Shown here: piece after piece, positions 1-64,000 of the stretch
How the letters are laid out: the number at the start of each line of letters is the position of its first letter
Numbering within the stretch: position 1 is the first letter of the stretch
Assembly: GCA_030704615.1 (NCBI GenBank)
Contig: CM060733.1
Span: 60,140,001-60,204,000, forward strand
Direction: 5' to 3'
DNA length: 64,000 bases
From: Takakia lepidozioides
Taxonomy: Eukaryota; Plantae; Bryophyta
Position numbers and translations under genes: made by a program
The notes under the pieces: generated by a model
What the model was told of the DNA's origin: nothing
Databases searched by the model: none
What the model saw: the letters and a program-made list of their open reading frames with translations, nothing else

Positions 1-329
1 GGGGCTTGACAGCAGGGAGGTGGTAATTGTTCAGGCGGTTGGCTTTCCATCCTTCCGCACTTCATTTTACTAGCATGTCAGTGCTATGATATTTGTATTT
101 GTGTGCCATGATCCAAATGGATGTGCAATGTGTAGGAACAACAAGATGTAAAACTATTTTACATATATGTGTTATGAAGACCTCAAAATTACGTCTCCAA
201 CGGAATTTGTTATACTCCATTCCAACACCGTATGCCTTTACACTGACTTTCCAAAGGATTTGAGGTGAATATAAGGAACAAGGGACGGTGGCCCTGAGAA
301 TAGTTATTGAAGGGAAAAAAATTAAACCC

Positions 330-670
330 TTACAAGCCCAAAGAGGGTTGCTAGATCGTGAGCAATGCTCATGTGAGCGGTGGCAGACTTAGGGTTTTTT
401 GAAGGTACTGTACCTAGTACCGCGGATGGCACCTATAACCGATGGTCATGGAGCTCCAGGTATCCTGCAAGAACGTTACTTTCTTGTTAGCGATCCCTAC
501 AAATTGAACATATGTACGATATGCCGGCTGCCAGCCAGCATGAATACAACACAGAAAGTCTCGTTTTTCCAAAAATGGCAAGCAAATCGTGCAAATTCAA
601 ATCCCCTATGCCAACAAATTGCTTTACCATGAACTCTTAAGCATTAGCATCAGTGTGTACCTGGATACTG
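330..670 (+). pseudogene. Decayed 3' end of an RNA polymerase second-largest subunit gene (RPB2 family, most like NRPD2/NRPE2)
   Basis: Translation GHGAPGILQERYFLVSDPYKLNICTICRLPA, then after a frameshift QIVQIQIPYANKLLYHELLSISISVYLDT. This matches the RPB2-family C-terminus (HGA..L.ERL...SD....C..C...PY..KLL..EL..M.I). It is frameshifted and the second Zn-binding Cys pair is lost. Confidence 0.75.
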
Positions 671-1231
671 TGATATGTGTACAGGTTGTGTTTTGGAGCA
701 GGACCCTTGATTTCCAGTAAGAAGAAATACTGAACTAGTTGGAGATGATGATGCAGACTCCAGACAATAAAATATAGACAGTTCATGGCAGCTCTCATAT
801 GTCGAAGTCTGCATCACATGATCACTTCCTCAAGACAAGATAGAACTAAAATTGTTGTAAGGGAAAAGGAACATCCCAAGAACTGTAGTAGTATGGGGCT
901 ATGCTTGAAGAAATATACACCAAACGTAGTACTGGAAGCTAATTCTTGAGAGCTAGAGAATCTTATAAACCCTGCTAGTATTGTTAAAAACTTGACTCTC
1001 CGAAGTCCAGATATTATGCTCAACATTGCCCATAAAATGTGGAAAGTGCTTAGTTAGGCCACTTTTATTCCCTTACTTTAACAATCTTGCAGGAGTCTAT
1101 CAATGGAAGACTGGTTTGTCTACAAACTATTCAGGAAGGTGCATGTCAATCAGAGAGCACAACTGCCACCAATGAAATCACACATGTCATTTTAAGTGTC
1201 AGGAGTTCTTTACTTTAAAATAAAATAAACA

Positions 1232-1572
1232 TCCCCCCTGGTTGGTTGGAAAATGGGTGTGTGGCGCTGCACACCCTTTCTGCCCATTGAAAAATATTTT
1301 CTGCCCATTGAAAAAGGGTGTGTTTCTCAATGGGCAGAAAGGGACGCCGCACACCCTTTTCCCAACCAACCAGGGGGAAAAAAAAACCAAACAAAAAAAC
1401 TTTCTTTTTAAAGCCCATTGAAAAAGGGTGTGAAAAAGGTGTTTTTCAACTGGCAAAAAGGGTGTGTGGTGCCGCACACCCTTTTTCCAACCAACGAAGG
1501 GGAAAAAAAAAAAAAAAAAAAAATGTTTTTTCCCCTTGGTTGGTTGGGAAAATGGTGTGCGGCGCCGCACTG
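1232..1572. repeat. Array of palindromic units (CCCTGGTTGGTTGG-AAAA-GGGTGTGCGGCGCCGCACACCC-TTTT-CCAACCAACCAGGG type), probably subterminal repeats of a DNA transposon
   Basis: Four copies of the GGTGTG(C/T)GGCGCCGCACACC core with inverted GGTTGGTTGG/CCAACCAACC arms. The same core recurs at about 3243, 3340 and 3589. Confidence 0.7.
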
Positions 1573-1769
1573 GAACCTTCCATATAGAATGCAGTGGATT
1601 GACAGCAAAATAAGGACAAAAAGGGGGAGGAAGATGTAGGTTTCGACTTGGATTTCGCATCGGGCCTATAGCTTAATGATGGTGATTGGTTATAATTGCG
1701 AATGGAAAGAGATATAGACTTGGCAGCAGATCTTTAAAATATTCGATTATAATTTACCTGCTGACACCA

Positions 1770-1975
1770 GATAACCTTTGTCCATATTATCAAACTCTCC
1801 CTTCGAATTTGCATCATCGATGCTTCCATACATGTCCATGAAGGTAGTGTTCCGAATTCCTTCAAGTAGATGCAGTTCTGGCCTGTGATATGATCACCAT
1901 GCTATCCTGCAATCATCGCATTTGAAGACACTAGACGTCGTTCAGCCATACTGTCGCACACTCCCTCTCTGCAAA
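1770..1975 (-). pseudogene. PLS-type PPR gene fragment
   Basis: Nucleotide similarity to 20850-20945 (tcctgcaatcatcgca...cgttcagccatactgtcg.acactccct; catacatgtccatga.ggta.tgttc.gaat). The minus strand reads DSMAERRLVSSNAMIAG and NTTFMDMYGSIDDA. Confidence 0.7.
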
Positions 1976-2121
1976 CTCCACCTATCATCTGCAGACTCTC
2001 ACTTTACAAACTCAATGAAGAATGCGACTTAGTGCTCTATGATAACTACAAAATGCTTGAGCTATATCAAACTAATAGGAAACTAACACATTCATGTATA
2101 TGCCTTCAAGATGACACATGT

Positions 2122-3068
2122 CACTACAACAGATCGCGGTATTTATGACTGTATATATGACTATTCTGCAGTCATAAACGGTACATATGACTTCTATGAC
2201 TGTAAGTCGTGCAAACCAAGTCAATATAATGAGTACAGGATGGTACGGTCCGGATGACTACAGTCATATGAACCAAGTGATATCTCTCACTGTAGTCATA
2301 TATACCATACTGCAGCCGCCGCTACCGCGCTACGTGGCAAGGCGCAATTGATTTAAAAAATTAAATTAAATTAATAAAATTGAAAAAATAAAAACATATG
2401 TCAAACTTCACGTCGCACCGCATTGTGCCACGTGGCATAATGCATTTTATAATAATGAAAAAACCACGTGGCAGTCCATCTAGGGTACCACGTGCTATCC
2501 CTAGCTCGCCTATTAACCCTAGGGCCATCTTATCCATTTGATTGTACTTAGAGGAATTTGAATATGCAACCTCTTTACTATAAGAATTATAGTTCACTAC
2601 CTGCTAACCAATACACCCATTAGTCATTGATGAGATCATATGATGTTTTAATTGTATTATACATACCAAATTACAAAATCCCCAGTAGTCATCATGACTA
2701 TGTAACCTCATCCATGTACACTGTAGTCATGGAAATGACTATGCTATAAGCTATAAGCTATAAACAATTTTTTTTTAAATTAAACCTTTTGGTTACCAAG
2801 CTTGCACTAGAAGTCATTCCGGCGACTATTTGGTGGCAAGCTCGCGCTGGTCAACCATCGTTGACCACCCTTCCCTCTAGTGCGGAGCCATACAGTCATG
2901 ACGACGTCTACCAAAGTAGTCGCCCAGAGGACTACGTAGTCACGTAGTCATTTCAACGACTACGTGAAGTCTCATTTGGTCCAAAAATACAGGGAAGTCA
3001 TGGTCAAAGTCAGGAAAACCATAACTACCGCGCCTCGGCAGTCAGATATACCGCGATATGTTGTAGTG
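2122..3068. mobile_element. Complete non-autonomous CACTA (En/Spm) element, 947 bp
   Basis: Starts CACTACAACAGATCGCGGTAT and ends ATACCGCGATATGTTGTAGTG (TIR of about 28 bp, 3 mismatches). 3-bp TSD TGT at 2119-2121 and 3069-3071. Many GTCAT/ATGAC subterminal repeats and no coding capacity. Confidence 0.95.
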
Positions 3069-3639
3069 TGTAGTAATAGAGTCATAAAAATACCTCCACA
3101 ACATGACATGACATGTCAACTTATGACTATCTGACTGTAGATTGTTTCATAACTCTATATATGTTACACGTCCTCATCAAGCTCATGAAGAAGGTTCCAT
3201 GGAGTGTTGAAGGGGTAGAGAAGAATGCACAAACGGTCTGCAGTGCCGCACACCGTTTAAGCTCCCTCTGAGTGTGTGCTTGGACTGAAAGGGTAAGAAT
3301 GGAGGCTGTTGTTTGGGGTTCACAACAATATAGGAAAGTGGTGTGCGGCATCACACACCATCTCTGTAGTCCGGATACTGACCCGTCCGTCGAAACATTG
3401 CAGGGGAAGATGCAGAGAATGGTTGTCGAGAACCCACATGTAGAGACAGATGAGGTCCAAACGGAGGACATGGAGGAAGATGTGGAGGATGCATAATACG
3501 AAAGCAAGGCCGCGCAGGTGATTGGGGCTGTTGTTTGGGGTTCACAACAATGTAGGAAAGTGGTGTGGCCCTGATTGGTTGGAAAAACGGTGTGCGGCGC
3601 CGCATACCATCCTGCCTGACCCCATTTCCAGATGCTTCG

Positions 3640-3900
3640 AAGCACACCATTTCTGCTATGTATTCAATCCATTTCAAGTACCCTCCATGTTTTCTATTGT
3701 TGTATGAAGAAATCTCTAAAAGAGCCTTTTGGGTGGGGCAGAAACGGCGTGGTTCAAAGCACACCAGTTTTGCTATGTATGTAATCACTTTCAATTACCT
3801 TCCATGCTTTCTGTTGCTGTCTGAAGAGACCTCAAAAAGAGTATTTTGGATGGGGCAGAAACGGTGTGCTTTGAAGCACACCTTTTCTGCTATATTTTGA
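3640..3900 (+). repeat. 117-bp tandem repeat (about 2.2 copies)
   Basis: The anchor AGCACACC recurs at 3641, 3758 and 3875 with similar intervening sequence. Confidence 0.85.
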
Positions 3901-3905
3901 ATGTC

Positions 3906-4550
3906 TGTCACGGACATAGCCCAGATGCATTTACCAGGAGTAAATACCAAAAATTGCCAAGTTACAATGTTACCAAAAGTCACCATAATTTATCATAATT
4001 TATCATATTCTACCATGATTTACCATTAGTTACCATTAGTTACCAAGTTGCCGGGAGTTTATCAAATTACTGAGAGTAACTTGGGAAACTGCTCAGGAAA
4101 CTTCATTTGGAGGAAACTTCTTCATCAAGATACCTCCTTTGTTTAATGAAACTTCTCCATCAAGAAACCTCCAATGACAAAGCTTCCTAGGGAACTTCCT
4201 AATAGCTAGTATATATAGGATGCGAGACTGGACACTCTTCAGTCTTGCCAACACAAATTCAAGCTACTCTTGTTTCCAGTCCCAGTACTCCAGTTCAGCT
4301 TCCAGTACTCTAGCCCAGTTTCCAGTAACTGACACTCTAGTCCAGTTTCCAGTTTCTGACACTCTAGTCCAGTTTCCAGCATTCCAGTATTCAAGTCGAG
4401 TTCCAGTATCTTGTACTCTTGCCCATTGTTATAACGATTATCTTTATTCTTGTTTACCCATCATGCATTCGACCACGCCGACCTTGACTTCTTGTCTAGT
4501 CTTGTACATCTAGTCTGATCTCTTGTTTGTGTTCATTCTCGTCCTTGACA
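3906..4550 (+). repeat. 5' LTR of the chromovirus
   Basis: TGTCA...TGACA termini, TATA-like TATATATA at about 4211, and strong similarity to 25497-26132. Confidence 0.9.
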
Positions 4551-4552
4551 GT

Positions 4553-4567
4553 TTGGCGAGACTAAAG
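4553..4567 (+). promoter_or_regulatory. Primer-binding site, self-priming type (complementary to the LTR R start rather than to a tRNA)
   Basis: TTGGCGAGACTAA is the exact reverse complement of TTAGTCTCGCCAA at 25842-25854. The 5' LTR copy TCAGTCTTGCCAA at 4239-4251 lies about 25 nt after the TATA-like box. Confidence 0.75.
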
Positions 4568-4588
4568 TTTGTCCCATAGTTAGTTAAA

Positions 4589-5538
4589 ATGGAAGGCACA
4601 TTTGCGGAAATGGTCGTCACTTTGTAGAGTCTTCAGCTCCAGATGCAAGAACTTCGTACATCTACCGCCCAATTACAAGCTGATCAGTCTCAAGATCTTG
4701 ACAATGCTCTCCACAATTTGCAACAACAAATTTCAGAGTTAAAGGAGTCGAACAATGGATCTTCAACCATACGAGTCCATACTGCAACAGCCCCTACTAC
4801 AACGGTTCATCTTCAACAGATTACGAGAGAACCAAAGATCAGCATGCCCGAGAAATTTGGTGGGACGAGATCAAGATTTCGCGGTTTTGTTTAACAAGTA
4901 CGATTGTTCCTACGACTACATCCACAACGCTACCCCGATGAAGGTATTCAAGTGGGATTCGTGGGCACCCTCCTATCAAGCACTGCCTTATCTTGGTTTG
5001 CACCGCTATTTGAAAAAAATTCACATTTATTATACAATTTTGAAGCGTTCATGTCCGAGTTCACTGCAACGTTCGGAAAGAATGATTGCGACCTTGATTG
5101 GAATGAGAAGAGCCTCATTAGTCAGTTTCAATGTGGCTAAAAGATGATGTAAAAGATTTGTTGTTGATAATGCTAAATGTGAGTACACTGAGCGAATTCA
5201 TCACCCAAGTCATTGCATGCGATAATCGTTTGTTTGAAAGACGTGAAGAGAAGCGATCTGGATGGTCGATGACGTATCATGTCGCTGCTACTACGGCACC
5301 AAACATAACGATCCATCAGACATCCGGTAGTGATCATATGTAGATTAATGTTATCCGATTTAAGCCATTCATACCACAAGAAAATCAAAGACGGCGCTCG
5401 AATGGATTATGCCTCTATTGCGGAGAAGAAGATCACATAGCATTAAACTGCCCCAACAAGAAAAGATTCAAAGCTCAGGGCGTAACTCAAGTGCTCGATA
5501 CGAGGAGGTCAGAAAACGAAGATGTTCAATCACATTAG
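4589..5538 (+). pseudogene. gag: gag of the chromovirus (stops, internal deletion)
   Basis: REPKISMPEKFGGTRSRFRGFV, GTLLSSTALSWF, LDWNEKSLISQF, and the zinc knuckle CLYCGEEDHIALNC at about 5410-5451. Confidence 0.9.
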
Positions 5539-6061
5539 GGACCATGCGGCTGGACACCACAAATTCCTCACCCAAAAAATGTCTTTTTCTACCTCCAGAC
5601 TCTGCACTTTGCTTCACAGTTCCAGTAAAAATCAGAGTGCAAAATCGAGATATCTCTGTAGAAGCACTTTTGGACTCAGGGGCTTCAGCATGTTTTATTG
5701 ACAAAAACTTTGTTAAGCAACACAATTTAATGCTCGTAAAGAAGAAACTCTCATCTCTCGTTGAAGTCACCGATGGACGACCGTTAGCATCAGAAAATGT
5801 TGACCATGAAACTCGACCACTTGAAGTGAAGCTTAAAGATCAAGCATCGCATATTGTTTTCAACGTCATCCAGTCTCCAACGAATCATGTGATCCTTGGA
5901 CTTCCCTGGTTCGTACTTCACAATCCTGACATCGACTGGCGATCGCGAAAAATTTCTACAAGACAGAAATGTAGAAATATCAAAGGTATTCAACCCCTGT
6001 TCCTTGCAGCTAGAGCTTTCATGAGAGCTACCAAAAATGATGTGGCATTTGTACTTTATGC
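5511..6061 (+). pseudogene. pol: Retropepsin protease of the chromovirus, in the -1 frame relative to gag; cut by a CACTA insertion at 6062
   Basis: ALLDSGASACFID and VILGLPWFVLHNPDIDW in ORF 5409..6146. Confidence 0.9.
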
Positions 6062-7176
6062 TACTACAACAGATGAACGTTTTTATGACTTCATATATAA
6101 CTATTTTTTCAGTCTTGTATGCGTTCATGACTACATCACTCTGTAGTGAAAAAAACGGCGTGATAGCGACTAGTCTTTAGGACTGCGTTTTACAAGTCAT
6201 AGTCGTGACTGCGTGCGTGGCACCTGGAGTCATGCAGAAGAGACTGATGTAGTCACAGCTATATGACTTACTTATGACTGACTATATGACTACACTGTCT
6301 ACTGAGCGTTGCCTACATGAAGAGGCTTTAGAGGAACACGTGCACCACTGCGTAAGCGACACGTCACGCATCCGTGAGGGGGTCATATGACTATATGTCT
6401 GCAGTGTGACGCCTACATGGAGAGGCGCCGGATAGACATGTGCGCCGCTACGGATTTGACACGTCACAACTTCTTGGCGTGATTATATGACTACATGTCT
6501 GCACAGTGATGCCTACATGGAGAGTTGTTAATAGGACACCTGTTGCACTTCAGATGCGACATGTGGCACTTAGACAGAATATATGACGAGCATATATGAC
6601 TATTTATCTTTACACGTGGTGAAATATGGATAAAAGAATGTTGTGTCATATAATGCCACGTGTTCTGGTTCGAGCAGGGTTTATGTCACCTGTCATCAAG
6701 AATGTTATTTGAAAATAATTTAATAGTTTATATTCATAATTTTAAATTCTTAAAATTATATTTTATTTTAAAAAATAGGGGGATAGCATCTTGGTAAATT
6801 TTATTAAATGGTATTGTTGTTTGATTTATTAATTTTATATAAAATAAAAATAGATTAATTTATTTAAATTCTTCATGACATGGTGAAATTCCAATAAACA
6901 GAATGGACCCCTCCTGCATACTAGCAACCACAAGGACAATCAAAATAGACAAGTGCAGGGGAATACACGCCCTGTAAATTAAAATCTAGATGAGACCAAT
7001 GTCCCCATGGACATCTCAAAAGCCAGAAGGTCCAAAAATCCATGCCTGAAAAGGCCAAAAGGCCCAGTAAGCAAAAAATAAGCAAGCCCACACATGTGAA
7101 TTATTGTAGTACTAGTTTGTTCTGGGGCTTCTAGAATCAAGGACCCTGTTAAACAGTGCAATACTTCTTATCCCTT

Positions 7177-7467
7177 CTAAGGCTCCATAACTTTCAGCAA
7201 CTTTAGACTCCAAAGCGTTGTCCGGCCAACCACCTGCCCCAATTCAGTATGTTTCGTCACACCATTCACATATGGTAGAGGAGTGTTACTCACACTTGCC
7301 TCTTTGATGTACACACAGGCATAGTCAAGGGGCACAGCAGGGTACCCGTAACCCACCACAACACCTTGAAGAGCAACAATCAGCCCTACTCCAACTTTCT
7401 TGTGTTTGGAGTTCACATCCAGCAGCCGAACCGCGTCACCCACTCTGAACTGTGATCCCAACTCCAC
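7177..7467 (-). CDS. CACTA TnpA-like C-terminal exon (Tnp1/En/Spm-type domain)
   Basis: FRVGDAVRLLD...VGVGLIV...VPLDYACVYIKE....PLPY...LGQVVGRTTLW matches the TnpA C-terminal domain pattern. Confidence 0.65.
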   Translation of the reverse strand: MELGSQFRVGDAVRLLDVNSKHKKVGVGLIVALQGVVVGYGYPAVPLDYACVYIKEASVSNTPLPYVNGVTKHTELGQVVGRTTLWSLKLLKVMEP

Positions 7468-7959
7468 ACAAAAACAACAAGTTGTGAAAACCCATGGCCT
7501 GCACCACTACGACACTCAACATTTAGGAATTAAAGAGAGCCCCGAGGTTGGAAAAAAATGAAACAGACAAGAGGAGGGCCTGGACTTACTCCATTTGCAG
7601 TCTCGAGTGGTTGTGAGACCTCCTTTGGGGGCCTACTTGGCAGGTCGATAGTCTTGCCCCTAGCCTTTATTGGGTTGTCGACAATGCCACATTTCTTTGT
7701 CACAAGTTCGAGTGTCATAGACCAGAAAACAACAGTGTATTAGTGAAGCCTCAAGGAAGAGTGAACAAAAAACAAAACCCAAGCGTGAATCAAACGAGAA
7801 AACCTAGCATGAAGACCTACAAAGACAACCTAGCATTAATGAAGCAACTGAGGAGAAGCATCCAGAAAAGCAATGCAATGAAGGAACCCACAAATGTTCA
7901 AGCCTCACAAGTTTAGCGTCAGAATGTTTAGGGAATGTTTGTACCTTCTCAGTAGGACA

Positions 7960-8760
7960 TGAAGCAGAGTTGTATGGTTGTTGTCTCAAAATAGGCTGAG
8001 ACTCCAAAAAAGCTGGAATACTGGCAACTTTTGATGCCTTCCACAAGAAAGACCACAACATATTTGTTAGATAATCATCACATGGCAAATCTGGTTGCAC
8101 TTTCCATGGCGCTGGGAAGATCCCACTGAATGGAGGATTGTTTGCCGCCTTTTGTGGTGTATCGTCAACAAGAACAGTGTCCTCATGACTCCATTTTGGC
8201 CACTCTGCCCACACTCTAGACAAGTTCTTGTAGAACAACGGTTTTGAATCATACCCCTTACGAGATGGGAGGACTGGATCCTCGTCACAGTGAAGGGCAT
8301 CCCACTGGAAAACAAGGTTAGTGTGGGCTGCAAAAATATAGTCCACTATTGGGAAGAAGTTGCGAGCTTGGCAACAAGACCACACCGCCACCTCAAAGTG
8401 TTCAAAGCACTTTTGCAAAAACTCAGAACGTCGTTGTCTCAAAACTACCATCTTCTTGCCACACATCTTTCCCACAAAACCTTTGGGAAGGGATGCAATG
8501 ACTGTAGCAGAATAAAATGATTCACATAGCAAACCGCTTAAGTCCAGAATTAGCAAATGCTTCCTCGCTGGTCCAGGAAGCAAACTGTCATCTGGCTTCA
8601 CCATGTGAGCGGGAGAAAGTATAGCAACATCCTTGTCTGTTTTGTCACGGTCTGCATCTGCATCTTCCTCCCCATGTAAACTCCCATAGACCAACATACC
8701 AGAATCTGGTGTGCCAGAATCTTCTGTCACCATTGCCCCCTGGACTGCCAGAATCTTCAT
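7960..8760 (-). CDS. FCP1/SCP (NIF, HAD-superfamily) phosphatase-like domain inside the CACTA element
   Basis: KHLLILDLSGLL, VVLRQRRSEFLQKCFEHFEVAVWS, LVFQWD...C, LFYKNLSRVW, DTVLVDDTPQKAANNPPFSGIFP. The reading frame is open across the whole domain. Confidence 0.85.
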
Positions 8761-9631
8761 TTGTCACCATTGCCCCCTGGACTGCTACTTCATTTGTATG
8801 TCGCTTGGGCTGACCTCCCACATCTACCTCACAGCTAGCCTTCCCTGCATCTTGCTACTGCTCGGACAAATTCAAACCATCAGCAGTGAGGGCAATACAT
8901 GAGGGCTTAGAGTGAGCCCCAGTTACCGTCTGAAATTGCTCTTCCAAACATTTTGATACTGTCACACCAGAAGCAGCCGACGTAGATGTCATTGGGCCTG
9001 GGCCAGGTAGAGTAATCCCTAATCGTGCTACAATGGCTTTATGGTAATCAATCATGCTCTGCATCTGCAATTTTAAATCTGACATGTCGCATCTTTGTGA
9101 TTCCACCAGTTTGTCCAAGCCCTCCATCATGCCAACTACAAAGCATATGCCCGACTCTCTTCCTGCCAATCCATGAAAACAAAGTTGAATCAAACCAAAA
9201 ACACCTAGCATGAACAACTGGAAAGAATATACTCATAAGACGTTGTTTGCTGTAGCCTTGTGGCCATTGACCTTGCGCCCAGTTTGAGCGAAACAATGAT
9301 GTCCTCTCTCATGTCACAGACTGGAAACAAGTGAAGGGAAGTTTTCTACCTAAAAACTGGAAAGAAAACCTAACAAGAATCAAGATGAAGCAACCAGGAA
9401 AGTAAACGTGGAAAATTGAATTACCCGCATTTCGCTCCCACCTGACATCCGCGACACTGAACCCTCTTGAATTTCATGTAATGTAGGAAGGCACCCTGAT
9501 AGTGCTTCCTGCAATTTATTTAACCCATGCCACAAACAAACACTCCCACAAGTCGATAACCAATATGAGGGCACACTATATACACATAGTGTTTCAATGA
9601 GGAACGAAATACAGAGTAGTGATGATGCCAC

Positions 9632-9976
9632 TTACCAAGCGTGCCTCCACCATTGCCTTCCCACCACGGCCAGTTTTGGTAGGATTTTGGATTGCACCAT
9701 TTGCTTTCTCATATGGCCCGACACTTTCTGGAACACCTCTATCTGCCAATAACTTACAAGCTTGTTCCATGTGTCGTCAGATACAGTAATGGGTTTCCCC
9801 TTGCCACTCAACCACGCAGTATGTGAATCAAAGCGCTGGCTCTTCATTATGCGACCAATTGTTTCTTTTAGGTGGCGGTCAGTCAATTGCTTTGGCGTAT
9901 ATGAAAATAGCTTAGCCAGGTGATCTCCGATTTTGTGTACAAGTTCATCAGGTTGGTTGTTGATGGGAAGGAACAA
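9632..9976 (-). CDS. CACTA TnpA-like exon (Ptta/En/Spm Transposase_24-like)
   Basis: GKPITVSDDTWNKLVSYW...KVSGHMRK pattern, followed by a GTAAGT splice donor at about 9635. Confidence 0.6.
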   Translation of the reverse strand: MFLPINNQPDELVHKIGDHLAKLFSYTPKQLTDRHLKETIGRIMKSQRFDSHTAWLSGKGKPITVSDDTWNKLVSYWQIEVFQKVSGHMRKQMVQSKILPKLAVVGRQWWRHAW

Positions 9977-10011
9977 TCTAGCTTACGAAGAGCCTGTCCT
10001 TTAAGGGCAGC

Positions 10012-12110
10012 ATGGAGTTATGTCTGGCCAGATGCAGGATGAGAGGTCTGGGCCTGAATCCAGAGAAGTGTACTTTTTGTGTGAACTCAGGGGTGCTTTT
10101 GGGACACATTGTGTGTAAGAGGGGACTTCTTGTGGATCCCAGGAAGACAGAGGCCATTAAAGCCTCTCCACCACCAGTAAATGCTAAGAGTCTAAGGAGA
10201 TTCCTAGGACAAACCAGCTATTACAGAAGATTTGTCAGACGGTATGCACAGATAGCAGCACCATTGAGCAAACTTCTGAAGAAAGATGCAGTGTTTGCAT
10301 AGACACCTGAATGTCAACAGGCTTTTGAGGAACTTACATTGTCAGTAACAACTACACCTGTGCTGATTAATCCTCACTGGCAGGAAATATTTCATGTTCA
10401 CTGTGATGCTTCAGGAGAAGCACTGGGAGCAGTGTTAGCCCAAAATGTTACAGGAAGGATAGATTCACCTGTGTACTATGCTAGCCGATTGATGAACAAT
10501 GCCGAAAGAAATTATAGCACAACGGAAAGAGAACCATTGGCAATGATCTATGCAGTGAAGAAATTCAGGCATTACCTGTTGGGCAAGAAGTTTATGTTCT
10601 ATGTGGATCACCAGGCTCTGATATACCTGGTAAACAAACCTCTGATAAGCGGAAGAATAGCAAGATGGTTGATAATCTTGCACGAGTTTGAGTTCGAGGT
10701 TGTTTACAAGCCTGGGAAGCTGCATCTTGTGGCGGATCACTTGTCACGGTTATCAACAGGAGAACCAGCCACGGGAGTAGATGATCAATTACCAGATGCG
10801 AGTCTATTTGCAGTGCAGGTGCAGGGAAGTACAGATGACTGGTTAGATTGGCAGTGGCCAATCAGATACTACCTTGCTCATGGTCAGTGCCCACCAAGTT
10901 ATGGAAAGGAGCAGAGAAAGAGAATTGCTATCAAGGGTCTACCTTACACTATGGTAGGAAGCAGAATGTATAAGCTAGGACCAGATGGAGTGCTGAAGCA
11001 ATGCTTATACCACCATGAAGTTAATAGAGTTTTGGAGGAAGTTCATAAAGGAGTGGCAGGAGGTCATTTTGGAGAAGAGACTACCAGTAGGAAGATACTA
11101 CATGCCGGTTACTGGTGGCCTACTTTGTTCAAAGATGTACACAAGTATTGTCAGAGTTGTGATGAATGTCAGAGGCTAGGACTTTGCAGAGATCTGGGAA
11201 GATGGCTTTGCATCCTACAATGCCTATGGAACCATTTCAGAAATGGGGACTAGACTTTGTTGGACCAATTAACCCACCAGCCAAGAATACACAGAACAGG
11301 TACATAATTACAGCCACTGATTATACTACGAAGTGGGTGGAAGCTAAAGCTTTGAGGGACAACATAGCCAAGTCCACAGCAAGGTTCCTGTATGAGAACA
11401 TACTTACACGATTTGGCTGTCCCCTGGAATTTATCAGTGACCAGGGAAGTCACTTCATCAATGAGACTATAGAACTTTTAACTAAGGAGTTCATGATTGT
11501 GCATAAGAAGAGCACAACCTATTACCCACAAGGTAATGGACAGGCAGAGGCTACCAACAAAATACTATGTACTATCTTGGCTAAGATAGTCAATGCAAAC
11601 AGAACAGATTGGGATACAAAGCTGCTGACAGCTTTGTGGTCATACAAGACTTCATATAAAGTCAGCACTAAGTATACACCATTCCAATTAGTTTATGGTA
11701 TGGAAGCTTTACTTCCAGTGGAATTCCTGTTACCTACCATGAGAACGGAATGGGGAAAGAGAATGGAATTAAAAGATTCAATTAAGGTCAGAAAACATGA
11801 ATTATACCATGTGGAAGAAGTACGTGCTGATGCAGCTGATAACATGACCAGAATTCAGATGAAGAGAAAGGAATAGTTTGATGAAGGCAAGTTAAAGACT
11901 TTTAAGACGGGAGATTTGGTTCTCTGGTTGCAGAAGAAGGGAAAGATTAAAGCTTCTAAGCTTAAATCACCATGGAAAGGACCTTATGTCATACAGAAGA
12001 TGTATGATAACAACACCGCCATGTTACAAACCATTAACAAAGAGATGCTGGGAAGAGTCAATGCCAATAAGTTGAAGGGGTACAGTGGTATCCATGACAA
12101 ACCATTGCAG
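10012..12110 (+). pseudogene. pol: pol (RT C-terminus, RNase H, integrase with GPY/F motif)
   Basis: LNPEKC...LLGHIV, FLGQTSYYRRF, HCDASG...NYSTTERE, HHCC (H...GHFG...CQSCDEC), WGLDFVGP, SDQGSHF, PQGNGQAE, WKGPY. Two stops and one frameshift. Confidence 0.95.
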
Positions 12111-12232
12111 CATGATTTGCATGTTGAAACACAGGAACAGTCAGGGGCTACCCCAGTAATACCAACGGAACACGAAGTACTTGTTGTAAAACCAATTGTG
12201 TATGGTCTGAGCAAAGAATACATGTGTTCGAA

Positions 12233-12455
12233 CAGCTATCACAGCCCAACACAGGGTCACACAGCCTATCACAGCCCAACACAGGGTCAAACAGCCTATC
12301 ACAGCCCATCACGGCGCGACACAGCCTATCACAGCCCATCAAGGCGCGACATAGCCTATCACAGCCCATCACGGCGCGACACAGCCTTTCACAGCCCAAC
12401 ACGGCGCGGCACAGCCTATCACAGCCCATCACGGTGTCACACAGCCTATCACAAC
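12233..12455 (+). repeat. 30-bp minisatellite (CACAGCCTATCACAGCCCA...), about 7.5 copies
   Basis: Unit ACAGCCTATCACAGCCCATCACGGCGCGAC. Related CACAGCC arrays occur at about 13458-13518 and 17920-18115. Confidence 0.95.
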
Positions 12456-12519
12456 CTACCCAGCGGGGGCGAGGATCCGGCTCAGGCCGCCCAAGCCGAA
12501 GGGGAGGAAACCTAGGGCG

Positions 12520-13490
12520 AAGCCGACCCCTCCTAGGGAAGAAGGATAAAAGGGATGATGATGACTGTGAGGATAAGGAAGAAGAGCAAGAGCTCAAAAA
12601 GAAGAGCAAGAAGAAGGAAAAGTTGAAGAGGGACAGCTACGAAAAAAGATTGGAAGAAGTCTTGAAAAAATATGCCACAGAGGCTGTAACACATTGGAGG
12701 AAGGGTGTTTGGTGTGCAAAATGCCAAAATGAAGGCCATACCACAGTTGAATGCCACATGAAGGAGAAACACTATACTATCTATAAAATGGATAACAATT
12801 CTACTGAGAATTGTTATTACCACAGAAGGACAGCTACAAGGGAACCAAGACAGGTGAGGGTGCATCAAGTGTAACCCCAACCAAGAAGAAACAATGTCCA
12901 GGACCACTATGGTAGGCCTGATGGATATAACAATGGTATGGCAAGAAGAGATAATCCAAGAGGGAATTACCAAGGCAATCCCATATCAAGGTAATCCAAG
13001 GGGGAATTACCAGCCAGGGAATCAGGATTTTAGAAATAATCCAAGAATGGACCAAGGGCGTGGACCCAATGGTGAAGAACTATGTTACTATTGTCAGCTT
13101 GTCCAATCTGGGTTAGACACCATCATGAGGTGAGAATCCCTGTGAATGAAGGCCCGGTAGTGGCAGCACACATGGTTATGCCATGTTTTGTACCAGAAGT
13201 AAGTACAATGATAGTTACCAGAAGCAAGACCAAACTATTACCTCCAATGGATGAGGAGGAAGATGTGAATGAAGATGGTAGTGATGTGCCTGAAGATGAT
13301 GAGGCATGGAGAGATGAGAATGAACTACACAAGGAAGTGGCAGAAGCTATAAAGGAAATGCAGAAGGAGACAGATATCCCTATAGCAGAGTCAACGGACT
13401 CAGAAGAAGAAAATGAAGAAGATGAAGATGAAGTGAAGCAAGAAGCTTCACAGGTGCGACACAGCCTATCACAGCGTACCACAGTATGAC
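12520..13490 (+). pseudogene. gag: gag C-terminal/nucleocapsid fragment lying downstream of integrase
   Basis: Zinc knuckle CAKCQNEGHTTVEC, a degenerate second knuckle, a N/G/Q/R-rich tract, a truncated third knuckle (CYYC), then a VTRS linker and an acidic tract. Confidence 0.7.
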
Positions 13491-14218
13491 ACAGCCTGTC
13501 ACAGCTCAACACAGCCTACTGGGGTTACACAGTCCATAGAATCCGTGACAGGTGGACGTGGGTTAACATCCGGACAGTGGCCGGTGGAAAAGTGGACGGA
13601 GGCACGTTTAGAAATGGACACGTGGACGCCAGGGCGAGACACACAGCCAGACATGGATTGCAAAGGCGAGTGTCATCAAGGAAGAAGACAAAATTGGCCG
13701 TCAAAGTACCTACCCGACACATTAACTTATTATGGGCCCATTAATGAATACGGGGAAAGGGTAACGGAACCCTTTAAAAGTACCGAAAAGCAAAATCCAT
13801 GTCACATGTGCTATCCTAGTGGACAGTCCAGAGTGGAAAATCCATGGAAGGAAATTAAATCTAAAATCCAGTCACAGCAGTTATAGCCAATCATAAGCCA
13901 GAAGCAGGATCAAGAAAAAGGAGGGATTTTAAGCGCAAGAGTCGGCGTCGTTCCAAGTAACGGGCGTCTCGACGGGACAGACCATCAATGCTATAGCTTT
14001 GAAGCTATGGAGGAACTAACAGACTATACGCTCTACTACTTACGCAGTGGCACGGGGATAGAAGAACAAAGAGTGTCTTTTCTCTTAATCGATGCTTGCA
14101 AGCCCCGCAGGCTTACAAGAAATTACCCATAGCATTTTGTGGCAACCATACGTTTATGCTTTGTGCCCTACAGGCATTTCTTCAATTGTTACAGCCAAAA
14201 CCTTTCTGTGGGTCTAGA

Positions 14219-17200
14219 ATGAAGAGAGTGAGAGGAATGGAAAAAATCAGGGTAAAGAGCACCACAATCCTGCAGAAACAAACGATTGCTACTCCACAGG
14301 CGGTACAGTTACTGAAGGAGCTGCGATTAGAAGGATTGCAAAGCAAAGATTGGACATTGCACCATAGGCAGTACATGTTACAATTCTTGCAGAACTTTGA
14401 GCCTAGGACAGGAGCAACAACGGTGAAGGGACCCTATACCTATAGCAATTGTTTGAATTGCCATCAGGTCAGGTGCATGTGGAGGAGCACATGGCAAGAC
14501 TGCAAATATGGGACTTATTCCAAGAAGGGAGTTTATTTAAAACTCAGGGTTATGCTTGTACCAAGGCCGTGTACCCAAGGCTAAGGGAGGTAGGCCAGGG
14601 ATTGAACGTTCTGTTTGCCATGAAACAGAACCAACAGTATTTGAGCAGATCCTTCACATAGGAAATACTCAAAGCCCTGAGAGGAGAAGAGGTAGCATGG
14701 GCAGACATAATGTACAACGCACTGGTAGAGGAGATAAAGAGATTACAAGGCACTGTCGCAAAGTCTCCTATCATAGTGTCTGGGCCAATCATTGCACAAA
14801 TTATTCTAGACTCGTGCATACTTGATGCGAGAGAAAGGAAGGAGATGGGAGTGTTTGAGACAGCAACCACTGCCATAGAAGAGCAAGGCTCTTCACACAG
14901 TGAGGGTGGACTGGCAGGGCAACCCCAATCTAAGAGACAGAGGCGGGGAAAGACTGTAGTGGTGGATCCACTGGCTTCACGGAAACCGCATGATAATGTT
15001 TCCCAAGCTCTTGTGTAGGAAGGGGCACAGCAGCACAGAGAGCTGCTATTATTGGAAGCAGGGCCTTCAGAGAGGGAAGAGGAAGTTACTTCAGTATCAC
15101 AGCCATCACAGCCAGATGATCGGCTTGTCACAGAGTTACCACAAGTTGTCCATGCAGTTCCACCACAAATAATTGATTTGGAGAAAGAAGGGTTAGATAT
15201 CCCCACTACAGAACAGGTGGTGGCAGAAATTGAGAAGGGGGACCTTCTCTATGAAAATTCTGGCTTGGTCAGGGAAACAATGATTGCAGAGGTGCAACGG
15301 TTGTCCAGGGGAAACCCTGCTGTGCATATAATACACACACCTGTGACGGAGGTACCACAGGTAGAATGTCAAGACACTGCAGCACCTGTGACGGATGAAG
15401 TGGTTCAGGAAGAAAATCTGGTGGGGCAATGGCCTGAATGGTTCGTGAGGCATCACACTGTTGAGGATCAGGCAGAACAGTAGCAAGCTCACCATGATGA
15501 CCCTCAACAGGCCATGCTTATGAGTTCCATAAGCAGGACACTTAATTTGTTGGGCACTTATGCCAAATCCCATGTTCCAACTACCCAATTGGCAGCTTTG
15601 AGGGAGGAATTCAGGAAGGAGTTTGAGGCTCGACTTGCCACTAAGTGTGTAAACAAGGTCGATGAGGAGGTCACTCTCAAGATACAACAAGACTTAGAGA
15701 GTACAAAAGCTGCTTTGCAATTGGCCAAGGAACAATTGATTGAGGCAGGCCTCGCGCAAGACCAGTTGCACGAAGCACATAAGCAATAGCTATACCAAAT
15801 GCAGGTGAAGCATGAAAGCAAGTTGCAAGAAGTGAATGCACTACATACGGAGTTGCAGACAGTGCATGACAGGATGGCCATACAATGTGCTACACTCACA
15901 ACTATGCTTGAGCAAACTACATTAGAAGTTAACAGCCAAACGGAAAGATGTATGAAGGCACAGACTGATAATCTCGAGCAGATGAAACTCATTATTGATA
16001 TGAAGAATACAATCTGTCGCAACGAGAATACTTTCAAGCAATACAGGCAGGTTGAAGCTGACCAAGAGAGGTACATCCTGGAATTGCAACAAACGTTCAT
16101 GTCCAATAGAAATGAACTCTCTGTGGCTAACAAGGCTTGGAAGGAAGCCAATAATCTGGCTGCTACATATGCGAGTTTGGTTGAACCTCATGCGAAGCAC
16201 ATAGAGGCTTTACAGCAGCAGATAGATGTGTACAGGCTCACAGAGGAGCAGACTCTCAGGGGTGCTACAAGCAACTTGGTGGATAACCACCTTATGCAGG
16301 TCTGGTTAGCACAAGGGCCGGTGGAGGGCAAAGCACCACGAAAGCTCACCCAAAGCGAGATGAATGAGCTCAGACTGCAAGTGCCGAACATTGCCACAAC
16401 TACTATAGACAATGTCTATAGTAGGATAGCGGAGCTACAAGAGGATGTAGACGGCCTGCAGACTCAGGTAGAGGACCTCACATCAAATATTGACAAGAGA
16501 GTCTTTGTACCTGAGGAGCAGCTGATGGCTTCTTATTTACAAGCCAGAACTTTGGCTTTTCAGTCTTCTTCGCAGGGGGTGCAGGAGATGCCAGTGGTAC
16601 AAGAGCCAGTGCCACCAACACCACAACAAGTCACTGTGACAGTAGCTGACCCTGTTGTTACTACAGCCACACCACAACCACCACAGCCTGAGGTATGGGG
16701 GGATGCTGCTTTTAACCCACCTAAAACTCATGCTGCACGGGAGTATAGTCGGGCTATGATAATGCCCTTCAACCAAATTCCAATTGTGTTGGATTTGGCT
16801 TGGAAAGAATTTAGTCATCCACAGTCGTTGACACATTACTACTAGATCATGCGCATTTGGCTGTCAGTGGCAACTAGGACTAAGGTTCTTCCGAACAATC
16901 GATCCATTGAGGATCATCACTTTGCGAGGTACTGACATGAGGCAAGTACCATGTTGAAGGAATTAATTGCCTTCCAAGTTGTACATGGGTACATTTATAC
17001 CAAGACCAAGGAGGTAGCAAGTATTGTCATGGGCTACGGGCTATACTACGCTGCTTGTTTTCTGGCACGTTATCACATTGAGCAGCAGAAAATGCAATCG
17101 CGATTTCTGAGTTATTCCAGTGGGGATCATTGGGTCTTACCTTCAGTGCCACCTCATATGTACCTCTATGATACAAAGGTGATGATGCAAAAGGACTCCC

Positions 17201-17758
17201 AACTTCGTTCATGGTTTCATGCGGCCTGGAACAATTTGTCAACACAGAAATTCGGGCCTGACGATATTTTCTTTTAAGGGCCAAGAGGCATGGAAATACT
17301 TGCACAATTCACAAGTCATTGGTACACCACTCACCTTGACAGACAAGGAGTTAAGGGTCTTCACCAATTTTGCAATTCAGCGCTTACAACAAGTTTTACA
17401 GTTTAAACTTCCAGACATGGTGGGACCACATTGTATGCCCCAGAGGATTCCACAAAAAGTTCGGCCGTTAAAACACTTGAGAGGCGATGAGGATTCTGAT
17501 ACTACTGATTCTTCAGCGAACTCTTTTGACATGGCAGAGGACTATGCAATTCAGATGGCAGAAAAGAAGCGACGGGGGTCTCCTATGCCTGAAAGATTAC
17601 CTCTATATCAGCCTCCAGAGGGACTGACATATCCAGGTAGTGTTCAATCATCTCCCTCAACCAGTGACAGGACACGGGCTCGCACACGGAGTCCTTCACG
17701 AGACTCTCAACGTCACAAGGGTGCTCGCTCACAAAGGTTTACAAATCCCAAACAGTAA
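14219..17758 (+). pseudogene. Extra sense ORF between pol and the 3' LTR (about 1,180 codons, coiled-coil-like; decayed)
   Basis: ORFs starting at 14449, 14710, 15052, 15514, 15799 and 16951 share one frame and are separated by TAG/TGA stops, with frameshifts near 14440 and 17275. A heptad-rich E/Q/L/K stretch runs from about 15590 to 16500. Confidence 0.75.
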
Positions 17759-17796
17759 TCCGTGAGGACACGGCTTTTTGAGAGGGGGTGGGGTAA

Positions 17797-18587
17797 TGTT
17801 AGAGGACTGCTTGGGACTTAGACGCTTTTACGGGATCTGTGGGGTACCCTTAATTTTTACACAGACTGAGACCAACAGGAGCCTTAGGGGTGACAACAAC
17901 AGGCTTTAGGGGGGGAGATACACAGCCCAACATAGTCCAACACAGTCCATCACAGCTCGTCACAGCCCGTTACAGTCCAACACAACCAGTCACAGCCAAC
18001 ACAGCCCGTCACAGCCCGACACAGCCGCCACAGCTTCGCACAGCCCTACACAGTCCGACACAGCCAGTCACAGCCCGCCACAGCCTGATACAGCCAGTCA
18101 CAGCTCGGCACAGCTGGGGAACAGTTACCATTGGCAGGGAACGACTGTGGGGGAACGACATCTGAAAAAAGAACATGTACTACAGAGATAACGGTTAGTT
18201 AGGAAAGCGGTTAGAACGGCTTGTAAATAGATAAAGCGAGAAGCGGGGACATTTGGGAAAAAGAGATATCGGGGGACTACTTCTTGGAGGACTTCTGGCA
18301 TCACTGGGGGGAAATGAAGCGGAGAGCGCATCTTTGAGTAGAAAGGAGGGAGAGCACGGAGTAGGAGGAGAACGATATGTTGATGCTTGATGAATGCAAG
18401 CAGTAGAGTTGTAATGTAGAGCAGATTAGAGACTCCATGGCTTCAGCCTGATACTTGATAGATATTAATCTGATACATACTTCATACTTACCCTGTGTAG
18501 AGAGATCTGAGTGAAGCTGTGGAATGAATGGATGAATTGATGGAATCCGATAGATTGCTGAAGCAATCTGATACTTAAATACCAACA
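17797..18587 (+). repeat. 3' LTR of the second Gypsy element
   Basis: Follows the PPT, has TGTT...AACA termini and contains CACAGCC repeats. Confidence 0.8.
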
Positions 18588-18938
18588 GTAAGGTAACTAG
18601 CTAACATGAATACGGGAAGGAATACAAATAGGAAACACCCCCATGATACACTAGCTGTAGGTCATGACTGATTGTTCTGAGCGGGCTGAGTGCTTAGAGA
18701 TTTCCAACTCTTCTATCTTGGAGTTCCCACCTCGGATAGCGAAGGGATGGGTGAGTAAAAGCCGCGCGACACAACTCGAGAAAGATGAGCCCACCGCGAT
18801 CTGCCGTGAAGATAACAACGTCAGGTGCCCAAACATGTATTAGCCCCTGGATTGACACTTGGGTCAATCCCAAATGTCAATATGTAAAAGCTAGCTATTT
18901 CCTAGCTAACTTCACACTAATGGTAAAATAACTTGACA
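18588..18938. mobile_element. Probable terminal fragment of a further LTR, ending TGACA against the chromovirus integrase
   Basis: Abrupt ...CTTGACA|GACCTTACGG junction into the RPYGLLQPL integrase sequence. No partner copy in the window. Confidence 0.35.
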
Positions 18939-19816
18939 GACCTTACGGTCTTCTTCAACCATTATCCATTCCCAAGGGTCCATGGTCGTTTGTGTCTATG
19001 GACTTTATTGCGGACCTTCCAATTTCCAAGACCACCGATTCAATCCTTGTTATTGTGGATCGTTTTACGAAGATGACACATTTCATTCCATGTAATAAGA
19101 TGGTTACAGGCGAGGAAACTGCAAGACTCTTCCTCAACAATATCTACCGCATTCATGGATTCCCGAATGACATCGTATCTGATCGAGGACCACGGTTCAT
19201 ATCAAATTTCTGGAGGGGATTATTTCACATATTGGATATTAAGATCAACATCTCTACAGCTAATCATCCACAGACTGATGGTCAAACCGAGCGCGTAAAT
19301 CAGATTTTGGAGCAATATCTTCGTTGTACGATAAATTATCACCAAGATAATTGGACGGACTTTCTGCCATTCGCTGAGTTTGCCTACAACACTATACATT
19401 CTTCGACCAAACAAACTCCATGTTTCTCCAATTATGGTCATCATCCTTAAGCAAATCCTTTCTACATGAAGACTGTTGGAAGCCCTTCTATAGAAAACCT
19501 TGCTACGATTCACATGTAGCTTACATTCCACCTCGCAGGAGCTCAAAAATGGTACAAGGAGTATGCAGATCAACATCGCCAACTCCAACCGCAGTTCAAG
19601 GTCGGAGATCGTGTATGGCTTCTTCGACAGAACATACAAACCTCGCGACTATCAAGGAAGTTGGATTATCAACGCCCGGGATCATTCAAAATTATTCGAT
19701 AAATAAATCCGGTCAGTTTTCGGCTTGAACTTCCACGAAGTATACCCATCCACCCAATCTTCCATGTCTCATTATTAGAGTTGTATCATCACTCAAGTAT
19801 TCCCGGACGAGTTTCT
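18939..19816 (+). pseudogene. pol: Integrase core of the chromovirus
   Basis: PYGLLQPLSIP.GPW..VSMDFIADLP, VDRFTKMTHF, IVSDRGPRF, HPQTDGQTERVNQ, and [11 protein letters not shown]. Confidence 0.95.
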
Positions 19817-22800
19817 CCTAGGGGTGCACTCTTTATAAAATGTCTGTATTACGTGCGTTCGCCGCCTAATAAAAAACCCCCCTGTATACGGGTCCTTGGA
19901 TCATTTATACCCCCTCTGTACATACATTTTGAAGATTATAAATCCCTCTCATGTAAATATATAGAAAGTTGTAATTTTTAAGAAGTAACCCCTTCTGTAT
20001 GTATATTTCCCTTTTCAATCATTAAAAAATATCCTCAAATATGTATATGTATGTTTTTATATTATATCAAGTTTATTAATTTAAAAATAGAATAAAATCT
20101 AATAAATTAATTAAAAAAATCTATTTGCCCTCGATAAAACTTGCTGTGGAATCACACTTTGAACAATAGTCAGATGCAGAGAGGAAAGAGACATTGTCAA
20201 TGCCCGATGTGCAAGAGGCCTGAAGAAAGTTTCCATTTTCTGATGTACAGTCCTAATTATTTTCATCAAAGAGTAACCCTCTTGAAGACCATCAAGACCT
20301 TAGTCACAACACCTCTGCTCATCAATTAGGACAGTTTCTGAACTTGTTCTACATTTCACCTTCGCAAGGTCCAATTATGTTCAAAACCAATTATTGAGAA
20401 TTCCTCTCCAAAAAGAGATTTCGTGTGCCTTTGCTGCCACTGTTGGAGTCCAACCTGACTCGCAACTGACAGAAACTGCTCAATACATTCAATTAGGTGA
20501 CAAGCATTTCATTTCACCAATACTCCCCACAAAAACAAACACCATTTTGGAAGTGGTGAAAGCGGTTGACATCTCGTACAACAATCTCTTGCTTAGCTAT
20601 CTTTGAGATGAATTTGGTGGCTGTGTGGCAATCACCACACATCCGAAGATTCTTGATGATCCCCAAAAACATCCCAGAGGGTGTGTTGATAAGCCCAAAA
20701 ACAATGGCCAACTTCTCATTGTGGTGGCAAAGAGACGATTCTTTAAGCTCTTCCTCAACATCATGCAATGCAAAGCGCGGGCTTCACCCCTTCGCACATC
20801 AATTGCTCATAGGTCTCTAAAGCCTCCATCCCACGCCCTTGCTGTGCATATCCTGCAATCATCGCACTCCACGACAACACATCTCGTTCAGCCATACTGT
20901 CGAACACTCCCTTCATACATGTCCATGAGGGTATTGTTCAGAATGACATTTGATACAATTGCAGATCTGACAATGTCGCCATGGACCTCTTTGCCCTTTT
21001 CCAGAGCTGACAGGCTTGCACACGCATTGCAAATGCACACAAACGTGATGTGGTCGGCTTCACCCCTTCCCCCATCATTTGATCATAGGTCTCCAAAGCC
21101 TCCATACCACGTCCCTGTTGTGCATACCCTGCAAGCATCACACTCCATGACACCACATCTCGTTCAGCCATGGAAACTCCCTTCGCATCCTTAATGCACC
21201 CACATTTGGCATACATGTCCACCAAGGGAGTGTTCAGAATGACATCTGGTACAATTCTAGCTTTGACAATGTCACCATGGACCTCTTTCCCTTTTCCAGA
21301 GCTCCCAGGCTTGCACACACATTGCATCTTGCCAACATTATATTCCACGTGATCAAAGATCGTTGATGCATTTTGTTGAACACTTGGTGAGCGTCAATGA
21401 TGCTCCCACACAAAACATACATGTTGACAAGGGTGTTGAGCATAAAACATTTGACGTGAATCCACTTTGGATAATGTGAGTATGCACCTGTTTTCCAGCT
21501 TCCAGACCTTCCATCTTGATGCACTTAAGCAAGAGACAGACATACATATCTAAATATGGTGAAATGCCTTGTGATGTGGTTAGGCTTTACCCCTTCCCCC
21601 ATCATTTGCTCATAGGTCTCCAAAGCCTCCATCCCGTGCCCCTGTTGTGCAGCGTCACGTTCCACGACACCATATCTCGTTCAGCCAGAGTGTTGAAAAC
21701 TCCCCTCACATCCTTAACGCACCCACATTTGGCAAACATGTCCACAAGGGCAGTGTTCAAGATGACATCTGGTACAATTCCAGCTTGCTCCTAGGCTTGC
21801 ACACGCATTGCAAACACAAACAAATGTGATGTGGTTGGGCTTCATCGCTTCGCACATCATTTGCTCATATGTCTCCAAAACATTCCTACCACACCTATGC
21901 TTGGTAAATCCTTTCAACATAATATTCCACGTGATCAAAGATCATTGAGGCATTCTGTTGAACACTTGGCGAGCAACCCCGATGTTCCGACACTTAACAT
22001 ACAAGTTGACAAGGGTGTTGAGTAGAAAAATATTTGGCGTGAATCCACTTTGGATAATGTGAGTGTGCACCTGCTTTGCAACTTGGAGACCTTCTATCTT
22101 GATGCACTTAAGCAAGAGACAGAAATACATATCTGAATCTGCTGAACTACCTCCTTGGAGTAGAGTCTGTAGAGCCTCCGTCAGGCTGTCGCACAAAGTA
22201 TCTTCACATGCCCAGAAGTGCCAGAAGAGGCATTGTGGACTCCCTTTCTTGATCCTCTTTCAGAAGCTGTGGTCATGGTTGAGGTGCCTGATTTTATCAA
22301 CTGTGCCGCTGCAGCTGCTGCCTTTAGTTGACCATCTACCCATGCAAGTTTCTTATAGCTACTGACCCCCACATGGAATCAAGGTAATATGGAGCTTGAA
22401 GTCCAACCCTCTTGGATGAATCTGGACCCACACTCTATCCATGCTCATTCAGGGAAAAACAGGGAAAAACTCTGAGAACAGGGGAAAACAGGTTGAAATG
22501 TGATGAAGAAGGTACCTTCATTAGCAGCGCTTTGTTCTAACCAATTCACTGCTGCCACTGCTGTTTCCAGTTGACCATCTACCCACGCAGCTTTCTTGTA
22601 GCTATTGATCCGCAAGGAATCAGAAGTATTCTTGTGTTTAAAATCCGACCTCTAGGATGAATGTCTTCCACTTCACCACATCGTTCAGCCATAGTGTTGA
22701 ACACTCTCTCCGCATCCTCAATGCTCCTACAATAGCATACATGTCCACAAGGGTATTGTTCAGAATCACATATGGTACAATTCCAGCTTTGGTGATGCAA

Positions 22801-24689
22801 CCATGCACCTCTTTGCCCTTTTCCAGGGCTGCAGGCTTGCACACGCACTGCAAACGCACACAAACATGATGTGGTCGAGCTTCACCCCTTCCCCCATCAT
22901 CCGCTTTCAGGTCTACAAAGCCCCATCCCGCGCTCCTGCTCTGCACACCCTGCAAGCATCGTGTTCCATGACACCACATCTCATTCAGCCATAGTGTTGA
23001 ACACTCCCTTGGCATCCTCAATGCTCCCACATTTGGCATACATGGCCACCAGAGTAATGTTCAGGATGACATCTGGTACAAATTGCAGATTTGATGATGT
23101 CACCAGGGATCTCTTTGCCCTTTTCCAGGGCTGCCATACGCACTGCAAATGCACACAAACGTTATGTCGGCGGCCTTCACCCCTTCCCCCATCATTTGCT
23201 CAAAGGTTGGAGCCTCCATCCCGCACCCCTGTTGTGCATACCCTGCAAGCATCACACTCCACAACACACATCTCGTTCAGCCATAGAGTTGAACACTGAT
23301 CCCTTGGCATCCTCGATGCACCCATATTTGGCATACATGTCCACCAGGGCAGGGGCAGTGTTCAGAATGACATCTGGTAATCTAATAGGCATTCACATTT
23401 TTGCATCGATCGTCCCACCATTGTCTGGGGTCAGAAAAATATTCATTCCACTGCTTCTCCTCGTCTCTGTTACCTGTTTCTGGATACTTTCCTGTTGTCA
23501 CATTGGCAGTATCATGTCAAAGTCATTCCAACCTATCCTAGATTCACTCAACCAGCTAACTTGCAGAATTCAACATGAAAATTTAGGGCTGATTCTGATA
23601 AGAGGGGAAACAGGGTGAAATGTGTTGAAGAAGGTGCCTTCATCAGCACTGCCTCATTTTATCAATTGTGCCGCTGCTGCTGTGGCTTCATGTTGATTAT
23701 CTACCCATGCAGGTTTCTTGTATCTACCCTCCATAGGGAATCGTAGGTAATCTGGAGCTTGAAATATGGAGCTTGTCCTTGACTTTGTGTCATGACCTAT
23801 GGAGGATTTGACCGACCATCAACCCAAAATGACCTCTTGTGTGTGCTGATTGTGTCTTGTAGTCAGATAATGTCGGATTGGTCTGTGAGAACCACCACGG
23901 TGCAACTAAGCAGGTAGAGAAACACGGTCTGCTAAGACAAAGCTGACTCTCCCAAGAACCTTGTAAACATCAAGAAGAATACCAAATCAGGGTACTAACA
24001 GGAGGCAAGAGCCCGCATTTGCAGGATGGACAAACTTCTTCACATCGTACCTTAAGAAAACGCCACACCTTGCGATTGCAGTTGTCCCATCATCGTGAAG
24101 GATTTGCTCCGTGCTGCAAATTCAAGGCCGAGTCTGATGAGAGGGAAAAACAGGCTGAAATAGGTCGAAGAAGAAGGTGCCCTCACCATATTGTCCTTGA
24201 CATTGTGTCATGACCCATGGAGGATTTGACCTCCCAAAAAGACCTCTTTTCTGTGTGCTGTTGGTGTTTGTACTCAAGTAATGTCAGGTTGAGAACCACC
24301 ATGGTGCAGCTGAGCAGACAAAGATTGAAATGACGTGCTAAGACCAAGTTGATTATCCCAAGAATGCGGGAGATGAGGGGAGGGGAGAGGAGAGGCGAGG
24401 AGAGGAGGGGAGGAAGAAGAGAGCCCGCGGGAGGGAATGGGAGAAAGATCGCGGGAAAAAAGAAAGAAAAAAGAAACAAAACGAATGATCCCGCGGTGTA
24501 TCACGACCTAAATAACGTCCTTACCACTAGACTATCCCTTAAAACTTAACAACCCCCTCTTGTAATATTATATTTAAGGTGTTTTAAACCCCCCCTATGT
24601 ATGTGTAATGTTGTACATGGGGGGGTTAATATACCCCCTCCTGTGCACGCACGTGGCTGGTACATACTGGCTAGAGTGCACCCCCCAGG
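19817..24689. mobile_element. Non-autonomous TIR DNA transposon (Pack-type, 8-bp TSD) carrying PPR-DYW gene fragments
   Basis: Termini CCTAGGGGTGCACTCT / AGAGTGCACCCCCCAGG. Exact TSD GAGTTTCT at 19809-19816 and 24690-24697. Removing it restores the integrase frame IPGRVS|VLPPPIEV. CCCCC(T)CTGT-type subterminal motifs occur at both ends. Confidence 0.9.
20514..23380 (-). pseudogene. Mosaic of PLS-class PPR fragments ending in a DYW deaminase domain (C-terminus EYW)
   Basis: DYW domain [13 protein letters not shown]...[18 protein letters not shown]...[16 protein letters not shown] (20514-20768). PLS motifs include GKEVHGDIVKARIVPDVILNTPLVDMYAKCG, ERDVVSWSVMLAGYAQQG and LLNTLVNLYVKC. Many frameshifts and deletions. 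Confidence 0.92.
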
Positions 24690-24910
24690 GAGTTTCTGTA
24701 CTACCTCCACCGATTGAAGTCAATCAGGAAATTTGACGAAGTCCTAGATTCTCGCATCAAGTATAAACGTATTTCGTACATTGGGAAATGCTACGGACGT
24801 GAGAACCTTCATCCAACCTCGCCAATGCATCTGACAAAATCCAAGAGTTTCATCAACGATATCCAGGTAAGCCCCGAGCTATACGTCAATAAGACGTCAC
24901 AACGATGATG
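24690..24910 (+). pseudogene. Integrase C-terminal chromodomain remnant
   Basis: VLPPPIEV...FDEVLDSRIKYKRISYIGK.YG..ENL. Confidence 0.7.
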
Positions 24911-25496
24911 TCAACCAAGTTAACTTCAAGGTGAAGACTTCACATTCAGTGTATCTGATACACGCTAAGGAGGGAGGAGCAACACACATCAGTATATATA
25001 GCTACACTTCTAGCACTCTTGCATCTTGTATTGGCAGCATGAAGTCACATGAAGTGGATACATTGGAGCTGTCGCTTACTCAACTACCAGACCAGCCATT
25101 CCGACTCTCACAACCTTCAACATCACGTCGACGCCCTCGAGACGATGGGCCACTGAGGCGTCGTGTACTTCCTCGTTTGGACCCCGTACGATGGCAAGTA
25201 GAGCGTACTCGAAGTCTGATAATCCTATTGGAGGTTGAGGCTTCGAACCCAAAGGGCAACGAAATCAGGTTTGAAGGCAGTTTTGAAAATCAGAATGCTC
25301 AAATCACTACGTTGGTCCCAAGTTCAAGGTGTTGGATACTATCGATGGTTGCATGGACCTATAAATCGTTTGAGTCAAGAACGATGAGCCGAATACTTGG
25401 CAAATACCATTCGCCGAATTTTGGATTTTCTCCAACTCTAAGCAAGTCTAAGATTTTACCGCTCCTCGAGGAACTCGGCGCTAGAGGAGGGGGTGA

Positions 25497-26132
25497 TGTT
25501 ATGAACACAGAACAGAGGAACTTACCAGGAGTAAATACCAGAAGTTACCAAGTTACGATGTTACCAAAAGTCACCATGATTTATCATAAGTTACCATAAG
25601 TTACCATAAGTTACCAAGTTACTGGGAGTTTATCAAATTACCGAGAGTAACTTGGGAAACTGTTCAGGAACCTTCATTTGGAGGAAACTTCTCCATCAAG
25701 ATATCTCCTTTGTTTAATGAAACTTCTCCGCGAAGAAACCTTTGTTAAAAGAAACTTCTCCATCAAGAAACCTCCATTGGGGAAGCTTCTTAAAGAACTT
25801 CCTAGTAGCTAGTATGTATAGGAGGCGAGACTGGACACTCCTTAGTCTCGCCAACACAAGTTCAAGCTACTTTTGTTTCCAGTCCCAGTACTCCAGTTCA
25901 GCTTCCAGTACTCTAGCCCAGTTTCCAGTATATGACACTCTAGTCCAGTTTTCAGCATTCCAGTATTCAAGTCGAATTCCAGTATCTTGTACTCTTGCCC
26001 ATTGTTATAAAAATCATCTTTATTCTTGTTTACCCATCATGCATTTGACCACGCCGACGTTGACTTCTTGTCTAGTCTTGTACTTCTAGTCTGATCTCTT
26101 GTTTGTGTTCAGTCATGTTCTCGTCTTTGACA
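25497..26132 (+). repeat. 3' LTR of the chromovirus
   Basis: Follows the PPT, has TG...TGACA termini and is similar to 3906-4550. Confidence 0.9.
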
Positions 26133-27339
26133 ATGCCTTTGAAGATGGTGGATTCTTTGTTGTCTTGAATGCAATATGTAGCATAGGTCGGCAGTTTAGA
26201 GTCCTACCTATTCATTGAAGCCATGGGGTCTTCTTACATAATGGGGTCTAATTTCATCATATTGGATATGTTTATTTCCACGGATCTAGGTCCAACGGGA
26301 ATAGGTACCATTTCTTTGACTGCTCGTCCTCTGGCATTTGCTGACGTGACATCCGCTCATGCTGACTTGGAGTGAGCGGGGGCTCACGCCACCTCACAAT
26401 ACGTCAGCCTGCGCTCACGCCATGTCAGCCCCGTGTGAACGTGGGTTCACCGCTCACGCCGTAGCGTCGCTCGTTTAATGCCTAGAAGTTACGACGAAGT
26501 GTCCCCAAGAGTCGAAACAGAGTAGTGAAAGAATGATAAAAAAACCCTAAGATCTGAGGAGTGATAGTGAAAGGAACGGAAAACTAAGAGAGGTGTAACT
26601 AGAGAAGGAAGGGGAGTTAAGTAGAGGTAGCTTCTAGATGTAATAAATCAATTTAGCTTTCGTTGCCAGTTTGATGTGCTTCCAATTTACATCTGAAGTG
26701 TCAGATTCCAGTGATGCCGAAGAGGATCCTCCGATGCTGCCAGATGAGCGGAATATTGTTGGGCTAGATACAAGTGTTAAGCTTTGTCGATGTCTAGTGC
26801 ACACAATTTAGACGACCTTTCTTAGCATCAACTGTAATGTCAAAGAATACCTAGGTAAGCAGGGCTGTTGCCGAGGTATTTGCATCATCCAGAGCCCAGC
26901 TGCACAACGAGCTTTTCAGATGTGCCAAAGAGTAGCCCCTTTCACAACTACTAGCTTTGGATTTCGAGGCAGGGTTGTAGTTGAGAAGAATGGGCACTTG
27001 CTGAATAGGCATGAGTGTCCACAGTTGGTACAAGGTCATCTAGACCAAAGGCCAAATTGAGTGCGGAACTATGTAGAAGAGTAGACAATGTTCAAGGCTT
27101 TCAATAGTTCCCACTGAGCAGTAAATTTTGTAGAGAATTGCTTGTTGCAAAAAGCTAAGAAATATGCCAACTTTAAGAACTCTGTTAGCAATCTGCCAAA
27201 GGAAGGTGCTGAGCTTTGCTGATTTAGTTTTGTCCCATAATATGTCTTTCCAAATACATTTCCAATTTTCACCTTGGAAGTGAACATGGCCCCACTTATC
27301 ATCCCACTTTTGGAGTAGGGGCCTGGCGAGCTCTGTAGG

Positions 27340-28030
27340 CCTTCTTGGCAGTGAAAGCGAAGAAGGGTTCTAAGTTCTTCTTCGCAAGTTTAGGAGTCCA
27401 CAAAAGGTGCAAATAACTTGAATTTTATTTTTGGATCTTGCTCCTCCCATTGTGCTCCTTGGGGCCAATTATTGAGCCTTAACTGGCTTCTTCTAGTTCC
27501 CATTCCCTTCTTGGACACAATTTTGGTCAACATATCCCTTGCTCTGACAGATATCTTCCTATACTCTCTACTCTCAAATCTAAACTTGCTTTCTGGAGCT
27601 CATCTATGGTAAAGGAAAAAATGTGGACGCGTTGCCGAAGCAAGCGTAACTTATGGTGTCACTTCACCTAGAAGGGCTACTGCCTTCCGGTAGAAAGGTG
27701 GACACCTTTATAACAACCAAGAGGGTGGTTTGAACCCACCTCATCTATGGTATATATATCCTTGGGAAGGCCCCGCCCTTATTCTCAGTAAGGCGCTTTT
27801 GGTATCGGTTTGGTTTTTTGCCACGGTTGGCCACTTGACATTTTTTATCCGAGAACTTAAAGCCCTCATGAGGAATTTCTTATGGGGGTCCAACCCAACG
27901 ATCCCCCGTAAAAGAGCAGTGGTGGCTTCGAAACAACTTTGCCAAAAGAAGTCCAATGGTGGTCTAGGACTCTTGGACCCTGAGGCTCAGATCAAGGCCG
28001 CAAAAATCATATGCCAAAACTCTGCCTGAT
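27340..28030 (+). mobile_element. Decayed L1-type LINE ORF2 fragments
   Basis: LILSKALLVSVWFF...LKALMRNFLWG...VVASKQLCQKKSNGGLGLLDP is the post-RT L1 motif. EEGSKFFF lies upstream. Confidence 0.7.
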
Positions 28031-29054
28031 TTGTTTTGGGTAGGTGCTGGCCTCTTAACTGTAACTTGAGAGGCCATGTGGTGTAACAGTTATTTTTAAT
28101 TGATTGCTATTGCTTAACGAAAATACAATGGGATACTAGTAATGTAGTTGCTAGGCGATGGCCAGATCCCTACGAATGAAAATTGGATTTGATTCGCTCC
28201 TTGGCTCCCATCTTGAAAAAGATTGAAGTCATGAGGAGTGTTCTACCGTCTAACATATAATGTAGTAAAGAAATATACATATCCACTGTTACACCTATAT
28301 GTTATATAAGGAAGATGCTTTACTACAAATTAATTTTCTTAAAAAACAATTACTTTTAATTTTAAAGGTCAATTCGTTTTCTTGTTCCCTTTTTCTTTTT
28401 TTGGCAACTTTAGACAACAGCCAAAATGTGGGACCAAGTACTTTAGAGAGGGCTGTGTTATGTCCCCTTCACGGGTCACCTGGGTGACAGAAAGCACAGA
28501 GTTTGGATGAAAAACGGACCATCCATCTGTTTATCTATATCATTGACCTCAAATTCCCAGATATTTTCAAGAAATAGCCATTTTTCGAAGTTATTTTCTT
28601 TTGCATATAACACGTGGTTCCAAGATTCACTGGTCAATGATTGACTAAATTTTTTTCTTTTTAATCCTATTTTGTTCTTGAAAAGGCGAAAAAAAGCACC
28701 GTTATTATCATTGCCGTGACACGTGTAAGTCATATAAATTTCCAAGTTTTAAGAGATACGTATACAGACAATTGGATGAATGTTGGGGATGGATGAAGAC
28801 ACGTAAAATAGGACGTGCGGGCCCAAGTGCATGAAGCGCAAAGGGAGAGAGATGAGCTTGTTTGTTGGCTGCGTGTTCGTGTCTCTTCTCAAACAAAGGT
28901 GGAAGCGTTTGTCAATGGGGACCACCGCCACGACAAGTCTTTTCTCTCTTGTTTTGTGCTCTTTCAAAGTCCTGCAGCACACGCGTCTTGTGGGGCCTAC
29001 TTGCTTTCCTCGGTTTTCATCTCCATCTCTCCTTTCCAAGCACCATCCACCTTC

Positions 29055-29110
29055 CCCCGCCCATCCCTCTCTCATCTCTCTGTCATCTCTCTCTCTCTCT
29101 CTCTCTCTTC
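29055..29110 (+). repeat. CT-rich microsatellite, probably in the 5' region of the RING gene
   Basis: (CT)n run at about 29086-29107 within a pyrimidine tract. Confidence 0.7.
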
Positions 29111-30132
29111 ATGTTTTTGTGTCTTTTCCCTTTGGGAGGTGTGCAAAGATGAGTTTTTTTGGTTTGTCGTCCTCCGTCGTCCGATAAATGGATTGTAGAG
29201 CTCTCGTGGTTTGATCTTCTCGATCATACAGTTTATAGATCTCTCCAGTAGGCTTCAATTGGGTCTCAATTAGTCTCAACTCTTGTCTCTTGTACCTTTA
29301 CCTTTCATTGAGTTCGGGTTTGTTATTCTGTCCACGTTCAGTCTTCCCCCGAGGCCGATCTGCTTACCTGTCATTGAACTAGATAATTATATATTTATGA
29401 CGAGAAGATAGAATGTGCGTGCACAACCTTCATGCAGACCTACAAGTGCGCCTTCACAAGCCCTGCACATGAGAAACTGTTAGATGCACAGCACATATGA
29501 GATTCAGCAGCTATAAATCGAGCTTTTGGAGGTCACAGAAGGCCAGAGAGTCCTTTACAACATTCGGCCTATAGTCATGTCCACTGAGGACCTCTGCTAT
29601 TCTCTGGGCGCAGCCTATTATTTTTGTCCATAGTGCCGGCGAACCCAATTTTACATTGATGATCTAGCTTGAACGTTTATAAGCCAGGTGTATATATACA
29701 AACATTCTTTACTGGTTCCATAGGCAGGATGGTTTAATTGGAAGGACCCTGCAAGGTCGGTCTATCGATACTCGAAGTGCGCCTCAATTGAAGGGAGTCT
29801 GGTGAAGTTGATCGTGGAAAACCTCTCTGTCCAGAATCACTTGCGATCCAATTTCAAGTGTTGAGCCAGAATCTCAACGGAATCTGCTGCCGGCTCATGC
29901 TCACTCACAACCTTGATACACTAGCTCATGGCTGGCTCTGCTGGCATCGATTTTTGATATATATTTCTGTACAGAGTACTGGAACTGAACTTTCATGTTC
30001 ATTGAAAGAGTGACGATCCTCGAGGAAAGCGACAGATGGGCTGAGGCTAGACTCAGACGTTCTCGCCAGCTTTCTTTCTTTCTCTAAAGTTATCTCTCTC
30101 AGAGTCCCAATCTCTAGTCAGACCCATTGAAA

Positions 30133-32204
30133 ATGAGCGTCTTCTCAAATTACGGTCCTCCTTTTAACACTGGGTCCTTCACCCCTCCAAGCACTAGTGC
30201 CACCTCCACTAGTAGCAGTGGGTCCAAAACCACTCAGTTCAGTCCAATTATTATTGCAGTGATAGGGGTGCTTGCAGGTGCCTTTCTACTTGTGAGCTAC
30301 TACCGGATTTTTTCGAAGTATTGCACGCGATGGCGGATACAAGCATGGGACTCCCGGCGAAGGGCTAATCGAGGTGAAGATTTACCGAACATGGTATGTA
30401 CGAAGATCTCGGGAAGGCAACACGCCGAACTATGTATAATTCTCACAATTCAATACTTCAGCGTTTAAATCGTGTAGTGACAACAGGTCTTTGAACAAAA
30501 CTCTCGAGCATGAACGTTTGTATGTGCACAGGATAACTTTCTCGAATAAAAGCATACATCCGATGCTTACAATTTCTTTATCCACTTGCGAACAGGTTGT
30601 TGTTGCAGGGGAGGGGCAAGTATCATGGCCCCTAAATACAGCGGGATTAGAAGAGGCTTTGATCAAGCGCATACCCATTGCCACCTACAAAGATGCTAAG
30701 GAGCTGATTCCAGATTCAGATTGCGCGGTATGCTTAAGTGAGTTTGAGGACGACGAGACGGTTCGCATTCTGCCCAAGTGCAGTCATGCATTCCACATAT
30801 CATGTATAGACACCTGGTTGCTGTCTCACTCCACTTGCCCTCTGTGCCGTGTCAACGTTGTTGTTGCTGTTGGCACTGTTCCTTATGCATTGATGCCGGT
30901 TCCACCTGAGGGTCCCATGGATGCGCTTCCTTATCAAGAACCACTGCAGTCTGACAACGCGAGGCCCCTTATAGATCAAGAGGTACAACAACAGCAGTTA
31001 TCAGGGCCTGGCTCATTGTCCAGAGCATCAAGTCGCAGTTCTTTTGTCAGAGGTACGAATGCATTTTATCCCCAATTCTTCCATTAGATTCTTCGTAGGG
31101 GCCATTGCAATCTCTTTCCCTGCCCCCACCCGTGGACCTTCGGCTACTTTCTCAGCTCGCAGTCCCAGCAAAATTTCTCCTTTTTGGTGTATGAGCATGC
31201 CCAGCGAAACTGTGTGAGCGTTCATGAAGAAATCCCCACCGGGTACCTGGGCACAGGTTAGTTGAATCTGTTTCTAGTTGAGCACTCCCGTGTCTGGAGG
31301 TGTTCACGAAGTATTTAAAACGTTCCATGCATAAATTTTGGTGTTCACTTGCACGAATGCAGCCCCAGATTTGGATGGTGCGGATGATCAGAATACAGCG
31401 CCTCGAGAGTCGAGAGGAGCGGACATGTTTAGACTGCCGAACTCACCGTTGGAGCCGTCCAATTCTGCCAAAAGGAGGTTGTACTACAGGGCATCCAGTT
31501 CAAGGGAGCCTGGAGTCCCCTGGGAAACGGATCAAAGCGAGAGAGGGAGAACCTTAAACGAGGAAACGGATCAAAAGGGAAAGCACCCGTTGGTTAGGAG
31601 GCAGTCGCCACAGAGAAGGAACAAATTCGCGCGCTCCTGTTCAACAGGCTCCGCCGGGTCCTCGAGTACGTCCAATGTTGTGGTAGAGCTTTTGACCCAT
31701 GAGATCTTAAACGAGAGGTTGAACGGTCACCAAATGAGGGGAGAAGCTTTTTTGAATTCTGCTAGATTCGATCCTGGTTGGGCAGCTTCAAGAGGCCGTG
31801 GGCAACTGCACCGCTCGAGCACACAGAAGGTTGGGACAGAGAGTAACCCATTTGTGATGGTTGACATGGCAGGTGCCGTGGAAAACTCACATACCAATGC
31901 AATTGTAGTACCGGTTGATCTTTCAAAGGGGATGTACCCTTACTTGGGTTCAATGTCGAAAGGGAAAGATCAGAGACCTTTGAGGCATGAGGAACCAGTG
32001 GGATCTAACAGCAGGTTGGGGGCTACTTTGGCGGAAGCTTCTGCATCAGCTCTGCCACAAAAATCTCGGTCATTCAAACACTCAATGTTCAAGAAATTGA
32101 GAAGGTCTGAATCTGCTGGGTCAAGAACTGCTTTCCATTCATTTCGTAACAGCCAAAGAGTTCATGCATCAGAGAATGCCTTCCAAATCGTAGATTTTGT
32201 TTAA
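30133..32204 (+). CDS. ATL-family RING-H2 E3 ubiquitin ligase; exons 30133-30393, 30596-31052, 31363-32204
   Basis: TM segment [25 protein letters not shown]-like [11 protein letters not shown], and RING-H2 CAVCLSEF...[30 protein letters not shown] introns join the three ORFs in frame (phases 0 and 1). Confidence 0.9.
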
Positions 32205-34188
32205 CAGAACTTTTGAGTTTCCAATATTAGCTCTCACACAATCAATCATAAACAGGTCTCTCATAAACTTGAGTAGACAAATCGTATGCATAGTGTCTGT
32301 CACTTACAAACAGACGTTTTTCTTCAATTTCCTGGGTCTCGACACAAAGACAAGTCACATTCTGCAGGAAAATTAGACTAGAGGAGATGATTTGCAAGGG
32401 GCTTCGAACGACTTCCGTCTGAAGAACTCGTACAACTTCAAGCTTTTTGAACCGGACGAGTTTTTGGGTCATGAGTTCATTGTGTCATGTTCAGTCATCT
32501 ATAGTATTCATGCCCGAGCTGTTGCGCAGCTCTGGAACATTGTACACGAGCCAGTTAGTAGTAGCTGCTATTCATCTGGAGGTTAAATTTACACTAGACC
32601 TGTAATTGAATCAGGTTTTGGAATGTACAGACCTGCAAGCTGTACATTGACACATGTATCAGAGAATGCCAAGAATCCCTATTCAATGTTCACGATTGTT
32701 CATGTGTTGCACATGCACATGATGGTGACTCTTAGAGGTTAGAAACAGACTTCAGATTTTAAGATTCATTTCTTTTTTCTCACGAGTGTCCCACTAGACT
32801 CTCACCCACACACAAACTTGTACATGATCAAAACTAGTGCTGAGCACTCCTTTTAAATGAATTCGTAAACTCGAGCTGGATTGATTCCGCTCCAGCTTAT
32901 ATGAGCACACGGGAAGTGCGGAGAAGGAGCTTGTAACGTTGACATACTATAGCAGTCTAGAGACAACCCCAAAGTCGCTCAGAGTACCACATGTGGCTGA
33001 AAGCCCAGCTCCTTGGCCATGTCCCTCTAGAGATACCATCCTTCTCCCCTTTCTGCGTCTCCAGCCTCATGCTTGTATATATATATACACATTAGTGTCT
33101 GTTTTAGACACTTGGAAAAAATCCGTGTCCAGACAGTACTTTAGTGTACTAATTATTCGAGTCTGTCATTTGATGGGAGGCTGAAGGTGGATTTATCCGC
33201 AGAAAAGAGGATCATGAATCTTGGTTTCGAGTAACGCCAAAATCGCGCTTGTAGCACAATACCCACAGGAGAACAGTTCTTCAATTATTGCCCGGCGAGA
33301 ATATACTGTAATGTGCACCAAAAGTAAAACAAGTTCTGAGAGCTTCTCGAAGAATCAAGACGTGTCAAAGATTTTCAACTTCCAGGTGCTTGTTGAAGAC
33401 TGTAGTCTAACTCGGGATAGTCAAGGTAGGCCCTTCCATGCAAAGAGATAATCTAATCACTGCAGGTCAACCGAACAAAAAGTAATGCTCTTGAAAGTGT
33501 GTTTTCGCCTCAAACTTAGTACTGGGGATGTAGGGCCCAAATTTTACTTAATGCACGTAAAGATAAATCTAGTGTGCTGCTGCAATGCTGGAGACTCGGT
33601 TGACAAGTCTGTGCGAGCATCTTTGACTTTGCAACGCGGCACCCAAAAGTCTAATGCAATCTGAACATTGACCTTGAACAATGCCTAGGACTGCCTGATG
33701 ATATCCATGCCACGAGAAAATCCTCCGTGTGGACTACTGGGCCTCCAGGACGGCAAGCACGGCAAGCTTCAATTGTTTTGGTCCCGTTTGGGTAGAATGT
33801 CTTGGGCATCCTCGCGCCACACTGGCATATATCTTTCGTGAACACACAGTCTGCCTGAGGTATCAGTTAAGCTACACCGAGCATCAAACAACACTAATTT
33901 AGTACCTCTTAGATAAATAGTCTGAGGGCACAAGACACTGGTGCGTTTGAACAATGAAATCGTTTGCATAGATATGTTGAAAACAGCTCCATAATCTACA
34001 ACTTGACTTGTAGATAAAGTTAGAGACATTAAAAGTAACTCTCTATTTAGAGAGGCTTTTGTCTTAAAGTTAAAGCTAGTCCATTATGGGACTACTTAAC
34101 ACATATAGTAAATGTAGGTCTAGAAGGCAAGTCTAGGTGGAGAGCTTGTATACAATCCTCTTTTGTTGTTCTATCTACGTTTTCAACA

Positions 34189-34200
34189 TGGTATCAGAGC
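34189..34200 (+). promoter_or_regulatory. Copia PBS (tRNA-iMet); a second copy lies at 34785-34797
   Basis: TGGTATCAGAGC directly follows ...TTTTCAACA at both sites. Confidence 0.9.
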
Positions 34201-35019
34201 ATGGTTGCTAGAAGGTGGCTGTAGTTTCATGCTAGATAGAGGAGAGGCTTTTGTCTTAAAATTAAAGCTAGTCCATTATGGGACTACTAATTAACATATA
34301 TAGTAAAAGTAGGTCTAAAAGGCAACTCTTAGTGATTGTTTCTAGCCTAGCTAAAACTATAAAAGAAGCTCGAGGGTGAAGCCATGACAGATTTGTTGTT
34401 CTTGCTGTGTGCTTCTATGGTTGGGTGAAGAGCTACTATAAAATCCTCTTTCATGTTCATTTTCTGGAGTCATATGTTGAGATGCTCTTGAATCAATGTA
34501 CCACTCATACTTCTGCCTAGAAATATGCTGAAAGCGAAACTACAAATAAGACAGGGTATTTGTGACCAGTAGCTACATTCCCTTGTGTTTCTTGATTCTG
34601 CCGTTTACACTCCTCTGCTATGCGTATTTTGTACTCTTTTATCCCATGCCCATATTTCTTGCAATGATAGTGCACTTCATCCTTGATTTCAGCTTAAACT
34701 TTGAGCCAGACTTTGCAATCTGACATGAAAGGAAGTTCTATTTCTCTACAATCCTCTTTTGTTGTTTTATCTATGTTTTCAACATGGTATCAGAGCCTGG
34801 TTGCTACAAGGTGACTGCAATTCATGTTATCTAGATAGAGGAGGTGCTACGAGGTGGCAGCGAAGACGTGATCAAAGGGAGCTCCTAGCCAAAGTGATTT
34901 GGTCCACGGCCAATGATCAGTAAGTCTGTGAGTTTGCTGACTGTCAAGGATATTTAAGTCTTAGATGTTGAGAATGAGAGACCTAATGGAAAAATTTCTG
35001 CTCATCGAAACGTTATAGA

Positions 35020-35440
35020 TATAAGAGTAGAAGATCAATTCAATGGAACCAATTACCAGTCTTGGAAGTTTAGAATGGAAATGATTCTTCTAGACAAGGA
35101 CCCGTGGGGATTGATTGATGGGTCGTAGGTAGGACCTGATGATGCAGTTGGCCAAGCTTTATGGGATAGAAAAGATCAGAAGACTAGAGCTAACATCATA
35201 ATGAGCTTGAGAGACAATCAGATGAATGTAGTCATTGACGCTAAAAATTCGAAAGAGGTTTGGCATAAGCTAACACCTATTTCTATTTTTGAGACGAGGG
35301 ATGTAACGTAACGAGTGATTGCGACACAAAAGTTCTATGGTCTGAAGATGACCGAGTCTGACGGAATCAGTTGAACAAAATTTGAGTTTGTTCGGTGTCT
35401 TAAGAGACGACTTGAAATCTGTGGGAACTGTGATTCTGAT
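35020..35440 (+). pseudogene. gag: Copia gag N-terminal fragment
   Basis: FNGTNYQSWKFRMEMILLDKDPWGLIDG...WDRKDQKTRANIIMSL. Confidence 0.85.
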
Positions 35441-35444
35441 GAAC

Positions 35445-36383
35445 AGTTTTGGCTAGAACCACACCTCCGCAATTCCGCCCGGCCTGGCAGCCCGATTCAT
35501 CGCAGTTCCAAATCCGTGACGCATCGTAGTTGTACTTTTTGTAGATCAAGTCTAAATTAGTGTAGAATGATTCTACGTTCTCAGGGCAAAGCCCGCTTGC
35601 CCTCCCAGTTTCCAGCCTTTGTGCCACCCTCAAGGTCAAATGTCCATGTCTAGATCTGAACCATCTAATCCATCCAAAGCCTGGAATTCCTTGCTTAAAT
35701 GGTGTCTCTCGCTCTTGGGTTATTTCAGCCATCTTTAACCGGAGCTGTGTGAGTGTAAGAGGATGCCCAATCTCTTGCATGCGTTCGATATATTTCACCA
35801 GTAGATCCTCCTCAGCAGCAGTCAACGTGCCCTTGATGCCTCTACTACGTGTGGTCGTGATCCCATACACATGATTCCGAAGGCTAGAGGCAGGTATTCC
35901 GAATATCCTTGAAGCTGCTCTCAAGTGTTCTCCCCGATTCACGGCTGCCATGGCACCAGCTAATGCCTCGTTTGACCAGTTCCCATTCTTACGTTGTCTT
36001 GGAGCTTTTTTGGGTCTCCCACCCCGATTTCGAGCAGGTGCAGGTGCAGTAGTGTTGTCATTGGAGGTCTGGTCCACTGACACACGCTCTTCATTTGTAG
36101 ATCGATTCTCAACTAGACTTTCACGTAAGTTAGCATCTTGAGAACCCTGCCCAGCTGAGAACTGTACACTGCGATCCCATGGATCTTGGGCCCACTGAAA
36201 GTTGACATCTTTCTCACCTTCATCACTCTGACTACCCTCATGTGAATGCTTGTTGTTGTAATTTTGTCTCTCATCAGATTCATCGCTGGAATGGCTCTCT
36301 GTCTGTATCTCGTCATAAGCCACATCCTCCTCGGTATCCGGTAGCAACCTGAAAGCCTGCGAAAGTCTGAAATCTAGATCCAT
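35445..36383 (-). pseudogene. pogo/Fot1-type (Tc1/mariner superfamily) transposase, 3'-truncated: HTH-psq, CENP-B HTH and the start of the DDE domain
   Basis: WSNEALAGAMAAV..G..LRAASRIFGIPASSLRNH; LTAAEEDLLVKYI..M..IGHPLT; GWIRWFRSRH..L; RIWNCDESG. Confidence 0.88.
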
Positions 36384-36989
36384 GGTGGTGAAACTCTACA
36401 GGTGGAAATGTGAAAATATCTGAATTGCTACACTCATGGAACTCTTACGGATTGCACAGTGGAACCCTTGCACATCTGATTTGTGGCCAAGTGGGTCCGT
36501 GTTATACTTGGTATGAGAGTTTGAATGGTAGGCGCCACTCTGCTTAATTGGAGCAGCCGTATTTTGAATTGAGCAGCCACTACATTTAATTGGAGCAGCC
36601 GTCATGGCTATTACGAAGCGTTATCTTTCCCAAATTCACCCTAAACTTGTTTTAATAAGTGATTAAGGCATGCAAATCATGTTTATAGTTAACCTCCAAC
36701 TTTGCTATTAACCATCCTATAGAGCATACATTAATAACAAAAATACTGTACAATACAAGTCACAACCATATCCCTATATATAAGGACTTCTCTCCATTGA
36801 TGAACCTAAAACCAACCAATGAAAATAATGCATCCATTTAAGGACTTCATCAATCACATTTGCTCACAAATATAGGGGTCCATTTAAGGTCACGCACACA
36901 TTTAGGTGTTTGCACCTTAGCTACTCATTAGAAATAACCCGTCTTACTTGTAGTTTCGTTTTCAGCACATTGTACTACTAGGCAGAAGT

Positions 36990-38200
36990 ATGAGTGGTGC
37001 AGTCATTCAGGAGCATCTCAATATATGATTCCAGAAAGGAACACTTTCTTACATACAAACCTATATCTCCTTCCCAGTATGTTCTCTTGGGAGATGATAG
37101 CAAACACGTCAATAGTGGAGAAAGTACAATTTCACTTATGAGAGATTTGAGAAGTGCAAGGTGTACTATACGTACCTATCTTAATCAAAAACTTGTTGTT
37201 ATAGAGGAAGATAGTTGATGCTGGATATAAAGTGCTATTCCAGAAAGATTGTTTCATGAAGGTCAAGTAGTAGCACAAGCATCTCTTTTAGACAATGGTC
37301 TATATAGACTGGAAAATCAAAGTTCTAGTGCCCTTGCAACCTATTCACAGAGACGGGATCAAGACTAGTCATGTCAGAACCGAGTTATGGCATAGACAAT
37401 TGGGACATGTGAGCATCAACAAGTTGAGACAGATGAAACAGTCAACTTCTTTTGTAGAAGGACTATCATTGAAAAATGTCACCAACCTTGATCTATGTAA
37501 AGGTTGCATAGAAGGGAAACAACATAGAACTCAGATTCCTAGTGATGGTGGATGAATAACCATAAACATCCTGGAAATGATACATTCTGATGTATGCGGA
37601 CCAATGCTAACTAAGTCCTTTGGAAGAGTCATAGAGAAATTCAAGGAGTTCAAAGTTTTGCAGAAAAACAAACAGGAAAGGTCTCGAAGATTCTCAGATC
37701 CGACAACGAAGCAGAGTTCATCTCAAAGGATATGAGAAGAATAGGAGGATTTGAATGTTATTCCCTATCAAAGTGCGGTTGGGAGTTTGATGTACTGCAT
37801 GGTTTCTAATAGGTTAGACATTGCCTCAGAGGAACGACATCATCTGGCATAGTTTACGGCGGAAAGAAGAGTCCAAAGTTGGTTGGATTTACAGATGCAG
37901 ATTGGGCATGATCTATTGATAGTAAAAGATGTACTTCAGGCCATTGCTTTGTTCTAACATGTGGCGTGGTGTCTTGGTCTAGCAAACGACAAACTTCAAC
38001 AATTTTTTCATCAACAGAAGCTGAGTACATATCAGTTACACAAGCAGCAAAAGGAGCTGTTTGGTTGCGGAAGCTATTTGGAGATGTGGGGCACCTACAG
38101 CCGCACCTTAGCTCGGGAGATTGTAGGCAAAGGAGAAATTGAAATGGTCTACTGCCCTACAGAAGACATGATGGCTGATGTATTGACAAAGAGCTTCTAT
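36990..38200 (+). pseudogene. pol: Copia pol remnants (PR, GAG-pre-integrase, IN, RT end, RNase H) with large deletions
   Basis: SGASQ; LWHRQLGH...CKGCIEGKQHR; IHSDVCGPM; LRSDN; PYQSAVGSLMY; GFTDADW; STEAEY; YCPTEDMMADVLTK. Confidence 0.88.
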
Positions 38201-38390
38201 ACAATCTTCTTTCATCTTTGGAAGGTTCAGATTACAGATTACGTGTATCACTGAGTGAGGGTGTTGGAAAAGATGGAAAAGAGCTCCATAATCTACAACT
38301 TGACTTGTAGATAAAGTTAGACACATTAAAAATAACTCTCAATTTTTGTCTTAAAGTTAAAGCTAGTCCATTATGGGACTACTTAACATA

Positions 38391-39101
38391 CTTGCCTAAT
38401 AATTATTTTTGGGGCCATTTGGCAGTTAGGCACTTTCGAGATTTTTTTTTCAAATTAGGCATCTTGGATGTGTAATTTTTTCAAATTAGGCAACTAAAAA
38501 CAATGATCACAAAATGAAAATGCAAAAATACAACCGCTGCCATGGATGAAAATTGAAAACTGAGTCCATGAATGACGTTTAAAATGAAAACTCAGCTGTT
38601 GTCTATCATCTACGGGCCCCACTGCCCTAACAGCTTTCATATGCCTTTTTTGTTATGGAAGATGTCCCAGATATCTATCTTGATCTCACTGTAGTTGATA
38701 GCATGAGTAGATGTTTGGCAAATCTGCATATTGTAGACGAAGAGCTTCCTAATCTCAATGATAGTTGAGAGTCCGAAGGAGAGCTTGGATACGAGGCTAA
38801 TTATGATGAGATAGTTGAGTCAATGCAATGACCTATGGAGATTATCTGGAGCTAGTATAAGCATCAAATAGTATGAAGTAGAAGTTGGATAGCATTTTTA
38901 GATTGTTTTCTATTTTAAATTTATTTTTATAATTTAAATTCAAGTTTTTATTCCATTAGGCTCTTTTAGAGAGAATTTTGAAAATTAGGCACTCTTTGAA
39001 GATAATTTTTTAAAAATTAGGCACTCTCCTAAAAAATAATTTATTTGGATTAGGCACGTTTTTTTGAATTAATTTCTGCCTAACCGGCTATCTCACTACG
39101 G
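38391..39101. mobile_element. MITE-like insertion in the Copia 3' LTR (TA target)
   Basis: Absent from the 5' LTR, which reads ...CTTAACA-CATATAGTAAA. Flanked by TA, right end ...CACTACGG, with repeated ATTAGGCA/TGCCTAA motifs at both ends. Confidence 0.7.
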
Positions 39102-41161
39102 TATATAGTAAAAGTACTAAAAGGCAAGTCTTATTGATTGCTTTAAGCCTAGCTAGAACTATATAAGAGCTGGGGGTGAAGCCACAGATCAATTGTTCAC
39201 GCTGTGTGCCTCTATGGTTGGGTGGAGAGCTTCTATACAATCCTTTTCTGTTGTTCTATCTACGTTTTCAACAAGATAGACCTCTCAACTTCGGATAGGG
39301 ATTATATTGGTGCCGATAAGCTAGCTGTACCATATTGGGAGCAACATGCCAACGTGGATCAAGATGCTGGCAGAGCACAACGCTCCCAATGGAGTTGACC
39401 TGAGGCTTGTACCTGTGGTCAAAAGGAGCATGTATCCCCATTTTGTTGAAAGGAGAGCTGGCAGCAAGCCTGTGATGGTCACCCGGTGATCCTTACGTTT
39501 CTCGAGCGACCTTTTCCCTGAAGCGTGCTCTTGCCCTGGCAGAAATCTCACAAGTTGTCACTTATCATAAGCTGGGGTCACTACGCAAGTTTCCGTTGCT
39601 ACACAATCGACTACACCGTTCTACCGGATTGAGGGAACTGCTAAGATTGCACAACCTAGATCCCGTCCACTGTGTACTTCAAGCGGAGCATGCACAATGG
39701 GAATTTGCGCGAGACAAGAACTTGATCGCCCCAGATAAGAGATTTAGAAACAGAGACAACGTTTTTGCAGATGAAGACCTGTAGAGCTACATTGCTATGG
39801 AATGTATACGAGAGGTTCACAAACAGGTATGGAGTCCGATGTAACTAATTGAAACCATGACGATAACTTATCCACCTCCTCTCTTATGGCTCTTTTCCCT
39901 TAACGTAATACATATGTGAGACTTACATGTACATAGCTCTGAAAGAATATGAAGGAAGGAGCTCTGTAAGTACCAAAAAGAGAAAGAAACGTTATCATAT
40001 CCACGGAAATCCGAAAGCACTTGCTTGTGCGTAAGAGAGAAACGAAATGACGTGAAATGGAACTTTATACCGTCCCCAGAAAGCTCAAAGTGCTAATGGA
40101 CAAAAGGAAAGCAAGAAGCAAGAACGAAAAAAGACAAGAGTGCGAAGCCAGAAGCAGCCCAAAAGCAACTACTGCTCAAGAGATTGTCTAGGGTTCAAAG
40201 CTTCTGCTGAGAGAAAAAGTTCGGGGAAAATGTTAGACTGGGCTATCAAAGAACATCTCCATAGATGTTTGTTATGCCGGGGTTTTTCGTCGGAATGACT
40301 TCAAGCAATGCAAGTACATGAGAGGGAAGGGGACTCTACATTACTGAGTGCATGTGAACGTTGGCTATGGGGTTGTCAGTCCCCACTAGACACTAATCAT
40401 AATATCATAGTGTCCTAAGAGACATTCATGGTCATGTCATCATTGGAGCTTATCCTGTAGGTGATCCACTGCACATTCAAGCTAATAGCTATGTGAATCT
40501 AAAACTCTATTTTCAAGATTATGGATCCTGCAGGACTTCCCACAGTGGACAACAAGGTTGGTTGAGCTGCCCTTCCCACTACTTACAGGTACATGTGTTT
40601 ATAGAAAGCTGCAAATTTATTTCTCTCATCTACAGGGCTAACAACAAGTAGGTTTCAGTGAGGTCCGGGGCCCTTCCTGGCTGTTACAAGTTAGTTGGAG
40701 ACATACTAGTCATAAGAAAGGTAAAGGCACTTATTGAGACTTTAGTCAGGTTGCTTAAGACATGTATCATCATGTAATTGCTCATAGGAGAGCCCATATG
40801 CATAATCAGCTCTATCAATTGGTCTAAGGCAATATTTGCCAGGTATAACTTTTGGAGTACAAGTAAAGGCAGCTACTTGCTCTGCTTCTGATGATCCAAT
40901 TGATTTACAGGCTGGCACATTGTGGAAATCCAACTATGGATCTGTCACCAATGTCAATCCTGGTCGTGGCCGCTTTCCAACACACCTGGGGGGGGGGGGG
41001 GGGAGTTCGTAGATGTATTTTACCTTGTAAGATTATTGAATCTCAGGATATCACCACTAGATATTGATCAAGCTTCAATCAATTTTAAGCTCAAAAGTTT
41101 ATCCTGGCACACAGAACTGTGCCTTCAAAATAAGGGCTCCAGCTCTGTCGTATACCTTTGC

Positions 41162-43300
41162 TCATGGTGGACATGGGCGAGTTATCATCCAGTAGGCACG
41201 CCGATTGCATGAATGCTCAGCATCTGGAGAATTAAGTAGCACAGGAACCCTGTGTGAAAATCTGGAAACCTCCTCCGGAGGAAGCCAGATGGATGGGGAG
41301 TCTTCCTTTGTCCACAAATTTGTATAACCATCCTCCTTCACTAAAGGAGCTGTAATGATTCCTGTGCACTCACAGTACTCGCTTAAGACTTCCGCCAGGT
41401 TGTAACTAGGAGCTGGTTTCTTCAAGTTGAAGTCCTCTTCCTCAGAGTGAACCAACTTTTCCCAGTCACCATATAAGGCCCAGACCTCTCCTTTTCTAGG
41501 GTAAATCTCATATATCCCTCCAGTCTGGACCTCCTCTTGCATTAAGTGGGACAACATTTCCATCTGTACAGCTAGAACAACATGCTCTGTACTCACAAAT
41601 TGTCCGCAAGTCAGTGGGAGCGTTGTGGCTGGCTGAAGTGTAGGTAACCCTGTCGAAGGATGATATGGCGTCAACCAGCTGACCCAAGTCGTAGTAGGAG
41701 TATCTAAAATGCGCACAATGAGAGCATATGCACGGGCAATCCCATTCTGGTCATTAATCATTGCCCAAATTTGGCCAGGTGATAGAGGGGGAAGAGCAGC
41801 AGACGTTGGTGTCACCCTGCTGCAAGTCTCTCTCGGGCTCCCTTGGGTTTCCGTTTGCACCCTCCCTTGAGGAGTTTCCTCTATAGGAGCTGTCACTGAA
41901 TAGTACTGTCCCGGTTTTTGTTTGGATAAGAGTGCGTGTTTAGAAAGCTCATCGTCGGAGTACCCCTCTGATGAGACACCATTACTATGGCCACCAGCAG
42001 ACCTCACATCCTGATGATCATTCTTCTGGACGCTATTCATTGATATGTCCCAACCATCGCTCCTCGCGTTACTCTCTGCAGGGTGCCAAAAACTTATTCC
42101 ATTTGATTTGGTGGACTTCTGTAACTGGTACGTTCCTCCTCATTGGACTCTTCGGGATCACTGATGCTGTCTGTTGGCCTGCAGTTTCGTCCTCTACCCT
42201 CAGTACTTTCTGGTGCAGGCCCCATCTTGGCTGAAGAGGCATTCTCTCTTCAGTGTGGACGTGGCCCGCATTAGAAACATCATCTGCATTGATATCGGTC
42301 ACATCATTAGGCAGACACTCCTCTTGAGTTGGGGTGCACACAGGGTCGAGCTCCCAACAGCCCTCCGGCACACCGACCCACTCCTTGCCGCTCATTTGAT
42401 GGGCAGGTATTTGATAAGAAAATGCATGGAGGTCTGGACGTCGCAGGCAAGTTGGTGAACCGATCCCTGCAATGTTCCACAAGTTCTCGAAACCTCCCAC
42501 CTTGACTAAAGGCCAAATAAGAACGCCATCTTTCTCACAGAAATCGGTTATGACTGCTACAACGTCATATTTATGATGTATAAGCTCAGGCCCCTCCTGT
42601 TGTGAATGTGGCCAGTGGTGATAGAAATCCTCCAGGTCGTGTGTATGCAGTAGCCCTCCTCTTTCTAGGGGCGTGGGCCACTCATCTGATGGCATTCACA
42701 GCCCACACTTCTCCTGCACGAGGGTAGATGTCAACTGGCCCCTTCTTCCCGGTGTCGACTTGCAGTTGGTGAGAGAACATTGTGGCGTTGTCATATGCGG
42801 CATCGGTGCCGCATTTGAACTTGCCACAAGTGATGGGAAAGCCCGTTTTATATCGAAAGAATGATGCATCTTCCGATGCAGCATGAGGTCTTTGCCATTT
42901 GATCCAGACCTTAAACGCAGGAACATGGGAGATCTTCATAATTCTCACATAGATGCGGGGTTTCGCATCTATCTCGTCAGACAGCGCCCAAATTTGCTTG
43001 GGCTTGAATGTACTTAGCCGACGGTGAGCGGCAAAATCATATAAAGTTATTTTGTCGTGCTGCCTGCTCGGGTTCTCAAGAGGAGTAGGAGTCCTGGGGA
43101 GATGAGAAAAGCCACAGCCTTCGTCTCTCTCCTCTCTATGTGTACTCCTGCAAGCTACCGCCAGGCCGCCATCACACATGTCATCCTCCCGGCGCAAATT
43201 TCTTGTGGCACTCCGGAGGTCAAAGGAAGCCTCATTCAGTCACTGCATATCGTTGGCACATGTTTCCTCTTCGCCCCCACTCCACTGATCATCGGCTCAT
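41162..43300 (-). pseudogene. Double-DUF3444 protein gene, copy A (frameshifted)
   Basis: FKPKQIWALSDEIDAKPRIYVRI, DIYPRAGEVWA, YDVVAV, CWELDP; second domain PGQIWA...EIYPRKGEVWALY...RFSHRVP. Split into three ORFs by short deletions relative to copy B. Confidence 0.8.
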
Positions 43301-44704
43301 CATCAGAGATCTGTATGTACATGCATGCATCTGTACTGTTAGAAACTACATTAGCGGCCATAATTTCTTGGTGGCAATGACTCGTTACCTTCGCCGATGA
43401 TTCAGAGCAAATCATAGATCTTTGTGTACAGATTCAGACATTGAAAGATAATTGGGTTCCTTGTGATTGACAAGTGGCCAGACCATTTGTATATAAGAGT
43501 GAGTTCAAAGCATCTTCTCAAATGGTAATATCTATAGGATGAATTCAGTGTGGTTTATTGAAACTTTGCTCATCGCAATGTGACGCTCCTTGTGCACAAC
43601 TCTCTTTCACAAGCTGTAGAGTATTCTTCTTTTCAAATTCTACTCTGGCGGACTTTGAATGTTAACATGCTATGGGCGCACACTATGTATGAGTAGAGAA
43701 GTTTGAAGGGAGAGAAATTCTTACATGCTATGGAAGCTCAAGATGGAGGAGAAGGTGAATATCGATCACTCTAAATCTGGTTAATGAATACAATCAATTC
43801 GTGATTTAGAGCGCATCAATTGAGTATTCTTCTTTTCAAATTCTACCTATGGCGGACTAGAGCTGAAAGCTCACAAGTAAGTACTATACTCTGAGCCCAA
43901 TGAATTAATCAGCAATATAGGCTCTTGAAAAGCACTGGCTGAAGGGACGTGGATAGGGATTATAAGCACCCTTGGAACAACAAATCTACCTCCAGGTGAT
44001 GGATGCTTGAGTAGCTAGCTAATCATGAATTAACATTGCAACTTATGTGCATGTACGCAGAGGTGAACAGCAGGGCAAATTGAACAAATCTATGAGCTCA
44101 CACCGACAAGTATCTAGACATCGTGCTCAATAAAGGAAAGTCTAACTAGGCAGAAGCTGTCACCTCTCTTCCAATCGTTCGTCTTCTCCACAGCCGGATC
44201 ATTGTCAAAAAAAAAAATTCTGTTTTCTTGGGTACTGTCGAACCCCCTTGAAACATTATACCGTGGAGAACTGACATTTTCAAAAAGGCACTTCCAGGTC
44301 CAATGGTGCTTGTGAGGAGGGGGCCGCCTACGAATCGACCAGTTTGCTGGCTCAAACGTCTCCATGATGATCTCTGGATCGGTCAAACTTGACTTGGAGG
44401 CCGGGGCGGTGGAAGCCCAATACGTCTGCTAGCACAGGTACCTGTGGTGAATCTCCACAACGTTGTGGAGCGGACGAAGCAGTCCTGAATTCACAACAAG
44501 GCCGCAGAAACGTGAACGCTGAAAAACCACACGAGATGTGAAGAGGGACTGTGTATGGCAGCGACGCCAACCGCTGCCCAGGAAGATGTGTTCTTTGTCT
44601 TTGCAAGTTTTTCATCCACTGGATGGTACTCTCTGTTTAACGTCTTGGGTTCGGGCCGCACCTTGTTGGTTTTTTCTTTTTTTTTTCATAAAGGGACGGA
44701 GCCC

Positions 44705-45205
44705 TGTAATGGCCAGATTCCTTCCATCTACCTTTTTGTCATTGGATGAACAGACGATTGGATGATGACCGTTGAAAAAGGGTTTGGATGAAACAGCTGG
44801 AGACAATCTATTTCTAAACTAAGTATTGTCTTTTGTTAACAGCTAGTTTATCTCTAAATTAGAATGAGGTGGCGTCCTATCTGGACAGACACCTGGATGG
44901 CATTCAGGTGACCAATCAAGGCATGTCATTTGGTCAGATAAGATTGTGGGCCTTCGTTTATAAAAAGGATTAACACGACGCTTAAGGCAGCGGTGTACGT
45001 TTGGTGTGAAACCCTATTGTACATGTGTGTGAGTTTTGGATGAAAGGGCCGTGAATAAGGATGTGTTGTTAGGTTGGGTGAGTGATTCTGTCTCCTCTGC
45101 GTTGGATCCTGCCTATCTCGCTAGCCTGCTTTACCGAGCATACATTCCCCTTATAGCTCGATACCCCGAGAGGAAGAGGAATAACGGGGTGGGCGAGAAT
45201 CTTGG
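44705..45205 (+). repeat. 5' LTR (last ~7 nt missing at the PBS junction)
   Basis: Matches 52191-52686 but lacks the terminal CTTTACA. Confidence 0.88.
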
Positions 45206-45213
45206 TGGAGATG
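45203..45213 (+). promoter_or_regulatory. PBS, tRNA-Ala-like
   Basis: TGGTGGAGATG is complementary to the plant tRNA-Ala 3' end (...CATCTCCACCA). Confidence 0.65.
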
Positions 45214-45381
45214 GGGCTGCAGGATTTCATTAATCATTAGCTGCACATTCTTTTTGGTACGACAGGTAGCTGTACGCTGACACTGTTACCATGGCGGCGC
45301 TCTACTGTTTCAGTTCTCGCTCGTGTTTTTGCTTGCTCCTGGCTTTCACGGTATCTGCTTATACTTCTGCAAACTGCAACG

Positions 45382-46308
45382 ATGGCCTCGTCTTCTGATC
45401 CTTTCACTGCCGCTGAGCTCAAGGAGTACAAGGACACTCCTACTGGTCATTTTGAGTCGATTTTCGCTAGCATTGTGCGTGCTTCGGTTGATCCTAGTCT
45501 GGTGGTTGAAGTTGATTATCCGCCCCTTGGTGCAGCTATTGAACGCCCTGAATTAGTCCTTGACACCCCTTCTGATCACTGGGTGGCTCAGTTTGAGTTG
45601 ACTGCTGCGTTGGAGGGTTTGAAGCCCACACGCACACCGCAAAAAGAAGCGGAGCAGCGGCAGAAGTGTATCCAGGCCTTTGAAGGGGCCTGAGCGGCCA
45701 AGGCCCTGCAGCGACTCTTTGCTGCGGAGATAGCTCGCAAGCTTCCACTACTTGAGACAAAAGATAAACTCTTGAAGGGTTGCCGACTATCGTGGGCTGA
45801 ACTAGGTATTCCGCAATTCACCGTCGCTGGGGAGGCTGGCGAGTGTGAGAACTTCATTCCGCCCAATTTGCCCAGTGCTCATCGTCTGTGGGAGCTGGTA
45901 AAAGGTGGCAGTTCGCTTGTCTTGGCCAACCTGCGGCCTACCTGGAAACCTGACTACAATGTGGACATCACTTGGGATGACCATGTCGCAGGCATTCCCG
46001 TCTCTCGTTTTCCTCATATTGTGCATGATATTTTGATTTTCCCTGCTCTTGTGTTTAGATAGGAACGATTGGGTTACTACTTGCCTGGCTTTCCTGTTAC
46101 TGATTATCCAGTGCACACACTGCTTGCCAAGGAAAAGCTTATTCGCTCCATAGTTCGTGTGGCTTTCTGGCTCAAAGTGGACGAAGAGTTGTGGCACTTT
46201 CTGGATGAAGGTGTTTGCATGCTTCACAAACACCGGTTCGTAAGTGGCTATTGTATCAAGGACTGGGAGTCCAAATTGCGTCCTGCACAAACCTCCAGTA
46301 GAAGGTAA
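45382..46308 (+). pseudogene. Extra ORF upstream of gag (about 308 codons, two in-frame stops), function unknown
   Basis: ORFs starting at 45382, 45772 and 46069 share one frame and are separated only by TGA (45691) and TAG (46060). Confidence 0.7.
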
Positions 46309-46559
46309 CCACTTTGTTTTAAAAAATTAAAAAATTAAAAAATTAAAAAAAAAACCTGACCAACTACAATGCCTATCTACTAGGTCTGGCAAGGAGCCAT
46401 GGAATGTGCTAGATGAGTTGCATGATGTGGATCTTACTGATGCTGTGAAAGATGATGATGATGCTCTTCCTGACCTATGTCTGAAACTTTGTCTCTAGAG
46501 GAGCCACGGCCAGGTGCTAACACCAGTCCGACCCAGGGGTCCCTCCAGCCTCTGGTAAT

Positions 46560-47592
46560 GTGCCTAACCTCAATATTCAGGGCATTTGTGATGCTATGGC
46601 TACGCTATCTAGTTGTCCAGCTCTTATGCAACTCTTTTTGGATAAACAAGTAGGTTCGCCTTCAGTTACCACGCTCAAGGATGTTCATCGTGCTCACAAA
46701 CAGCCTTATCCTGACTATGAGGTAGGCCAAGACTTTGACAACTTTCTCAATTTTTTCGAGATGAGTGTCAAATTCAATGAGCTGCCAGCTTCTATGATTA
46801 CTGATTCCTTTCATTTTTGTCTCAAAGGTGAGGCTCGTGACCTCTTTGAAGGTAGTATCAAGGATCAGGGTGACTTGCGATGGGGAGTGGCCAAGCAGTT
46901 GGCGCTTCAGTTGTTTCGTGCATACATACCCATCAATTACACCATGCCCGATCGTCCTTATCAACCTGGTGAGAGTATTTGGAAATACTATACTGACATG
47001 AAAACCACGGTGGTCAAGGCCATTCCGGTACCCTCTGAACGTACTGCCATTCTTAAAACCTACTTCATTACTGGATTGTCTGCCTCTGATCAAGTCTACC
47101 TACAAGCATCCTTATCGCAATGAGAGGCATATGGTAGAGATGATGGATGAGCGCATGTGGTTTAAGAATGCTAAACTAGACAAAGGTTGTCAGCCTATTG
47201 TTCATTCTGCTCCTCAGCAGATTTCCGACTGTTCTCATGGGATTGCCATGATTAAGGGTGGCTCTACAGAGGCCTCTCCTACATTGCTGGAGGAAGTTAA
47301 AAATCTACAACAAGAGCTGCATACTCAGCTTCAGGCTGTGAGGGCAGAAGGATCCTGGAGGGCTGCACCTGTCAAGCCTCCTCCGGCTTACTCTCATCGT
47401 GGCCACACTCAGACTGACCCACGGTATGAGGTACAAGGTAAACGTGTGGCCTGTTTCATTTGTGGGTCCCTGGAGCACTGGACTCGTTTCTGCACTTATG
47501 CCGCTCTTGTCCCTGGTATGATTGAAGAACACAAACGCATTCAACGTGAACAGCGGGGCAAACAGCCTTTAAACGAACCCGATCGCTTGTGA
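46560..47592 (+). pseudogene. gag: gag
   Basis: FDNFLNFFE...FHFCLKGEARDLF, QPGESIWKYY, FITGL, and zinc knuckle CFICGSLEHWTRFC. One frameshift. Confidence 0.85.
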
Positions 47593-47617
47593 AGGGGCCA
47601 AGCGGTCATTCTCCCCT
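47568..47617 (+). promoter_or_regulatory. -1 programmed ribosomal frameshift signal (T TTA AAC plus a predicted H-type pseudoknot)
   Basis: The heptamer is in the gag frame and pol is in the -1 frame. A 6-nt spacer precedes stem GATCGCTTG (47581-47589)/CAAGCGGTC (47599-47607). Loop AGGGG can pair with CCCCT (47613-47617). Confidence 0.8.
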
Positions 47618-50600
47618 ACACCCTGCACATGATGATTCCATTGTTTCTGTTATGTTGTCCAATGAATTCCAGATGATGCATTGTGAAGCCAATAGGAAGC
47701 TTAGGAAGGAGAGAGTGCACCCTCTCATGACTCAATGTCACATATGGCACCTCTCATTTTCATGTGTTGTTGACACAGGCTGTACCATGTCTGCTGTTCC
47801 ATTGTCCGTGGTTCGATTACTTGGTCTCAAGCTCACTCCAACCAAGGGTCTGCAGGTGACCATTGCAGATGGCACACGTTATGAGCCTCTAGGTTTGGTC
47901 ACCGTTCCCATCAAAGTCAGTTGCAAGTCGGTCACACTGACTTGTATTGTCACCATTGGTGAACAGTTGCTGTTAGGCTTGGATTGGATGTGTGCTGCAG
48001 GGGCAAAAATTGATGTGGTTGAAAACGTCATGTGGCTTGCTAGTGGCAGCTCCTCCCCCCACAAGGTGCAGCTCAACTCTGTCTCCCTGCCTGCTGGTTG
48101 TGCCACTGCACACCTTTCCCACATGCGCACCCTTGTTGCTGAAACCAAGCGGCAGGTGGGTGAGCAATACAACTGGACACGTTACTTTAACTTTGCCAAG
48201 ACGGCTCCCCTCACCCTGTATCAATGGCAGCCCCCTTTGCCTGGTAAGAAGAGTGGCCCTCCCATTCTGATCCCAGGTAACACCACTCTTCTTCGCAATC
48301 CCGCTGACTTTGTCATACCTGCCTCCTCCCAAAAAATTGTCTCTCTTGGCCTCACCTTTCTTTGTCCACAAGGTCATTATCTTGAAGTTGAGGGGTGGAA
48401 ACGTTTGATGCTTTCCAAACATTGTTTGATTGCATCTGGAGTGCTAGATCGGGGCTTTCGAGGGGAGCTTCGACTTCTTGTTGCCAACCCAAAACGCATT
48501 CCTATCACCGTCCGCAAGGGTCAGGTCCTCGCTCGACTCACTGCCACTCCCTTGACAGATTTAGGAAAGGTGCAACATGCTTTAAGTTTTGTTGACATTG
48601 GCCTGTCAGATGATCCTATTGATCAATTGCATCTCTTAGCCCAATCTGTCGCTACACCCCAGATTTGTCCCCTCACTCCTGCGCAATCTGGCATCTTAAT
48701 CAAGTTCTGACTAATGTCAAAATAGGCTCTGGTCTCACTGACATTGAGAGGTCTCTATATCATATCATTCGTGACAATCTGGATGTTTTCAGTGCTGGTT
48801 CTCATGATTTGGGACGTACCGAGGTCCTCCACCATGACATTGTCATTTATGGTAGCCCTGTCAAACAGTATGCTTATAGAGAGAGTGTCAAAGAACGTGA
48901 AATTATGCAACTCGAACTGACCAAGATGTTGGATGCAGGTGTTATTAAACCCTCTATTTCCCCCTGGGCCAGTCCCATCGTCTTGGTTGCCAAAAAGGAT
49001 GGTACCACTCGTTTCTGCGTTGATATTTGACGGCTCAATGCCCTTACTAAGAAAGATGTATATCCTTTACCTCGCATTAATGATACTTTGGATCAACTCA
49101 ATGGTGCCACTCTCTTCTCTTCCTTGGACCTTGCTGCGGATTTTTGGCAAGTCCCCCTCACAGAGTCAGCCAAGGAAATTTAGACTGCGTTTACCTGTAA
49201 GATGGGTCTCTTTCAGTTTGAAACCATGCCTTTTGGATTATGTAATGCCACAGCCACCTTTCAACGCCTCATGGATGTTGTTCTAGGCAACTTGCGCTGG
49301 GAATGTGCCTTGGTCTATGTTGATGACATCAACGTTTACTCCGCTGACTTTGATTCTCACATGTTGGATCTGAAGCGCGTTTTGTGCAGGCTTAGAGGTG
49401 CAGCTCTCAAAGTGAAAGCCAAGAAATGTGACTTATGCATGACGGAGCTTCACTTTCTTGGCCACCTTCTCTCAGCCCAAGGCAGTAGCCCTGACCCTGC
49501 CAAAATTCAGGTTGTCTGGAACTATCCTACTCCACGTGACAAAAATTGTGTCCGTGCTTTTCTTGGGTTGGCCTCTTACTATCGTCGTTTCATTAAACAT
49601 TTTGCTCACATTGTTGCTGCGCTTAATCAGTTATTATGCAAATATGTTCGCTTTCTTTGGGGTAAGTCCCAAATCACTGCTTTTGATAAACTCAAAATTG
49701 CCCTCACCAGTGCACCCATTCTAGTCTTTCCTGATTTCTCCCTTCCTTTTATTCTTCAGACTGATGCCTCTGACCTGGCTGTTTCAGCTATTCTATGCCA
49801 AAAGAGAAATGGCAGGGAACATGTTGTGGCCTATGCTTCCAGGCAGCTTGACAAACATGAGAAGAACTATAGTATTACTGATAAATAAAGACTTACTGTT
49901 ATTTTTGGGGTCAAACATTTTCGGCAGTATCTACATGGCTGCCCCTTTGTTATTCAGACTGATTATCTTCCATTGAAGGCTCTAAAAACCCCACGGGCAC
50001 TCTCGGGACGCTTGGCTCGCTGGTCACTTACTCTTCAGATGTTTGAGTATGACATTGAGTATAAGAAGCAAAGCCAACAGCAATGCTGACGCTCTCACAC
50101 GCACGGAGACTAAGTCTTCTGACCCTTATATCACCTTAGATGACCTTGCACACTGCTCACCATCTGGTGCTTCACCCTTCCCCTCTTCTTCTCCTGAAGG
50201 ATCCAATTTACTTGCCTTGTTTGCCTCTGTTCCTGTTCTTCCACCTGATCTCATGTCTGAATGGGATTTACTATCATTTTCTGCTGGATGAAGTTGATTT
50301 AGAGTGTTGTAATGTCACTGTGGTCATATTCTAGGTATGATATCACTCTCTCTTCTATGATTGCGTTGTCCCTTTCTGCTTCCAGTTATGGTTTTGGCAC
50401 TGAATCCTCTCCATAGGGAAATCTGCTTTTGTGCTTCATTGTCCTTGGTTGCATCTTCATGAAGTCCCCCTTGTCATTCAGTTGAGTTGGCAGCCATTCC
50501 CTGGAGATAACTGAGGCGGACACTCCGATAGGCTCACACTAACCCAAGGGTTGGCTATGGCAGCTGCACTCATGGAGGACCATCTTCATCAAGCCCTCCG

Positions 50601-51830
50601 CCAGAAATGTAAGACCAACACTCATCTGTTAGGCCTCTCTTCTCGTCTCCTCAGGCAAGTCAGCTATCATCTTCCCTCTCATTGGGAGCATGAAGGTAAA
50701 TTGCTTAAGGTAGTTCATTTTCAAGGGCAAGAGACTGGCGTGGACGTCCCTACTAGGAGCTCTACGCGTGCATTGCTTGTGCTTTACCATTGTTCACTAT
50801 ATGTTGGTCATCTAGGCGTTGACAAAACTGTCAAGCGACTCCAAGAAAAGTACCATTGGAAGGGGTTAACTAAGGATGTGGCAGATTTTATTTCTAAGTG
50901 TGTTCCATGTAAGTCTAAAACACTGTTGCTTGGGACCATAGCTCCTCTTAAATTACAACCAATTCCGGTGACTGAGATGTTTGCCCGAGTTGGTCTTGAT
51001 CTTGTTGGACCCCTCCGAACTACGACTAAGGTCAATAGCTACATTGGTATGGCTACTGATTACCTGTCTAAGTGGGTTGAGATCCGACCGTTGGTTGCTA
51101 AGGACAGTGATGAGGTGGTTCAATTCTTCTTTGATGAAATCCTGCTACGCCATGGTTGTCCCCTTGAAATTTTAACTCATCAGGGTACGGAGTTTTGTAA
51201 CCAGCTTATGGAGGTTGTGTGCTTTAATTTAGATGTCAAGCATTGTTTGACTGCTCCCTACAACCCCCAGTGCAACGGGCTTACAGAGATGTTCAACAAA
51301 ACCATGTGCCAGTTGTTAGAAAAAAATGGGGCTCTCACTAAAGACTGGGATGTTACTCTACCCATTCTCATATTTGCCTACAGGACCTCGGTGCATGCCA
51401 ACTCGCTTTTCCTCTTTTGAATTACTGTATGGCCGCAAGGCTCGCACCCCTTTTCATGTCCCTGTGCTTCAGACTCAGGTTGCGGAGCCCATCATATGGG
51501 AAGACTTTCTTACTCACCTCACTTTTCATCGTTTACGTTTATTAGAGACTGCTAAGCACAACATTCAGGTTTCTCAAGTTGCTTAGGCTCGAAATTATAA
51601 CCGTAGGGTTGTTTACTCTGAAATTTTTTCTCTAGGCTAGACTGTTTGTGTTCGATTGCAGCCTGGCAAACAGGTCACCAAATCCAAGATGCGAATTGAT
51701 GGGCCTTATCTGATTCATGCGATTCTGCCTGGTCGGCAGTACCGTCTTCTTCCTCAGCACCCTTTTACGGCAGAGATTGCAGGGACTGTTCATGTTTCTC
51801 AACTGGTCCCTTCTAAGCTGCAGTTTGATT
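47589..51830 (+). pseudogene. pol: pol: protease, dUTPase-like domain, RT, RNase H, integrase (GPY)
   Basis: VVDTGC; GVLDRGFRGE; SPWASPIVLV, MPFGLCNA, YVDDI; QTDASD; HHCC, GLDLVGP, PQCNGLTE, DGPY. Several stops and frameshifts. Confidence 0.93.
48270..48560 (+). other. dUTPase-like domain within pol, between PR and RT
   Basis: DFVIPASSQKIVSLGLTFLCPQGHYLEV...ASGVLDRGFRGELRLLVAN....ITVRKGQVLARL matches the trimeric dUTPase fold (motifs 3 and 4). Confidence 0.82.
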
Positions 51831-52190
51831 TGACCTGCATCAACGTGGAGAATCGGCATATGGTGTTAACTCTGAAGAAACGTGCTCGGCTTGATTCTGC
51901 TTCCAGTGCTACCTAGACTTCCTCATCACACTATCTTTATTCCACTACTCCCTCCCTAGGATCTCTATCAGTTTCTTTCTCGTTCTTTAGGTTGCACATC
52001 TCACAAGCTAGGATTTTTCCACATCAAGGTTTTGTCCTTTGCTCAACTTGCAGAGCAAGGTTTTCCTTGTTGCGGTTTTTTCATCCTATCTTGGTGTAAC
52101 CATGAGTGACCCTGCTCTCTGTTTGAGCAGAGTGTTTATTTAGCTTGCTCACAAGAGCTCGCTTCTTTGTGTGCCAGGAGGCTTTACATA

Positions 52191-52693
52191 TGTAATGGCC
52201 AGATTCATTCCACCTACCTTTTTGTCATTGGATGAACAGACGATTGGATGATGACCGTTGAAAAAGGGTTTGGATGAAACAGCTGGAGACAATCTATTTC
52301 TAAACTAAGTATTGTCTTTTGTTAACAGCTAGTTTATCTCTAAATTAGAATGAGGTGGCGTCCTATCTGGACAGACACCCCCATGGCATTCAGGTGACCA
52401 ATCAAGGCATGCCACTTGGTCAGATAAGATTGTGTCGTTTATAAAAAGGATCAACATGACGCTTAAGGCGGCGGTGTACGTTTGGTGTGAAACCCTATTG
52501 TACCTGTGTGTGAGTTTTGGATGAAAGGGTCGGGAATAAGGATGTGCTGTTAGGTTGGGTGAGTGATTCTGTCTCCTCTGCGTTGGATCCTGCCTATCTG
52601 GCTAGCCTGCTTTACCCAGCATACATGCCCCTTATAGCTCGATACCCCGAGATGAAGTGGAATAACGGGGTGGGCGAGAATCTTGGCTTTACA
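52191..52693 (+). repeat. 3' LTR
   Basis: TGTAATGGCC...GGCTTTACA. Confidence 0.92.
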
Positions 52694-53122
52694 GCCCTCT
52701 TCATCAAATTAGAAGCCGAGGAAAAAATAACCTCGTTGGGGCCCTAAGGCATTACAATCTTAGTAACCTCCATCACCGCAATGGGGAGCAAAGATCACCA
52801 ACCATAGTTCACTGACTCTGAAAAACCAGCTGCTAAGAACCAGGGTACCAAGGGACAGACAGGGAATAAATCTAAGAACACAGTCTGCCATCTATTGCAC
52901 ATTGAGCAGAAGGGCAAAACCTGCCAAGTAACAGAAGCAAAGAAAAAAGCAAGCAGGGAAACTATCTCTTGGATCTGAGAGCCTCGAAGTTCAGATGAGC
53001 TTCTTGGAGTTTCTGTTCTTTCTATGTTTCCAGTTGATGTCGTCTTCGAATTGCAGGGGGGAGGGCCAGGGGCTAGAGGGACCACCATTGATCGGGGATG
53101 GCACACTAATCATGTGCTTTGT

Positions 53123-55177
53123 TCATGCTGGACATGGGCGAGCTATCGTCCAGTAAGCACGCTGATTGCATGAATGCTGTGCATCTGGAGAATTGAGTAG
53201 CACAGGAACCGTGTGTGAAAATCTGGAAACCTCCTCGGGAGGTAGCCAGATCGATGGGGAGTCTTCCTTTGTCCCCAAATTTGTATAACCATCCTCCTTC
53301 ACTAAAGGAGCTGTAATGATTCCTGTGCACTCACAGTACTCGCTTAAGACTTCCGCCAGGTTGTAACTAGGAGCTGGTTTCTTCAAGTTGAAGTCCTCTT
53401 CCTCAGAATGAACCAACTTTTCCCAGTCACCATACAAGGCCCAGACCTCTCCTTTTCTAGGGTAAATCTCATATATCCCTTCAGTCTCCTCCTCCTGTAT
53501 TAAGTGGGACAACATTTCCATCTGGACTAGAACAACATGCTCTGTACACACAAATTGTCCGCAAGTCAGTGGGAGCGTTGTGGCTGGCTGAAGTGTAGGT
53601 AACCCTGTCGAAGGATGATGTGGCCTCAACCAGCTGACCGAAACCGTAGTAGGAGTATCTAAAATGCGCACAATGAGAGCATATGCACGGGCAATCCCAT
53701 TCTGGTCATTAACCAATGCCCAAATTTGGCCAGGTGATACAGGGGGAATAGCAGCAGACGCTGGTGTCACCCCGCTGAAACTCTCTCTCCAGCGCCCTTG
53801 CTGCAGTCTCCCTTGAGGAATTTCCACTGGAGCCTGGGATGTCACTGAATAGTATTGTCCCGGTTTTTGTAACTTCGACGATAAGAGTGCGTGTTTAGAC
53901 AGCTCATCGTCGGAGTACCCCTCTGATGAGGCACCCTGACTATGGCCACCAGAAGACCTCCCATCATGATCATTCTTGCGGACGCTATTCAATGCTGTGT
54001 CACAACTATCGGTCCTCACGTTACTCTTTGCAGGTTGCCAAAAACTCATTCCATTTGATTGGGTTTTACATGGACTTCTGTAACTGGGAAGTTCCTCCTC
54101 AATGGACTCGTCGTGATTACTGATGCTGTCTGTTGGCCTGCAGTTTCGTCCTCTGCCCTGAGTACTTTCTGCTGCAGACCCCATCTTGGCTGAAGGGGCC
54201 TTCTTGCACGATACTTTTGAGAACTCTTCAGTATGGACCTGGCCCGCATAATTAGAAACATCATCTGCATTGATATTGGTCACATCATTAGCCAGGCACT
54301 CCTCTTGCGTTGGGGTGCACGCAGGGTCGAGCTCCCAACAGTCCTCAGGCACACCAACCCACTCCTTGCAGCTCATTTGATAGGCAGGCATCTGATAAGA
54401 AAATGCATGAAGTTCTTGAGGTCGCACCCAAGTTGATGAGCTAATCGCTGCAATCTGGGACCACAAGTTCTCGAACCCTCGCACCTTGACTAGAGGCCAA
54501 ATAAGAACGCCAAATTCCTCACAGAAATCTGTTTTGACGGCTACAACGTCATATTTATGATGTATAAGCTCGGTCTCCTCCGGTTGTGAATGTGGCCAAT
54601 GGTGATAGAAATCCTCCAGGTCGTGTGTATGCAGCAGCCCTCCTCTTTCAAAGGACGTGGGCCTCTCGATCCGATGGCATTCCCAGTCTCTTTTGACAGC
54701 CCACACTTCTCCTGCACGAGGGTAGATGTCAACTGGCCCCTTCTTCTCGGTATCCACTTGCAGTTGGTGAGAGAACATTCTTGCGTTGTCAAATCTTGCA
54801 TTCGTGCCACATTTAAAACGGCCACAAGGGATGGACAACCCGGTTTGATACCTAAACAGCCAAGCTTCTTCCGATGGATCATGAGGTTTTTGCCATCTGA
54901 TCCAAACCTGGAGCTTAGGAACATGGGAAATCTTCATGATTCGAACATAAATCCGAGGCATTCCATCCTTTTCATCATACAACGCCCAAATTTGTTTGGG
55001 CTTGAAAGAACTTTCCTGCCGGTCAGCTGCAAAATCATGGAAACAGATGTTATCCTCCCCGCGCAATTCTCTTGTGGTGCGGACGTCAAAGGAAGCCTCA
55101 TTCAAGTTACTGCATATCGTTGGCACATGTTCGCCGTCGCCCACATTCCCGCAGCAGCTGTTGGTATCGACCGACAA
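53123..55177 (-). CDS. Double-DUF3444 protein gene, copy B (open 684-aa ORF; possible upstream exon at about 55470-55680)
   Basis: FHDFAADRQESSFKPKQIWALYDEKDGMPRIYVRI...CWELDP, then a second PGQIWA...YPRKGEVWALY...RFSH domain. Paralogous to 41162-43300. Confidence 0.82.
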   Translation of the reverse strand: MSVDTNSCCGNVGDGEHVPTICSNLNEASFDVRTTRELRGEDNICFHDFAADRQESSFKPKQIWALYDEKDGMPRIYVRIMKISHVPKLQVWIRWQKPHDPSEEAWLFRYQTGLSIPCGRFKCGTNARFDNARMFSHQLQVDTEKKGPVDIYPRAGEVWAVKRDWECHRIERPTSFERGGLLHTHDLEDFYHHWPHSQPEETELIHHKYDVVAVKTDFCEEFGVLIWPLVKVRGFENLWSQIAAISSSTWVRPQELHAFSYQMPAYQMSCKEWVGVPEDCWELDPACTPTQEECLANDVTNINADDVSNYAGQVHTEEFSKVSCKKAPSAKMGSAAESTQGRGRNCRPTDSISNHDESIEEELPSYRSPCKTQSNGMSFWQPAKSNVRTDSCDTALNSVRKNDHDGRSSGGHSQGASSEGYSDDELSKHALLSSKLQKPGQYYSVTSQAPVEIPQGRLQQGRWRESFSGVTPASAAIPPVSPGQIWALVNDQNGIARAYALIVRILDTPTTVSVSWLRPHHPSTGLPTLQPATTLPLTCGQFVCTEHVVLVQMEMLSHLIQEEETEGIYEIYPRKGEVWALYGDWEKLVHSEEEDFNLKKPAPSYNLAEVLSEYCECTGIITAPLVKEDGYTNLGTKEDSPSIWLPPEEVSRFSHTVPVLLNSPDAQHSCNQRAYWTIARPCPA

Positions 55178-56329
55178 GTGATCAATTGTCTGAGCAGATT
55201 GTCTGTTACTTAATGACTGGTGGAGTTTAGACTGTGTGTTCTTCCACTTCGCGGCCTGCTCATCATCAGATATCTGTATGTGTCAAACTCCGGCCCCAAG
55301 TTCTCCAAACCACAAATCTACCTCCATGCATGTGATGGATGCTTGAGTAGAGCTGATCATCAACATGGGAACTCATGTGCATGTGCGCAGAGGTGAACAG
55401 CTAGGAAAGTTGAACAAATTATCTGTGAATTCAAACTATCTATGAACTCTAACTAGGCCTGCAGGCAGAAGCTGTTACCTCTCTTCGAATCATACTTTTT
55501 CTCCGGCGGATCATCCGATATTTCCTGTTTTCTCGGGTAGTGTTGAAACCCCAAGCATCACACCTTGGAGAACTGACATAGTTGTCGAAAAAGGACCCCC
55601 AGGTCCAATGGGGTTTGTGAGGAGGGGGCGTCTCCATGATGATCTCTGGATCTTCTAGCTGGCACTTGCGGCGCACAGGCAGCTCAGCTTGTGGAGCGCA
55701 GTCCATACGAGTCGTCAAACCACAACTCCATAAACATGAACGCTGGAAAGAGCTGCTATGGAGGGAAATAGACAGAGGAGGTGACAAGGTGACAGCCACC
55801 CGCCGCCACGCAAACACCATAGACAGGAGGAGATTTCATTATCACTCGTGATTACTGATAACTCGTTATCAAACCCTAATCATGCAGAATCATTGCGGTG
55901 ATAGGAAAGAAACTCGGTGTTTCAATGAAACATCCATAATCACTAATTAGTGCTAAGATAATCATTGCTAGCTTTATGGCCAATTCAAAAGGTACATTCA
56001 GACTCATAAGTAGCATCGAGCTGTCTACCAAAACAAGAGTGAATATTTTCATGGCAAATAAATTTCTTTGACCTTCTTATATTCGAGTTATATACAGGAA
56101 ACTTATTCTATTTTTGTTCACACATATGCATATGTTAACAAATAATTTTACCTTTTTATATTCTCTCTTATCTCTGTTCATAACATACCACTAATTGCTA
56201 TGGATGACGTAGACTGCCTCCATCGTCATCCTCCTGTAGCATCGCTCTCCTTTGCGTCGTTTGCAGCATCGCTCTTCTTTGCAGCACAAATCTGCACTTG
56301 CAGAATCACTTTCCTTGCAGCATCATTTC

Positions 56330-56510
56330 GTAATGTGGCCCCTCAAAACTGTATCAACTGTATTCGACCTGGTATCAATTGTATTTTTCAACCAAATATA
56401 TTCCCTGATGAGTGCCATGATCTCGGCATACTCCCAGTTTGGTTGTCTTGCTCGTTTTTCTTTCCCTTTCCCTCTGTTTGCTTTTCCAGCACCGCCAACA
56501 TCATCTGAAT
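56330..56510 (-). pseudogene. Myb/SANT (trihelix-like) fragment, possibly from a PIF/Harbinger ORF1
   Basis: KEKRARQPNWEYAEIMALIRE. Confidence 0.4.
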
Positions 56511-56969
56511 TTTGCACAGGTGAAGCTATACCTGCAATCACAAGAGCTAAACACATCAGTGATCAGAATGAAAATGAATTGCATGAATTTCAACTGATTT
56601 GCAAACTCAACCAATTTTCAACATGAAAAGCATACTCATTCAATGTCGTTACTGTACCTGCTGGTGCAATCTCTAGCGGAGAATGAAGCAATACACATGA
56701 CTGGTATTAAGGAAGAAGCACACGATGAGAGAAGCTCCAACTTCCACTGTAGCATAGACACGCGATGGCGGGACAAGAAGATGATGAAAAAAATCACGCT
56801 TAGATGAAAATCATCCTTCCGTGAATTGCAGTAAGAAATAAATAACTTATTAGATTGAAATTTGAATGAATAAGATACGACCAATATCAAACCTAGACAT
56901 CTACGATTATTCAAAGATTGATCTTGCAAATAAACGTGTGTAACGTGTGCGTGTGTAACGTGTGCAGTG

Positions 56970-58443
56970 GCCTGCCTCAAACTGTTGGCTTCTTCAAGGC
57001 TTTAAACATAAATCACCAGGCTCCCCTCTCTGGTCATCAATCTGGAAATCTTGGAACAGCCTCAGGCCATTCTTGAGGAAACTTGAGCCTAACACCTTAC
57101 ATGAAACCCTTCGGCAGCACCTGTTCCTCAACAATCCAATCCCCTCTGCGGTAGACCGAGCTTCAGCCAAAAGATGGGCAGACTGGGAGACCAAAGGAAT
57201 CTCCACGACCTACGATTTATGGGAAAGCACACCTCAATCTCTCCACCTGGCTTTGGGGGCCACCCGTGACCCGTCTTCGATCTGGAATCTCCCTCATCAT
57301 TCAATTGATCCCAGATCCCTGGAAACTCATTCTAAAAGCTGGCCTAGGTCTTGTTCATGCCAATTAGTGGGTTATTAATAATTCACAGGCACTACAAATT
57401 TTATATATCTCCGAAGTTGGCCAGGTCTCACTCAAGGGGTTTTCCTTCCAAGCAGATGAGCTTTCCGGACATCTATCTCTCACCAGCCATGAACCTATAT
57501 CACTCCCAGCTTCCAATACCAGCCCAATGAGAATTTGCCAGTGGTCATCCCCGATAAAGCCATTCAACCCTTCAGTGCCTATGGGGACGAACACACTCAC
57601 CTGGCTAAGTAAGGAGAACTTTATCCTCTTTGGGAACTCCAACATTACTTCACTACAGTTGGACCCATCTGAATGGAAATGGGCTTTTCAGGATGAACTA
57701 CACCCACTATTTTCCTACTCGGCCAAAAAAGGCTATAGAGCTATGTTGGGAGCTAGACCTCTCATCTCTAAATGGGAAAATAGATGGAGTCACGAGAACT
57801 TCAACTAGGAAGACTGGAAAGGTATATGGTCCCTTATCTGGGAGAAAACAAAGCCGGCTAAGATCAGTGCTTTCTTATGGCAAGTGGCCAATAGAGTGCT
57901 CAAGGTGGACCAATTTCTCAATTTCAATGAGGCGCTCCTCTGCCGGTGTTGTGCCAATCAAACCATTGAATCTCTAGAGCACTGTCTTCTCCATTGTCTG
58001 GCGCCCTCAATAGTCTGGCCTCTGGCTCAAGGCTTCTACAGGTCTTGGGACACCTTGAGCTTTGGATCCCTGGAAATCCTTCTCAACTACAACCAGAGGC
58101 AGAAGACTAAGGCCTCCGACTGTCCAGTTTTGAAGCCCTCAGATGGTCTGTCCTCTGGAACATATGGAAGAGTCGCTATGCCTGGGCCCTCAATAGAGAA
58201 AACACCTCTGCAACATATATTTTATCTCTAGTTTTCTTTGACTTGACAATTGCAGCTAAAAAAGCTTGGGCCTCCCTATGTGCAGTGGCGACCAAGAAAC
58301 CAGAGCGTCTGCCAGCACTCATCGCTTCTTTCAGGGCTACCAGTGACCTCACTTGTCTTTGGGCGGACAGAATTCCACCTTCATGGGAGGGACACATGAA
58401 TCCCCTCTTCAGCCTCCTGAATTTGACAGATCCGAGATTTTAA
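56970..58443 (+). mobile_element. L1-type LINE 3' fragment (ORF2 C-terminus, zf-RVT)
   Basis: SPLWSSIWKSW; FSYSAKKGYRAML; KISAFLWQVANRVL; CRCCANQTIESLEHCLLHC. An A-rich tract follows at about 58504. Confidence 0.8.
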
Positions 58444-58686
58444 GTTTTGTCCCTCAAATAATTCCAAATTTAAAAAGCTTCCAGGGCCCCACGACCCCTG
58501 TTTAAAAATAAAATAAAATAAATAGCAATATCAGTGGCCTAACTTTGTGCATAACTCACCTGCCATTTTAAGTTTTGTCCCTCAAATAATTCCAAATAAA
58601 GCTTCCAGGGCCACGACCCCTGTTTAAAAATAAAATAAATAAATAGCAATATCAGTGGCCTAACTTTGTGCATAACTCACCTGCCA
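58437..58686 (+). repeat. Tandem duplication of about 125 bp at the LINE 3' end
   Basis: ATTTTAAGTTTTGTCCCTCAAATAATTCC...CATAACTCACCTGCCA occurs twice. Confidence 0.9.
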
Positions 58687-58964
58687 CGACGACATCCAGT
58701 CAGCAGTTAACTTACTGACATGGACACATGTGAACAGAGAGAGAAGACCTGGTGGTACTTTATCACCCACAAAACTTAATTCCGGTCAGTTCTGGAAAAC
58801 GGTTAAAGCATACACTGCTAAGTTACCCTTATTGTTACCAGATTATGTTAATTGTAAGTAACTTACCGTTCATATGAAGTTGTTATACCAGTCGGACAAT
58901 AAGGGGGAAAATAAACCCCCTTTGTGAGCCAAACAGGGGATAGCCCAGTCCGAAGGCAGAGAGA

Positions 58965-59030
58965 CAGATGATGGGGGGTTAAACCCAGACCCACAGGCCA
59001 GTACGCAAGTGGCTTACTACCGAGCCCAGT
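58965..59030 (-). mobile_element. tRNA-derived SINE-like head (degenerate)
   Basis: Minus strand has an A-box-like TGGGCTCGGTAGT and a B-box-like GGTTTAACCC at tRNA-like spacing. Confidence 0.3.
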
Positions 59031-60284
59031 TGTGTTAGATTTTTTTTTAAGAACAAATAAAAAGAAACAATACAAATTGGAAATTATTGGCCCTGCCTTG
59101 CTATGCAAAGGGTTTGATGCTTAGCACCAATACTTGAGATTAAAGTTCGAATTAGATCAAGACAGGTGTAATGGAAATATTTCATCCATATTTATAATGA
59201 ATGATATCCCTTGGATGAATAGTTTTATGCAAGCCATCGCAGGCTGATATTTTTTCCCCAAGGAAGACAATGACTTGTATTTCCTCCTATACTATTTGTC
59301 TTCATTGAAATTTCTGATCCTCATAATGGAAGTCGTTGAGTCTCTGGCGGATCTAATAGTAAAGAGGGGGGCAGGAAAGCAAGTAAAAAGAACAGAGTAA
59401 AATAAAGTTTGTTTAACGTCAAACGAATTTACAGAGCCTACTGCTCAACACACAGCCCTTCGAGGGGCCAATGGATGGTTAAAGGCACCAGTTGAAGGAT
59501 TGACCCCAGGATCACCCAGGGTATGCACAGACAAGGTACAAACACCCAACCAGTGGGCTAGAACATATAAAGAGAGAATGAAGGTACTCTAGTGCCTTTC
59601 AGGCAATTTCTGCGGTCAATGATTGGAAAGAATGGGAAGGCTCCATAACCTCAAACTCAAACCATCAGGAACTTCCTCCTTACCTCACAACCTCCTATAT
59701 GGCAGGGCTTGCATGGATTACATGCATTTGTTTCCAAAAGTTTATATCCCCTGTTTTATAAAGACAAATCCATAAAAAAAAGTTATGAAGGTAGGTTAAC
59801 TTGAACAAATTCACATTAATACCTGAACATTTATCATACCTGGATAAGTGTGACCTCTACATAACTCATCTCTATGGTTCAATTCCTTGCCAATGCATAA
59901 TCGGGTGATCCTTGGGTCAATTCTCCAACGTGTTCCTTCAACCGTCTATAGGGCCCTTGAAGCCCTGTGCGATGGAAACTAATTATCAGGAGAACAATGA
60001 GCCAAGCTAACCACAAGGAAATACAATGGGAAGCCAAAGGAGAGAACCCTCAAAAATTCAACTGAGGTTAAAACTAATAGTCCCAAGCACTCGATGCCTC
60101 CAATTGACCTCCCCATCTTCCCATCAGCAGGCGACATTTCAACAAGGGGGAGCATGTCATTCCATTGCATGCTCTCCGTCAGAAATTATGGTGCAGATGA
60201 TGCCGCCCTTACCCAGGAGGTCAGACTCCTTGAGACATTGGTGACGCCTTGGAATAGCACACCAAGAAAGAGCTGGACAGAGAG

Positions 60285-60360
60285 AGAATGTACTCATAAG
60301 ACTTTGTTTGCCGTAGCCTTGTGGCCATTGCCCACGCCCCCAGTTTGAGTGGAACACGAA
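60285..60360 (-). mobile_element. Segment homologous to 9230-9300 in the CACTA TnpA-like region
   Basis: tactcataagac.ttgtttgc.gtagccttgtggccattg.cc...cccagtttgag is shared by both sites. Confidence 0.6.
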
Positions 60361-63201
60361 GGGACAGAACCTACCTTTGTCAGGGGCTGGCGTTGGTAGT
60401 AAGACTTACCTTGAAATAAACAATTGATCCCCGTTTTCCAGATATCCTCTAGAAATCCCTTCACACAAGCAACAATCTGCTGTATGTGGTTTGCCCAATG
60501 ACCAGGCCCCAAAAGCGCCTGGGCTTTTGGCTCAGCCTCGAGACCTTCAAAGTTGGTAAACAGAGGTACAGGCACAATTCCTTTGGACAGAGAGACAGAG
60601 AGAGAGAGAAAGAAGAGAGAAGACTCCGGCCAAGGCCGGCAAATAAAGAGCTGCAGACATGTTGATCCAGGCTCTCCAGGCATTCATAACGTGGCCACTG
60701 AGGAAGTGCTGGTGGCAAAACCACACTTCGTATTTGCAAAGAATTACAATGGGTTGTTTGGATTAGCCACCCAGGAAAACTCCTCCGCTATCTCTGCAAT
60801 TTGAGGTTCCAGCCCCAGAGCCTGCAAAAGAGCACACCATGTTGCACCAAACAGCAGCAAGAGCTACACTAACCATGTTCAAGCAGCATGGCAATACCCA
60901 ACAGGTGATACAGCTAAGCCCCAATAGCCTGCCCACACAGTTTCCAGTGTCCTCACCATTCCCAACAGAAAGCACAATATGTAACAGCAGCCGTGAGTGA
61001 GGCGGCACTAGCAAGGTTGAGCTCACCCAAGTCTCACACGTTTGTTATAGGAGAGATTGAGTGTCCATTTGAGGACTGGCATCTAAAAGACACTCGTATT
61101 ACATGCTTCTGGGATTTTACTGCTTATCATACTCAGGTCCTTTGTAAAAGACAAGGAACTTTACAATCATCCACGGGAAGCGCAAACAGTTCATACAAGA
61201 GAAACAGCGATGGGGCATCCTGGGCTGTTAAACTGTCCCTCAAATCTCTCCAAGTCTAACTCTGTACGTACTCAGACTTCATGGCACCTACAGCCTATAA
61301 AGCAAATAGTCCATCAAACCTCTCATGACCACCACAGCTCTATGCATTTTCTGTCCAATGACAAAGTTACGGATTTGAGAACGAATGCATGAGTGAGGGG
61401 AGAGAGAAGGTGATGTCACTTTGCTCAGAATTGATGGGACCCACCAATCTTCTGTCTGCCAGAAATTTTGGTGCATTCTGGCACCAGGATGCCTGGAACT
61501 TTCAGCAGACCATTGGGACCTTCGTTCTTGCTCCTCAACACCATGCCTCTCTTGCTTTTTTGCATGATAGAAGCGATGTAAGGGGGCCTTGAAATTGGTA
61601 CAGAGTGTGCATTGAGACATTGAGATTCCTATATTCAGTTTTCAATGTACAAACACTGGCTTCCAGCATCTTGGCAACCACGAGAACCCTTCGAAGACAC
61701 GATGACAGGCCTGCTCCTCTTGGAAAATAACAAAATATCCACAATACAATACACTACCAGGCCTCATCCTGGAACATAATAATCCATTGTCTCAACTGGC
61801 AGATTCAGAACTGATGTCTCCACCTGCACAGTGTCAAGTTCAAAAGAAACATCCCCTAGTTGACGTTATCTGTTCAGCAGAACCAAGGAAAGAAAACTAG
61901 GACAGCGCAATGCTAAAGCATATTAAAACTACAAAAGATGCCCACATCAACAACAAACATTCACGAGTGAGAATCTGTGCCTAGGCTGACCCAGGTCCAT
62001 CATTGGGGCCTCACATGCACACACATTGTAACACAAGCTGCCTCTCGAAAATTCATAAAATCAAATGAAATCACACTGCCTTGTATCACCTCTTCAAATG
62101 GGACAAAGACAAATGGGGCCATTCCTCGCCGGTGAGAAATTGCTGGAACGTCTGGGTCGTGTGTCTCATCATCCTGCCACCCTTCAATTGTGTCCATCAC
62201 ATCCTCTGCCCCACACATTTCATTGTTGTCCACCCCACAAGTCACCAGGGCAAGCACATCTAGTCGATTGTTGGCTCCAGCAACTGTCCCACGTAGCCTA
62301 CACAGTAGATTAATGAAAAAGATGACATACATGCTTAAAAGAGAATGTTACAGTATGTATCAGATAGCAATGTGTGACATCCAAAGGAATCAGCCTTGAA
62401 CAATAGTCAGGAACTGCAGGGATGAGAGAAGGTCAATCTACCAGAAAGAGTACATTCATTAGAATTTGCTTGCCATAGCCGCTCACAGACCCTGCTCCTA
62501 GTGACAGTAAAGGGGGGGAGAGGAGGAAGGATGATGAGGGAAGAGCACAACATGGGAACACTGTAGGAACTCAAACCCAGGTAGTTCGCCTGACCTTTAC
62601 CTTAATTGACCTCTCACTTTTTCGACAAAGCCCTCTACTGTAAAAGTAAAGTGGCCCTCTACTGTAAAAGTAAAGTGTTGCAAGTCCCTCCAGAATTCAA
62701 ATCCAAGGAGGGCCACAGCTTTCAGTTTCATCTTGAGCTTCTCTAACAGGCATGCACTGACAGTCTGCTGCTGCTTAGAGATAAGAGCTCATGCTCAAAA
62801 TTGTACCCAAAATGTTCATCATAGTCACATGTGACGTCACTGCTTTTGAAGAGGGACACACCATGATAGAGGTTAATAATTAAAAAGTTTGATCTGGGGT
62901 GCTTGCCCTTTTGTTGGCAGGGGGCAAAAGATGTGTGTCCCCACACACGTGAAAAATCCACTTATGTGGAGAGAAGTGCATGTACAGGTCATTACAAGGG
63001 AACCTAATTTGAACAGAAATTAGCAGGCACCCACTGTGAACCAGAAAGGCTCAATTACCGGAGGCGGATTCTCAAGACAGTAGGCTTCAAGCCTGTATAC
63101 AAAATGGCGGCATCCACCTGCTGACAACAGTATCCCAACATAACCTGTTACTGGTGGCCATACCACTGTCAACAAATAACGCTTACAATGCCACATAATC
63201 T

Positions 63202-63262
63202 GCTAGATGGCCCAGTGGTTATGGCAACAGGCCGCCCTGCCATGGTCGTGGGTTCAAATTGA
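63202..63262 (+). mobile_element. tRNA-derived SINE-like head
   Basis: A-box TGGCCCAGTGG at about 63208 and B-box GGTTCAAAT at about 63251. No complete cloverleaf. Confidence 0.4.
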
Positions 63263-64000
63263 TATAGGTGTACATTTGGTGTTTACAGACAACCTTATTC
63301 TAGGACACTGGGTAAACACCTAATAGTGTGCATACCTAGGGGCTAAATTTACTGTGGCAAGGACTCCACAATCGTATTGCCCCTATTATGGCTGTTGGAG
63401 GGTGTCCACCTCCCAAACGGGGTACAGTGGTCCTGTGTGGTGAAGAGACACCATAAATCACACTTGATTCGGCACATGTTATCCCTTTTCTTTCTTTCTG
63501 CATTTCTTAAACTTAATATACTTCAATTACAGAGGAATGACCTGATCATCATTGAGAATGCATCGACCACCATATACTCCATCTGATTTGGAAGGTCGAC
63601 TCTGCATATACTTGGCCACCTCCTTCAACCGCAATGGTGTTGTCTGTTCCATGACACCAGCACTTAGTGTGAATGTCAGTTTGTGTCTATCATACTGCAG
63701 TAGGAAACTGCCTGCCTCAGCATGCACTATCAGAAACAAGAAGAAAAATTCTTGGCAGTAGATCCTGTTATCTGATAAATCAGACCATCTACAATGTTGT
63801 CTGCACCTATAAACCCAAGGATGGGAAACAAGACATCTAGCGATGTAGGTATGCAGGAAGTCAAGAGGAGGCTCCTCACTGTAACTGAGAAGAAGTTCGA
63901 TGTGGTTGGGGAGCCCAAGGCCCAGATAAATCAACAAAGTGGTTTTAACTGGAGATAGACAGATCTTTTATCAATTCAAGCAGATACTGCACAGCTTGCG

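Follow-up and report, generated by a model that had tools for sequence, protein, structure and literature searches.

How did several kilobases of sequence from a family of organellar RNA-editing factors come to lie inside the integrase gene of a moss retrotransposon? In hornworts, lycophytes and Takakia there are thousands of PPR-DYW editing factors, and a retroposition model for the expansion of the PPR gene family reportedly goes back to O'Toole and colleagues in 2008. In the literature that we found, retroposition-driven dispersed duplication is the only mechanism proposed for the PPR-DYW expansion, and the growth of the family among early land plants, Takakia included, is ascribed to it (PMC13386178, 2026). 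The insert studied here (19817-24689; 4,873 bp, ~4.9 kb) lies in a window of 64 kb, the whole stretch of DNA that was analysed. We consider it likely that this insert is a Pack-type non-autonomous Class II transposon, of the cut-and-paste kind with terminal inverted repeats (TIRs), and that it moved together with its cargo. As a gene-capturing element it is of a known kind; its cargo is unusual.

Element ends and the interrupted integrase

The borders of the insert and the host gene on either side read as follows.

18932-19816, plus strand: integrase core and SH3 domain of the host, a decayed Ty3/gypsy element, interrupted after ...IPGRVS
19809-19816: left copy of the target-site duplication, GAGTTTCT, read directly; same as 24690-24697
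19817-19832, plus strand: left terminal inverted repeat, 16 nt, CCTAGGGGTGCACTCT; imperfect inverted similarity onward to ~19858
24673-24689, minus strand: right terminal inverted repeat, 17 nt, AGAGTGCACCCCCCAGG
24690-24697: right copy of the target-site duplication, GAGTTTCT, read directly
24698-24905, plus strand: host integrase C-terminus continued (VLPPPIEV...), then a frameshifted chromodomain-like stretch, DEVLDSRIKYKR

The TIRs of ~16-17 bp and the exact 8-bp target-site duplication (TSD) reported by the first-pass annotation are both read directly at the insert borders. The TIRs differ in length by one base and have in common a 12-nt exact inverted core and the outer CCT/AGG. Inward of them a weaker inverted similarity continues (GTMTGTA, 19842-48 / 24667-61; then ACGTGCGT, 19851-58 / 24654-47) and fades after ~45 nt. 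The two flanks were read separately, by reference, and not from a built, insert-excised integrase. On the left, Pfam places rve at 18932-19447 and SH3_Tf2-1 at 19520-19816, and the reading frame stops at a codon boundary, 19816; on the right, from 24698, the sequence reads VLPPPIEVNQEI and then runs into a frameshift that belongs to the host. The right flank continues the integrase C-terminus, so that IPGRVS and VLPPPIEV rejoin as that annotation had proposed. The whole unit is thereby shown to have entered a Ty3/gypsy element that was already in place, within its integrase gene, duplicating 8 bp of target. In an empty target site, GAGTTTCT would be expected a single time, flanked by ...GGACGAGTTTCT and GTACTACC...; within the 64-kb window the host retrotransposon occurs only once, and no paralogous empty site is found there. 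Related contigs at the right flank have a loose end reading QEIEYEV, the usual start of a chromodomain, and Pfam detects no chromodomain in the decayed host copy.

Could the TIRs and the TSD be chance matches around a segment placed by a rearrangement that involved no transposase? As a chance control, the window and 30 Markov-shuffled windows were scanned for inverted pairs that match exactly over 12 nt and are enclosed by a perfect 8-bp direct repeat. The real window returned this configuration only and the shuffled windows a mean of 0.13, which speaks for coincidence to the extent that, under so permissive a scan, TIR and TSD alone would be met by chance in about 1 window in 10. It is the features in combination that make the case. 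To this estimate are added the match of the outermost CCT/AGG, the break at which the integrase reading frame is restored exactly, and the termini, both of which form repeated families in each of two independent DNA data sets; the inverted similarity, too, extends over ~45 nt. Taken with these, a coincidence has an almost negligible probability. A DNA pattern matching both element ends also retrieved two metagenome contigs, which had nothing in common beyond the pattern and were put down to chance. There are no inner TIR copies within the element and no further TIR copy anywhere in the 64-kb window, and because inner copies are missing we rejected a composite of two complete small elements.

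Class of the element and known systems

The Pfam search of ORFs of at least 50 aa, on both strands of the insert, returned no transposase match above the curated cut-off, in agreement with the earlier reading of the insert as lacking one. Sub-threshold matches to Transpos_assoc (E ~0.01) in two PPR segments of N-terminal type were taken as spurious. With TIRs, a flanking TSD, no transposase coding capacity and an interior from host protein-coding genes, the insert shares four features with Pack-TYPE elements. The hAT superfamily is characterised by an 8-bp TSD and by TIRs starting YARNG (CA/TA). The 8-bp TSD is present here, but the ends read CCTAG and CCTGG, and the departure of the CCT start from the usual hAT start, already pointed out from the sequence, is upheld; a TAGGGGTG motif occurs 2 nt inside the left end only. 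Mutator-like elements (MULEs) have TIRs of ~100 bp or more and a TSD mostly of 9-10 bp, with 9-11 bp used as the criterion. The Pack-MULEs of rice, which Jiang and colleagues are said to have described in 2004, resemble the moss element in capturing gene fragments and in their chimeric, multi-piece cargo, often of pseudogenes; in contrast to them, the moss element has inverted similarity over ~45 nt and a TSD of 8 bp. CACTA elements have CACTA termini and a 3-bp TSD, and neither of these is found at the insert, which sets it apart from Pack-CACTA elements, reportedly described by Catoni and colleagues in 2019.

Pack-hAT elements of maize and rice are like the moss element in being non-autonomous and devoid of a transposase, with TIRs of ~15 nt, an 8-nt TSD, terminal regions that are conserved and an interior of host coding DNA (Gisby & Catoni 2022, PMC8903248), but they start with CA/TA. 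The pieces in the Pack-hAT examples quoted there measure tens to hundreds of bp, whereas the moss cargo measures ~4.3 kb and comes near to a whole transcription unit; the host of our element is a bryophyte and lies outside that survey. A PPR gene fragment has been met before in Cactavine-5, a grapevine CACTA family in which it is transduplicated (Benjak et al. 2008, PMC2528002). However, Cactavine-5 is of autonomous type, with the PPR piece downstream of the transposase that it encodes, whereas the moss element has no transposase, an 8-bp TSD and a PLS-DYW editing-factor cargo.

Editing-factor sequence within the element

About 89% of the insert (~20088-24421, minus strand, ~4.3 kb) is sequence of the PDF-PLS-PPR-DYW editing-factor family, and it lies between two terminal regions specific to the transposon.

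19817-20087 (271 nt): left terminal region, with C-run + TGTA subterminal motifs at 19877, 19910 and 19989
20088-20513, minus strand: 3'UTR-like tail of the captured gene, with an AT-rich end without poly(A); from sequence and contigs
20514-20783, minus strand: last 87-89 residues of a DYW cytidine deaminase domain (PF14432); HxE, CxxCH and C.C..YW kept, PG-box part and E1/E2 missing
20784-22259, minus strand: blocks of PLS-type PPR repeats, spread over all three frames; Pfam PPR matches
22184-22651, minus strand: second half of an N-terminal PDF-like motif (DFKHK...AWV), two copies; E=7e-5 against the N-terminus of lycophyte PPR protein P0030
22640-23392, minus strand: second PPR block, a rearrangement, lying between the two halves of the PDF-like motif
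23385-23516, minus strand: first half of the PDF-like motif (W.EYFSDP.QWWDDR); E=4e-7 against P0030
23551-24340, minus strand: further PDF-like motif units, an array with short intron-like spacers
24370-24480, minus strand: CT-rich low-complexity tract at the upstream cargo border, where coverage by the guessed RNA runs ends
24422-24689 (268 nt): right terminal region, with a tRNA-like A/B-box-like stretch at ~24485-24540 and C-run + TGTA motifs

The first-pass annotation had described the cargo as PLS-PPR repeats and a DYW domain with intact HxE and CxxC. Pfam (DYW_deaminase, PF14432, E=3e-37, 20514-20768, minus strand) and alignment to solved DYW structures agree with this as far as it goes: the DYW part matches residues 52-138 of chain 7o4e_A (entry 7o4e, 138 residues), its HNE and CGDCH align with those of chain 9kfx_A (entry 9kfx), and the terminal C.C..YW is conserved. 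The domain is incomplete, however, since the match covers only its last 87 residues, without the PG-box, and the Pfam search of insert ORFs gave no match to the E motif (E1/E2). The description had also missed the minus-strand orientation, the heavy frameshifting and rearrangement, the N-terminal PDF-like motifs and the UTR-like sequence. The N-terminal-type segment is present in two copies (21356-21586 and 21945-22259). The closest full-length relatives of the cargo are N-terminal-motif PPR proteins of a lycophyte, which the motif pieces match; a collection of short proteins that leaves out the moss's own sequences held nothing above 70% identity to the DYW ORF. Contigs over the 3'UTR-like tail span 20358-20573 (a run guessed to be RNA) and 20145-20567 (a DNA run, X5). 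From CT-rich upstream tract to 3'UTR-like tail, our data show that the cargo spans roughly one transcription unit.

Does the element then serve to duplicate functional PPR-DYW genes, its cargo being an editing-factor gene that works or did so until recently? The catalytic HxE and the zinc-binding CxxCH motif are intact, the cargo covers a whole transcription unit, and one contig from a run guessed to be RNA is 98.9% identical to the DYW part. Against this, nothing longer than 151 aa is open within 3.3 kb, E1/E2 and PG-box are missing, and a PPR block splits the motif halves. Moreover, the DYW part is fused straight to a PPR motif at ~20779/20780, and the near-identical contig (record 18 of X6, guessed to be RNA) aligns up to 20779, the joint itself, its last 8 letters remaining unaligned. 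We regard a working gene as very improbable, and for the present copy it is already contradicted. Judged from its sequence, the cargo is a scrambled, rearranged pseudogene with duplicated modules and with internal chimeric junctions at ~20779/80, 21326/33, 22640-60 and 23385/92, and since it is frameshifted throughout, the present copy cannot make an editing factor.

In this dead copy, short GT..AG and GC..AG spacers may be introns, at least one of them being spanned by contigs from the runs guessed to be RNA (records 23 and 30).

Repeated termini and proposed course of capture

The termini were compared with contigs from four runs, two of them independent DNA data sets (X1 and X5) and two guessed to be RNA (X6 and X7). 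In X1, 21 contig variants cover position 19988 and 34-45 cover 24605 and 24630; in X5, 4-6 distinct variants lie over the termini. All of these variants differ in base from the present copy at the three positions, and other copies therefore exist. Each ~270-nt terminus is met again in dozens of contig variants from the two DNA data sets, so that the element probably belongs to a repeated family; the claim under examination would have fallen had the termini occurred nowhere else in the genome, and it was not refuted. The tRNA-like stretch at 24485-24540 was considered as a tRNA or SINE and discarded, ARAGORN and Rfam both being negative.

The runs guessed to be RNA behave differently. X6 and X7 cover 20088-24421 and have zero coverage on both termini (depth 0 at 19891-20087 and on 24422-24689) and on the high-copy retrotransposon flanks. 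It can be argued from this that X6 and X7 are not genomic DNA, and from the limits of their coverage that the cargo borders are the borders of transcribed gene sequence. This coincidence of borders would suit a retrocopy of a PPR-DYW mRNA whose inverted ends are fortuitous, all the more as the published model credits retroposition with the PPR expansion of early land plants, Takakia among them (PMC13386178). The moss locus shares with that model a dispersed PPR-DYW duplication beside or inside an LTR element in an early-diverging land plant. However, the 3' end of the cargo lacks a poly(A) tail, its modules form a scrambled array where an mRNA copy would be colinear, and within the TSD it is flanked on both sides by ~270 nt of repeated sequence that is not transcribed. 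The inverted repeats at the ends are exact and are met again elsewhere in the genome, and the structure, with TIRs and a fixed 8-bp TSD, is that of DNA-level cut-and-paste in which the LTR element was the target and not the vehicle. A retrocopy is therefore a very unlikely origin.

The order of events deserves attention as well. A small element of ~540 bp could have inserted first and received the PPR block later, by nested insertion, as filler DNA in double-strand-break repair or by gene conversion from a PPR gene. Both terminal regions are short, and they differ little in length (271 and 268 nt), and summed contig depth, though a poor measure, suggests that the termini are commoner than the adjoining 3'UTR-like cargo, the 3'UTR-like part (20285-20481) being less deep than the left terminus; this lower depth hints at many family members without this cargo. 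Yet the cargo has no TSD or TIR at its borders, where the only shared 8-mer is an AT-rich word expected by chance, and no poly(A) or A-run at its 3' end, so that nested insertion is left without supporting TSD or TIR and a later arrival of the block seems unlikely overall. These findings also bear on the proposed check of the cargo for a TSD or poly(A) of its own. A transposase-less TIR element inserted as one unit, with a cargo that has no poly(A), TSD or TIR of its own, supports the proposal that the PPR sequence arrived as transposon cargo.

We therefore return to a transposon that moved with its cargo. The ~270-nt terminal regions, with TIRs and subterminal motifs, would be the recognition sites for a transposase supplied in trans, an enzyme that would make 8-bp staggered cuts as hAT does, and the ~4.3 kb between them genomic DNA from the PDF-PLS-PPR-DYW family of organellar RNA-editing factors. 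This segment would have been gained at the DNA level, ahead of the present insertion; two small elements lying close to each other might, for instance, have been mobilised jointly by their outer ends, or the template might have switched in the course of gap repair, and the close resemblance of PPR modules to one another may have favoured scrambling. The structure of the moss element fits the Pack-TYPE acquisition model, in which neighbouring insertions are mobilised by their outer TIRs, and which includes Pack-hATs with 8-nt TSDs (PMC8903248).

The locus offers a clean case in which a TIR transposon moved several kilobases of PPR-DYW gene sequence. Copying and reshuffling by DNA transposons could account in part for how abundant PPR sequence and pseudogenes are, and would be a means of bringing RNA-recognition modules into new combinations. 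One may go further and propose that cut-and-paste transposons of several superfamilies, including this 8-bp-TSD family, were a main vehicle of the recent burst of ~2,000 PPR genes in the moss, and that by re-assorting modules they yielded expressed, working editing factors with new specificities. We hold this broader reading to be rather doubtful; if true, it would stand beside the published retroposition model, or replace it.

Ends of the insert and the retrotransposon around it

Direct reading of both ends of the 4,873-bp insert (19817-24689) bore out the first-pass annotation, which had described terminal inverted repeats (TIRs) of about 16-17 bp and an exact 8-bp target-site duplication (TSD). 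The TSD, GAGTTTCT, lies at 19809-19816 and is repeated identically at 24690-24697; the insert begins with CCTAGGGGTGCACTCT and ends with AGAGTGCACCCCCCAGG. The TIRs have in common an exact inverted core of 12 nt and the outermost CCT/AGG, and differ by one base in the length between them. When the first 320 nt were compared with the reverse complement of the last 320 nt, weaker inverted similarity extended beyond the core to about 45 nt (GTMTGTA, ACGTGCGT), and C-run + TGTA motifs are present in both terminal regions. We found no inner copies of the TIR inside the insert, and no further copy of its core within the window except a one-mismatch 12-mer at 47712 that has no element features. We also scanned for exact 12-nt inverted pairs at most 20 kb apart with an exact 8-bp direct repeat within 6 nt outside them: the configuration of the insert is the sole one in the real window, against a mean of 0.13 over 30 Markov-shuffled windows. 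Taken alone this support is modest, and the weight of the case for real ends lies in the additional end matches and in the evidence from host, cargo and reads.

The insert interrupts a Ty3/gypsy retrotransposon, whose integrase core (rve, 18932-19447) and Tf2-1-type SH3 domain (19520-19816) lie to its left. The two flanks were each read separately. The left-flank frame ends at 19816 with a complete codon and the same frame resumes at 24698 as VLPPPIEVNQEI, as expected from the proposal that excision restores the integrase reading (IPGRVS / VLPPPIEV). The host has a frameshift of its own 12 codons past the insertion site (24698-24760), followed by DEVLDSRIKYKR in another frame, and at this point the loose end of related contigs from X5, an independent DNA run, gives the equivalent of QEIEYEV, the usual chromodomain start. 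The flank frames and this motif together indicate that the restored reading is right, and identify the host as a decayed Ty3/gypsy element, probably a chromovirus. Pfam detects no chromodomain in this copy. Two direct copies of a repeat about 640 bp long (3906-4550 and 25497-26132) form the candidate LTR pair of the host. They share only 80% identity while the TSD has no mismatch; the insert is thus probably a much more recent arrival than the retrotransposon itself. With LTRs in these places the host would be an old element, about 22 kb long and holding several nested inserts, including a CACTA TnpA-like gene at 7177-9976.

Composition of the cargo

The PPR-DYW cargo is oriented on the minus strand and contains the following parts:

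20514-20768, minus: DYW_deaminase match (Pfam, E=3e-37)
20517-20783, minus: alignment with the C-terminal 87 residues of solved DYW domains
20784-22259 and 22640-23392, minus: PLS-type PPR units upstream of the DYW part, with 76-86% mutual nucleotide identity
22448-22651, minus: second half of an N-terminal motif (E=7e-5 against lycophyte proteins; second halves also occur elsewhere in the cargo)
23385-23516, minus: first half of the same motif (E=4e-7 against lycophyte proteins)

The HxE (HNE), CGDCH and terminal C.C..YW motifs are conserved, as had been proposed for the catalytic residues, but the domain is incomplete: the match to the 138-residue chain 7o4e_A begins only at residue 52, which leaves out the PG-box part, and the cargo contains no recognisable E1/E2 motif. 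At about 20779/20780 the DYW piece directly abuts the end of a PPR motif.

Among 1.84 billion representatives searched, PPR proteins of Diphasiastrum complanatum gave the best full-length matches (about 50% identity); their N-termini carry repeated W..FFSDP.QWWDNR...PDFKHK motifs. In the cargo, a 750-bp PPR block stands between the first and second halves of this motif, and homologous pieces are distributed across all three frames, the longest open stretch being 151 aa. Overall, the cargo amounts to a scrambled mosaic drawn from a motif-bearing PPR-DYW family, without gene colinearity. For both copies of an N-terminal-type PPR segment (21356-21586 and 21945-22259, minus), Pfam gave weak, sub-threshold Transpos_assoc matches (E ~0.01) that are probably spurious.

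At its 5' end the cargo has a CT-rich tract; its 3' tail is AT-rich and 3'UTR-like and contains no A-run. Its border zones have no TSD or TIR in common beyond a single AT-rich 8-mer, expected by chance; the cargo shows neither a TSD nor a polyA of its own at these borders. No ORF of 50 aa or more in the insert, on either strand, matches a transposase family, in agreement with the first-pass annotation. In the right terminal region, 24485-24540 (minus) holds a tRNA A-/B-box-like stretch (TAGTCTAGTGG ... GCGGGATCATTCG), after which comes a CT-rich tract. Neither ARAGORN nor Rfam returned a tRNA or RNA family there, and the stretch may be the remnant of a SINE-like head.

Other copies and coverage in probable RNA runs

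We compared the insert with contigs of public sequencing runs, among them X1, a DNA run with the same organism label, and X5, labelled 'plant metagenome'. Both termini recur as variant contigs in the two runs: X1 holds 21 distinct contigs at 19988, 45 at 24605 and 34 at 24630, X5 holds 4-6, and every one differs in base from the window copy at these positions. Both termini must therefore have further copies, and some bases are private to the window copy. Contigs aligning to the PPR part number in the tens of thousands (85-99% identity), in keeping with a family that is very large and recently expanded. Contig depth, from which copy number is not derivable, gives a hint that the left terminus is more common than the 3'UTR-like part.

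Two runs guessed to be RNA (X6 and X7) cover 20088-24421 continuously, with no cover at either terminus or in the flanking retrotransposon, a high-copy sequence in the DNA runs. This argues that X6 and X7 are really RNA and that the cargo matches transcribed gene sequence over its whole length. One of their contigs matches the DYW piece at 98.9% identity over 20599-20779 and stops at 20779 with its last 8 letters unaligned, so an expressed close relative of the DYW end may have other upstream sequence at the DYW/PPR meeting point.

Probable mobilisation and the spread of PPR sequence

With conserved, repeated ends and host gene DNA between them, the insert matches the definition of a Pack-TYPE element and is probably one. 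The whole unit probably moved together, through a transposase making 8-bp staggered cuts. In one model of Pack-TYPE acquisition, two neighbouring small elements are mobilised through their outer TIRs (PMC8903248). This fits the present layout, in which the cargo spans a single transcription unit and is framed by terminal regions of about 270 nt each. The 8-bp TSD and short TIRs agree with hAT elements, but both ends begin with CCT, a misfit with the usual hAT start that had already been pointed out, and for this reason we do not file the insert under hAT. Features of MULEs, CACTA elements and retrocopies were each tested on the insert, which does not show them.

Takakia lepidozioides has 2,016 PPR genes, and the account given of PPR expansion in early land plants is dispersed duplication through retroposition, without a DNA-transposon route (PMC13386178). 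A PPR fragment within a CACTA element of grapevine was reported in 2008 (PMC2528002); neither PPR genes nor bryophytes are mentioned in a Pack-TYPE survey (PMC8903248) or a 2026 review. This locus is a clean, well-bounded further example, and adds to the evidence for DNA transposons as contributors to PPR spread.

Outside the insert, a short PPR fragment at 1790-1970 (minus) is 84-90% identical to parts of the cargo, and PPR debris is dispersed around it. Long direct repeats at 41156-43040 / 53117-55038 and 44705-45205 / 52191-52686 (86% and 95% identity) probably belong to another LTR element or to two related copies.
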